Assembly: GCA_012026655.1 (NCBI GenBank)
Contig: JAAILG010000133.1
Coordinates: 1 to 64,000 of the forward strand
Origin: Hydrolagus affinis
Lineage: Eukaryota
Length of the DNA stretch: 64,000 nt
Direction: 5' to 3'
Shown here: piece by piece, positions 1 through 64,000 of the stretch
How the letters are laid out: each line of letters begins with the position of its first letter
Numbering within the stretch: position 1 is the first letter of the stretch
Made by a program: the position numbers and the translations under genes
Notes under the pieces: model-generated
The model's input: only the letters and a program-made list of their open reading frames with translations
Told to the model about the DNA's origin: nothing
Database searches by the model: none

Positions 1-225
1 ATGTGAAAGGTGCTCTATAAATATAATTTTGTTGTTGATTTTATTGTTGTACATCCTGTGAAGCGCTTTGGGACATCCACCCGATGTGAAAGTTACTATA
101 TCAAATGCAAGAATAAATTATTAATTATTATATCGATGACTAGATTGAATTAATGTTTCTGCCAATCACTTGGGATGTCCTCCCGAAGTGAAAGGCACTC
201 TAGAAATGTAATTTTGTTGTTGTTG
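1..225 (+). mobile_element. Three tandem L2/SINE 3'-tail remnants
   Basis: The tail motif (GAAGCGCTTTGGGACRTCC..CCGAYGTGAAAGG..CTATA.AAATG) occurs at ~1-48, ~58-130 and ~168-225. Two copies end in (TTG)n and the middle one in (TTA)n. Confidence 0.8.
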
Positions 226-249
226 AGTATTGCCAACCTATCTAACATA

Positions 250-352
250 GCAGAGGTATCACAGTCCTATCAGATCCTATACTCACCTGGTATCCATACA
301 CACAAACACATTCCACGATCAGGAATGGGCACTGATCTTGATCCTCTCTAGC
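250..352 (-). mobile_element. Degenerate LF-SINE-like fragment
   Basis: The reverse strand reads CCTGATCGTGGAATGTGTTTGTGTGTATGGATACCAGGTGAGTATAGGATC..GACTGTGATACC. It resembles, from recall only, the 3' body of shark LF-SINE-related repeats. Confidence 0.35.
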
Positions 353-1413
353 CCAGCAGCACTTTGCTGTGCTTAATATACAAGTACTGCATCGATCATT
401 TACACATTAAGTCATTAGGATGTTAATACACATGGTTTTCTGCATAAGTTAAATATGAGAATAGAAGAGGTAAGAGTGGTAATATGAAGAACGGTGTTTA
501 TCTCTACAGATGGTCCAATGACTGCCAATGTGATTTATCTCACCCATGAGGTGCCTGTTTGCGCAACATTGGCCGTGTGTTGACAGTATGTTTTTTGTCA
601 CGAATACAGTTGTAATTTACAACAAAGCATTGCTTGCTTTAAACCAGTGACAAGATTTGTAACATTGTGATGATTATTTAGGAAGTATTAATAGGAACAG
701 AAGCTTGTGGGTAACAATTGATGTCCACAGCCCTGTTGCTGATTCAGAATTGCTGATTTGACAAGATTCCTGGTAGTCTAGTGAGTGGCTTATGGTTTAG
801 CTCCACTACATGCCTCAATGTTTGCCTGTTGGCGTTAGCAGGCAGCTATGGGGACAGCTGCCTACATCTGCTCCTTGATAATGTAATGCCTCTGGCTGAC
901 CCTTCCAGCTATCAAGTTCAGTCATGTTTCCATGGAGTCTGGGAAAGGCTAGCGGGTCAGCCTATGGGATCAACTTTGATCACTTTTAGTTTATCACAGT
1001 GGAACCCAAGAGAAACCTTTGTTACCCCAAAGATCAAAAGGAATTTTACAGCCTTGCAAATTGTCCACTCTAACCAAGCTGTTCCTCTTCTAAGTGGAGA
1101 ATTCTTTGTACTCAGTTCATAAATAAACCACCAACTTTATAATGCTTTCATTCAGGTGAAGAGGTTGCTGAGTTTGCAAAGCCTCTCAGAGAACATGGCT
1201 CCTATAACAATGAGGTAATCTCAAAGTACATTTCACAAACTTCCTGTAAAATGTAGTGACTCTTTTGTTTGTAGGTGAGCTATTTCCATGTTATGATTTG
1301 TAATAAACTTAGAACTACAGAAGGAAGCATTTTTCCTCTCGTTGTCTCTGAAAAAGCTGTATAATCTCATTGTTCTGCCCTATTTCGCCTCACCCTTCAC
1401 AGTCCTTGTATTC

Positions 1414-1462
1414 GGTATAGCGCTTTATCACGTTGGAAGGATGTCTACAAAGTGCTTCACAG
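1414..1462 (-). mobile_element. L2/SINE tail remnant
   Basis: TATAGCGCTTTATCACGT..GATGTCT.CAAAGTGCTTCACAG is the reverse complement of the shared tail. Confidence 0.7.
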
Positions 1463-1555
1463 GAATTACTGTGAAATGAAGCGACTGTAGGCAAAGAGGT
1501 TTCTACTTTTCTTGGCTAAGCCAAAACCACAAGATGTGCTACTTACTTTCAAATA

Positions 1556-1748
1556 CAAATTCCCAGCAGGTCAGGACAAAACCTTGGGCAAGTTTCCTTG
1601 CTGCACACATCAGATAATAATCTCTAAAAAAAATTAATTGGTCATTTCAATCCAGGACTGTTTGTGGGACACTGCTATGCACAATTGGCTGCCATGTTTG
1701 AGACATCTAGAAGACGTGATATATCAAATGCAAGCATTATTATTATTA
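1556..1748 (+). mobile_element. tRNA-derived SINE, 5'-truncated with internal deletion
   Basis: AAACCTTGGGCAAGTTTCCTT, TTGGTCATTTCAATCCA, TTTGTGGGACACTGCT and ATATCAAATGCAAG(ATT)n all match the copy at 45121-45458. Confidence 0.9.
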
Positions 1749-2584
1749 CTACAGTACTACCGCCATCAAGCCACAACAGCTAAGTACTGCCCTTTCCCCA
1801 GGTGCTTTTGACTGCACACTTACACTACCAGAGGTGTGCATGGCCTTTATGAGAGGGTTTACAATAAAGAATCTTGCCCCCCCCCTCTCCTTCACACAGC
1901 TAAGTTGTAGGATTTTCTCCTGTCTCTTCTGTACGGCTCCCATCATTGCTCATTGAAAGATCTGTTGCCATCCCACCAGTAGCTGTCATTACACAGGAGG
2001 AACAAGTAGCTATAATGGCTTTCTTACACTGTGATCAGCCTCCCCCAGAGAAGACGAGACAATGGAGCCACATTCTCTTTCTCCAGATGAGCACTCAGTA
2101 ACTATAGTTATTGTGTGCCTCATTATGATTATTTTGCTTTTGTAGCTGGAATTGGGGGTTAGTCAATTGAGCAACTCACCAAGACTTGTGACCAGAGTCT
2201 CTGTCACCTCCAAATGAGAGGGTTAGCAACAGACAGATGCTCCAAGAGCACACTACAATCTTGTACTGATCAGGGAGTGAGATGGTGATGAGCTCTGTGA
2301 TCTGAAACTTGCTGGTTGTCAATCTGAATGATTTGTACCTGGGTTTGCTCGAGTGAATGGTGCACAGGCCACCAAATGCCACCCACACAATCACAGACTT
2401 GAATTATGTGCTGCATCTCAGATTAGGAGCATTGAGGAAGATGTGGGTTCTGTCAAAAGAACTCAAAAGATAGATAAAAGCAGCAAAGAAATTGGATTCA
2501 GTTCTTAGTTGCAGCTTGTTTGAAGATTGAGGACACATGAAGAAGGAAGTTCCTTTAGGTCAAGGCCGTTTTTGTTATGAGTAT

Positions 2585-2775
2585 AGGCTGGGAAAATCAG
2601 GGCTGTTTTAGCTTGAAAATAATAATTCTTGCATTTGATATATATATTTGAAAATAGAAGGTTAAGAGGTTAATAAAAGTTTTCAAAATTCTAAGAGATT
2701 TTGCAAAGATAAATAATGAAATATTGTACTCTCAGTGGTAGTTAAATTGGTAACAAGGGTCATAAAATTAAAATT
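2585..2775 (+). mobile_element. CR1 LINE ORF2 C-terminal remnant with nested 26-bp SINE tail
   Basis: It encodes frameshifted LF-SL..RRLRG..IKVFKILRDF and TRGHKIK motifs typical of the CR1 ORF2 end. The insert at 2622-2647 is flanked by a 9-bp duplication, TTGAAAATA. Confidence 0.75.
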
Positions 2776-5700
2776 ATAATTCAAATTAAATGTCTCTAAT
2801 ATATTTGAGTGGAAATGATCCCAACCCCAATCTGAGTTAATGGGGAAGAATTTTCTTCTGTAATATTCAGTCAGGATGTCAGGCTGAACTTTCAGTGACA
2901 GCTGGTTTTACAGTATATATCCTGCAGTGCCTGTTAGCACAACAGATGTACGGCGTAAATGATGGTGATGGAGATTGAATAGTAGCACCTGTTTCAGGAA
3001 ATACTCAGCAGGGACCGGAGAGAGAAAGAGAAAAACCTCCCAAGATCGATCTTTACTTAAAGCATAAATATTCTCAGCACTCTGGCAGCAATGACGGAAG
3101 ATGTGCTGGTCAGGAACCTCATTGGCTTACTTCATCCCAGTATTAAATTGTTGCTCTTTGGGGCTGAGGACCCAGCCCTGCTCATAAAACCATTGAGGAA
3201 GAATACTAATTGTGCATGATTTAGGTGGGGCATAAATACACTTTATTACTGTACTTACCACTACGCTAATGAAGCAGCGTCAGGGTAAGTGCACATCATT
3301 CCATGTGCTTAGGAATATACAAAAAAGTCGAGCAGGGTATATATATGATCCTAAGCATCATGACCTGCTCTTAAATCTTGAATGAAGGACATCATTGGGA
3401 AAGGACAAGTTGGGATAAAAATGCCTCCTGGTTTATTCTATTTTTTAGTGTCCAGAATTTTGATGAATGTGTACAGACCAGTCTTATTTTTTAAGCTGTA
3501 TTTGTTTTCTATGATAGCTCCTGAAAAATGCTTTCGAAACGAAGATACAAGAATTTTCCAAATTCTGCAACGCTGTGAATATACCTGAGACCGGAAGGAA
3601 CTTCTCCCATCAATCGTGGTATTGTCATGAAGTTGGTGGTTAACTCATCAATGGAATTTGAGGTTTAATGGCAAACCCAACCTACAGTTCATTCACGTGG
3701 GACCATGAGATCCACACGGCTTAATAAACATGAACTTTGAGCTCCGCAATGTTTAGTTTCCTAATCACAATACAATCGAGCAGCTGGCTTGTGTCAACGC
3801 TGAATACACAGATGTTGAGGTGTTACCCAGGGCTCACAGCTGCAGTGATGACACTATAATGCACAATAATGTTTCTCTACCTTGGCTGAACCTATGAGGA
3901 AATGCATGAGAGAAGTGGTTCACAAACATACAGTTACAACACTTGGCAACAATTTCCTGTGAAGTCCTTTGAGACATTTTGGCATTATAGGCTATGTTGA
4001 GTTCCAATGCCCTGACTTGCAGTTCTTTGAGGTCTGGGGCATTCCACACTCTGTTTTTATGGGCTATATTCACAATTAAGGGACATACCATGTATATTTA
4101 GGGACACAATGTTCTGTTGCTGTCTATTCATTCTTATTGTGACCTATTCTTCATTCAGATAACTGTTTCATCATTTATTCCTCAGCATGATAAGCTATCG
4201 CTATAACGTTGTTTGGTTTCAGGTTCAGCTCCCTTCCTGTGTATGTGCCCTCTACAATCCTACAGTCATTGAGATCAGGGCTTAACTTTGATTCATTTTT
4301 TCACGTTGCTGAGTTTTATCCGTACATTTTCCCAGATTCTCCAGGCCTCTGAGCAACTACTATCACCATCACGTATGGGGGGCAATTTTGCTGAATCACT
4401 TAAGAGATATCTTAATCGAGGAAACCGCGGTGGAGATTACTCCATAAATAATTTAATAATTCCACAATATGTGCGACAAAAATTGTAACGTAAAATTGAA
4501 ATATCACTTTTTTTCAGTTTGAATAAGCTCTGGCTGAAGCAAAAGGCAGCGAGCTCTGGTATTGTTTAAGCCAGACAAAGTGCCCTCCTTGAGTGGTTCA
4601 GCAGGGCTTTTAAATTACATGAAACACTTGACAGAAAAGTAAAATTCTCCTTGTGGTGTGGAGAGTCCTAGCAATTAACTTTTTTCCCATAGGGACGACA
4701 GCGAGGGATCGCAGTGGTGCCTGATCCGTTTATCACACAGATATATGTACAGAAGCTTAACAGAGATTTGAATAATTCAGGACATGAGGGCTGCCAAAGC
4801 TGCATAATGAGCCCGCAGTGCTCTGAATGGCATTTTGATGGAGTGCGCAGTCGGACTGATCACGTGATCACCTGCATAATTAAAGGGATAGCGAGAGATT
4901 TTCGGAAACTACATTCTAATGAAGTTACTTGACCAGATGGGTTGACGTTAAAACCCCAAATTTACCAACAAAAAAGAACAGTTTAAATATAGGCTTGTGG
5001 TAATATGCCGCTACACTCAGTGACAAGAGAGTATTAAGTAGATCAACTCTTCTGACCTTGATCTCGATTAAAGGATTCTCCCAGGATTCGGTAATTTCGC
5101 ATTCTAGTTAATAGTCTTAGTCTCATTTCAGCGGATCCTGTGGAAACAGCAAAGGATGGAGAATGGACAGCAAATGAGGATGATTGCCAGTCTAGTAACT
5201 GTTTAACCACGCCATGCTCTACTACAACCCATCAATGGAAGTGTCAGGGGAGTGGGAATAATCACGGTCTATTGGACAAACACACTGATTTAGCGAAGGA
5301 GTTTCCTTTACAAGCATATTTCTGACCACAACATGATCTGTGCATACCTCAGACATGGGTCTGTATTCCTAAAGGATAGCAGAAAATCTTGCCATCTGTT
5401 AACTCCCCTTTAGCAATGCCGCCATGTACTTCTGCGGATTTTCTAAAATCAGATAAAAAATAATACTCATCTTTGTGTTCAAAATAGAGCTTCATCAACT
5501 CAAAACATCTCAAGCGCTTCTCTGAACTGTGATAACTGTAAGGTGTAGGGGCCATGTATTTGTAGTAAAATCCAGCACCTAATTTGTCTACCGCATAGAC
5601 AACCTGGAGGTGAATGACTAATTTTGTAAAACTATGGAAATTTACAGCAGAGAAGAACCTCATTAGGCTCATCATGTATGTGCCAGCTTCCTCAGATTTT

Positions 5701-6162
5701 TAACTTGTCTTATTTTAAACTGGTGCTGCGTTCCTCATCACATTTTTTTTTAATAATACTGAAAATCCCTATGAATCTATCTGGAGTAAGATTAATAAAT
5801 TCTGAAATGAAAGTGAATGGCACCAGCAATTAATTGAAATTCTATTGATGTAAAAGTACAACTACAAGCGCTGTTTGAAAAGAAATTGAACATTTTCATC
5901 ACTGGTTAAACAAATGAAATGCTCATCAAAGAGACATTAGTGCTTGGTGCTATTGAGTTTGGATATGCAATTTGTAGACTTTGGGGTATGTTGAGGGATT
6001 GATTTACGCTCTGTGGAACAGTTTGATAACAGTTTTTTATAATTCTTAGTTATGATTAATGTGCACCGAGTCACAGTGAATACGTTCCACATTGATCAGA
6101 CTGCTCCACATAGGAGAGTCATAGATTTTTAAATCACAGAAGGCTGCCATTTAGTCCACTGC

Positions 6163-6376
6163 GCCTGGATTCAAATCTAGACAGGGCAAAATCATGGGCA
6201 AGTTTCCTTATTCCACACGCCTAATAATAATCCCTCCCCAAAATATTGGTCATTTCAAACCACGAATATTTCAATACACAAATATACAGTCAGTTCACTT
6301 TACAGTATATTCTGTGAAGCACTTTGAGACTTCTAAAAGACATGAAAAGCGCTATATACAAGGATTATTATTATTT
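6163..6376 (+). mobile_element. tRNA-derived SINE, 5'-truncated
   Basis: A B-box remnant (GGATTCAAATC) is followed by GGGCAAGTTTCCTTATTCCACACGCCTAATAATAATC and the full 3' segment with an (ATT)n end. Confidence 0.9.
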
Positions 6377-7257
6377 ATATACGATTTAAAGTCTCATTCA
6401 GCCTCATTTGGTTGCACTCTCACTTCTGGGTCAGATGATAGTGGGTTTAGCCTCACATTGAGGCTATAGAAGGCAATGAAAGGCACTATATAAATTGAAA
6501 TTGCATTGGATGATTTGTTTTAAGTTGCTATAAGAATTCACCATATAAAGTGTATAAAACACATCAGCCGAACACAATGATTCATTCCTACAGTGTGTGG
6601 TAGTATAGCTTGTAAAATGCGCTGCAAGACACTTCAACTACAACACTGCCCATTTGAGGACTTGATCCTGTAGAGTTTTAGTGGGGTGCACTGAACTGAC
6701 AGATGAGTGAGCACTTCCCAGAGAAACACAAACAGAAAATATTACCCTTCTCTTGAAAACTCAATTCTAGATCTACTGGGAGCTTGTATTGTTTCAAGTG
6801 TGAAGGCATCTGCAAGAGGCAGACGGGAACTCAGATAAATGGGACGCTTTATTCATGCTGGTCGGATTTTACTTTCTTCTGTATTTTGGGAAACAGGTTA
6901 TTCCACTGTGTGCATGGATGGCTTCCAAGATGCATAAAAGCTCCATTCTGCTGCAAGGCTGCTGCTCGTTTAAAAATACATTTGGGCTTTGAAACTGCCT
7001 GACAAGGGGAATGCAGAGTAATTGTTTGAGTAGCAGCCAATTGCTCGGTGGCTTTCAGGACACAGCTTTTGAAAGTGCAAATTGTGGGGATTCCTATCCC
7101 ACACAACATGGTTGGCTCATAACATCCAGTGAAATAATCTAACAAGTCCCCCAATCACATTAACCAGTGAAAGGCAATAAATGTCAACATTGGTGGCAGC
7201 CCCAATATTCCAAGATGTATTTAAAAAATCAATAGCTGCTGCCTGTCTTCACATTGA

Positions 7258-7582
7258 GCCATTCTTAAATGAATCCAGCGTCTGTGCCTCAATCCCCCTC
7301 CCGGGAACACTGTTCCAGTCCTTAATTCTATTCTAAATAAGGAAATACTTCCTGGTATCTGCTGAAATTACCCTTCACATCCCTGAATGTGTTCCCACTT
7401 GTTCTGGTGGCTTGGAAAGTATTGTTTGGGATTTACCTTCTGAATCCCACTTAGCGTTTTATATGCTTCTATGAGGTCCCCTCTGAGACATCTCTTTTGG
7501 AGAATGAAGAGCCCTAGTTTATCCAGTCATTTCTTACAGCTCATCCCTATAATACTGAGGATCACCCTCATTGCTCTCTCCT
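7258..7582 (-). mobile_element. CR1 LINE 3' ORF2 fragment
   Basis: The minus strand encodes LDKLGLFILQKRCLRGDL (consensus LFSLEKRRLRGDL), then RKYF and WNSVP-like motifs. Confidence 0.85.
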
Positions 7583-8288
7583 ATATGTTGTTGAAAAGCT
7601 TCAGTTCAGAAGATGCCTCTTTAAAGAAGGATGCATTGCATCCCCATGAAAATAAAGGGATTAATCAGACAAAATATACTTTGATTATAGTAGAACCCAG
7701 CTGTGATTTAGGAAAGAAAGGCTTTAACATTTCAGTGTAAGATCCAAGCTACCAAACTCGTAGACTAAACTCTAAACAATTGGCATTATAACATCAGTAT
7801 TGATTGTGTTTTTAGAAGCATATGAGATTGGTGAAAAGGCTTAACAGCATCTTGCTTTGTGCTCCTCTGAATTACTGTAATTATTTAGTTTTAATGTTTC
7901 CCACCAAAGGGATGTTTTGAAGGCTTGGAGTAAAGTAGTGGGTCAGCCCTTCACCTCTGGGATGTGAGGTGGTATCAGATCCAGACCGATGGAAGGAAGT
8001 TCCTCTGATTTTCCAGACAAGGCCATAGCTTTACAGTTTAAGTACCTGTAATTTAGCAATGTGGAACAGGAGCCAGAATTACACACCCCTTCCACATTGT
8101 ACCTCATCAGGCTCTTTTTAAAAAAAACTAACATCCAAATACTCCAATTGTCCTGCATATCTCAATCAAGAACATAGGATTCAATTACCTTTACTTTAGA
8201 GTTTGATACCGTTAATTAAATAGTGTAATCAACAGACTGGCCAGTGCAGCATCTATTTGAGCCTTGATTTTATATTCAAATAAAATGG

Positions 8289-8328
8289 AGGCCTGAAATG
8301 TCACCCAGTCTTAGCCTGAGAAACCATT
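8289..8328 (+). mobile_element. Terminus of old palindromic MITE family
   Basis: AGGCCTGAAATGTCACCCAGTCTTAGCCTGAGAAACCATT is similar to 35504-35543. Confidence 0.6.
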
Positions 8329-9120
8329 TTATCTTAAAGCGGAGGAAAATTCTTAAATCCAGTCATTACTTAAACAGTTAGAACAATAATTTCTCCTGGC
8401 AATTGGTGCTGTGTCATTTTCCATGTATCATTCTCCACCATGACCTTACATATCCATCCTTCACAAGTTCTGATTTCTCAGTAATGATTGCTGCAATTAT
8501 TCTCTGGGTCCATCTTATAGTAACCGTGGATAGATTGCTGTAAACAGCAAATGATTGAAAGCTTGATAAAGGTTTTTCAGTTATCTGGATATATTACAGC
8601 ATCTGCCAGTTATCTCACATCTCCAGACTCCTACTGATGTGTGTATTGTTGAGTGATCAATAGCCAGCAGAAGCTATCTGTTTACACACTGGGCTGGATT
8701 GTCAGCAGCGTTAAGAACTAGGTGAGAATTTGTATGAAGAAGAAAGATTTTCTTTAACTGTGATAGTATAGTTTCCAGTGTTTTAGTGATAGATTAATAT
8801 CAGAGATGGATTAAGTGTAGCATTTAATCCAATTGCCAACAGATGCAAATGTAATATAAGTGTATGTGGAGGACATCTACAGAGTGGTAATCCTCGAGAG
8901 GTTGACGGTGCTCACCCACTGACGATGTAGCCAAGGCAACAGCCCAAGAGGGCACAGGTTCAGGGGTGTAAAGGGCATGGGATGGGTGGTTGAGGCCAGG
9001 ACTTTTGTAATCATGCTCCAATGGGAAAGTTAAAGGTTGGGTCTCTATAAGCATGAGACAAATGGGCTGAAGGGCTTTATTGATTTGTCCCTCTCTTCTT
9101 TCAGAAAGATTCATGTAGAC

Positions 9121-9429
9121 TAATAATAATAATACTTGCATTTGATATAGCGCTTTTCACATCTTATCGATGTCTCAAATTGCTTCACAGAATATGTTGT
9201 AAAGTGAATTGGTTGTATGTTTGTGGGCGAAATGCGGCAGCCAATTGCATACATCAGTATCCCACAAACAGTTGTGGATTGAAATAACCAATACTATTGT
9301 GGGGTTTTTTTGGACAGATTATTATTAGGCGTGTGGAGTAAGGAAACTCGCCCTGATCTGCCTGGTTTCAAACATAGGTCTCACGCTTGTAAGGCCAGTG
9401 CTCTAACCACTGAGCTATTGGAGCTCCAC
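9121..9429 (-). mobile_element. Near full-length tRNA-derived SINE
   Basis: The minus strand starts GTGGAGCTCCAATAGCTCAGTGGTTAGAGCACTGGCCTTACAAGCG (A box present, B box decayed). Body and (TTA)n tail match the 45121 copy. Confidence 0.95.
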
Positions 9430-10460
9430 GGACACTGTTCTTGTTGGAACAGCAAGGCGGCCGGAAAGATCAAGAAGGTTTCAGAGGCCAGGCAAATCCC
9501 GACGTGTCTATGCTGAAAACTAGTGTCAGTCTATTATCACACGATAGGTGACCAAGCCTACAACCACTGTGCCCTAATGCTCTGGAACGCTCAATCCCCA
9601 AATCTTCCTCCTTTGTCTCTGCAACCAAAAATTCCTTTAAAAACATCTCTTGGGGACATGGCAAAGACCTTAGACAATGTATGTTGTGTTGGGCCTTTTC
9701 ATTGTAAATGCCAAGATGAGTTGCACCGAGTACTTTGAGAGTAGCAGAATGCCGCTCGACATTCACACACAAATATTCAAATTACAAATGCATATTCATT
9801 GTACGCCCCTGTTATCACAAACCTTCTGTGCCTGTGGAAGTTAATGCATGCAGAATGCTTGTGAAAGATAACACAGAGAATTAGTCTGTGGTGACAAGAG
9901 GGTGAAAGCTCTCACAAGAATGGTGAAATAATAACAGAACAGCAACCTTTCGCTTTCTTCTCCCTTCTGCAAACTGTCATTTGTAATACAAAATAGACAT
10001 ATGCCATGCTAATCTCCGAAGGATAATGAAGCAGAGCAGCTCATTTTCCCACTGAGCAATCAATTGCCTGTAGCTGGCAGAGGCTATGAGCTGCAGAAGG
10101 GATTCCTGACCTGTACTGAATGATTGTTATCAGAGAAAGGGCACTTAGGCCATTCATTAGTGAGTCGCCCAAGGTAATTCTGTCTGGACTCTTCATTACA
10201 TATTCCTCTATCTGTAAGTGCATCTGTGTGCACATTCAGGGTAACTGTTATATCTCAACTTACACAGTTGGAACTGGTTAACCAGAAACCCTGTGTGAAG
10301 TCCATGCCTTGATTCAGTAGTGATTTGCCGCTGATCCCGTTGAAGATTGAGTTGCATTTCCAGCTTCACACTACTTTGTATCCTTGTGCAAATTCTTTCC
10401 AGTTTAGTCCATCAGAAGATTTTATTTACTGACTTCTAAATTGAGACTGGATTGAACGCA

Positions 10461-10500
10461 AATTGTCCCACAGGCTGAGATCAGGTGGAATTTCAGGCCT
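10461..10500 (-). mobile_element. Terminus of old palindromic MITE family
   Basis: Reverse complement AGGCCTGAAATTCCACCTGATCTCAGCCTGTGGGACAATT is nearly identical to 35504-35543. Confidence 0.7.
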
Positions 10501-11908
10501 CAGGCTGGATACGCACAGGCATTTCTCACTTGTTAAGCGTGTTTTTGCTCGCAGTGTTTATTTGCAGACTGTCGTTTGCTGTGTAGGAAAGTGGAGTTCC
10601 TGATCCCGCAGTGTGGTGCTGGCATGGGAGGAAGGGCAGTGACTTCTCAGGGAAAAGGGAGTGCAAGTAGTCAGAAGCGTTGATTTGGAGGAAAGTGAAA
10701 TGTTGAAGTAAACACTGTTATAAAAGCTAAGCAAAGTGAGCAGTCATTTATCAGCTGGAGACTGAATGCACATGTTAGCTGGATCTTTGTTTAATTAACT
10801 ATACATGCCAATTTCAATCTGTTTTACAGTCTTTAGATTTACGTCATGTTTGTCAGCCATTTAGAATTGATTCCCGAATGTTCCTTTCTGCCATGCCAGC
10901 AGAAGATGTTTTGGTGGGGAGGGACAGTTGGGAACCAATACTAATGCCTGGTTTGAGCACAGGTTTAGTGAGTCTGAAGGATAGACAATTGAGAAGAACA
11001 TTGAGCGCAAAATAGGGTAATGAGATAAAAACTAAATAGTGCTGATATAATGATTCAAAACAATGTGGTGACTTTTCTCAATGAAAAGCAAGTTTAGATC
11101 AATGGCTGAATAAAATTGAGTTTTGATGAATCTCTGCAGCTGTTTCTCTATTCAACCTGGTATTCATTTTCCTAAAAGTTTCTCAACCAGAGAGTGAGAG
11201 AAAGCATTAAATAGACTGTTTCCTCTCACTAACACCAGTTAGCCTCCAGAAAATGAACAGTGAAGGTGCCTTTCATGTCAGGTGGATGATTATACAGGAT
11301 ATCAACCTTTTAATTAATTTCCCTTCTCCATTAATTCTACTTACAAGGGTGAAATAACTGTCTTTTAACTACTAATTGGATCAAGGCAATTTGATGCTCA
11401 GCCAGCGTTCCTGGGATGTCACACAGTGTTCACAACGCGGATGACATAATTACCAGATTAATTTTCATAAACACTTCAGAGCTGAAACATAAACATTCTT
11501 GGCCGGGAGTTGTGATAGATTTATGGAGTCCTCAAACAGATTTGCTCAGCTTTCCCCTGACCACTTTAAGGTAATAATGATATAACGTGCTATTTAACTT
11601 ACTATGTGTAAAGGAAGACAGCAGTTTCAGGGCTTATTAAGATGGTAGATGGTTGTAAGGATAGACATACGTTTAGCACTTAAATTCCTTTGGCAGTGAG
11701 TAAGATTCCATGGTTACATGGATATCATTCTTCAGCATGTCTCAATGAACCAAATACCACCTTTTGCCATTTGGGATTTAGGAATGGAATCATTGTGGCA
11801 AAATTACCTGATTGACAACATCCAGTGTTTAAAAAAGAGCTTCGCAATACATCTTGGCTGGGCTCTGAATAATAAAAGTAAAATAAATAGAAAGTTCCAC
11901 ATACATCA

Positions 11909-11948
11909 TACATCAATCTAGCTCTACATACATCAATCTAGCTCTACA
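11909..11948. repeat. 20-bp tandem duplication
   Basis: TACATCAATCTAGCTCTACA occurs twice. Confidence 0.9.
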
Positions 11949-12716
11949 ATTCCCTTTTGAATTTGCTCATTTTAATCAGCCTTCACTGCCTCCCTTTGGA
12001 GTCTATTCCCAGCACTAACTTTCCTCCTGAATTGGAGTCTGTGTGTTCTCTTATTTTAGGTTTTTATTTCCATGTTCAACACTAGCGTTCAGTTTACACA
12101 TCCCGATTAGGATCCTGAATATTTCAAATAAGGTCTCTCCCGAGCCTATTTTTAGTGTGTACCTCAGGACATTTTGGTGGGGACTTGTGTTTGAATACTG
12201 TGAGTAAAAAAACATTTAATTCTCTGACATTCAGGGGATGGTAATTGGACATTTACTTTAAACTAACAGAGGAACAATGTCATTTGTATGCTTATCACTG
12301 ATCATTTCCATAATTTGTTATTGAATAAAGTGGAATTACTTTCTGCTTTCCTGTTAGCTTTGTATTTGGGCTGATGGCGAATGTTTGAAAAGAAAACCTT
12401 GTGAATATTTTATGGGAAATATGGAGAAGAAAGATCATTACCGTGGCTGGCGGAAAATGTAAAGGAAACAAAACCGGCTTGTAATGCCAATATTTGGTGT
12501 GTGTACAGTGAAATCTGATGATTAAATCCAAATCCAAGGCTATTTGCTTATCAGAATGACTTTGTTACATTAAAAAATTGACTTCTGTTCATTTGTATTC
12601 ATATCAATGTGAGACGCTCTTAAATCATTCATTTAAACTCTTCACCATGGAGAAAAGGCTCATTCATATTGCCAATACCAATAGAGATCTCTCAACACAC
12701 TTTAAATAATAACTAA

Positions 12717-12890
12717 AATAATCCTTGCACTTGATACAGCATCTAGAACCGCATCATGGGATCTCAATGCCATTCACAGGGAACTGTTGCCAAGTGCAGT
12801 GACTGTTTATTTATAGACAGATAGGGCAGCCAATTTCACATAACAATGTCTCACAAACAATATGAAGCAATGTGAAGCGAATGACCAATT
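12717..12890 (-). mobile_element. Degenerate SINE 3' half
   Basis: Contains AATAATCCTTGCACTTGATACAGC, GGCAGCCAATTT, CACAAACA and ATGACCAATT in SINE order. Confidence 0.7.
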
Positions 12891-14656
12891 TATAAGTATA
12901 ATCTGTATAATTTTATAAATTATAATTTGTAATAAGTACTGTATGTGTAAAACTTGGCCAAGTTAAGATGGGAATAGGATCTGGGTTTATTGTACATTTA
13001 TTTGCTAATTTACAACACACAGCACTACAGTGTTGCATTTCACAATACTGTTAAACCCCAAGACTTCTGCTGTGAGATCGAATGTCTCCAAAAGGGAACT
13101 TTATAGGGTTTGTTGGTGAATCCAACCCTTCTCTTTGCTCCCGCAATTGTTGCCAAAACTTGCGTTGAGTCACACAGAAGCTAATGAAAGTTTGGGGGGT
13201 GTTTCTGTGTGGACTCACACCAGAGAGAGAGAAAGACTTTGAGTTTGCAGATAGGAAAAGTTATTGATGGATATTATTCAAAACTTTAATATTTAACAAA
13301 GTGACTCAAATCAAAATTCTCTCCGCTATCACTCTCCGAGTGTACAGCTGAGAAGTATCTGTGTGAGTCCTGAGCAGATGGTGAAATTAATGAATTTAGG
13401 TGACAGCTCCAACTAAAGCTGACACATAAAGAATGTACAAATATAACTTTGTTTCTCACATAAGCACTCTGTCACAAATAATTTACCTGAAGTGCTCTAA
13501 ATCTCTGCCGAGTGCTATTGATTGCATCCGTGGCCTTGATGGGAAGCAATTACAATGAAATGTCAGACTGTTAATGCAATCCAGTTTAGTGGTCTATCAC
13601 ATCCGCTCTTCACTGCCTGACACATCCATGACAAATGCAAAATTACTAAAAGCAATGAACTCTTCTGTCTTGCATGCGTGTTCCTTTCAAATTAGTGCTG
13701 CCATACATTACATTCCTGTTGTGTGCTGTTCTGCGTGGATGTCTTTATGGTTTAAATGTTAGCTGTGCCTCTCTTTTATCGTCTAAGTCAGCAATGAATA
13801 TTCTGACACTGGGAACATATTTAGAAGCCACGTTAAGCTCTTTTGCAAGCTGGGTGGGATGGCATTCTTTATCGGTGCTGCACATAATATTACATAATTT
13901 TTTTCAGTGCTTTTGTGTCTTTGACCTCCATTCAACACTCAGGATTAAAGAGCTGGGGGAGTGACCTGCTTTAAAGTAACATTAGGGAGGCTCGAGGAGC
14001 TTGGAGTTAGCTTGCCAATTGGAGCCACACAGTATTCACTCAAGACTATAATTAGATCGTTCATTTCACGGCTGTTTATGGGATATTGTCTCTTTCACTT
14101 ACATATACACAGTCACTGCACTGTACAGAAGCACTCTGAGATTTTCTCACCATAATAGGTGTTATATCAATCGTGTGGGTTAATATAAATGTTGATATGC
14201 AGCAGTCTTATTTGGAATGGTCTGAAAATAAACAGAGAATCGTTCACTCAATCCGGAACAACTGTTTTCTGGTATTCTCACCGGAAGACATTTGGATTTG
14301 AATTTCCTCGGCTTGGGCACTGAGTGTCCAGCTCCGCTCTGTGCTCGGGTGACCAAGGTGTTGTGGTGGTGGAGTCAGGCAGAGTAGTACTGGTTCCCTC
14401 TTGGCATCAAACCAATTGGAACAGTTGCCAGGAACCGTGGGGGAAGCCATTACACTGGACTGCTTTACAAAGCAGCTTCATGCTGTGATGGGAGGACAAT
14501 AAAATGGGATTATGGAGGGATGAGATCAGATGGGCTGAAGGATTTTCTTCATCCAAAATAATCTTGTGAGCTCTGCCTTCAGGTGTAGTGCTCCATCTAG
14601 TGCTCCATCTCCAGACTTCCCTGGTGTGAACCAGAGAGGAGGAATGACTGTTGGAG

Positions 14657-14707
14657 CTGAGTCAAACCCCATCAATGCTGAGTCCAACCCCATCAATGCT
14701 GAGTCCA
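14657..14707. repeat. 21-bp tandem repeat (~2.4 units)
   Basis: CTGAGTCMAACCCCATCAATG occurs twice plus a partial copy. A 12-bp duplication, TAGTGCTCCATC, lies nearby at 14586-14609. Confidence 0.9.
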
Positions 14708-15070
14708 GTCTTAAACTGCTATTTGCTAAACTGATAATGAGATCTTGCATATGCCTAGTTTGAAACGGTGAGATTTTCATTCCTTGATCAATCTTTATAA
14801 TGAAAAGCTTTACAGATTCTCTTTACTTACAAAACACTCTCTTAATTATCATGATGCACTTTGAGGTGTTTCAACATAATGGGGGAACTTTTAAAAGTTC
14901 TTCTGATAATTGTCCAATATTATTTTCTGCTCCTTTTATCTCCGTTTCTCTCCTGAAAACTTTCTCAGTGGATGCCACTTGTCCCTCCTGTACCTCGTCC
15001 ATTTATCTGCACCCCCTCTCCCTCCTTTGTGGAAGGACATGTTTTTCACTGCTGTGCACAATAGGATGGA

Positions 15071-15238
15071 TGCCATGTTTTGCCCACAAAATATACAGTA
15101 AATTCAATTCACTGTATATTCTGTGAAGCACTTTTAGATGTCTCAACGATGTGATAAGGTGCTGTATAAATGTAATTTGTTGTTGTTGTTGTTGTTGTAT
15201 AAGTGGTGTTGTTATATCAAATGCAAAGATCATTATTC
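15071..15238 (+). mobile_element. SINE 3' half with L2-type (TTG)n tail followed by a second SINE-type tail
   Basis: GCCCACAAAATATACAG..TATTCTGTGAAGCACTTT..ATAAATGTAATT(TGT)n is followed by TATATCAAATGCAAAGATCATTATT. Confidence 0.85.
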
Positions 15239-15759
15239 AACTGAAAAGCTGCTCTGCTTCCATCCATTGCTACATAAATCCATCCAATAACTAATTACCT
15301 GCATTCTTCTCACTCTCCTGGCAAACAACCGACAGTCCTGGCCTATTTCCAGCCATCGTCAGGGAGGTTGTAAGCAGTGTTAGAGTTTTAAATACTTATT
15401 CCGGGAGCTCCTCATGGACAGTAACTGCTTCCTCGTAACCTATGATTAGCTTGCTCAATAATTCCTATTCTACCACAAATAGCTGCAGGCTCTGTAGAAA
15501 TTGCACTCTCTTTAGATTTAATTCACAGCTTTGCACCAAATGACACAGCTGGGCTCAGGGTTGAGAAAACATCAAATGGAATAAATTCTTATCATGCCTC
15601 AATGTCACCGCTTTAGGCGAAAAGAACCACGCCTCTTAAAGTGAACACAAAGCCTAAACTACAAGTGTGAGGCCGTGTTCAGATGTTATTCACTTTATAT
15701 TGAGGCTCTTGACTGTAAGGTAACTTTAAGATTTACATCGTAATCTGAGTCTGCGCATC

Positions 15760-16219
15760 ACAGCAAATCCATCATATTAATTCTCAGTCCATGTCCTCTC
15801 CTCTCCAGCCTCTCATCCCCATTCCTCACTTGGCTCCAGTTGTTCCCCAGTCCACAGCAGATTAAAATCAAGATTTTCAACTTCGCACTTACGTGTCTCA
15901 AACCTCGTCTCCACCCTATCTCTGTGACCTCATGCGTCCCTACTTCCCTGGTCACTCTCACTGCTCAACGAATAGTTCTGTGTCCCCACCTACATTGATG
16001 GGGGAGCTTTCAACACTCTGCCCCATTGGAAGTCCATCCTGAAATCCTTCAACTTCCACCCTCCCCACCTTCACAAACTGCCTCTTTGGCCATGTTTACA
16101 GCCAAGCTTTCTCCTCCCTTCCTCAATTACCAATCCCCAGCTTGGGTTCCCAGGCAGCTGTGTGAAGCACTTTGAGGTATCCTGATATGAAAGGTACTAT
16201 GTAAATGTAAATTTAGTTG
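15760..16219 (+). mobile_element. L2 LINE 3' fragment
   Basis: A C-rich decayed ORF2 end (QIKIKIF, GGAFN.L, FTNCLFG-like) ends in GTGAAGCACTTTGAGG..TGAAAGGTACTATGTAAATGTAAATTTAGTTG. Confidence 0.75.
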
Positions 16220-17782
16220 AGAAAAGAATATTTTAAAGATTGAATATCCTTTCCTGCCTCAAATATTTTACACCTTTACACAACCTCACAAATATAGGAT
16301 AATATTGCCATTAATTAGAAATTGCAAACTGACTGAAGAGCAGTGTAAGTTTTCAAGTACTGTACAGTATAGTAATGGCAGTCAGAACCATTGCCCAGCA
16401 AAGAGTGTGCTTTTTGGTTGTAACCATGTATTCCATTGCCCTTTTACTGCCTGACTGAAACATACTTCCTAATCAAAAAAAATCCGAAAGACTTCATTCT
16501 GTGCATATCTGCCAGCACTTTTGTTCAGTGTGCGCATCATACAGTAGATTGGTCATGCCTGCTTGTGTGATCTTGGCGTGCAGAAATTGGCTGTCACATT
16601 TGTCTACAAAGTCACAGTCACTACACGGTAATTCCCTGTGGAGCTCTTTGAGGTGTTTTAACATTCCAGGAACTGGATCAGATAGGAGGATTATTATTAT
16701 TGCTTCATATACTCACTTTTGGCACTTACGTGAATAAATCTGACAGGTTCAGAGGCTTCAGTGATGCTTCTGAATGACCTGGTAATAATTATCCAGTTAC
16801 ACCCTCCAGGAGTGTTACATAAATCATGCCAAAGCTCTGCTCACTTCATTAATGCCTCACAACAATCGGGTTTGCAATTGGATGACCACAGTGTTGTGAC
16901 GTGTACATCTCGAGTTGAAAAGGTTTGCCTGCTGGGTGCTGCAGCCACCTCGTGGCACAGTCCCAAAAATAGAGCTTGTAATTGCAGTGAAACCTGCCGA
17001 TAATGAAGACCTTTGGGAATATCTACAGGTGGTCTTTATACATCGGTATTCTTCCCTTATGCAGTTTCAAATTGGCATCATTAATATCTTATTGGAAATG
17101 ATACAGGATGCTTTTAGTGCAGACAGATGGTCTCTCATACCGGGCAGGTGGTCTCTCTCTCTCTCTTCCCAGGTTCTCTGTGGTATTAATACGTCAGGAG
17201 ATTATTGCCCTTTACAACACACTGAAAGCCAGACTTCTGCATAGGATGCGCATTTCAAATAACTGGCATTTTGTAAAAACAAGAAGGAAACTCTTGTTTG
17301 GATTCATTTCCTTCAAAATTTGGAGTGTTCTGAATCAAAGGCAATTGGCCTGCATTTGCTGTTTCTCTCTCCATTCTGGCAATCACAAGCTGATTATAAT
17401 ACCCGACAAATCCTCTGCAGGTTCCAAGGTTCAAAATTATGTTGACGGCAACCTTCCTTTCTTCCCTCCTTTTCTCATCCTGCCCACCATCTTTCCTGCA
17501 TTTATTTTTGAACAATTAAATAGCAGTTTGGGTAAATGATTGCTTTTCATATTTAGGACGTTACAGCACAGACAATCCCACCAGATTGAGCCTGGGAGTA
17601 CGTACTGAACTCCCATCTGCGACCAGATGTGTGCAAGTGTTGTCCGTCCGGGTGGATGTAGTCAGGAGATTCCAAAATGATCAACTTCAATTGTGGTCTT
17701 CGGTTTTACAGATGAAATTTCAAGTCATTGGCAGGCAATTAACTTTTTCAGAAAGGTAAAAAGATACAAAGCATTATCATTT

Positions 17783-18110
17783 ACTCAATTGGTAGCACTG
17801 AGTCACAAGATAGTGGATTCTAGGCCTACGTCAGCTCACAGTCCAGGCTGACTCACCAATGTAGTTCGCGCAGGAATGTTGCATGGTCAGAAGTGCAATC
17901 AGTTGGACGAGAGGTTAAACTGAGATCCCATCAGCCTATTCAGGTGGACTGGAAAGATTCTATGTTCTATCTGGGACATTGCGGTACGCAAGATGTCTGC
18001 TGCATTCACCAACACATACAGTCAATACACTTTACAATGAAATGCTTTGAGATGCCTCAATGATGCGATAAAGTGCTGCATCAAATGCAAGGATTATTGA
18101 TTATTATTAT
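17783..18110 (+). mobile_element. Deu-domain SINE (SacSINE1/AmnSINE1-related), decayed
   Basis: Head GGTAGCACTGAGTCACAAGATAGTGGATTC, core GGACGAGAGGTTAAACTGAG..CAGGTGGAC..AAAGAT, and the shared SINE tail. Confidence 0.8.
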
Positions 18111-18554
18111 AAGAGTGACATTTTGACATACCTGTATAAAGTAGCCCTGACTCCCACCTTTAGTAAAAGACTTATGTTGACTTTCCTTATGCATTTTTGC
18201 TTGATGTGCATTTCCATTTTCTTATTCCCTCCAGTGCCATCAATCACAGGCTGTCCTCAGGAGTTTGTGCTGACTCTCCAAGGGCATGCTAGTCTCCAAG
18301 ATTATCTGTATGCTGAAGACACAGTGACCGCTGCTTGTGTTTCACAAGGAGACAGTTCTTCTTAGTCACATCTACCCTTGACTGTACTCTGTACTGTGGC
18401 ACAGAGAATTCAGGCATATGAATCACAAAAGAAGGAGAGTTTTTGTTTTTGTTAAATTACTTTCATGGGTTTCACCACAGGATTATGGAGTGTGTGTCAT
18501 GGCAAAAGTCTCCGACTGTTTGGATCTTGATCTCAAACTTCAGTGCGAGGGAAA

Positions 18555-18707
18555 GTTTCCATCTCTTTCATGGAACACCTTCCTCTTCGACCGTCCCTAC
18601 GGTCACCTCCCCCTTCCCCCCAACTCAGCTTCGTACTCCAACACTGTCAAGTGCTCTGAGATGTTCCAGTGTATGAGGGATGCTATGAAAATGCAAATTG
18701 TTGTTGA
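18555..18707 (+). mobile_element. L2 LINE 3' end
   Basis: CTTCCTCTTCGACCGTCCCTACGGTCACC, then a C-rich UTR and a tail ending AAATGCAAATTGTTGTTG. Confidence 0.75.
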
Positions 18708-18829
18708 TCTGAGGGAATTTTTAAAAGGTTGATTAATTTTTTTTTAAACAAAAGCTCTTTAGATGCTTCCTCTCATCTGCCCTAATTTGATTGATTAAAA
18801 ATTTGTTCTTAATTTCGAAGTCTCTTTTC

Positions 18830-18949
18830 CCGCCAAAGAAATCAGCTTCCAAATCCTGGCTGAAGATCAGAATTGTCTCTGTTCTGCACTACATTGACTT
18901 TCAATCCAAATTGGTATGGTAGGCTCAGATTGGGTGGAATTTCAGGCCT
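18830..18949 (-). mobile_element. Old palindromic MITE family, partial
   Basis: Terminal GGTGGAATTTCAGGCCT. Internal AAAGAAATCAGCTTCCAAATC is shared with 27446-27467. Confidence 0.65.
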
Positions 18950-19864
18950 CTGTTTTATGATGTTTGGGTCCGCTTCCCATAAACTTGTTTGTTTTCAGAG
19001 AACGATTGCTGAACCAGAAAGAAAAAAATGGGATATTTTAAGATTATCACAATACCATGATTTATCTCAGTAAATTCCTCTCGCCCGGAATAAACAATGG
19101 CCGTTTTTGGTATATACAGAAACAGACAGCTGTGAATGAGTTACAAAACAGTTACACAATAGAGTACCTCTGACGCAGTGATAAATCACAGTTGCGTACT
19201 GTGGTTGGAGTGGTTTACAATGTAATCTGGTTTCAGACATTTGTGAAACGGCTTTTAAACTCTTGCTGCAGCTATTCATTACTTCAAATGATACCTGCCA
19301 CAACACAAACACAACACAAACACAACACAAAGCTTTTTTGCTCTCAGGGAAAGACCATTTTTTAAAAATTAATGCTCACTTTACTGGTATTCCTCTCGCT
19401 GCTTTTGGAAGTCTACGGAATTGATTTTTCCTGCTTTCTGTGTTGCCAGCAAGAGGAATGATTTCTGGTGGAATGTGGCATGTGACTGCAGTCTGTGCCT
19501 CACATTGCCCACTATGCAATGGAGCAATGCCTCAGCGCAGTTCGCTACACACTGAATTCTCGCCCATTCATACCCTGCTCAATGGGACGATGGAAGCATC
19601 CATGGGCTTTGACCAATTCCCCACAAAATGCATCTGTTATAAAATTATTTTTATTAAAATGACATGCACCCATTGATACATATTTATATGTACAATAGTC
19701 CATGATATAGTTAAACAATATCCATTTATGAAACAACTGTTCTGGATTTAAAGTTGGCTGTGACTGAAATTTACGCCACATGCGCTATGAGCTGTCAGCT
19801 ATCAGTCACCCCTCACTGCTGATTATCTCCAGTACCTTCATATTGGAAGAATGGAAGAACCCCT

Positions 19865-20105
19865 CACTGGAGGACATGATCTTACCTCAAGAGAAAATAG
19901 GTCAGAGAAGAATTTCTTGTCACTGAGAACGATCAGAATCTGAATTGTGCGGCCCCAGAAAGCCATGGATTAGGAATCAGATGAGTGATGTAAGCGAAAG
20001 ACATGTAATTACTTGTGGAGTAAAAATATTGAAGAATATGACTGGAGGTAGGATTGGGGGAAATGGGCTGAATGGCCTCTTCCTGCTCCTAATTTTCTTG
20101 TATTC
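19865..20105 (+). mobile_element. CR1 LINE 3' end, decayed
   Basis: GGAGGACATGATCT..AGAGAAGAATTTCTT.CACTGAGA (RGH..R.NFFT.R-like), ending GGGCTGAATGGCCTCTTCCTGCTCCTAATTTTCTTGTATTC. Confidence 0.7.
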
Positions 20106-20682
20106 CTAAATCATGACTCCACAACAACCATGAACTCATTCTCCCTGAGATTTTGTCTGTAGGCTCACTGTCACTCTAAATATTGGGAGAATATAAATAA
20201 ATTATCATCAGGCCAACAAGATCCTTCATCAGCTGCTTTCACAACTGATCTTCAAACGTATGTCTTGCTGTGCAATATTTACTGTGCCAATAAGTCGCGA
20301 GTTAGAAATTTAAAGAAAGCCCACGAGAATGATTAAAATGAGCTGTTTTCACAACTCTGACTCCATGCTCAGCCTCTGGGGACTTGGGGTCCCACAACTG
20401 AATAAATTACACAAATGAGAGACTGCTAACTAACAAAAATGTGATAAACAGTAACTGCATTCCTGTGCCAAAGGAGGTTCAGTGGCTTTTGTCTTAGGAA
20501 TTTTGCTTCTTGTTCTAAAGTGAAGACGTTTAAGAATATTTAAATCTATTTTGAGCAAGCTATCTGATAGGTTAAAGTGAAACTTTATCCTATAGAAAAG
20601 AAAACTTTATCCTATATAAGTGATACTGTATTCAATATCATGATGGTATAACCAAGGTGTTTGATGGTGTGGTGTAACCTGT

Positions 20683-20740
20683 GCCTTGGGACGTCCTCCT
20701 GACGTGAAAGGTGGTATATAAATTTAATTTGTTGTTGTTG
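20683..20740 (+). mobile_element. L2 tail-only insertion
   Basis: GCCTTGGGACGTCCTCCTGACGTGAAAGGTGGTATATAAATTTAATTTGTTGTTGTTG. Confidence 0.8.
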
Positions 20741-21984
20741 TGTGTGATCGTGTGGTGTTACCGAGGTGTGTGATTATGATTGTGATGGCGTAACCAAAGA
20801 GGAGGGGAGGATGTGCATTTGGCAGTTCCTCTTTGTTTGAAACCGTGTTTCTCTGCTTCACACTGACATTTCCAGAAATAACAGTCCCATAATGCTGCCT
20901 TGTCCTCACTATAATATACATCAGTTTTATCTGGAGCAACCAAAGTACTGGGGCCAGAGACATTACAGAAATATCATTGTTTCCTTTAAGGCATGAGCTT
21001 TGGTGTCAACATGCTCACAGGCCTACACATCAAAGAGATATGATAGGTCTGGAAGGATCATGCAATCAGCCCTGCTTTCTCTATTTCAGCTTCGGTCCAT
21101 TACGGTCAGGATTAATTGGTTGCCATGAGATGTAAATTCATACAGTTCATGCTGCTGGCACAGAGACTCCTTTCGGTAAGGTCTTAAATATGCCATTACA
21201 CATAAATCATTAGAAGCTGCCTCCAGCTAGCATTTCTAATGGAAAAAGATGCCATTTTGCTTCTCTCTTCACTTGCGCTGGGAACCCGAGGCTACTAGGA
21301 AATTGAAATAGATGCACTTTGTTGTTTAAAGCCGGAATAGCCAGCAAATTAAACAGAAAAATGTTTTATACTTTAGTAATGCGGCATTCCAAATTATGTT
21401 TGAAACATGCTGCTTTCCCAGGAGTATCTCCCCCTCCCCCCAATTCTCCTTTCCACCCTCAGGCTGCACATCAGCAAATAGCTCCATCCAGCCTATGCCA
21501 GACACTGCTCTCAATGGCCGGGCTCTGCCCATACCAATCTGATCAAGGATCATTCCTGAATATGTTTGTGTACAAGGAGAGATGTGTTCATGTGGTTCCC
21601 TTTGGAAACTACACTGGACTTTTGCCTTGAGGCACGTTACAAAGGGGACTTTTTTTCCATGTTGGCTATTGTTATGGAAGCCATGGATGTGGGCCTAATA
21701 TTCCCTTTCAAAACAGACTCATGAAGTTATCTTTTAATGAGAAATCCATTATTAGTTACTGAGGTACATTGGTAGTTTTAACAGCAATTACAGTCAAAGT
21801 CATTGCTTACGAGTGGATACTTGGAAGTGGTAGTAAGGGTGGGGTGGGTGGTGGGGTGTTGTACACTGGTGATGTGGAATTCTCTCCCTAAAATTGTTAG
21901 CTCCTTCAACAGAGGAGGGAAGCTGGAGGAGGAAAGTGAACATTCAAGGAGATTAGTACATTATAAAAGAAAGCACTGGCTTTA

Positions 21985-22064
21985 CCCTTGTAAAGAAGTA
22001 CCATGATAATGGTGGTCATACCATGGTACTACCACCATTACCATGGTACTTTTTTTTACAAGGG
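21985..22064. mobile_element. 80-bp foldback element (MITE-like)
   Basis: CCCTTGTAAAGAAGTACCATGATAATGGTGGT pairs with ACCACCATTACCATGGTACTTTTTTTTACAAGGG, with a central TACCATGGTA palindrome. Confidence 0.75.
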
Positions 22065-22227
22065 ATATTCTGTGCTACCTGATGTAAAAAAACATTAGTA
22101 CAGTGGAGCTTTCTATAAGCCTGATATTTTACTACATTTTATACCATATAGCAGCTTGGGGTGGGGGAGGAGGCTAACGCTCAATGTAGCAATCCATCAG
22201 AAAACAAAATCTCTGGCCTCAGCACTT

Positions 22228-22311
22228 ATAGAAACATAGGAACAGGAGTAGGCCATTCAGCCCATCAAGTCTGTTCTGCCATCTAATTAGAAAATGGCTG
22301 ATCTGTATCTC
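22228..22311 (-). mobile_element. CR1/HER1-type (HE1-like) 3' tail
   Basis: ATAGAAACATAGGAACAGGAGTAGGCCATTCAGCCC..ATGGCTGATCTG is the reverse of the typical shark CR1/HE1 3' end. Confidence 0.8.
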
Positions 22312-22416
22312 TACTAACCCTTACAACACTCCAGAGTGTAATTGAGAGGAACAGTTAATGAAGAAGGTTCTTGCTAACACTGGAGACTCCGACTGGACAG
22401 TATATGGATACTGTGT

Positions 22417-22452
22417 GCCTGAAATTTTACCTGGTCTCACCTAAAGACCATT
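22417..22452 (+). mobile_element. Terminus of old palindromic MITE family
   Basis: GCCTGAAATTTTACCTGGTCTCACCTAAAGACCATT. Confidence 0.6.
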
Positions 22453-24968
22453 GTGAGATAGTGCAAAATGGTAGAAGATCTTTTCAAGAAGACCAGTTTC
22501 CAATTTTCAAACTGAATTTACTCCCATTTTATTTCCCACTCCTCTCTCATCCAGTCTTGTTCCATATTTCCAATCACAGAGATAGCAGTTTTGAAACTAA
22601 CACAATAACTCAGATTACTGTTGCAAAAACACTTCAGGAAAAGGTCACAATTTGATTGCTTTCAAACCTTATTCAATTATTAACGTCTTACTTCATCCCT
22701 GGTCAGTCATCACTTATGTGACATCAGGGGCAGAAAATAGTGAATCCTTGTGTGGTAGGTTAGAGTGTCGGAGTGTAGCTGTGAAAGCCAGAGAGAAAGA
22801 TAGATAGAGAGAGATAAGCAAATAAAGGCAGACAGATAGAGACACACAGACCGGCAGAAAGAAGAAAACTGTTTCAAAAAAATAATTAACTGGAACAATT
22901 AATAATGTAGCACTTTTACAATGAATTATTTAATGCCTCTCAGACTGAGAAATCGCCAGGACAGTCTCATTCAGTCCACAGCTTGTTCTCAGCCTTTCCG
23001 GAAACGCAAGACAAACAGTTGCTCAGGCCAGTATGGAGTATTGCGAGATTATTTATTTTAGCTTTGTGGCTGTTGATCAAAGTGAAGGCAGTCCCTGCTA
23101 AACGCTGTAGCATCCTAAGCCACTACAAACTCCCAGAGGCTATCGACCACATGACCTTAGCCGTCTAAATTATGCCAGGATCCCGGGGAGTGTGCCCATG
23201 GGATTGCTGTATCCAAACACTTTAGCATATGAGAGGTCTGCTCTCTGACCTGTACAGCGACGAAGCTATCTGGAATAGTAATTGAGTTCTGAATGCGGTT
23301 CTATTTGCTGCTTGCTGCTCACCAGTGCACAAGGAGTCTGTCTGTGATGCCTCTAAAGCCACAGTAAACACCCTCCTCTCGATCCATCTTAATCCAGTCG
23401 AACAGCAATGATTTTACATCTCACATCAAATCCAGCAGAAGGCCAAACCTACATTCATTAGAATTATGCTCAGACCACACATAAAAGGCACTCAATGTTT
23501 AGTTAAGTTGTTTTTCCTTCAATCAAAGCCCAGCCTTCCACCCATCCACCAGTTGCCTCTAAGAACCAGTGACTGCTGCCTCTTTGACTCCAAAGATGTA
23601 CATTGACCAAACTCAGAGATTACCGAGTGCGCGTGTGGGAGGTGGGGTGGGGGGCAGTTTTCCCGGAAAAGTTGAGCATTGGCCCTGCCTAGTGGCTGAT
23701 TTGAATATAGCAGCTGTAGTGGGGAACATTGGTTCAGTCATGTGCATCACTGGTCTTTCTCTCTCATCAAATCAAAGGCACTGAGGGAACAAAACAGCCA
23801 ATCTGTTGAATTCAATGTTCTTGTTGTGAACCAATTAGTCTCGTCTGTCTTCCTCTACACTTGATACCGGTTCCTGTGAAACAATTTGTGCTGTTTATCA
23901 AATCCAAGGATTATTATGAAGGAGACCTTGTATCAGTGTATTGAGAACAATTCACTCTGTACAAAGTCTGACTCAGTTATGAAAATAGTTTTTATATTTG
24001 GCGGTTGTTGTCTGTGAAACGGTTTGAGATGTTTTGGGAGAAAGGTGTACAACTACAAGATCGCTCTTTCTTTTTTGTGGGGTTTGGGGGGAGAATATAA
24101 CAAGCAGCCTTCCTGCTTTTGATATTTGTACAGTGACCTCCCCCAACCCAATTGAGAGCACAGGCCAGTTGAGGACAGCCAAATCAAGATTTGCTGTGAT
24201 GTCTCCACAATCATCCAATACCTTCCAGTGGAGTGCAGTGGGTCAGTGTGACACACATCTTATTGTTTGGTCAGGTGGTTTCCTGTCTGATCCCAGCCTT
24301 TGTGGGTAGGGACATTGAATTTGGAATTCCTTTCCTAATGCCAAAACTTCCAGATTTCACACAACCTGACACTGTAAACTACTCTTCACTCATGATCATA
24401 ACAACAACAACAACAACATTTAGATAGTGCCCTTCACACTCTCAGTGACTCTCAATTGTTTTGTATCATGGAGAAAAAGTGATGGTTTCATTTATGGCTT
24501 CACTGATCAATGGATAAGCTACATTGGTTTAAAACAACTCGTTCCACTCCGCTTAGCGAGTCCCCACACATTTCAATGACCTTCATGTATGGTGCCCTTT
24601 CTCTTCTCTTTAGTGCAAAGTTAATGCCCATTAATAGTGGTTGAGACAATGCTATTTACATAGAATTAGTGCAACTCAGGAGTGTGTTCAGCAGTGTTGA
24701 TTGATATCAGAGTTAAAACCAAAATGTAAATGCCAACACAGGTGAGGTTTGAGATCAAACCCCAAAAGTTAAAAAGACGGATTGTGGACCAGTATTGAGG
24801 CTAACTAAAAACATCTTGGAAAAACCCTGATGAAGCCTTTGCCTTAACATGATCATCCCAGCACAAAAAATGCTTGTAGTCCTTTTCACTGTGTCTAAAG
24901 CAAATGGCACTCGGCATTGCAATGTGCCTGCAGGCTCTGGCACTGCGTGGATGGTATACAATGTATAT

Positions 24969-25086
24969 ATGGGTTCAAGCCCCACATTAGGGACTTTGTG
25001 CTCACAGTCTGAGATGACACTCCAGTGCTGTGTTGGAGGGCACCGTGGAATGTCAGAGTCTTTGACAGACAAAACCAAGGTCCTGT
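24969..25086 (+). mobile_element. Deu-domain SINE fragment
   Basis: GGGTTCAAGCCCCACATTAGGGACTTTG..TGACACTCCAGTGC..AAACCAAGGTCC is homologous to 36842-36950. Confidence 0.75.
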
Positions 25087-25114
25087 GTGTGCCTGTTTGC
25101 CCCTTCCCTCAAAT

Positions 25115-25269
25115 CCTTTAAGGTCCATCTCAAGATCCTTTTTAACTACTCTTTCAGTTATCCTCCCTCCCTCTCCTCTCCTTCGCCCCCACCCCTCCCA
25201 AATACAATGCCTTGGGACGTCCTCCCAACATGAAAGACGCTATTAAATGCAATTGGTTGTTATTGTTGG
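25115..25269 (+). mobile_element. L2 LINE 3' end
   Basis: C-rich UTR followed by GCCTTGGGACGTCCTCCCAACATGAAAGACGCTATTAAATGCAATTGGTTGTT. Confidence 0.75.
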
Positions 25270-26216
25270 ATGTTACAGATCCCACAATGCTAATTGAAAT
25301 CAGAAGAAAGTTGCTCCCGGTCAACAGTAATATAGATAAATTGGTCTTTTACTTCATAGCTGTGTGTGAGACGTCGCTATATACAAATTGTTTGTTGCAA
25401 CTACAGTACTTACATACACTCAATCACTACACTCAACAGAAATTCCCCGCAAGGGCTTTGAGACATTTTAATGTTGTAGATGTTGAATACATTGCAGTGA
25501 TTATTATTATTATCATCGATGGTTTCAACACTAACCTCCAGAGAAGACACCGACAACAATTCCATGGCATAGATCATGAAGCTAATGACTGTCTCTGGGG
25601 ATTGGGTTGTCCGGCAGTTAATAAACAGTTTCTCAAACAGCAGCCCTCCTTTCCACCCACATCTCAATCTGCTATTACTTACATGTCAAAGACACGGATC
25701 TTGCCTGCTCTGTGTACTGTGATTATGAGTGACATGCTGCTATCCTGGCAGACAATTGAAAGGACAAAGAGAACAAAGCTCTTGACATTTCTGCTTGTAA
25801 TCTAACACCTGTCGGGGAAGGCCGCAGATGGAAGAAAGGGCTGACAAGACAGGATGAGAGGGAGCTGACAGCTCTGAGCGATGCAGACGAAGAGCACTGC
25901 TGGCACTGTGTTGCCAGCCAGAGCTGGATGACAAATTAATTCTGCACAATTTATGAGTGGAAATCATGAAGGGATTGAGTCTGAGCCTTAAGGAAGCAGC
26001 CAGCAGCTCCAGCAATTGGAAGGATCCAAATCAGCCACAGCAGCAGAAAAACGACCGGCAGCTCATTATCCTGAAAGGTTTATAATAAGAGCAGGCAGCA
26101 CTACACAAACTGTACTGGTGGGGAATGAGTTCCCATTCAGAACTTGCTGAGGATGTGCATTGCACACTCAGTCCTTAATAAATCGCCATCTTGCTCTGCT
26201 ACTTTTCTCTAGATTT

Positions 26217-26292
26217 GGTGGAAGTCACATCTGGTGGAAGTCCACTGTGCTGAAGTCATTTGGTGGAAGTCCACTGTGCTGAAGTCACATCT
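26217..26292. repeat. ~29-bp tandem repeat
   Basis: TGGTGGAAGTCCACTGTGCTGAAGTCA occurs twice, preceded by a partial unit. Confidence 0.85.
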
Positions 26293-26396
26293 CTGGTTAA
26301 TGCTTGCAACACTATTTATTCAATTAATTTCCTACCTGACTGATGGGTAGGCAGCACTGAGATACAATTGGGCAGACCAGCCATGATACTGGTGTT

Positions 26397-26782
26397 CTGT
26401 CAGCCTCTCTGTCAGATATCAAGAGCTGGATGAGCGCAAACTTCTTGCAATTAAACGTTGACAAAATGCAAGCTATACTCTTTGGCTCTCGTTGACGTCT
26501 TCAATCCCCTGGCTTTCACCTCCTCCACCTACCTGAACTGCCCCTATAACTCTCCGAACTTTTATGCACCTAGGTGTCAAGTTCGACCCCCAATTATCCT
26601 TCATCCAGCTCATACAGAACTCCGTCATCCACATTCTCACCCGAACCAAACTTCGCACCCCGCTTCAGCCACCTCCTTCTCCTTCTAACTTCCTCCGAGA
26701 TCTGCCCCCACTCAGCCAGTGTAAAGTACTTAGAGATTTTCTCCCAACATGAAAGCAGCTGAATTTGGCTAAATTGCTGTTG
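26397..26782 (+). mobile_element. L2 LINE RT fragment with internal deletions
   Basis: It encodes LSASLSDIKSWMSANFLQLNVDKMQAILFG, then LGVKFDPQLSF and IQLIQNS..HILTRTK, all L2 RT motifs. A decayed tail lies at ~26720-26782. Confidence 0.9.
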
Positions 26783-27323
26783 GTAAAAACAGTGGACTGG
26801 TTTATTCAGGGAACCTCACCTTCTCCCTCACTTTTTCTCACGCACCTTTGCTATCACTGTGGTTGAGATTGTTAGTCATTGTGAGAGGAAGGATGGTGGT
26901 CTAGTCACTGTCAGCCAGCAGCTGGGTAAACCCACCTATCTTTCCATTTACAAAATCTTGTACTCAACAGCCTTTCTGTGCTGTTGCCATGGAGATGTAA
27001 ATTGACTTTATTTCCACGTGCACTTTGAGGACAATTGAAACTGAAAGATAAATCACTTCATTTTCCTGCATCAGATACTTTGACCCTGAACATGAAACCT
27101 GCGCAATGTCCGAGTGCTCGCTTTGTGGTCCCAGTTGCTGACAGGATGTTGTATCACTGCTCCCTGGCCAAATCCAACTGAAGCTAGAGCGGGCTGACTG
27201 GATGTAACAGCTCTTCTCCACTAACCTTCACTATAGTCCGCACTGGAAAGCTGCTCGCTCAGGGGACCACTGGATTTGGCCCATCCAATTGTGCCAGCCT
27301 TTATTACAGAGCACAATTTCTAA

Positions 27324-27561
27324 AGCCACAAAGTTCCCCTCATCTTAACCTATCAGAACACCAGCCTTTAAATGTATAGTCAGAATTTAGAGAGTTGTAA
27401 AAAAAAATTAATAACCTGTAGAAGCTGTTTGTTTCAGTATTCTTCGAAAGAAACCAGCTTCCAAATCGGTACAGAATTTAATAACCTTCTACAATTCTCT
27501 GCCCCCTTAAATTTTAAGAATAAACATATCACGGGCTAAGACTAGGTGGAATTCTGGATCT
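27324..27561. mobile_element. Old palindromic MITE, probably complete (~238 bp)
   Basis: Right TIR GGGCTAAGACTAGGTGGAATTCTGGATCT and a degenerate left TIR AGCCACAAAGTTCCCCTCATCTTAACC. Internal inverted pairs are GAGAGTTGTA/TACAATTCTC and GAAGCTG/CAGCTTC. Confidence 0.55.
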
Positions 27562-29424
27562 AGAACGAGGAGGATAATCCATTTTGTGTTTTGTGTTTTG
27601 AGGATGATCCATTAATCTGGACAGGTTTGGATTGGCAGCAGAGATGAAAAGATAGTGTGCTTATCCTGAACTTCAAATGAGTCACTTTTAAATGAAATTA
27701 GAATTACACTGGTTCAGTCCATTTTTTAAGCTTTTTTCTTTGTTAACTAGAAATTACCAATTACCACTTAACTATAAAAAGACAGTTACTACATTATGGT
27801 AACAAGGCTAGAGATTAAAGCCAGCAACCTAAAAAAGACTACTTATTATCATGCACAATTAAATGCATAAAGGTTAGCTAATAAGCAAACCTTCACTGTC
27901 AGCAGACTGCTGCTTGAGTGCAATTCTGATTGATGTTTGCTGACCTGCACAATACCCACAACAGCCTGGCATTTGGAGAACATCAGGGCACGCTTGGAAG
28001 AAAGGGTTTGTGTTGAATTTGTTGAATTGAATACTGCAAAAGTGTGATATTCAGCATATTTCCGGATAATCCATTTGTCAATAAACAACAAGGAAGGTGG
28101 CAGTGTTTGCTGATCTCCCTAGCAGGATTTGATGTAGAGATTTTAGGGGTATGGTGGGGTGTTCATTGGCTGATATGTTTATCAGTAGAATATCATAATT
28201 TCGATGTATGATGTAGAAGGTGTCTTTTGTTACCAAGATGTAGGATTGAACCTAGCTAATAGTTTGTGTAAGATTTATACTTTAATGAACGATAGATTCA
28301 GACAGCACAGCCCTCACTGGTTACACAAGGCCTCAGCTGGATAGTGACTGAACAGCAGTTATTGCTGGCAAACACTTTCAATCAATGCATGCACACAACC
28401 AGAACTAAAACAGGAACACAAAAGGGGTGTACACAGTTACTATATTTTTTGGCCTATCATTTAACCCTCTATCTCCTAGCCTCAGGCTCCCACCCCATCA
28501 CTGTCAAATGCTTTGAAACCTCCTCCTAAATTGGCCAAATGCAAATTGTTATTGTAGTAGCACAGACTCTTTTACATATGTTACATAAAGACTCAGTCAG
28601 CGCTTAATGTGATTAACTTCAGCCACACTGACTTCATGTATACACACAGCCATATAGTTATACGCAAACATCTGGCAGTGCAGGTAGGTTATTTAAATTA
28701 ACACTTAAAAATCAACGGATTTGACTGGAAACTGTGGGCCACTCAGATGGGGAGGGGAAATTTATGGATTGATTTAAAATCTACAATTAAAGGGAAAACA
28801 GCCAGGAGAAGAAATATAAGTGAAGGCTGCTCCCCGCTTTGTGAGGCAGTTAAAGAGGCCATCATTTTTCAGACTACAATTGGAAAGAGATCTTCACTGT
28901 AATCCGATTTCATGACTTATGGCACTTGAAAGTGACTTGATAATAAGCAAAGTGGCAGGAGATTTTATGGTAGGCTGGAAATCATCGAGAACAATCATCT
29001 GTCACGCAGGGAGGCTGTGTGGGATGAAAGAGAAAATCGTTTTGACATTTAATCTTTTACAGTAAATTTCTCTGTATCTGGGCTGTTTAGAGGGGTTTTC
29101 ACAGTCTCCAATAAATGAGCAAGTTTTGATTTTGCTACTTTCCTGTTAAGCTCTGTGATGAAAGGCATCCAATTACATCCCGAGGAGCTTGTATGAGTGA
29201 ATGTTTGAGTAATAGTGTTTGCCGACTGTTGTTATCATCTGTATAAATACAAGATCAGCCTACAATGGTACAGAACCATGTTATCCACTTTACAAATTGT
29301 TCAATGTAGTCATTTGCCTCTCTGCTTCCCAGTCAGCCATGTGTTTAGGTGATGGGTGGGAGAAATAAAGATATAATGCTGAAGTGATTGTATACCAGTT
29401 GGTATCATTACCTCTGCTTCATGT

Positions 29425-29865
29425 ATGAACCAAGATCACAAGATTGGATGAAAAAGGCCCTTTGCCCCATCTGATCTCCACCTTCCAGAACACCCACCGC
29501 TCTGTTCTCCTGTTATAGCATTGAACTATTTCCTTAATGAGACCAGCACCCTAGCCTAAATCACAATTCTGGGCCACCAGATTTCAGTCGTTAATTACCC
29601 TCTGAATAAAGAAATACTTCCTGGTGTCTGTCTGAAATTGTCCTTGCAACCCTTTTATATTCACATCCCAGCGCCTGGGCCACTACCATCTTATTGTATT
29701 ATTATAATTATCAATATAAAAATTATTATAATTATTATTATTATCTTTCTGGTAACTAGCCCCTTCAGTGGTCAATTTTTCCTCTATATTGGAAATCCTT
29801 CCTGGTGTCTGTCTAAGGTATCCTTTGCACAGCCCTAAACCTGGACCCTCTTGTCCTGTTTTCTT
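29425..29865 (-). mobile_element. CR1 3' fragments interrupted by an (ATT)-rich tract
   Basis: A 3' tail (GATGAAAAAGGCCC..CCCATC) and TTCCTGGTGTCTGTCT present twice (~29618 and ~29799). CCTCTTGTCC reads as TRG on the minus strand. Confidence 0.7.
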
Positions 29866-30125
29866 GGTGGTATTTGTTAGGTTTTACTCTTACAGATATA
29901 ACACGCGTGCAGCAGACAGTTGTACTACCTCAGGCTAAAACAATTAACCCTGACAGTGTAGACTCCATGCTAGCTGAAAGGCATCACATTGCTAATTCTG
30001 TGTCGCTTGTTAACATAAGAGGTTGGTGGAGCTAACACTCTCTCTTGAATACAGCAAAGGGCAAAGTATCAGGCTGCTACATAGCAGAAGAAATGTAATT
30101 ACAGATATTAGCAGCAGCTATTATA

Positions 30126-30605
30126 TAAGAACATAAGAAACGCTAGATGAAAAAAGACTCGGGTCCATCCAGTTCGCCTTCCACTTCCTGGCGGTTACAT
30201 GCACATATGTCCCGAACTACCTACTAGCTCATAATGTTATTTCCTAAACTAAAACTATGTAACAATAATAATAATAATAATCCTTGCATTTGATATAGAG
30301 CTTTTCACGTCTGCCAGATGCCTTATATGTGTTTGAAAGAACCAATACTTTCTGCTTCTCCCGAGGGAGCCTGTTCCACAGATTCCCGATCCGTTCACTG
30401 AAATACTGTTTACATAGATTCATTCTGAATTTACCCCCCTTCAATAGCAGGCGATGTCCTCTGATTTTACTGTTCTGGACAAGTTTAAACAGCTTATATA
30501 TATTGTCTTGCCCTTTGGAATCTTAAAAGCAGCATTCACGTCACCTATCAATCTCCCCTTTTCCCGCATGAACATGCTAAACTTACTTGTCGCTCCTCAT
30601 AATGC
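30126..30605 (-). mobile_element. CR1 LINE 3' end with nested SINE tail at 30263-30322
   Basis: The minus-strand ORF KGGKFRMNLCKQYFSERIGNLWNRLPRE is a CR1 ORF2 C-terminus. The terminal TAAGAACATAAGAA repeat is present. Confidence 0.9.
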
Positions 30606-31390
30606 AGTGCAGTCCATTACCTTGGAATGAAATGAAACAAAGCTGCAATACTTGAATACTGGCTAGAATTACTAGCTCTTAACTAGTGACTAAGGTTAGA
30701 ATTAGATTAACTCGTTATCCTGGAATCCCTCCGCTGTATGGTGTGCAAAGCATCCTTGGATACGGAGCTATCAAATAATTTGTTTTTCAGCTTTCAGTCG
30801 CTTAACAGAGATAACGATTTGTATCATGTCCTGTCACTTTACTTCTGCCTACCTAGTGTTCACTTGCCACCTCAGTCGCAAAGTCTGAATAGCAAGCAAT
30901 GCCAATCGACAGCTGGGCTTTTCTGACCAGATGTTTGCAGTGACTTACAAGCATTTTAAAGGCGGTGATACAAGTCAGGTCCATTTGATCATAAATGCAA
31001 TTCACCCATTCTCTTGATATTTACACGTGTGAAGACTTTAAGTGCAAAGCAGAAGGACTTCATCTTATTTTTGTGCACAACTGGCTTTGGTAAGCATAGC
31101 TCGCTCACCAGAGAGGGAATAATGAGGAGATTGCAACATATTTTAGAGGCAGGGGACACTATGTAAATTTTACAAGTTTATTGTAGTAAAGTCATAAATA
31201 ATAGATTGGGTCGTACCCTCTCTTCAAAGTCCTTCAGTAATAAACATCAATGTGTTGTTTAACATGCATCACTGACGTTGAGCGTGATCTCGGAGGTCAT
31301 ATTTATTTACAAATATTAGGATATGTGATTTTCATATTGTAATATGTATTTGTACGAGTATGTGGCAGACAGATTTTTGTAATGAGCATC

Positions 31391-31722
31391 ATAATAACCT
31401 TAGCATTTGTTACAACACTTTATCATTTCAAAGTGCTTTGCAGGTTTTTTTCTGTAAAGTGTATTTTATAGGTGAATGTGGCAGAAAATGGAGAGATTGT
31501 TGGCAAGAACAGGGGAGAACCTCCCTTCTCTTTCCCAATAGTGCTGATTGTCCACCCGAACAGGCGCAGACAAGAATTTGATTGATCATGCCATCCAAAG
31601 GGTAGCACCTTTAACAAGACAATGCATCACCCAACAATGTACTGGAGTGTCAGCCTAGACAATGTTTAGATGAGGTTTGAACATGGGGTTTGAAGCAATG
31701 ATGTTTTGACTCTAAGGCGAGT
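31391..31722 (-). mobile_element. Deu-domain SINE, decayed
   Basis: Contains GGGAGAACCTCCC..TCCACCCGAACAGGC..CATCCAAAGGGTAGCACC..ACTGGAGTGTCAGCCTAGA..TGACTCTAAGGCGAG. Confidence 0.8.
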
Positions 31723-32197
31723 TTCAATTCCTTTGATACCATGTGTAACAAGCTCTGGATCTGCAGGGTCTTGAACTGCTTTTGTATTGTTACTGTTTGA
31801 ATATTGCCTCGCTGATTTCTGTGAGATTATAAGATTATGAACAATGTAAAACCACAGTGATTAACAAGGTCTCAACAGTAACTTCATCCAGCTCCGGAGA
31901 AGCCATCCAGTGAGACTGGGCACTGAATCTCACAGGCAGCTCAGTCACTCACATCTGGAGCACAAGCATACAAGCAGCTGGGTTACAGCCAAGGTGGTGG
32001 ATAGTTTGCTCATTGTACACTCACAGCAGATGGAATTTACTAAGCTAAATCCCCTGGGTCTTATGCCAAAACACTTAAATTTTATGCAAAGAATAATTTG
32101 CTCTACTCAAGGCTGCCAACTGTCTTGAGTAAAGTTAATCTCATTTTTTTAAACTAGATTTTGATCAGCATAAGGGAGGAGACACCAGGGAACAGTG

Positions 32198-32245
32198 TCT
32201 CACACACCAGAGCATCTCACACACCAGAGCATCTCACACACCAGA
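32198..32245. repeat. 17-bp tandem repeat x3
   Basis: TCTCACACACCAGAGCA occurs three times, the last copy partial. Confidence 0.9.
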
Positions 32246-33970
32246 GGGTATCAGGGACTTGGGAGCTGGGAATAGAGAGTCCACAACAGGAAGCGTAGAC
32301 TCTCAGACTTCAGGGAGAGCCGAGTGTACCTACCTGACTGCCAGATTCACCTACAAATACTCATTCCTTAAACTTTACAGCATAAAATCTCCTTGTAAAG
32401 TGCTTTGAGACCTTTCAACGATAGCCAAAATATTAAATTTAAGTATTATTAGGATCGTTAAAATACTATGCAGTTTACATTGATACAGCATCTTTTATTT
32501 TAGAAGGAGAGCTTGATAAATCCTGAAGAGATGCTTAATTCTTGGGGAGAGAAACGTAGGCAAAGGGGCATGAGGCGTGAGGTCAGCAGGTCAGTCTGTT
32601 TCCCTCTATTTACGCTAACATGGCGAGTGTTGAAGCCTTTTTGGGGTGGAGGAAGCTTATTATTGTCTGGAACGTTTTATGGCTTTTTAAAGTTTGCAGT
32701 CCCGATTTGTAATCGTTCCTTAAGTACCTTAGAAAAACATTATTGCAAGCAGTAATTTGTTTTAATAGTTCATTTATAATCTGGTGTGAGCCTCTGATGT
32801 TTTGCTTTGCATCTGCTGTGTTCGAGTTGACTCTGATGTCTGATGCTTCGGCACGTGTGATACCAGTGTTGGCTGAGAACAGCCGCGGGTGATGTATTTG
32901 ATTAGCTCCAGCTCTGTACTTGAAATCTAAGAGACCAAGGCAGTGATTTAACCAGGGTGAACTGCAGGAAAATCAATAATAAATGGATTTTTGAGCAAAG
33001 GCAGATTTTGAAACATGAAGAAGCTGTTTAGGAAGAGACCATCAATTTTAGTAACGCTTCCTTGCATCTCAGTGTTAGGATAAATAACGGCAAAGGAGCT
33101 TTCAGATGGCCTTGCAGTTAGGCTGTTAGTTTTGATGGGGACCTTTTCCCCATGGGAGAAAAAGCATTTACCATTCCAATTGCTGATCCGATTATATCTT
33201 GTCGGGAATGTTATTCACTATTAAGCAGCAAAATTTACAAGTTGACTGATATTTTCTCCATTAACTGAAGCAAACTTTTTTTTCTCTCTCACCTCTGGAT
33301 AAACTGCAGCCGAAAACCCAGCAGGAATGGGGCGCAAAGGGGTTCAGATGCTGTGAGGCTGAGCCGGCAAGGAGGCCTTTGCGTCAAATCATTCTAATAA
33401 TAAGAATCAGTGAGTGTATTTCCCGAACCCATGACCGTGTATAAATTACAGCCATGTAGACAGGTTTAGTAATGGAATGCTACTGACTGCTTGTCCAGTT
33501 TGGACCAATCTATCCGTTTGGGCTTTGGCTTTCAGGATTAGCAGAGGCTCAATGGGAATAATTCATGCCCCCATTAACTGGTGTGTCCCTCTGGGACCTG
33601 CCTATGAGCCAGGCTGGCTGTGCTTTACATTGGAACAGGTTATCATGATGATCAAAAAACTAGATTTTTTAAAATCAAATTGACTTTTTAATGTTAAACT
33701 TGGGTGTTTTTGTTTATCGTTGGCATGGAGACTGAATAGATTATGAACCTCCACGTCCAGATTTAACTAATTTTGAGAACACGTGTGCTGGATTCCTCAG
33801 GTTTGCATTAATTCGTCCCAGGTTAATTCCTTAAGGCAACTTTAATAGTTTTCTGGCTCTGAAATGTAGAATATCTGATTGATGTCATATGGTTAACTGA
33901 AGCCTTCAAAGATCAGCATCTTGGGTAGGCTATCTGTTCAAGCCACAATACTGTATTTATATTGGAGAGA

Positions 33971-34156
33971 CAACAACTTAGTGTTTATGTAGCACCCTTC
34001 ATTCAGGATAGTGTCTTAGAGCACAGGAAAGTGTTGGGGTTGAACATCGAGCAAAGAAGGGTTGAGGTGACCATAGACACAATCAAAAAGATAGGGCTTC
34101 AGGTGGGATTTAATGATAAAGATGAGTGAGCCAAAGGGAATGAGGCAAGGAGTTTC
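33971..34156 (-). mobile_element. L2 LINE 3' end, decayed
   Basis: CAACAACTTAGTGTTTATGTAGCACCCTTCA tail followed by a purine-rich GAGGTGACC..AAAAAGATAGGGCTTCAGG segment. Confidence 0.6.
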
Positions 34157-34449
34157 TTTAAGAATAGCTCATTTTGTAACGTGGATTTAGAATTCAAATA
34201 CAGACCGATCATTTTGTTTTTCTTCCCATTGTGGATCCTCCCTGTACTGTGAACATAGTAGACTTATGTCACTGAAAGGCTGCGTGCTAGATGGAGTATG
34301 TATGAGAAGTAAACAGGAAGTGACATGAGGGCCAGAAACAGCCAGGCAGCCATTTTATTTGACGGACCAGATAAGATGTTATGTCAAAATTAGGGATTAT
34401 TATAATATCAACAGCAATCAGCAATTATTCTCCATTGCTCCATTACTAC

Positions 34450-34723
34450 CGGGTCTGGCCTCCTCCATGTCCCCCGAATTCTCCACTCCACAGTTGGCGG
34501 CCGTGCCTTCAGCTGCTACACCTCGAGGCTCTGGAACTCCCTCCTCACTCCATTCGCATTGCCCCCTCTCTTCCTATTTTCAGGTCTTGGCTAAAGACCT
34601 TTTCGACCGTGCCTTTGGTATCTTTATCCCCCTCCCCATGACTCGGCCCCGGGATCCGTTATTGGGAAGCACTCTGAGACTCCGTCCAGCGTGGAGTGCG
34701 CTATATAAATCCAAGTTGTTGTT
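34450..34723 (+). mobile_element. L2 LINE 3' end (second subfamily)
   Basis: It encodes SGLLHVPRILHSTVGGRAFSCYTSRLWNSL and FRSWLKTF. The tail is GAAGCACTCTGAGACTCCGTCCAGCGTGGAGTGCGCTATATAAATCCAAGTTGTTGTTG. Confidence 0.9.
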
Positions 34724-35349
34724 GAATGATTGCCATTGAAGTTCAGGAATGATAATCTTTTATAAAAAGAACTTTGATTATGCTGATCTAATTATTTAAA
34801 TACAATTTTTTTGGCGCAAAGAGAGGACACAGCTCAATTGTCTGAATTCCTGGCTTTTGTGCTGATTTTTTTTCGAGCTTTTCATCCAGAATATTCATTA
34901 CCTACTACACTGAAAAGTTTTCCATATGTTTAACAAGGCATGTATGCCAAGTCAAATGACCTCTGGTATGAATGGAAAAAAAATGGTTTCTTCACTAATT
35001 TCCTCTTGTAACTCCATAACATCTGCTTCTCGCTGACACCAAATCGTCCCTTGGTGCTGATGGAATTAAACACAACAGACAATATCTTCATTTCTGTTCA
35101 CTTTTGAAAACATCTCTAAAAAAAATCAGTATTAGAGATCGGAAAATGTCTCTGGTTTGTTGAAATGATGGAGATCATCCACATGGGGTTTCCAGCCAAC
35201 GGACAGCAGGAAAATAGCCTTAAACACACAAGCGTTCGATGAAAAACAGATTCTATTTCAGGTCGGTCTGAAGAAACTATGTGATTGAGGCTGGAGTACA
35301 TCCTTTCACAATTGTTCTGTCTTATGAAACTCAAATGGTAGTTACAAGT

Positions 35350-35467
35350 GATGGGGAGAGAGTGGGGAATTAGGATTTGGATGGACGGCTTCTTGGAGGA
35401 ACAAAACACCAACATGAATAATGGGTTGAATGGTCTTCTACCTACTGTTTCATACATTTCTATGGTT
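35350..35467 (+). mobile_element. CR1/HER1-type 3' end
   Basis: AACACCAACATGAATAATGGGTTGAATGGTCTTCT..CTGTT..ACATTTCTATGGTT. Confidence 0.65.
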
Positions 35468-35503
35468 AAAATTCAGGTATTTTCTGTGATTAAAATCAAC
35501 CAG

Positions 35504-35543
35504 AGGCCTGAAATTCCACCTGGTCTCAGCCTGTGAGACCATT
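35504..35543 (+). mobile_element. Terminus of old palindromic MITE family (best-preserved copy)
   Basis: AGGCCTGAAATTCCACCTGGTCTCAGCCTGTGAGACCATT. Confidence 0.7.
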
Positions 35544-36039
35544 CTATGGAATGCTATGAGACTAAATTCTTCTATTCAGTTTTAAATTGGAAACCATTTT
35601 TCTGTAGTTCAAAAAAAAATTCTAAATTGACTTATATGTTCCCTTAAATCTTTTACACAGCTCAATCACACCATCTCGTACTTCCTCAGCTCAAAGGAAT
35701 ATAACACAAGTCTACTCAGCCTCTTGTTCAACAGGGCATGTAATGTATACTTACTGGTGCGCACTCTCATTGTTGTACAGTCTATCACTGAGGGGAGGTT
35801 TCAACCATTCCATAACACAGCAGGTGGTGCAGCCCACTCAAGCACACTGATACATTTAGTTTTCAATCCAATGAATTATTACTTCCCTGGACAGTAAAAA
35901 ATAACATTCCACTTGGTCTTCATCGATGACAATGTTTTGGTTAGAGATTTATGATTGTGTAGCACTATGGAGAATTCTTAAAGTCAGTCTTAATTTGGAA
36001 GTCAATTTCTTCTTCCTGGCCTCAGCCACCTTTGCTGGT

Positions 36040-36290
36040 AATATCTTCCTGATGTTAATTACCTGCTGGATAAAGAAAGAGTTCCTGGTATCTGGTTGAA
36101 TTTGCCCTTTGCAACTCTAAAGCTCTGTCCTCTTGTTTTGCTGTCTCAGTGCATCCAAGATATTGTTCTGGATTTACTTTTTCAATCCCATTTAAAACCT
36201 TGTATACCTCTATAATGTCTCCTGTGAGACGTGTCCTTTTAAGAGTGAAGAGACGTAGCTTGTCTAATCATTGCTTGGACCTCATTCCTC
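36040..36290 (-). mobile_element. CR1 LINE ORF2 C-terminal fragment
   Basis: The minus strand encodes KLRLFTLKRTRLTGDIIEVYKVLNG and KTRGQSFRVAKGKFNQIPGT. Confidence 0.85.
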
Positions 36291-36796
36291 AGGGAATGAG
36301 AGGCACTGTTGGTCCTATAAACCCCACACAATAAATCAGTTACTTAAAATTGGACCCATTTGATCAATGAGGGTTGATGCTACTCAGATTTTGGCAACAG
36401 GAAGTAGAAGCAGACAAGGGTTCTGAGCTCAGGCCAAGCACCAAAGTTTGTTTTAACAATTGTTCACTTAATTGGACTTTGAAAGACAATCGAAGGGAAT
36501 GGCGACAGATTTTGATGATCAAACCTGGGTCTCAGGAAAAGCATACTGTTAGCATCAAAGATACTCTCACTGTCACTCACAACATATCGTGGATGGAATC
36601 ATGAACTGCAATCCAAATGGACTTTGTCAGATCACATCATAAATTTTGAGCAAAGGTGAAAGTGCCATCAACCGAATCCTGGCATTTATTTAGGGTTTTA
36701 AACTCATGTGCAGATGTCTGCTATTGTGTTTAATACATACCACACGTCGATAATCTTGCCATTGTTTAATGCTGTTTTCATAAGGAAGCAAGCAGG

Positions 36797-37243
36797 TATC
36801 AGCCTGGCTCTGTTGATCACACGCTTGACTCTTACGGTTGTGGGTTCATGCCCCACATTGGGACTTTGAGTTCTCAGTCCAGGCCTATGCATCACTGTAA
36901 TATTGGGACAATACCGCACTGTCATCTTTCAGATATTAAATCAAGGTCCCATCTACTTGAAGTGCTCTGAGACGCCGTCCGGCGTGGAGGGCGCTATATA
37001 AATCGAAGTTGTTGTTGCCGTTGCCCAGGTGGACATTAAAAATCTTGCTTTGAAAAGAGAATGGAGTTTCTTCCCGTGTCCTGGCCAGCAATCATCCAGA
37101 TAAATTGGTTGTTTGCTTTGAGGCTGTTTGTGGGCAAGTTATCTTCAAATAGAGTCAACGTACTTGACAGCAGTTCCATGTGAAATGCTTTAAGACATTA
37201 TGACATTAATGGTGCTGTCATACGTTTAATAACTTATTATTAT
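36797..37243 (+). mobile_element. Deu-domain SINE with nested L2 tail (36959-37017)
   Basis: Head GGTTGTGGGTTCATGCCCCAC. The core is split between AAGGTCCCATCT and CAGGTGGACATTAAAAATC by GAAGTGCTCTGAGACGCCGTCCGGCGTGGAGGGCGCTATATAAATCGAAGTTGTTGTTG. Confidence 0.85.
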
Positions 37244-38766
37244 CTAGAGGTCAATTGAAGATTAGAATCGATACTACTGTAATGATATAAAACAATAAAC
37301 CCCTTGTGTGCCCTTTAGAAGAGTGAAGACAGGGAGTAACTGAGAAAGGCAGCCAAGAAAAAGCTGTGTGTTACTCCTCTGAACCACCTACATTCATATG
37401 TTTCAGCTCTCCCAAGGGATGAAAGCATTTGCCACTGGGAACCAGCAAAGTGCCATTTTGCAGCTCTATCTGAGGCTGAGGTGAGTGAAATCACACCGAG
37501 AGAGAATTCAAGCCATTGAACCGGAATATTCAGTCTCCCATTGTCCAGAAGATTACCGGCATAATGCACAATGATCATCGTATGATATCGAGTGAAATAT
37601 GCTGACTTTCTTTAGGCCTCTCTGTGCTTGTTATTGCAGCCACAGAACAAAACTGGGTTGTGTTTGCTCACAGGAAGACAGCACAGTTTTAATGCTAAGA
37701 CACTACTGTACTTATTTGTGATCAAAGAGCGTTAGAGGCTTTGACATTCTCGCCCTAGTGGCCCGAGTTGTGTTTCTCACTATTGTATCAGTCAATAGCA
37801 GGAAGCAAAACAGAAGATGCAATATTGTTTGCAAATTATTTCTATGGAAGAAATACAGGGTGGGAGACAGGATGCAAGCAATGGAAAGACTGCTCTGCCT
37901 TGGGCCTTTGAGTTTTGACATGTCATATGTTACTAGATCAGTGATCGGTGTACTTTCTGCACAATTTAACTGATTAATGTTTCAGGACCTGCTTGCACTG
38001 GGAGTGCTCTTCCAGAGGTAGAGAGAATTGTTAATAAGAGAATTGTTGTTTACAACATGCACTCAGGGCTCTGGTGAGCAAGGACTGTCAGCAGGGTGGA
38101 CACGGGTGGACGTGGGACAAAGAAAGAACTTGTTCATTTTGCTCAGGTAGGATACAGTTGGCTTAAACTGGCCTGGCTGACTGACGGCAGAGACTGACTG
38201 ACAGACTGAGTGCAGAGACTGCTCAGTGGCTGGGCTTGGGATTGCTTTTGCGGTTATTCCATAAGGAAATGTCAGTATGTCCTCAGACTCTTCCCACACA
38301 CTGGTGTCAGTTGGCCTGCTTGTCTCAGTCACACCCCTCTGCTTTCACTGTAACTAGTTTTGTTTGTCTCTTTGAGATTGGTTGGACCTCTATATCTTTT
38401 GCTGGCTTTACAAGCTGTCATTGTGTTCCTGCAATTTCCCTGTGAATACACTGTGCCTGACATCTCACAGTACATAGTAACCTAACCAGGTCACTCTGCA
38501 CTAACAAAGTCAGCCATTTGGCAATTTATGTTACATCTGACAGACTGTGTGTGAGTGAAACCTTTGCCCCACTAGTGAGAAGGAGTGACTTGTTTGGATA
38601 TGAAATGGAAAGATTTGCTCTTCAGATAAACATTTCTTATGGAGTTGTTATTTTTATAATGATAATAATCAATCCTTACTTACATTTGATACCGTGTTTC
38701 AGGATATAAAAATATCTCAATGTTCTGAACATCTTGCCTCCCCGCAAAGATGTGTTTCCTTTAGTC

Positions 38767-38966
38767 CAGTGGTTTCCAAATTTTGAATAGCGGCGTCCCT
38801 CCCTAACTCACAATGTTTCCATTGCGCCCCCACCCCCTCCTTCGCACTCGGCTCTGCCTCAGCTACACACGCACTCGGGGGCTCAAGACTCTAAAGCTCT
38901 GCGCCCCCCCAGCCAATGGTACGCGCGCCCCCAAAGGAGGCGCGCCCCACAGTTTAAAAATCACTG
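38767..38966. mobile_element. hAT (Charlie-like) non-autonomous MITE, 200 bp
   Basis: TIRs are CAGTGGTTTCCAAA and TTTAAAAATCACTG, with subterminal GGCGCGCCCCACAGTTT. The 8-bp flanks CTTTAGTC and CCTTAGTA match at 6/8. Confidence 0.85.
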
Positions 38967-40175
38967 CCTTAGTAGGAGGGAAACAGAGTCAACCACCATT
39001 ATCTTAAAACAAAGAGAAAAATCGCCTCCCTGTCGGGTTGTATCTGGTGATTCTCAGGCCTTTTATTCGTATGGAATCAGGAACGGACCTTCAGGATTAT
39101 TATAGGCAATGAAGTGCTACATTGGTGGGAACAGCAGGAGCTGCTAAACTGATTCTTAGAATAATGTCTGCAATTATATTAATATGATTTAACACTGTAC
39201 AATAAAGAGGCTCATTTGTGGCTCCAAGACATTGGCCAGCAGGCTTGAGTTATGAACTGTAATGAAGAAAGTGGGATGTTAGTTTAGAATTAAAGGGAGA
39301 ATGATAAAATAATCACCATATACGCGCCCGGCTTGCTGTAAAGAGGTCTGTTTCCAGGGGCAAGTGACTGTGCAGTGCAGCTAATCCTGCTTCCTGTGCC
39401 TTGCTTTAAACACAAAGCACTTGCAGTTTATCAAGCCTGTAACGTCAGAATCTCTGAAAGCACTTCTTGGTAATTACCATTGGGCGCAGTAACTGTACAT
39501 TTTGTAGGCAGATGTGACAGCCACCTTCTGCCTGCAAACAACCAAGGACAGAGGGTGGGGGAGTGGTGTCACGCTGATGGAGAGAGTGAGAGCCATTTTG
39601 CTTTGCTGCCTTGAAACTAGTTGTTTTGCTGCTCTGTTGATCTAGTTACCCTGGTTGCCTTTTCTCCTGTTGCCTGCTCCATTAATCCTTTATTAATGAC
39701 CCATAGCCAATAACACAAGGCTTCAGAAGTGAAATCATGTTCCTAAAGGGCATTTGTATCTCACAGGGGGAATTTAAAATTATCTTAACGTTCAGAAGAG
39801 ACTAATACCTCATAAACGCTGAGATTTGCAATGTGTTTCTAATGTCCCGATGGTGGTAAATGCAGCCCAGCCACTAAGAGCAAAGTAGAACTGTTTCTTC
39901 AGAGGTGCCATCTCCCACCTCCTGACTTCCACCCACTGATTCCAACAGTGATCTCTGATCTCAGTGCTTTCCTAATGCCCTCAGTGACCAGCTCAACAAA
40001 TCAGATAGTGTGTGTGTCCAGGGCTCAGTGTGCCTGGGACTTGTGCTGATTTTTTTTTCTGTGGAGAAAGAGTTGCTGGTGACCAAGTCCAGAGTTTCAG
40101 TTAGTCACACCAATGCCAAGCAATTCTCTGACATTGCCCTCCCTCCCTCTCCACCACCATCTCATTCATGCATCA

Positions 40176-40360
40176 AAAACAGAAGTTGCTGGGGAAACTC
40201 AGCAGGTCAGGCAGCATCTATGGAGAAAGGAAAATTAGTCAATGTTTCGGGTCTACAACCCTTCCTCAGAACGGGTCGTTTCGGGTTGTAGACCCGAAAT
40301 GTTGACTCATTTTCCATCTGTTTTTGTTTCAGATTCCCAGCATATGTAGTATTTTGTGTT
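40176..40360. mobile_element. Penelope-like element remnant (inverted pLTR pair) with 14-bp TSD
   Basis: TCATTCATGCATCA is duplicated at 40162-40175 and 40361-40374. The internal inverted repeat is GTCAATGTTTCGGGTCTACAACCC / GGGTTGTAGACCCGAAATGTTGAC. Confidence 0.85.
40238..40272 (-). ncRNA. Minimal type I hammerhead ribozyme-like motif (probably decayed)
   Basis: The minus strand reads GUU-CUGAGGA-A-GGGU(UGUAG)ACCC-GAAA-CAUU-GAC. Core boxes, helix II and a short helix I are present, but the helix III palindrome ACGU is mutated to ACAU. Confidence 0.55.
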
Positions 40361-40667
40361 TCATTCATGCATCAGATCAGTTAGCCATGCCCTTCTGACC
40401 ATGATATCCTCTATTTATTTTCATTAGAAATGAACTGAGTGTGGTTGAGACACAGTGAGTTAATGCTCTTTGGCTGACCTTTGCACCACCACCTTCATGG
40501 GTACAGGTCCTTGTTGCTGAAGTGAGGCATGTTCCTTAAATGTGCTACCACAGTGACATCTACAGGCCATGATTGGAATTGCAGCACCATATGCTGGGTT
40601 TATCCATAAATTCGCCCAGGACATTGATTGGGAATAATATCCTTAATAATACAGTACTACTGCCAAT

Positions 40668-41048
40668 AACAATCATTCCTGCATTTGGTACAGTGCCTCA
40701 TCATGTCGTTGAGATATCTCAAAAGTACTTCACAAAGATATGCTGTAAAGTGCAGTGACTATATTTTGTGGGCAAAACGTGGCAACCAGTTTGCACACAG
40801 CAATATCCCACAAACAGTCCTGGAGTTAGTGACCAATTATATTAGGGGAATTGATTGGCCAACAGGAGAGAGAAACTCCCTTCACTTTTCAAATAATGCC
40901 ATGGTATCTGTAATATCCACCTGATCAGACAGAACCTACATTCAGCGCCTCATTTGAAGGACAGCAAATCCCGACATTGGGCTTGAACCCATAACCTTCT
41001 AACTTCTGACTTAGAGATGAGAGTGCTACCACAGAGTTAGACTGACAC
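40668..41048 (-). mobile_element. Deu-domain SINE, near full-length
   Basis: Runs from a tail through GTGGCAACCAGTTTGCACACAGCAATATCCCACAAACAG, AACTCCC..TCAAATAATGCCATGG, CTCATTTGAAGGACAGCA and GGGCTTGAACCCATAACCTTCT to GAGAGTGCTACCAC. Confidence 0.85.
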
Positions 41049-41098
41049 ACAGCCGCTTAGCAATATTGTAGTTTGCTTAAACTTTAGACATGCAGGAT

Positions 41099-41165
41099 GT
41101 GAAGTCCTGTAGCTCAATCGTTAGAGCAATCACTTTACAAGCAAGAGACCTGGGTTCGACCCGGA
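41099..41165 (+). mobile_element. Isolated tRNA-like SINE head
   Basis: GTGAAGTCCTGTAGCTCAATCGTTAGAGC..AGACCTGGGTTCGACCCGG has A and B boxes but no SINE body downstream. Confidence 0.8.
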
Positions 41166-41540
41166 CGACAAGCAGCCAGACTACTTTCTTAAGATAAGCA
41201 AACTCAGAGGTCAGAGTGTCTTACACAGCAGCGGGATAGCAATCAAATGTACTTTGCTTTAGATTGTAGGCTGTTAGTTGGACATTATTATGCACAAATT
41301 GGCTTCCACACTCACCGACACAGTGATTTTGTGACGTGTTTTGAGAAAGTTGCTGTCAGTTGCTGCGACTCTCAGCTCTTTGGTGGCAGAGAGCAGGCAC
41401 CTATTTACCATGTGGGAGATTTCTATGGTATTCAACATTAAAGTGTAGGATTGTTCTTCCTTCTGATTTTCCACTGGCCGGACAGACTTCTCTTCCAATG
41501 GATGGATGGGATGGGAGCCCACGTTCTTTCAGCTCCAACA

Positions 41541-41776
41541 AAAATGCAAAATACTGCAGATACTGGAACTCTGAAACAAAAACACAAGTTGCTAGGAACA
41601 CTCAGCGGGTCAGGCAGCATCTATGGAGAGAGGAAAAGTGAGTAAAGTTTGGGGTCTATGTCCCTTCGTCAGATTGGACCCGAAAATCATGGACCCGAAA
41701 CGTTGACTCACTTTTCCTTTCTCCATAGATGCTGCCTGACCTGCTGAGTGTTCCCAGCCATTTCTGTTTTTGTTTC
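41541..41776. mobile_element. Penelope-like element remnant, ~85-bp inverted arms
   Basis: Arms at 41573-41656 and 41692-41776 differ at about 9 positions by eye. The minus strand has UCUGACGAAGGG..ACCC, and the plus arm has ACCCGAAACGTTGAC. Confidence 0.85.
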
Positions 41777-42236
41777 TTCCGACCCCATGTCACCTGCCCT
41801 GTATCATGATTCTGTCTGTAATTCAATCCACAAAAATCATCTCTTATTGAAAGCTCCAAACCGTCAATCATGCCCTTTGTGCATTGAGAGTTTCAGCCTT
41901 GGGCTGAACTTGCAGTGATGCGTTTAATGATCTCATTTATATGAAGGAGGATTAGCTGGTAGAAATGTAATCTTCAGAATATAGAGTCCAGAGTCTACAG
42001 TTTGTGCAAATTTAATTGTTAATTAATCTGATTCTGATCAGACGCTTATTTTTTTTAGAAAAGCTAATAGCTCCCTGATTGTGTGATGAGTGGGGCCAGC
42101 TGTTAGATCAGACTACAGGGTTAGGTTGCTATCCCTCAGGTTTCTCAATAACACTCAGAAGAAAAGACAGATTGTACTGGAGCATGTACTGTATAACTAA
42201 AGGCTAGTGAGCAGCAAAGTGAAACTGGCTGACTCA

Positions 42237-42338
42237 GACAAAAACAGAAATGGCTGGGAACACTCATCGGGTCAGGCAGCATCTATGGAGAGAGGAAAAG
42301 TGAGTTAAAGTTTGCGGATCCACAACCTTTCACCGGAG
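42237..42338 (-). mobile_element. Penelope-like element remnant, single arm
   Basis: AAAAACAGAAATGGCTGGGAACACTCATCGGGTCAGGCAGCATCTATGGAGAGAGGAAAAGTGAG matches the arms at 41573 and 40176. Its hammerhead region is degenerate. Confidence 0.85.
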
Positions 42339-42395
42339 CTTTGTTCCCCCTTTCATTGTGCAGCTCCTATCATTACTTACTGTCCTCTTGTTTCC

Positions 42396-42526
42396 TTCTC
42401 TCTCTCCCCCCATCTCTCTCCTCTATCCTGGTCGCGCTCTCACTGCCCATCTCTCTCTCTCCTATCCCGCTCCCCCTCACACACACTCTCCTCTCATTCT
42501 TCCACCCTCTCTCACTCCCCCTCTTT
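42396..42526. repeat. CT-rich low-complexity tract
   Basis: A pyrimidine-rich imperfect (CT)n tract abutting the SINE tail. Confidence 0.8.
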
Positions 42527-42527
42527 C

Positions 42528-42807
42528 ATAATAATAATCTTAATAATAATCTTTGCATTTAATATAGCACTTTTCACATCTTCTAGACGTCTCAAAGCGC
42601 TTCACAGAATATACTGTAAAGAGAATTGACTGTATATTTGTGGGAGAAACACAGCAGCCAATTGCGCACAGGAATGTTCCACAAATAATTTATTATCAGA
42701 CGTGTGGAGTAAAGAAAGTTGTTCAAGGTTTCAAACCTGCCGGGAATCGAACCCAGGTTTTTCGCTTGCGAGGCAAGTACTCTAACCACTGAGCTACAGG
42801 ACTCCAC
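42528..42807 (-). mobile_element. tRNA-derived SINE with intact Pol III A/B boxes
   Basis: The minus strand reads GTGGAGTCCTGTAGCTCAGTGGTTAGAGTACTTGCCTCGCAAGCGAAAAACCTGGGTTCGATTCCCGGCAGG. There is an internal deletion in the body and a (TTA)n tail. Confidence 0.95.
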
Positions 42808-43484
42808 ACTCTTGCTCTCTTCATACGCTCTCTCCCTTTGCCGCTGTCTCAATCCTGATCTTTTTGCCTCAGACTCTTCAGTAAGTTTCTCTGGTTTAAT
42901 GTCTCAAAATACAAGCTATTAATTGCTTGGGTAGCTAGTTATCTTACTCAGTGCTACACATGAAGGCGGTGGCGGGGGTGGTTTCTGCAGCATTAAAGAT
43001 CAATTAATAGGCAACAATGGGACTTGTGTACTGTTACAAGCCTGAGGAGTGCCTGGAAAGCTGAGAGACTTAACCTTTAGTCTGATCCGTGAGACATTTG
43101 GTTTTCCTTTAAATAAGCACAATGTGTGTTAAGCATATTCATTTATCCTCTCGCAGCACTGACTGCTGGAAGTATTTGAAAGTGGAGACAATTGTGAGCA
43201 ATTTCAATCCACTAGCAAGGATTGAGGAAATCAATTTGCACCATTCACACCGCGCACTGGCGTTTCAGGCGGCTGTGAATGTGGAGCAAATTGGGATTTA
43301 CAGCTGTAGTGTAAATGGAGTTGCGTTGCTTTTAAACAGCATAGCCTCTGACTGCAGGCATATCTATATTAACCCTACACTTCATGTCACTGCGTAGTTA
43401 AAGGGGCAGCGTCACTGTGTTATTCAAGGGATAGTCTTCCTATATTGATAACACTGTTGTTAAAGGGATAGAGTCATCATTCAT

Positions 43485-43650
43485 TTCTTCTCCACCACCT
43501 CTCGTATCAGCTCCGCCTTCATGGCTCTGCCGTTGCCTGGCTTCGTTCTTCCCTTTCCTTTGTCCCCAATTTGTATCCTCAAACGGCTCCTCCTCCAGCC
43601 CTTGCACTGTCACATATGGTGTTCCCCAGGGCTCTGTCCTCGGTCCTCTC
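43485..43650 (+). mobile_element. L2 LINE RT-domain fragment
   Basis: It encodes SSSSPCTVTYGVPQGSVLGPL (non-LTR RT motif GVPQGS.LGP) at ~43587-43650. Confidence 0.9.
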
Positions 43651-43653
43651 TAA

Positions 43654-43812
43654 TACGGCAGAAGCTGCTTTAATCGGACGTCAGTTAACCTCAACTTCCA
43701 GGTAAATTGGACAAAACAGCCGGCCCTGATTCATTTGAATTGCTACCCATTTATACATGCCAGTTAATTTGTACAACAAGCCCGTTAATCCGGACAGAAT
43801 CCCACACTGGTC
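43654..43812. mobile_element. Possible Tigger/pogo-like DNA transposon end
   Basis: TA followed by CGGCAGAAGCTGCTTTAATCGGAC, with a subterminal repeat CCCGTTAATCCGGAC. The second end was not found. Confidence 0.35.
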
Positions 43813-44615
43813 ATTGCTGAATGTACTCAGTTGCACTTTCTGTGTCTCACTCACGCAGCTACATTCAGCAACCAGCATTTGCCTGCCCTCCCTGCCCTCC
43901 ATCCCTCTTGAGTCCAACCTCCAACAGCTCAGGTTCAAATCCTGCACAGTCCATCGCTTGGCATGAAAAATGTGTATCTGTATAAATGTAATTTGCTGTT
44001 GCTGTTATTATTAGAGAAGCCTCACTGTTGCTAGAGCTATGCCCCTAATCATGCAAAACCCTTTGGAAAATATGCTCCAGTAAATCTTAAAAACTGCAAT
44101 GCCTCTAAACTGCCATGTCTCCTTTCCTGACGTATATGAGGAGAATATTGCACAGTATAAAGGTTTAATTTGTATTATATGGAAACTACATGCAGCTTTA
44201 TGAAAAGGCTGAAGTATTTTAACAGGGCTTGTTAAATATATTTTCTTGTTTGAAACTTTGAGATGCAGTCTAGACATACCATTTTAAAAAGAATACAAGC
44301 TCATTAATGCTTCACCAAATAGACCCAGAGGCAGCTGCTCACGTGTTTACAATGATCATTTCAAGATGTGTTTCTTGTTTCATGACCTGCTGATATGCAG
44401 CCTGTTTAAATGGGACGTTAGTCACTACACAAGCAGGTAAAATTACATTTTATGCATTTCAGATATTGAAAAATGTTGCCAGTACTTACAAAGTGCTCAC
44501 TTCAAACTCCAAATTTCGATTGACCCCAGTAAAACCCTGGGGTGGCATTTACAGCCATAACTTTAGCGTTTATTATCAATGCGAAAATATACGTGTTTCT
44601 GCTGTATGTGTAATT

Positions 44616-44820
44616 GGGGTGTGTGTGTGTGTGGTGTTTGGGCAGTGTTTGGGCAGTGTGTGTGTGTGTTTGGGTTGTGTGTGCATTTGGGCAGTGTGTG
44701 TTTGCGGTGTGTGTGTGTTTGGGGTGTGTATGCTTGGGCAGTGTGTGTGTGTGCGTTTGGGCAGTGTGTGTGTGTTTGGGCAGTGTGTGTGTTTGGGGTG
44801 TGTGTGTTCGGGCTGTGTGT
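44616..44820. repeat. Compound (TG)n / TTTGGGCAG minisatellite
   Basis: About 10 units of TTTGGG(CAG/G/TT)(TG)n. This explains the overlapping His/Thr- and Val/Cys-rich ORFs. Confidence 0.95.
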
Positions 44821-45120
44821 TCTGCATAAAATGTGGACAAAAAGAGTGAGACAGGAAGCGAGGAAGACTGGTATTGGAAGGTATCTGCTGAAAAACACGA
44901 GTAGTTTGAAACCCCTGACAATCCGCTCCCCTCCTCTGGCAGATAGCTTTCTCATTAACGAATGGCTGGCTTGGCAGCTGAGCAGAGGCTGGGAGATTGA
45001 GTGTGTGGCTGAGACACACTATTCTGTGCTTTGTTGCACAGAATAGAGAAACACGGTCAGTGTGTCCTATCCAATAGATTCTCTCTATTAAACTGGGCTT
45101 TCTGAGGAGACAACCCAATG

Positions 45121-45458
45121 CTCCTGTGGCTTAATGGTTAGAGCACTTGTCTTGCAAGCTGGGGAGACCAAGCTGGGGAGACCTGTGTTCAAATCCAGGC
45201 AGGTCAGGGCGAAACCTTGGGCAAGTTTCCTTACTCCACACGCCTAATAATAATCCCACCAAAAAAAAAACACAATAATAAAATTGGTCATTTCAATCCA
45301 CGACTGTGTGTGGGACACTGCTGTGCACAATTGGCTGCCGCGATTCGCCCACAAATATATACAGTCAATTCACTTTACAGTATATTCTGTGAAGCACTTT
45401 GGGACGTCGATAAAATGTGAAAAGCACTATATCAAATGCAAGGATTATTATTATTATT
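45121..45458 (+). mobile_element. Full-length tRNA(Ala)-like SINE (SINE2-1_CM-like)
   Basis: Head CTCCTGTGGCTTAATGGTTAGAGCACTTGTCTTGCAAG (TGC at the anticodon position), B box GTTCAAATCC, a 14-bp internal duplication CAAGCTGGGGAGAC, a complete body and an (ATT)n tail. Confidence 0.95.
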
Positions 45459-48336
45459 AATGCTGAATCTTAGCTAAACATGGTTAGAATGAAGTCAATC
45501 AGTGAGCTGCATTTCCCATAAATCATAACCTGCTCATGTTGATTTGAGGGAACACAAACACTTTGACTGCTGTGAACGCTTGGTTGTTGATCTGGCCTGT
45601 GTGGGGAAACAGGAGAAGGCATCCGCAGCCTCCACTTACACTGTCCGTTGCCACGTCTCCCCAAAGCCTCAGTGTTTCGCGGCCAAGTTGGCAGTTGTTG
45701 AATTAGCAGAAATGTTGCTGAGAGCAGCCACGCCTGTGCTGGTCTGGCTGATAGTAATGGCCAAGATCAGCAAAGCTGCCTCATTGCTGCTTGTGGGGAT
45801 TAGATTTCTATTGCTTGTAAATAAGCCGAGTATTCTCTTAGCGTTGTGCTTTAATCAGCAGTGTCAGTATGTAACAAGACGCTGGCGGATCCTGCTTTCT
45901 GAGTGCTGGCGAGGGGACAGGAACCTGCCCGTGGTGCCTGCTCATTAAAGAGCGAGCAGCCGCCTGCGGTTTGACTATTTCATTAGTGCCTAGGGAGGAG
46001 CACAGCAATAATCCCTGTAGCTATAAAGTTCCATCTTCAGTTACCAGTTCATTTGTGAAAAGTCGTCACTAGAGGAGTGCATTATTCATCGTTCACCTCT
46101 CTCCACGGAGGACTCTCTGACCCTTTTTACATGAATATGTCAAACCCAACAAATGTGCCTCTCAATCCCAAATTAGTCCTTGTTTAACAGCCCAGGTGCG
46201 TGTGTCACACTCACCGATTCAGAGCGGACGGTGGCCTGGATTGAGTTGTTTAACTGGACGTGTTGGACAATCTTTAGAAAGGAAAAAAAAAGTTGATAGT
46301 TAGTTGAATTATTCCAACAGTTCAGTTCAAAAACAGGGATTCATTAGTCTCCTGTGTATCCACATGCCCATTGCTTCCTGGCGTTACCTCACACCAGCAT
46401 CTCATTTCAAAGTCAAGGCACCACTCGTCGCCTCTTCCTAGTGCTCTGGGAATAAGTGTGTGAATGGCTTTTGTACGTGCACTGAGCACTCAGAGTTGAG
46501 TACATATATGGTTTTCAGTGGGAACATCCTTTTATGCTGCTGGTCTGTCTCAATTACTCAATACTCTCACTTCAGAAAGGTGAGGGTTAAAGCCCAATGA
46601 TGGGCCTCTGTGTTCAGCATCAAGCTGACCCTCCTGTGCAGATGTGAAACTTCTGTGGTTGTGCCTCCCATATTGGCTTTCACTCTTGGTGAACATTAGC
46701 TCTGGACATAAAGAACTGTGCCCTCAAGCGCTGATATCAGCAGGAATCTACAGGGAAACCCCATTACATGGCAGTGGTCTGGGTTTAATATTTTCCTTTG
46801 AACAAAGTGTGAGAAGCTGTATGGGTTGTCAGTTTGCTGCTGATATCACTTCCCTGTGCAGTTACTAAATGTGGCTATTATAATTTGTGCTACTATTATA
46901 CTGTTCTATTGATATAGGTGGGTTCAGTAACCCTCCCATTCCTGTTGTATCTGTCATACAGCCATCTCTCTGTTTTCTTTCCACAACAGGGCCCTCAAAC
47001 CATATGTAATAACAGAGATAGATTCAAGAGTTCCACGCCTGAGTTAGTGGGGAAACTGTTGGTACACCATACATTTAACTTGAACCTTTGGACATGACAG
47101 AAAGCACATGTTATTAAAAAATCTAATATTTCCCACTTTGGTTTAGTGCTAGTTTTGTAGTCAATTTGGGGGTAAATGGATGGAGGATTGTGCTGGGATA
47201 TACTGTACTATAAAACTGGTCAGGTGTGAACTGTGTCTTGTTCTATTAAAGCTTACAGCTATTCATCCTTTTCAGTAGAAAGCTCAGGTTGTGTTTCAGT
47301 AACAGTAAACCAGCTATCTCCTATCCTTCTATTGCTAGGCACTGCTTATTATGCCTGATAAACGTTGGAAGCAAATTGGCTCATTTGATGCAAAAAGGGG
47401 CAAAGCTTTGTGTTTGAAACTAGCAGAGGGCAGAGGATGAGGTTCAGGGTAGCCTGTCTCATGGGATATCTGCAGTGCTGTTAAACAGCCCTAAATTGAG
47501 TGTGAAATGGTGTTCAGGAGTTAATGGAACAGCAGCTTTCCCCAGAGGAACGATTAAGTTAACATTTCACAACGCATTAAGTTGCAAAGAAGGGCATAGA
47601 ATTTCCAGGTAACCAACTGCAAAATACCTCCTAATAAACCAGCAGTAGCGCACAGAATTATGTTCAGTGTTGTAACGAGTCAGGGATCCCAGGGGTATAG
47701 GACAAGGGCTCACATTAGCTGGTAGTATAAGCAATCGGCAGTAGACTAACTCTCCTAGGATAAAAGCAAACCCAAGTATGAGGGCAGGATTTCAAAGTGC
47801 TGACAATATTTCTGTTTATTAATGTTATCAGAATTAGATTGCTGCTGAATAATTGCTCCCACTCTATTCACTGTATTGATCCCAGAAATGCAAGGTCACA
47901 AAAGTCTCAAATGAAGCCCGTTTCAGCCCATTTAACGTCATGCTTCCACAATAGGAAGCAATGCAGCACTGAGCCCTTGTGATGGGTTGTTTCTGAGTAC
48001 AGAAATATGTATGGTGTCCGTGCTGATGTTCTCTACCACCTGCTGGCCCCCAAGATCTTGCTCTGTGCCCTGGGTAATCACAGACTATTGTTAGTGTCTC
48101 CAAGGGACATTGGAACAAATCCGTACACTCATTTCAGGGGTCTCACTACAGAATGGGTTCTTTTGCCCACTGTATAAGAGTGTCGGTCTCTGTGGTGTAA
48201 CTGGCTCAAGGCAAGGCTTCATCAGGTTTGGTCTCCCAGTCTAAGCTTATCCTAGTCCCAGTTGGAGCTCTGGATTGTGCTGCATCTCCATCTATTGGCA
48301 GAAACTACGAGGGTGCAAACAATTCAGCCCATTGAA

Positions 48337-48561
48337 GCCGAGAATTCCACCCACCAAGTTCATTTTATCTTAATATTTCACATGGTTAAATTGTGCAAAG
48401 TTGTAAATCTTCCTTCACCTGGAAACTGGTTTCTTTTTAAAAACTGTGGAAAACCAACTCCCAAATGAAAGTGGATTTAAGAAATTTTCACAATTTCGCC
48501 CTATGTAAAATTTAATGGCCAAATGGTCTTACAGGTTGAGACTAGGTGAAATTTTAGGCCC
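48337..48561. mobile_element. Old palindromic MITE, probably complete (~225 bp)
   Basis: TIRs are GCCGAGAATTCCACC and GGTGAAATTTTAGGC. An internal inverted pair GGAAACTGGTTTC/GAAAACCAACTCC is present. Confidence 0.6.
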
Positions 48562-48989
48562 CAGATATATCTACTGCCTTGTGGATAAATGTGCATTTAC
48601 TGCTGTCTCGATGTTTGTATTGTACATTCACTGACATTGCAAAATGCTCTGTATTGTCACGCATTAACTCGTGAAAATCTATGGTTATTTAAAATCTTGA
48701 ACTGGGGCATAGAGAGTAGATACAAAAGAGAACTAATTAGAACCACATAATCAGATATAAATAAATATTATCATTTGGCTCCATTCTTTTACTGCAGTTG
48801 GAAATATTGTGGCCATCTGATGGCAAGCTGCCAGCCTGCCTCCTGTGGTGGCTGGGCTCGCTGATCATGTTGTACAACCTGCCTGGTTAAGAACCTAAAA
48901 GATTCTGTTCACCTAATTGTTTTTCAAAACCATTTTCTTTCCCACTTTCTCATTCCTGATCACCTGAATTCACCTGTGATCTTTGCAAT

Positions 48990-49146
48990 CTTGCTCTCCC
49001 CCTGCCTCTTTCCCCACGTCTGCCTCTCCCTCTGCGTCTCTGGCTCCCGCTTCTTCTCTCTCCCACTGTGTCTCTCCACCGACCCACCGCCTCTCTCTCT
49101 CTCTCTCTCTCTCCCCTTCCCTTATTACCATCAGCCCCCCTCCCCA
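48990..49146. repeat. CT-rich tract with (CT)n microsatellite
   Basis: A pyrimidine-rich tract with (CT)n at ~49091-49113. Confidence 0.85.
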
Positions 49147-49829
49147 CATTCCACAATGGTTACCTGAAATGGGAACCAAACACACAGAGGTGGTAGATAA
49201 TGTGCTGACCTCCCACGCTGTGGGAGTGCAACTACAAATTAATTTTATTCATACCCTAACGCTGAGATTCTCTCCTCTGTGCAGGTTGAATCTGTGAGCA
49301 CCATGGGGCTGTTTGGAAATCACGACGCTTCACTTCTCTGCATGCAGCACAGTCTATCCAATCGGCCAAGGCAGTTAATTAAAATTCTGCCCCGGTGCTT
49401 ACGAAAGTTGCCTTTTTTTTTGTATGCAACTTCCTTGTCGACTTCATCCAATTAAGCCTCTCACCTCTGTGTGACTAATAGCTGTGAGAAGCAGTCTTCA
49501 GTCTTCAGTCTCGGCGCATGTGGGAGTCCTCCCAGGGCTGACCCTCTCAGATTAATAAATAAATTAAAACCCAATCAACTGCAGAGCAATTCTTTAATTA
49601 ACCACACATAAAGCTGGTGTAGTTTACTCACAGCGCCATGCATTTATTATATGTAAAAATAATAGTAAATAATTCACAGATAGTAAATGAGGTAGGACTT
49701 AATAATCATCCACTGAGGTCCCGGTCCGTGGGAGACAGCCTCTTCCTCACAAGGCATTAGTTGATGCGTAAATGGTTTTGCCCACAGTTATAACATCTAC
49801 AGTAGCTTCTCACGAGTTAACAAACATTT

Positions 49830-50162
49830 ATAATAATAATAATCCTTGCACTTGCGATTATATCAGAAGGACGTCTCAAAGTACTTCACAGAACTTACTG
49901 TAAAGTGTAATGTTTCTGAGCGTAGCCTTCTAGACGTAGTGATACAGGCGGGTGTAATGAGGGTCTGAAGAAAGTGAACTAAAAATGTCGATCATGGTAA
50001 ATTGTCTCTAAATCATATGACTGAATTCCACCTTTTCATAATAATAATAATAATAATGATGCTTTGATAAAGTGCCTTATCATACTTTTGAGGCATCTCA
50101 AAAAGCTTCACAGAATATATTGCACTGTGAATTAATTGACTGTACAGTATTTATATGGGCAA
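49830..50162 (-). mobile_element. Two SINE 3'-tail fragments (49830-49908, 50038-50162)
   Basis: Each has (TAA)n followed by RTCTCAAA..CTTCACAGAA, and the second continues into AATTGACTGTA. Confidence 0.75.
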
Positions 50163-51006
50163 TGATTCCAGTCTGCTGAATCGGGGAGTTCAATAGTTGT
50201 GACTCTCCAGTCGATTCCTGGGTTAAAGAGAGGGAATGTCTCCCAGGACTCCCCCCCCCACCCCCACAGCGTGGGGAGCACCAGTGATCTGACTGTGACT
50301 CCTGCATACACTGGATCCAATTCTCCCTGAAATGGCTTCCTCTGTGACCGACTGCATCTCAGTGTTATCATTCACCTTTTCAAAGGAAACCGAGCTTTTC
50401 CCTTCCTCAACAAAGCAGCGGGGAACAAGAGCACGTTAAAACAATTGCTTTTATGATTTTTAGATTCCGAAGCTACCTCACTGCTGAGCTCCCAGCTGCT
50501 CAGGGCCCCCTGATGTGCAGTGGCTGACAGCGCTGAATGTAAACTGAGAGCTTCAATAAAAAGGAAGGTCTGGAATGTAATAGAAACGCCAACTTCTGAT
50601 CCATCTGAATTGGTAGCGCTTGAGAGATTGGACATGATTGTTTACATTCTAAATTCTTTTAAGTACATTATAAAGCATTGAAGCAGAAATGTGACACTAC
50701 TGAATTAGTTACCATGTACAGGTGTTGGCAGCCAGCCAAGGCACTACACACTCCTGGGAGGGCTGTTGTTGCTTTATAAATTTGTAAAACTTTGTGTTGT
50801 CTGGCGCTGGATAGAAATGAATGCAACATTAAAAAGGTTAATAGCCACTGACACTGAGTCACAACAGGGAAACATCGAAAGTGTTGAAATGGCAGGGACA
50901 CCTTAATGTAGTCGGTGAGTTTTCAAAAGCAGCAATGGCTCTAGTTTAATTCTGACATGCGAATGCCCAGAACTAATTGGCTGTGTATCTTGTGCACCAG
51001 GTTTTA

Positions 51007-51104
51007 CCCATAAAATACACAATACAAATCCTTTTTATAGTATATTCTGTGAAGCGCTTTCAGACATCTCAGCGACGTGATAAGGCGCTATATCAAACGC
51101 AAGG
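51007..51104 (+). mobile_element. SINE 3' fragment
   Basis: TAGTATATTCTGTGAAGCGCTTTCAGACATCTCAGCGACGTGATAAGGCGCTATATCAAACGCAAGG. Confidence 0.85.
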
Positions 51105-53310
51105 TCCATAAAATCCTCAGCCTCTGTAGTCACTCTTTGGGCATGGGGGGAGTGGGGTCTCTTGCTAAATCCCCTACACTAATTCATTCATTGTGTACAG
51201 GAGCCTCACAGATTATCTACCGGATGTACAGTATAATGTGTAACAGCATCTGTATGGAATGAGGTTTGCCTTGAGTCTGCCAATATACAACTCGCTTAAC
51301 CCCAGTTGGAAATGGAAATGATATTGCTGCGTCTCCTCTCTCTCACTCACTCACTCACTCACTCACTCGTCTCCGGATTCTCCCCACCCCCCCCCACCCC
51401 CAACCCCTGCCCGGTCTATTGTCAAACATAACGAGATATTAAAAATTAAAAAAAACTTCCAATGGCATAAAGTGCCATTTCCAAAGCTGTGTCTCTGAAA
51501 TCCATCAGTTGCCACGCTGTGAGCACATGCAGACAGTAAGTGCAGGTAGTACGTGTCTGTCTGTATGTCTCTTGCTCTTTCACTCATGTCTGGTTTGGTT
51601 TTGGCCACGTGCCAGAAGTTTTAAGTCCAAAGGATCCCCGAAGCTCCTTCTTGTCTGTTCTCTTACATATATTTCCTTGCCAGCAAATCTTACAAGACTT
51701 TGCCAGGCCGCGATGATATTAGTGCTGGCATCTACCACAGACTGTGTGTCAGTTTCCATGATCACCAATCATAACACAGCAGCTCAGATTCAACCCCGGA
51801 GGGGTTGCTATGCAGTGTCGTCTCACCAAAAGACAGTTTCTTCTTGTTCTTTTATTGCTTTGTTGTCCTCCAGCTGTTCAGAACCGGTGATAGTGTAAAA
51901 GGTGGTACAATCACAAGACACTTGGCCTGTCCCAGCCACCATGGGGGCTGTTAGGAGAGGATGCAGCAAACTGGATTGGCCTAGGACCAGGTTCTGAACT
52001 CTTGTTGAACGTGAATAAACCTCCTGGGAAGTTGGGGGGGTAGGGAATTGGGGTACTATAGGTGTTCGGAGAGAAGAGACAACTGATCGAGAGCAAGCCC
52101 TCTTGCTCATTGTTCAGACTTGGGAGCAAAGGCCTTTCACATGATCGCATGAGCAGTTCACATGGCAAAGCTCTAATGCTCCTGATGGAATGCATGAAGG
52201 CCACTTATCACATCACTGAGAAGGTTTAGCTGTATTATACCTGCAGCACAAAGTCTTTGAGAATGTGCAGAGTCATTGTTGTGCGTTGGAAGCTGCTATT
52301 GGCTTCCACGCTGATTATTTATTTTCCGATCATCTCATTACTGATTCTCTGAGTCACCTCGGAGCAGGTTTGGCCCTGTGTTTGCAGTACCCTGGCTCCA
52401 AACTGATAAAGAGCCAGCAGCCTGGCATTTGCAAAGTGGGTTTTCATTTGCCAAGTAGGTTGGGATGTTAAATTCTTTCAGTAATTATGTTATGTCTCTC
52501 TTGTCAGTGGCAGCGAGGTATTGGCAGCATTAAATCTAGTGGCAAATGATTGAGAACCCCTTTCAGAAACCCAGCCCACTAAATACAAAGCAAATCTACC
52601 CCACAACCTTGTGTTAGAGACTACCAGTGACACCACTCCATCAAAGGGAATTTGCTTTGCCAAAGGCCCGGAGAGCCTGCCTTCAATTCCACTTAAGTAA
52701 GAAACACGCAGTGAGCAGTGCGTCAGCGGGTAACAGTCTCTGGGAATCATTGAGCCTAATTTAATGGTTTGAGTTGTGGTGGCGTGTTGCCAGGATTCAT
52801 CATGGGAAGACGTCTCTGGCGCCAGTGTTATTTGTATGGGGAGACAATCCCCACCTGCCTTCAATAAACTCATCTGTTACCTTCCCTATTCCTGGATTCC
52901 TGAAATGCAGACAGGAAAGTCTGACCTTCCTATAAACCTGTCATTGGAGGACATTCCGATTGGCATTTGCCATCAGCAGGAGTGACGCAGGTTGCAAACT
53001 CATTCAACAAAAACTGGCCCCCGTCCAATGCCTTTCACCTGGGGAACGCTTTACAGAAATAGAGTGGAAACTCCATGGCAGGTAAGATTGGGGAGAGAGT
53101 GGTTGGAGGGAGGTGACCAAAGGGTTGGCTGAAGAATTTGTGTTTTAGAAGGGTTCAGAATACAGAGAGGACATGAGGTGGAGAGAGTCCAGCTATCAGG
53201 GGTGAAAGCTTGAATGTTAATCACAGGACAGAGGACTGTAGTTGTGTGCCAAGCTTTCGAGCAATGACATGAATCTAAACAGCTTGAATATTTAAAGGGC
53301 AATATTGGAC

Positions 53311-53422
53311 ATAATAATAATAATCCTTGCATTTGATATAGCGCTTTTCACATCTTATTGACGTCTCAAAGCGCTTCACAGAATATACTGTAAAGTGAAT
53401 TGACTGTATATTTGTGGGCGAA
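53311..53422 (-). mobile_element. SINE 3' half (well preserved)
   Basis: A close reverse match to 45345-45458. Confidence 0.92.
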
Positions 53423-54129
53423 CATATCGTGAACCTTCTTTCCATCCATATTGAGATGTAAAACACATTTTTAGGAATATAGGATTTCTGGAATCTGCCA
53501 ACCTTTTTCTTTTACTCAGTGAGCGAACACCCTGCAGTGGTTTCTGGCGCTGCCCGACACAAAGGTAACTGCTCATCTGACCAGAACTGATCTGAACACT
53601 CACTGATTGCCTCCTGCTCACTAACCCATCTAACCGCTCATTCTCTTCCCAATGTTCTGATGTTGGGTCAATGCTAAAGCTTCTCACATTGCCCTGAGTC
53701 TGATTCCAGCTGCCTAGCCGTCTCTTCCCAATGGCTTTCCTCTGATTCTGCTCCTCAGGGTACAAATCAGTAGTGATACGTGCTCAGCTTTCTCTTATAC
53801 ATGAAAGTGGCTGTCTCTCCCAGTGCCTGGAGATTTCCTCTTTGCTGTGAAATCTGAACGATTGTGCTATTAAACTTCTCATGCGGTTCACTCTTGTGTC
53901 TCATTGGATATCCAATTGATCTTTGTAAATCACCAGACAGTATCCAGTATCTGCCAGCGGATGAGTGCGGTGATCAGATGATCTGAGCCTCAATTACTTC
54001 CAGTCCCTTCACACAGAGGTTGTTTCAGCCCGAGCACATTTCCTTACCTCTTACTTTATCTCCATTCTCTTTGTGTTTGGTTCAGTTGTTTTAACCTTAA
54101 AACTTTAAGCTTGTTACATTTTCACTCAT

Positions 54130-54385
54130 CTACCATTTGGCCTAGGAAGCTCTTGTTGAGGCTCTCCCACTGTCTCCCAAATTCCCTTTGTCATGGCCTT
54201 TTCCTCTTAGCTTTCAAAACCCTCTACAGAGCTACCTGTTTGACAAGCGCATTCAGCCAACTCAGTGTGTCCACCCAGTCCGGTGTGTCCCTCCCTGCTT
54301 GTGTTTGTTCTCTGTCTCTGTGAAGCACTTGGAGATATTATTCTGTGTAAAAGTTGATGCTAATTGCCGGTTGGTGTTGTTGTTG
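54130..54385 (+). mobile_element. L2 LINE 3' end, decayed
   Basis: FKTL..YLFD-like ORF2 end with the tail GTGAAGCACTTGGAGAT..TGCTAATTG..GTTGTTG. Confidence 0.65.
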
Positions 54386-55504
54386 GGATGGCTAACTCCT
54401 CCCAAAAAGCAACAGGAGAGGTGGTGATGGGGTGTGAGGGGTGGGTGGTGGCTTGAAACAGAAAACTAACAGCATTGTTCACTCACAGGGAATCCAGTGA
54501 AAAAAAGAGAGAGGACAAGAGAGCAGGGAGGTGATGGGGGCGACAGGTAAATATTACAGCAGTTCATAACACATTCCTTTGCTAATTCTCACAAGGAAAA
54601 GATTACGAGATGTCACAAACTTTATCCCGTAATATTTAATCTTCCAATAATAATCTTTACAGCAGCCATAATGTGGAAATGTCTCAAAGCGCCTCACAAT
54701 GAAATGCCATGAAGTGTAGTAACTGTGTGTTTACTATATGCCATTATTTGCTCTGCAAGCTTGAGCTCATTCACAAATTGATTTATTTTATCCTAAACTG
54801 TATGTCCCTTTTTCACTTAAGTTTCTGTGGAGAAACACAGTATCATGGATTTTCTGCTTTATGTAACCGTTCCATTGTCATTGTCATTTTGCTGCCTCTG
54901 TTTCTAAGCCTGAAATTCATCTGAACGTCAGTAATAATTTATATCGCCAACTCTGTCAGATCAACAGCTTGGACCCCAGCAGCAAGCCCAGGGCTCCTTA
55001 AACCTTGCTCTATGCTGCATCCTTTGATTCATGGAAGAATAAAATCAAGGTGTTGCTGGAAATAGACTTGCAATCTTCTGACAGCTTTGGAAGATGTAGT
55101 GTCGTGATGGAGGGGGAAGGATTGCAAATGCTATCGCAGAACTGTCAGCTTCAATGACATCAGTGTCTGTCAGAACAAAGCCAATCTTCTTTTCATATGT
55201 CTTTGTCTGAATTATCGCTTAGTGCTTTGATAAATTGTCTGGGAAATTTTTCAAAGCTGCCATACCTGATTACAAGATGTAGAGATTTTTTTTCTTTTGT
55301 TGGGTTCCCTGCCCAGGCAGCTCCACCCAGTCCCTGACAAACTGTTACCATCAGGGCACGAGTTGAAGGAAAGGACGAAGGTTAGGGATCAGTGTGGGTC
55401 GGGCTTCTTGCTGCAAATAAAGAGAAATGGCTATTAGATACCTGCATTAAAATGTACATTGAAACGTGCAAACGTGTAGATGTTAGTCACTCAGCACACC
55501 ATCA

Positions 55505-55574
55505 GCCCCTTGGGACATCCTCCCCACATGAAAGTCGCTCTATAAATGTAATTTTGTTATTATTTTGTTGTTGT
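55505..55574 (+). mobile_element. L2 tail-only insertion
   Basis: TTGGGACATCCTCCCCACATGAAAGTCGCTCTATAAATGTAATTTTGTT. Confidence 0.8.
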
Positions 55575-56723
55575 TCATCACACTCCACTGAGGCTGATCA
55601 TAAAGATCACAGGAGGCTTGAGAGGCACTTGCTATATGATGGGTTTGGTTTATCTTCTACATTTATGATCTTGGTAGGAAATGATTCTCAATGTGTAACT
55701 CTCAGTAGCAGTTTGGTTTGGAGACCCCTTTAGCATGGTATATGTCAGACACCTGGCCATCTATCTTAATCCCAATTCACATCAGCTCAGCAGCCTTTTG
55801 TTTCCCTGCTCCTAAGGGGCCCGGCCTAATTCCCTTTAAAATACTCCAGGTTTGAAGGATTTTTGTTCAGAAAACAAATTACTGGAACGCTTTGCATGAT
55901 CCTAAAAAATGACTGGATCCAAACGATTAAATATAATTTTTTTTAAAGTCTATTTTATATAGTAATTTCATTCTCTGAAACAAAGAAGCTAAACCACTGG
56001 AGATGAGATGGAGCAGATGCTAATTTGCTTTTTAAAAAAAACCTCTTTGAATGTGAACTTGTTTTATTGAAGCGGGAGATGAAAGAGCAGCCTGCCAGTC
56101 TACATTATTCCATGCTTTCTTCTGCTGAATTGCACACTACCAGTAATGCTGCTGGGGGCCTTAATGTCCTGATTCTCTATTCCTTTTGCTTCATTATCCA
56201 ACATCCCAGGAGAGCCTCCAGGGAGATGTGCTACAAGAATTGGCTTTCATTCTCAATCTGTAAGCCCTCCAGCTGTCGACCTCATGCCATGGTAAATAAC
56301 AAGATGCAAACCGTCTTGTCTTTGAGTTCAGTATCCATAACGATCACTTCTCCATGGCCTTCATTAGGTCAGAGGAAACCTGATAACTCAGCTCAGGGTA
56401 CGCAGTGGAAAGGATATTACCACAGTCCATGTGCCAATGTATTCATCAAACCAGTTTATTACAGAATATAAAGCATTACACTATCTGGGCCAAAATAGGA
56501 AGCATTGACCTTTTAACTGCTGTACAAGCCAGCAATTTATAACCCATTTACATTGGCGTCTTTAATTTAGTTAATTAGAACTGACTACATGGACCACAGT
56601 TGTTCAGTCTCTATGAATCTGCTGTAGTATAGGAGATACTAACTGGAAAAACAAACTCAACCTGGAATAATCCTAATAGATACAGATCAGGAGACAACAG
56701 AACCACACCTTCAGGTACGCAGG

Positions 56724-56915
56724 ACAAAAACACAGCGCCTTTCATGTCGAAAGGACGTCCCAAGGCTCTGCACAATCAGGGATTGTACCCCAGCAGGGGG
56801 TTGGGATCAGGAGGGGTGGAAGGGAAGGGAGGGTGGAGGTAAGAGGGTGACCGAAGAGGTGGGTCTTGAAACATGCCTTGAAGAAGGCAGGAAGGCGAAG
56901 GGACTGGAGAAGCAA
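56724..56915 (-). mobile_element. L2 LINE 3' end
   Basis: The minus strand encodes PAFFKACFKTHLFGH. The tail appears as AGCGCCTTTCATGTCGAAAGGACGTCCCAAGGC on the plus strand. Confidence 0.85.
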
Positions 56916-59029
56916 GAGGGCGTAAACTGTATTTCCTCTAATCTGGAAGGAGTGATTGGGTAAGGACAGGATTAAGGTCCCACCATAATGCACCCCCCCA
57001 CCCACCCCCTCCCGCAGTTGGAACCCACTAGGACTGAAGATGTGTTGAAAGCGCAATTGTGCCATAATATCGACAGTGAGAGGATATGATGAGGAAAGGA
57101 GAGAGGCAGATGACATCACACATCTGTGCTGTCTTGATGTTTTCTGAACCTGAAACATAAATCTCGTGCAAAAAACACCAGCAATTTGTGGGCATTGGTA
57201 GGGAATCCGATTGGGTAATTATAAATAAATAGCAGGCTTCCTGTCCGTTAATTCTAGTTGATTTCTTTTTGCTAAATAAACAGGCGCTGGGTTAGTCTCA
57301 GTGGAGAGAGGCTGTGTGGCAGGCCCTCCGGCAAAGAGAGAGCTGTAATAAAGCTTGATTGGTGACCGCCATCCGACCCACATCAGCCCCAATCTCACTT
57401 TCAATCAGTTTTGCTGATCAGCCGTCCAGCAAATACTGTAGCTCAGAGCTAGAGGTTTCCTGAACACTTTTACTGCCAATAAAAACATAACATATGATGC
57501 AGAAACACAAACAGAGTGACTTTATGAATGCCTTTATTCCCTGGGATGACTTCCTGGAGGTCAGTGCGATTTAATGAAGTACAGCAGTAACAAGATTGGT
57601 TTAAAAGGTATATAATTTCACATAGCAAGCACTTAAGAATTGATTTCATATTAAGATCATATCATTGCAGGCTTGTATATTAATGCTGAGCATTCATTGA
57701 TAGTGCTTCATTCAAATATCATTCTACTATTATATAGATACAATGTCTGGCCATCGATTCTGGTTGATTGTCTCCTCCCTTAACCCGCAAAACAATGGGC
57801 TACAATATGGGGAGTTCCTTAACGTGTTCATATATCACCATAATTAATGTTGTTTAGTGTGAGCTTACCATTCCTACCTTACACTAAACCCTGACTGACT
57901 AAGCTGTGTTAATGCCAACACTGTTTAAGAAAAGTCTAAAGGAAAGCCTCAAATTGTTCTACTATTTTTCACATTTCTAAAACAGAGACAGTTGGCAGCA
58001 AAGTCGCTACCTGTCACCTTGGGTCAAGTGTTGTTTACTTCGCTTCTCCTGCCTCCTCAGGACACAGTTAATATCTTGTAGATTTGTATAAGACAATTAT
58101 TTTCAAGGCCTTCAAGCCCCGGCTTCTCTTGCTTTATGTATAGGTCAGGCTGTAATGCTGGGGATCAGCATTGTTCCTCTCCCCTGTATTGTCTCCAGAC
58201 CACGATGCCCAGTAATGTCACAATGACTAGTCCTGTCCGCACTGCTCCAAGGCTCTGTATGGCCAGAGCTCAACACACAGGGATCTCAGCAGAACTGTTC
58301 AGGAAATGTGGCCATCACAGTAATGAACAGAGAGTGCACGCGATTGATTTGAGCATTATTTAAGTGTTCTTCCTTTTATCTCAATGACTTTTTATCTTAA
58401 TCCCTCGCTCGCGCCAGTCCCAAGATCTGAAATGATTGGATTTGGACAGTAATCTCAGGACACGAAAGCTATGTTTAGTGATAATGATAGATGCTGAACT
58501 TGTGCTGATGTAGTTCAGCAGCTCAGCGATTACACTGTCATGTCCGCACCTCGGCCACGACCTCTCCTTCTTAAAACAACATTTTATCAAATCAGTGGAA
58601 AACGAAGGATGACATTTTGCTTAATTTGTGTAAAGTTTGGTGTTTGCTGAGAAACAGAATCACTTTATCCAGGAAACGAATGAGTCACATCCCACGTTGT
58701 CCCCTGTCAACAATAGCATGAGAGATGCCGCTGTGCTTTTTGTCTGAGTGAATGCAAAACAAAGTCATTTTCCAAGCTTTTTTGTGTTGTTTCCCCCATT
58801 TGCTGGCACTAGTGATTGCTCCTTCCCTCCATCTGAAGCTCCATCTGGACTCTGCTGCCTCTCCACATCCAGGGAATTCAGCAGACGCCTTCAGATCAGA
58901 TTCTAAAAGAGAAATAAATAGCCTTGAAACGAGTCGCCTCCAAGGGGAGCTTTTGGAGAGATTGCACATAAGCTGTTTTACGGGTTAGAGAGATTAAACC
59001 CAGAACAATACTGCCAGGCAAGTCAAAGC

Positions 59030-59332
59030 AGCAGGACAAGAGGACACAGGTTCAGAGCGGGGGGAAGAAGCAATTTCAGAGCAAACACCAGGAAGTATTT
59101 CTTTATCCAGAGGGTAATTTAACAGCTGGAGAAACACCAATTTACATTGATAAAGCGCCTTTTACATCGAGAGAACGTCTCAAAGCACCTCCCACCACTA
59201 ACTGCTCTCTGGTACACTGCCCTGCGTGAGGGGTGCTATATAAATGCAAGTTGTTGTTGGCTGTGAGCCCGGACTTACCAGAGAGCTTGGTTGCGTTTAG
59301 CATGTGAAACTCATTTAACAAAACAAATCGAC
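59030..59332 (+). mobile_element. CR1 fragment interrupted by two divergently oriented L2 tails
   Basis: It encodes RTRGHRFR and FRANTRKYFFIQRVI, then resumes as GLPESLVA after a minus tail (59133-59188) and a plus tail (59203-59259). Confidence 0.8.
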
Positions 59333-60016
59333 TGGAACTTCTCCTGACAACTTACTGCCATCTGCTAATCAAACTACGTTGACACTGGCTTCCCGAATCC
59401 AGAGCATTAATGTATGCAGTGAACAGTGTGTGGAGACATCACTCTGCTCCTTGAGTGGGGGTACGGACAGAAAGAGAAGCAGAATTGACCTCAGTGCCCT
59501 GGGATATGGAAGGTTTCTGGCCTAAGATTCCAGATTCCTCATGGACTTAGCCTTTACATGTAAGATGTGTGCATTTAGTCCTAGGGCAACAACAAGGCTG
59601 CACATTCCGTCAAGCACCATGAGGTACGGACAGCATAAGGCCGGCATATCATGGGTCGTGGCTTTGGCACTTTCCTGTAAAGAGAGACTAATGAGTACCA
59701 GGAAATTATTACAAGGCGGGAATTCAATCAGGCAGTTCAGATGGTTTATATCAAGAGTAATGGATCTCTGGCAGTGATTAGGAGACTGCAATGTAATCTG
59801 CACTTCGGATGGTTTGTACAGTGAATAATGGTTACGTGGGAGTGATTCCAAGGATGTAATCTCATTTAGACGTGGAGAGCATGGCATAGCTGAAAGAGGT
59901 AGTGCGGAGGAGTGAGGGCAGGATTCATCAGAGTTCCTATTCCTGGCTGTTGGCCACAGGCCAGGACTGAAAACTGTGCGTGCGGACATTCACCAAGCGT
60001 GGCACTGAGCGAGGCA

Positions 60017-60412
60017 AATAATAATAATAATCTTTGCATTTGATATAGTGCCTGTCACATCGGGGAGGATGGATCAAAGCGTTACACATGATTTACTGTA
60101 AATTGTAGGCATCCAATTTGTGCTTAGCAATTTCCCACAAGCAGCCATGAAATGAGTGGCCAGAACACAGGAGAAACTCCCTTCTCTTCTCAAATACAGT
60201 ACTACTACAATGTCCTCCCGAACAGGCAACAAAGACGCTCTCTAAATTGTTAGAGAATTTAGAGAACGTCTTTCACATACTGTAAGGAGGACATCCCAAG
60301 GCACTGAACATTCAGGTGTCGAGACCCGAGCATGAAGGAGGGTTGAGGGGAGGCAGAGAGGTGGAAGGACATCCAAAGGCACATCTTTCTTTCTGACTCA
60401 GAGGCAAGAGTG
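60017..60412 (-). mobile_element. Deu-domain SINE interrupted by a palindrome and an L2 3' piece
   Basis: SINE tail and body at 60017-60228 and head remnant TTCTGACTCAGAGGCAAGAGTG at 60391-60412. An L2 tail lies at ~60271-60378. Confidence 0.7.
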
Positions 60413-60732
60413 AAGATAGCATTGAGTCAGGATGGCATGGAGCTTGTGATTCTTCATCTATCCTATTGCATATCATGCTGATAGGTTTCTGGCCTAAAAC
60501 AGGCCAGAAACATTAAACATTATATAAAACAGGCTGGCCAGTCTGGATTCCAGATAGCTTAGTTTTATAGCAGTATGAGCGATTGACACCTGTAGTGAGT
60601 GATTGATTGGACAGTGAGGGAGGGAGGGAGGGAGTGAGCGAGCGATTGATCAGCCAGATTGTGTTGGGAGCTTGGAAACCAAAGGTCAGCTGGGCTTTCC
60701 ATGAAGACTTCCACACGTCAGCATTCTCTAGT

Positions 60733-60783
60733 TACAACAACAACAACATTACAGCAACTTTCACGTCAGGAGGACGTCCCAAA
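60733..60783 (-). mobile_element. L2 tail-only insertion
   Basis: (CAA)n..CTTTCACGTCAGGAGGACGTCCCAA. Confidence 0.8.
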
Positions 60784-62559
60784 TCAGTTTAGCAATTGTC
60801 TCACATTGAATCACCCCCCAATACACTCCATTCCCTCCCCAACCTCCCCCTCCTCACTCCACTCCCTACCCCTTTTCTTCCCCGCCTCACCACCCAACCT
60901 TTACTTTTCCAATAAAATCACAGAATCCTTAATGGCAGATAGGACCAGTATTACACAGGAGTATAAGCCTGAAATGAGATTTAACCAAACAAAATATGAT
61001 CATGTCAAATCTATTAAAAGAGATTGGCCTTTTTACCCACTGGGAACACATCAGAGAAAGTTATAGAATTAGTCTGGGTCTTGTCAACTTGCTGCAAATT
61101 TTGCACTTGTCTTTCCGCGTGCCCAGGCACAGCTCCAATCAACACAGCTTCAATACAGCAAGATTGGTTCTGTTTTACTGCATTCCCTTTACCCTGTGCT
61201 GTAATTACTTCCATCAGCGCTTTAATTCAATCAATAAGCCTGAGAGACAACGGGGGAATTAATGCCTGGTTTGTGAAGTGAGTCCCCAGAAACTAGTTGA
61301 AAACCAGACGAGCTGTGCAAGGCAACTTTCATGTGGCTGCTCAATGCTGAACCTTGCTTTTACCTCCTTCATTGACAACACAGCCATCAGTCAGCTAAAT
61401 AGTGCCGGGATGTTTTACTGAAAATCACCTATCTGCACGGCCCCAAACCTGATCTCGAGCCCCACAATAACTCAATTGCCAAACTTGGAATTGAAGACCA
61501 CACAATGTCATTGTGAGAGGCAACCAGGCTCTAGGCCTTTTGTAATTGCAAACAGACACTATTGAGATATCTGACACCTGAGACACCGATCGCTCTGTGC
61601 AAGTACGACAATACCCTGTATTTACACATTACCATTCACACTGTATCAAAGCAAAGATTGTTATTATGCTGCTCACGATATTCCTTCCTGTTGTTAAGAA
61701 CATGATAAAACCATTAATAAAATATTATGTAAATTTCCCTAAAGCCAGTGTTTCTCGTCCAGCAAGGCATCATTTGAGGGGCTGACACCAGCTTTTCCTG
61801 GGTGGTTTTATTTATTAGTATTATTATTATAATCCTGTGAAAATCTTGGAGCCTCCTCTGTAACACAAGCGCTGTTTATTCTATACTGTATAAGGTGCCC
61901 TCAGTAATGTACTGTTCCTACAGATCTCAAGGACAATGTCACAGGAAATCTGGGCTGCAGCTTAATGTCTCTGGCCGTTTGTTCATGAATATAAAAACAG
62001 ACTTATTCCTGGATACACACTGTCATCTTGTGGTACAAGGGCAGAACAGCATGTCGATGGAGGTCTAAAACATGAACTATTTCTTCCCATTGGAATTTCG
62101 CAGGAATACCAGTACCCTAGGGATTGTACCAGAGTGCAAATATTAATTGCAGTTTTTATTAGTTTTTATAATTCCTTTTGATGGAATCTGTGTTACAAGA
62201 AATTGGTGTTGGAGATCCCATTTGGTAGTCATTTGGGTTGTGTTGAATTCACCTTGACTGCTAAGAAAGTCATTTCACCTGAACCAAACGGCCGGTCTCA
62301 TTATAATTAATAACAGCCTGTGTGTGTGGAACACAGGGGCTATTACTGTTTCCCAGCGCTTGCTGTAGAGCATATATTGTCTGTAAATATTCACTGATTG
62401 AGTGTCTGACACATGTGGAAACTCATCACTGTGTGTAAGATCACAAACCAAACCACTGGGAGTTCCACATTCGTAAGGAAGCTTCTGATAGTCTTAACTG
62501 ACCCTTGTATCTCCCATTCAGATATTCCAATTGATCTGCCTGTCCAGCCTTTGTGTGCT

Positions 62560-62610
62560 GACATCCTCCCGATGTGAAAGGCTCTCTACAATTGTAATTT
62601 TGTTGTTGTT
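62560..62610 (+). mobile_element. L2 tail-only insertion
   Basis: GACATCCTCCCGATGTGAAAGGCTCTCTACAATTGTAATTTTGTTGTTGTT. Confidence 0.8.
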
Positions 62611-63048
62611 CTGTGGTATCATCACCCTCTGTGTAAGCTTCTCTGGCGTCAGCATTCCATCCTCCCAGCCCTCACTCAGCCTTTATTTGCGATAGGTATT
62701 GAAGTAATTGGCATCACGCAGCCATAAAATACAGATTGAATCTCCCAGTGAACTGTTTTGAGGATTATGTGTATCGATCACTTGTCTCTGGAGATGCACC
62801 AATTCCAATAATACGATGGAACATCTTTAATGAGAGTTCAATGGTTCTATTTAAAAGCAGATTACTGGAGACAGACAGAGCAATGCAGACAGGCACTAAT
62901 GTAGCAGAATCCCCAAAGAGCCCACAGTTAAACCTGCAGATAAATTGCAGGGCCCTATGTTCCACATGCAGGTGATAACCTGGAATCAGTGTCTTTGATT
63001 TGTTCACAATGGATACTCACCTCTCAGATGCACTGTTGAATTCTTGCT

Positions 63049-63200
63049 GTTCACCCACAAATATACAGTCAATTGTCCTACTCTTCTTCATCCTGCCCCG
63101 ACCTCTTCCCCCTGCTCTTGTTCCTACCTGACTGTACAGCGCCTTGGGACGTCCTCTCGACGTGAAAGGCGCTATATAAATGTAAGTTTTGTTTGATTGA
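63049..63200 (+). mobile_element. SINE-body/L2-3'UTR chimera
   Basis: TTCACCCACAAATATACAGTCAATT (SINE body) is joined to a C-rich L2 UTR and the tail AGCGCCTTGGGACGTCCTCTCGACGTGAAAGGCGCTATATAAATGTAAG. Confidence 0.8.
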
Positions 63201-64000
63201 TTGCTGTTATTTTGGGATTGTGTGGTTAAGTTGAGGTGCCACCTGCCATGTGATTGAGAGGGGCGTAAAGGGACCTCCCGTTATACTGTAAGTGTTATTA
63301 TTTCTGAGTGAAGAAGATGTGTGTATGTAGGCAGTTGTCCTATAATGGGGCTGTGTTGGCTTCCACTGTACATACAATAACTGAGTGGACAAGGAGCTCG
63401 ATCTCTCAAATAAAGTACGCTCCTTTAAATCAAGTAAATAAAGTGAAAATAGGAATTCCTCAGAGCAATATAAATTGTAGTTCACACAGCCAGCAACCAG
63501 TTTCAGATTAGAACCAGCCGGGGATTTGGGCAGCGATATCTGTCAAATAGAATTAATTGTAATTGTACTAATTTTCCTGTAATGGATTAATTATAATAGC
63601 ACTGGGGAGTCACAGGAAGCCCTCCATCCTGTGAGACATCGCTGACCAATCTCTCTGCCCCCACAGTCACTCGTGTTACTGTTACCACATGTTTATTAGG
63701 GAGGAAAAACATCCCTTCATTCTATAATAACACAAGAAGAAAACACCGACACTCGGTGTAAAAAGGAATCCCTAAAATCCTGTACGTTGATGTGGACAAG
63801 AAGTTGTCTAGTCCGGTCTGCTCTCCCCACCCAAGCATATTTGTAGATCACCCTCAGGCTGTGTGAGGATCATCATTCCAGCTGGTATAGGGGGACAGAG
63901 AGAGATAGGCAGAAAATATCATTTAGTGTTGAGAAGACGGGATTGGTGTAAAAATAGCAAAAAAAACATAATGAAAGTTATATCTGTTAAATCAAGCGCA

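Follow-up and report, generated by a model that had tools for sequence, protein, structure and literature searches.

How did three short, related elements bearing hammerhead-ribozyme sequence come to lie within 2.2 kb of one another in Hydrolagus affinis, and are any of them still active? The elements, E1, E2 and E3, sit in a 64-kb stretch of genomic DNA (hereafter the window) that is animal-like, repeat-rich and about 42% GC, and in which no gene-sized open frame is present. The initial annotation took them for a cluster of non-coding, retrozyme-like derivatives of a Penelope element, probably fossils. We conclude, with a probability of roughly 80%, that each is an old insertion in its own right, derived from the hammerhead-bearing end repeat of an abundant Neptune-type Penelope-like element, that they are likely run-off cDNAs of an uncleaved leader, and that they are predicted to be inert.

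Layout and ribozyme cores of the three insertions

Three related insertions are present at 40176-40360 (E1), 41539-41776 (E2) and 42238-42339 (E3), essentially where they had first been placed. BLAST and mapping to a natural family copy recover the same three groups alone, so the window holds no further member of the repeat family; the annotation had noticed none either. Likeness from arm to arm ranges from 65 to 93%, a kinship that is far beyond chance. Positions within the unit count from +1, set at C3 of the CUGA box.

E1 is a head-to-head pair framed by a 14-bp target-site duplication that the annotation left unmentioned; the two plus-strand copies, 40162-40175 and 40361-40374, are identical. 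Its left arm (40176-40272, minus strand, C3 at 40269) is a tail-less leader unit running from -3 to about +95. The right arm (40283-40360, plus strand) begins at helix II, has no CUGA box, carries an internal deletion of ~45 nt and retains the tail. Between them lies a 10-nt filler (40273-40282) at the head-to-head junction, which on reading resembles a piece of the ribozyme region. E2 is likewise an inverted head-to-head pair, with no clear target-site duplication. Its left arm (41539-41673, minus strand, C3 at 41672) comprises the leader unit and tail, about -1 to +135, and its right arm (41687-41776, plus strand) spans about +12 to +101 with neither CUGA box nor tail, differing from the family majority at 1 of 73 positions. 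The filler at 41674-41686 reads as a brief duplicate of the segment from helix II to GAAA, and the whole of E2 is predicted to form a long hairpin (-150.8 kcal/mol, z -18). E3 (42238-42339, minus strand) consists of one leader unit alone, without a tail, that runs from -3 to about +98, and no target-site duplication is seen around it. E1 and E2 thus have one tail each and E3 none. Subfamily markers place E1, including its left arm, in subfamily B, as in copies linked to an open reading frame (ORF), and E2 and E3 in subfamily A. The nearest relatives of the E1 left arm among the fetched loci are mostly ORF-linked (L199, L189, L192 and L283).

The minimal type I hammerhead that the annotation had assembled by combining arms, its helix III a loop-less ACGU, exists as such in the family: 312 exact intact cores occur genome-wide (control 0). 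The family core has the conserved boxes, the bulged base, helix II and the palindromic loop-less helix III of minimal hammerheads; CG occupies the centre of that helix in 57 of the 92 cores tallied, and the predicted cut site is GUU. Among the five local arms, only the E1 left arm matches the CUGANGA..GAAA pattern and has all invariant catalytic bases; on the minus strand it reads GUU CUGAGGA A GGGUU-GUA-GACCC GAAA CA UU GAC. The lesions proposed for each copy are all present. In E1 the sole defect of the core is ACGU>ACAU at 40243, which is CpG decay. It falls in the helix III palindrome on which a dimer depends; predicted duplex energies are -1.7 kcal/mol for ACGU, +0.9 for the mixed pair and +3.4 for the ACAU homodimer. 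The E2 left arm has GAAA>CAAA (G12>C) at 41651; it also shows ACGU>ACUU, has lost 1 nt and contains a mismatch in helix II. E3 has a degenerate box, CCGGUGA, plus ACGU>ACUU, and the CUGA box is missing from both plus-strand arms (E1 right and E2 right). The ribozymes of the E2 left arm and E3 are predicted to be dead, and all three insertions to be inert today.

The annotation had also proposed an Rfam search as a check, and this gave no support: among 10 matches at E ≤ 10 in 38000-44500, none was to a hammerhead family. Minimal hammerheads were first found using a relaxed descriptor (PMC4209133). The microRNA families that Rfam did report score far below their gathering thresholds, reflect nothing but the inverted arms, and were discarded. 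Folded as monomers, the cores reach no significant z-score under a model that cannot score the catalytic core.

Decay of the core is widespread in the family, which together with the local lesions bears out the view of these copies as fossils. In 72 full-core arms, 193 of 701 CpG positions have changed, versus 4-7% elsewhere, and catalytic CpG bases are among them (G8 in 21/71, G12 in 15/70). Core bases are kept in 26 of the 72 arms, and core plus palindrome in 12. This pattern suggests that family copies decay neutrally, catalytic bases included, although non-CpG changes are slightly rarer in the core (24/643) than downstream (56/968 and 119/1698). That difference could come from alignment-end bias; weak selection is possible. 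The insertions themselves are old. In a sequencing run whose flanks differ by ~2%, contigs cross from unique DNA into E1, E2 and E3, and all three insertions therefore predate that divergence. No empty sites were seen in related runs, where contigs break within the repeats. Of two poly(A) single-cell runs from one sample, one covers the unique flanks at an RNA depth of 0-8 and the second at about 0. The arms collect hundreds of RNA reads, which derive from other family copies and occur in both read orientations in one sample. Read ends on the arms show no pile-up in these same two runs, a library type ill suited to showing cleavage or unit-length and circular RNA.

The Penelope-like family behind the insertions

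A 20-mer from the arm, allowing up to 2 mismatches, occurs 23,783 times in the 1.11-Gb genome (control 0), and the number of insertions is estimated at 18,000-19,000. The Penelope origin put forward for the stubs is borne out, since the same repeat is found at both ends of an element encoding reverse transcriptase (RT) and GIY-YIG endonuclease (EN). Walking upstream from longer copies leads to a GIY-YIG frame. Of 20 loci with this frame, counting that of the query, 17 have the repeat 3' of it in the same orientation, and the other three run into contig ends. It was found in 19 of 20 further loci. The genome-wide search for a coding partner that the annotation had advised thus yields one, an RT with a C-terminal GIY-YIG domain flanked by the repeat. 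Pfam scores on the longer frames are above cut-off for both domains (RVT_1, 30.5 bits; GIY-YIG, 25.3 bits), and broken fragments give one sub-threshold GIY-YIG match. In some copies the tailed repeat continues into the N-terminus of the ORF, and one locus (L232) contains a leader remnant, RT, EN and the 3' repeat within about 3.6 kb. No complete intact ORF is present among the fetched loci; every ORF seen is broken.

Translations of L181-L200 contain a CX4CxxC linker, then a CxxC that lies between GIY and YIG boxes and, further on, two histidines (CCHH). By the criteria of PMC8557442 the linker and CCHH motif point to the Neptune clade, and the parent is a putative Neptune-type element. The family also shows the one-sided tail, the inverted 5'-truncated copies and the variable target-site duplications of EN+ Penelope-like elements. 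The stubs share subfamily markers with ORF-linked copies and therefore most plausibly came from the autonomous element, dead on arrival. The initial description of them as non-coding Penelope derivatives accordingly holds as to descent; its retrozyme-like, non-autonomous part is not supported, given the lack of head-to-tail tandems with spacers of up to 60 nt and the markers of ORF-linked copies.

Ends of the family copies and the origin of the stubs

Short units mostly start 3-5 nt upstream of the CUGA box. Fifty-six of 108 arms start at -6 to -1; these are 56 of the 75 arms (75%) that reach -1, and the remaining 19 end at points spread over the next 190 nt upstream, into the 3' untranslated region and ORF. 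Another 33 of the 108 start inside the ribozyme. From these 33 and the 19 that run further upstream, it follows that ordinary truncation from the 3' repeat also occurs. No arm (0/108) starts at the predicted cut (+29/+30). Seven start at +27 to +32, a rate equal to that over +1 to +26, and 5' ends generated by the ribozyme cut were rejected as a class.

The 3' ends are bimodal, at about +100 and about +135. Among 61 inverted insertions in 125 loci, 53 have both 3' ends scorable (8 were dropped where an arm ended early), and the 35-nt tail is present on exactly one arm in 51 of these 53 (p = 1.6e-13 against 0.5). Solo units (n = 78) include 30 tailed and 44 tail-less copies. Target-site duplications, often of 10-19 bp, accompany 30 of the 61 inverted insertions as opposed to 3 of 197 controls. 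The inverted layout noted at this locus recurs in the family: 145 head-to-head pairs were counted, as opposed to 0 true head-to-tail tandems (exact patterns only, with spacers of up to 60 nt). The single head-to-tail pattern match proved on reading to be an inverted insertion with filler.

The same start recurs in longer copies. Three independent copies that include leader and ORF start at -3, -4 and -6. The other leader-plus-ORF copies comprise two partial tandems, and the rest are truncated. Six independent loci, out of 17 examined, show ORF sequence that was copied as far as a variable point and there meets a unit with its start at -4 to -8; the join has a gap of 0-7 nt, short microhomologies and no GT donor. 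The sequence CCCAGT just upstream of the ribozyme matches the initiator consensus. A G precedes 9 of the 19 arms that start at -4 (p = 0.011, one of three tests), and there is no excess of an extra G before arms starting at -3 or -5; a cap-derived G is only suggestive. A 3' splice site (CAG) behind the fixed start was rejected, because the copies still contain the G of CAG, and in many cases its A, the upstream sequences are unrelated, and the ORF junctions have no GT donor.

These observations can be accommodated by a model in which element mRNA would start at the initiator-like CCCAGT, a position that we infer from the DNA ends. By analogy with the anole element (PMC11167929), the element protein would nick target DNA and begin reverse transcription inside the RNA, at two sites bounding the tail. 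Priming in the leader would run off at the RNA 5' end after 105-140 nt and leave a solo stub such as E3; if both target strands were primed, one per site, two cDNAs would be joined head to head with filler, as in E1 and E2. The ribozyme would be carried along uncut. A cDNA that reaches the 5' end of the RNA may also jump back onto element RNA. In vitro, anole PAc RNA that is uncleaved serves as template, two internal start sites bound the tail and both target strands are extended (Frangieh et al. 2024, PMC11167929). The combined end statistics, taken with that study, make the stubs likely leader run-off copies, single or paired. We hold it somewhat more probable than its negation that the same applies to most family copies, with start sites paired, one per strand, and cDNAs at the 5' end able to jump back onto the RNA; the start of transcription, priming in pairs and the jump between templates are all putative.

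Could the stubs instead be plain 5'-truncated copies begun in the 3' repeat, the pile-up of starts arising from RT stalling or junction microhomology? Truncation, inversion and a tail are standard for such elements (PMC8557442), short microhomologies do occur at junctions, and the 19 of 108 arms that extend into the 3' untranslated region and ORF are what this would produce. Against it stands the narrow 6-nt window in which three quarters of the arms reaching -1 end while the others scatter widely. Copies continuing into the ORF N-terminus begin at the same place, and the stop falls outside the only stable helix. We consider this explanation unlikely.

Even less probable is that the short unit is a self-propagating non-autonomous family, SINE- or retrozyme-like, with its own internal promoter and mobilised in trans by Penelope protein. 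Its fixed ends, the excess of short over long units and family RNA in both read orientations in one sample are in keeping with such a family; the D. virilis Penelope has an internal promoter (PMC2377424), and animal retrozymes have been argued to stem from pseudo-LTRs (pLTRs; bioRxiv 10.64898/2026.07.22.740005). Retrozymes, however, are head-to-tail tandem repeats (PMC7229834; bioRxiv 10.64898/2026.07.22.740005), and no true tandem is found here at spacers of up to 60 nt, nor are the cut-site 5' ends seen that a cleave-and-circularise cycle should leave. Both stub subfamilies have ORF-linked counterparts, the 400 nt behind 124 tails share no body except common host repeats, and a tail-less or head-to-head stub would lack a downstream start site or have its start hidden in a hairpin.

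Spacing of the three copies and relation to known systems

Proximity of the three copies, as first noted, is real, but they do not form a unit: the family shows no general clustering, and E1 is of a different subfamily from E2 and E3. Given three copies in 64 kb, spacing this close has a p of about 0.003, and a single genome is expected to contain about 10-12 triples within 2.1 kb. General clustering of the family was rejected in a sample of 80 loci, in which 6 neighbours were observed versus 6.5 expected, and one of the 6 (L125) may belong to the same insertion. These loci are the first 80 distinct places among 100 listed matches, chosen by the 20-mer alone; taken from exact 20-mer matches on the longest contigs, the sample leans to subfamily A and younger copies. 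Neighbours looked more frequent in earlier, differently chosen loci, where L047 is another triple. The closeness of the three within 2.2 kb looks mostly like chance.

E2 and E3 are nonetheless not fully independent, as shared rare variants indicate. A variant pair that the whole genome shows in just 54 arms is common to the E2 left arm and E3, as is a third change, which none of the 28 other variant-pair loci read contains. An older subfamily accounts for some of the 54 arms. The likeliest source of the sharing would be local gene conversion, E3 and the E2 left arm lying 660 bp apart on one strand.

The same facts might be taken to mean that the cluster is one selected or co-operating unit, whether as dimerising ribozyme halves or as a regulatory hairpin in a host transcript. 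The tight spacing within the window, the long hairpin that E2 would form, the variants common to the E2 left arm and E3 and the depth of 0-8 on unique flanks in one of two RNA runs lean that way. Yet about a dozen or slightly fewer such triples are expected in any case, and only one arm keeps a catalytic core. That core's helix III is predicted to be unstable both as a homodimer and with an intact partner, and its same-strand neighbours to be dead. No host gene is apparent near E1-E3 either: of 142 open frames of at least 62 aa in 24-58 kb, 135 were scanned and none has a Pfam domain above cut-off. A selected unit is therefore a very remote prospect, and separate insertion remains our reading.

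Much of what is seen here belongs to a described class. Cervera and De la Pena (2014, PMC4209133) reported minimal hammerheads, either alone or in opposite-strand pairs, in pLTRs from metazoan Penelope-like elements; dimer cleavage is described in PMC6765202, and inverted pLTRs, tails and solo pLTRs in PMC8557442 and PMC3846280. The family core shares with the motifs of PMC4209133 the CUGANGA and GAAA boxes, the extra base before helix II, the G10.1-C11.1 pair, a palindromic 15.2-16.2 without loop 3, the prevalence of single dispersed motifs or close opposite-strand pairs, and the link to a Penelope-like ORF. In the schistosome motifs helices II and I measure 7-8 and 4-5 bp, against 5 and 3 bp here, and the available text of PMC4209133 describes no fixed 5' end for such stubs. 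Nor did we find the fixed leader start in print, in a search that left subscription journals and Repbase mostly uncovered; the supplementary genomic-end figures of PMC11167929 may show it.

The family resembles EN+ Neptune units (Craig et al. 2021, PMC8557442; Arkhipova et al. 2013, PMC3846280) in having RT followed by a C-terminal GIY-YIG, a CX2-5CxxC linker, a CCHH finger, a pLTR and solo pLTRs. The inverted 5'-truncated copy with a 30-40 bp tail at one end and target-site duplications of about 8-10 bp or more are likewise shared. Unlike the units described in those sources, a whole insertion here often consists of the leader only, once or twice. Arkhipova et al. (PMC3846280) attribute palindromes to self-priming on an antisense template, whereas the one-tail rule and fillers seen here fit two primings on sense RNA. 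In Anolis carolinensis the Poseidon element PAc (PMC11167929) has, as here, its ribozyme at the pLTR-ORF junction, tail-bounding start sites about 100 nt downstream and no read ends at the cut site; PAc is of the Penelope/Poseidon clade with an ORF starting at stem II, while the present family has the Neptune linker. With animal non-LTR retrozymes (PMC7229834; bioRxiv 10.64898/2026.07.22.740005) the units have in common that they are short, non-coding, pLTR-related, dependent on Penelope-like protein and equipped with a type I hammerhead. Retrozymes as described in those sources are head-to-tail tandems with canonical ribozymes and circular RNA, in contrast to the solo or head-to-head units with a minimal hammerhead found here, which are bounded by the leader start and not by the cut site.

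By itself the locus carries little weight, as three dead stubs among the estimated 18,000-19,000 insertions. The stubs are ordinary fossils of a known class, and the end statistics of the family outweigh the locus in interest, as they bear on the open question of how Penelope-like elements integrate and what role the hammerhead plays. They lend genomic support to the two-site start of reverse transcription on uncleaved RNA observed in vitro (PMC11167929), argue against a cleave-and-circularise model for this Penelope family, and predict the transcription start of the element. If correct, run-off from paired start sites with a template jump would account for pLTR inversion, for a tail on one side only and for how the downstream pseudo-LTR is built, with no need of ribozyme cleavage or circles, and the run-off reading would map a transcription start from DNA alone.

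Variation among arms and subfamilies

The left arm of stub E2 (41539-41673) and the solo arm of stub E3 (42238-42339), both of the Neptune-type Penelope-like element, lie on the same strand, 660 bp apart. These two arms have rare variants in common along a tract of ~45 nt (+22 to +67, where +1 is C3 of the hammerhead CUGA box), which are absent from the sister arm of E2. The shared tract likely arose by gene conversion between same-strand neighbours.

Among the family loci fetched genome-wide, L245, L246, L252, L254, L265, and L267 have a different helix II loop and carry AAC rather than GAC as the 3' strand of helix I, despite which pairing is kept. They apparently constitute an older subfamily.

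Splice-acceptor-like stretches and interspersed repeats

Judged by sequence, two stretches of the hammerhead-bearing end repeat (pLTR) resemble 3' splice acceptors. The first (~+30 to +53; 41705-41728) consists of a pyrimidine tract followed by AG, with a branch-point-like motif. The second (~+87 to +103; 41763-41776) likewise has a pyrimidine tract and AG, and its end coincides with the start of the 35-nt 3' tail.

Putative tRNA-derived SINEs are interspersed with the three stubs. Their tRNA-like heads, at 41104-41170 (+ strand, Rfam tRNA 25.1 bits) and 42732-42803 (− strand, 54.1 bits), look like parts of very high-copy elements, with related bodies near 40738-40900 and 42530-42700. Read depth is higher for these putative SINEs than for the Penelope arms. 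A degenerate GT-rich tandem array with units of 15-17 bp occupies 44593-44820.

Duplicated and chimeric copies

The remainder of the contig (G000:C133:64001-140750; L237, L239) holds three additional family insertions, two of them inverted pairs, and the 141-kb contig therefore contains six. One and the same insertion, flank included, recurs at L128/L129 (contig C46) and likewise at L278/L280/L281/L293; some loci are therefore segmental duplicates or assembly repeats.

Several copies (L275, L277, L278/L281, L283, L284, L285, and L291) are chimeric. Their ORF N-terminal sequence, preceded by the leader pLTR in most, ends at a variable point and directly abuts a short unit starting at -4 to -8. 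These copies look like template jumps following run-off, in which the cDNA would have reached the RNA 5' end.
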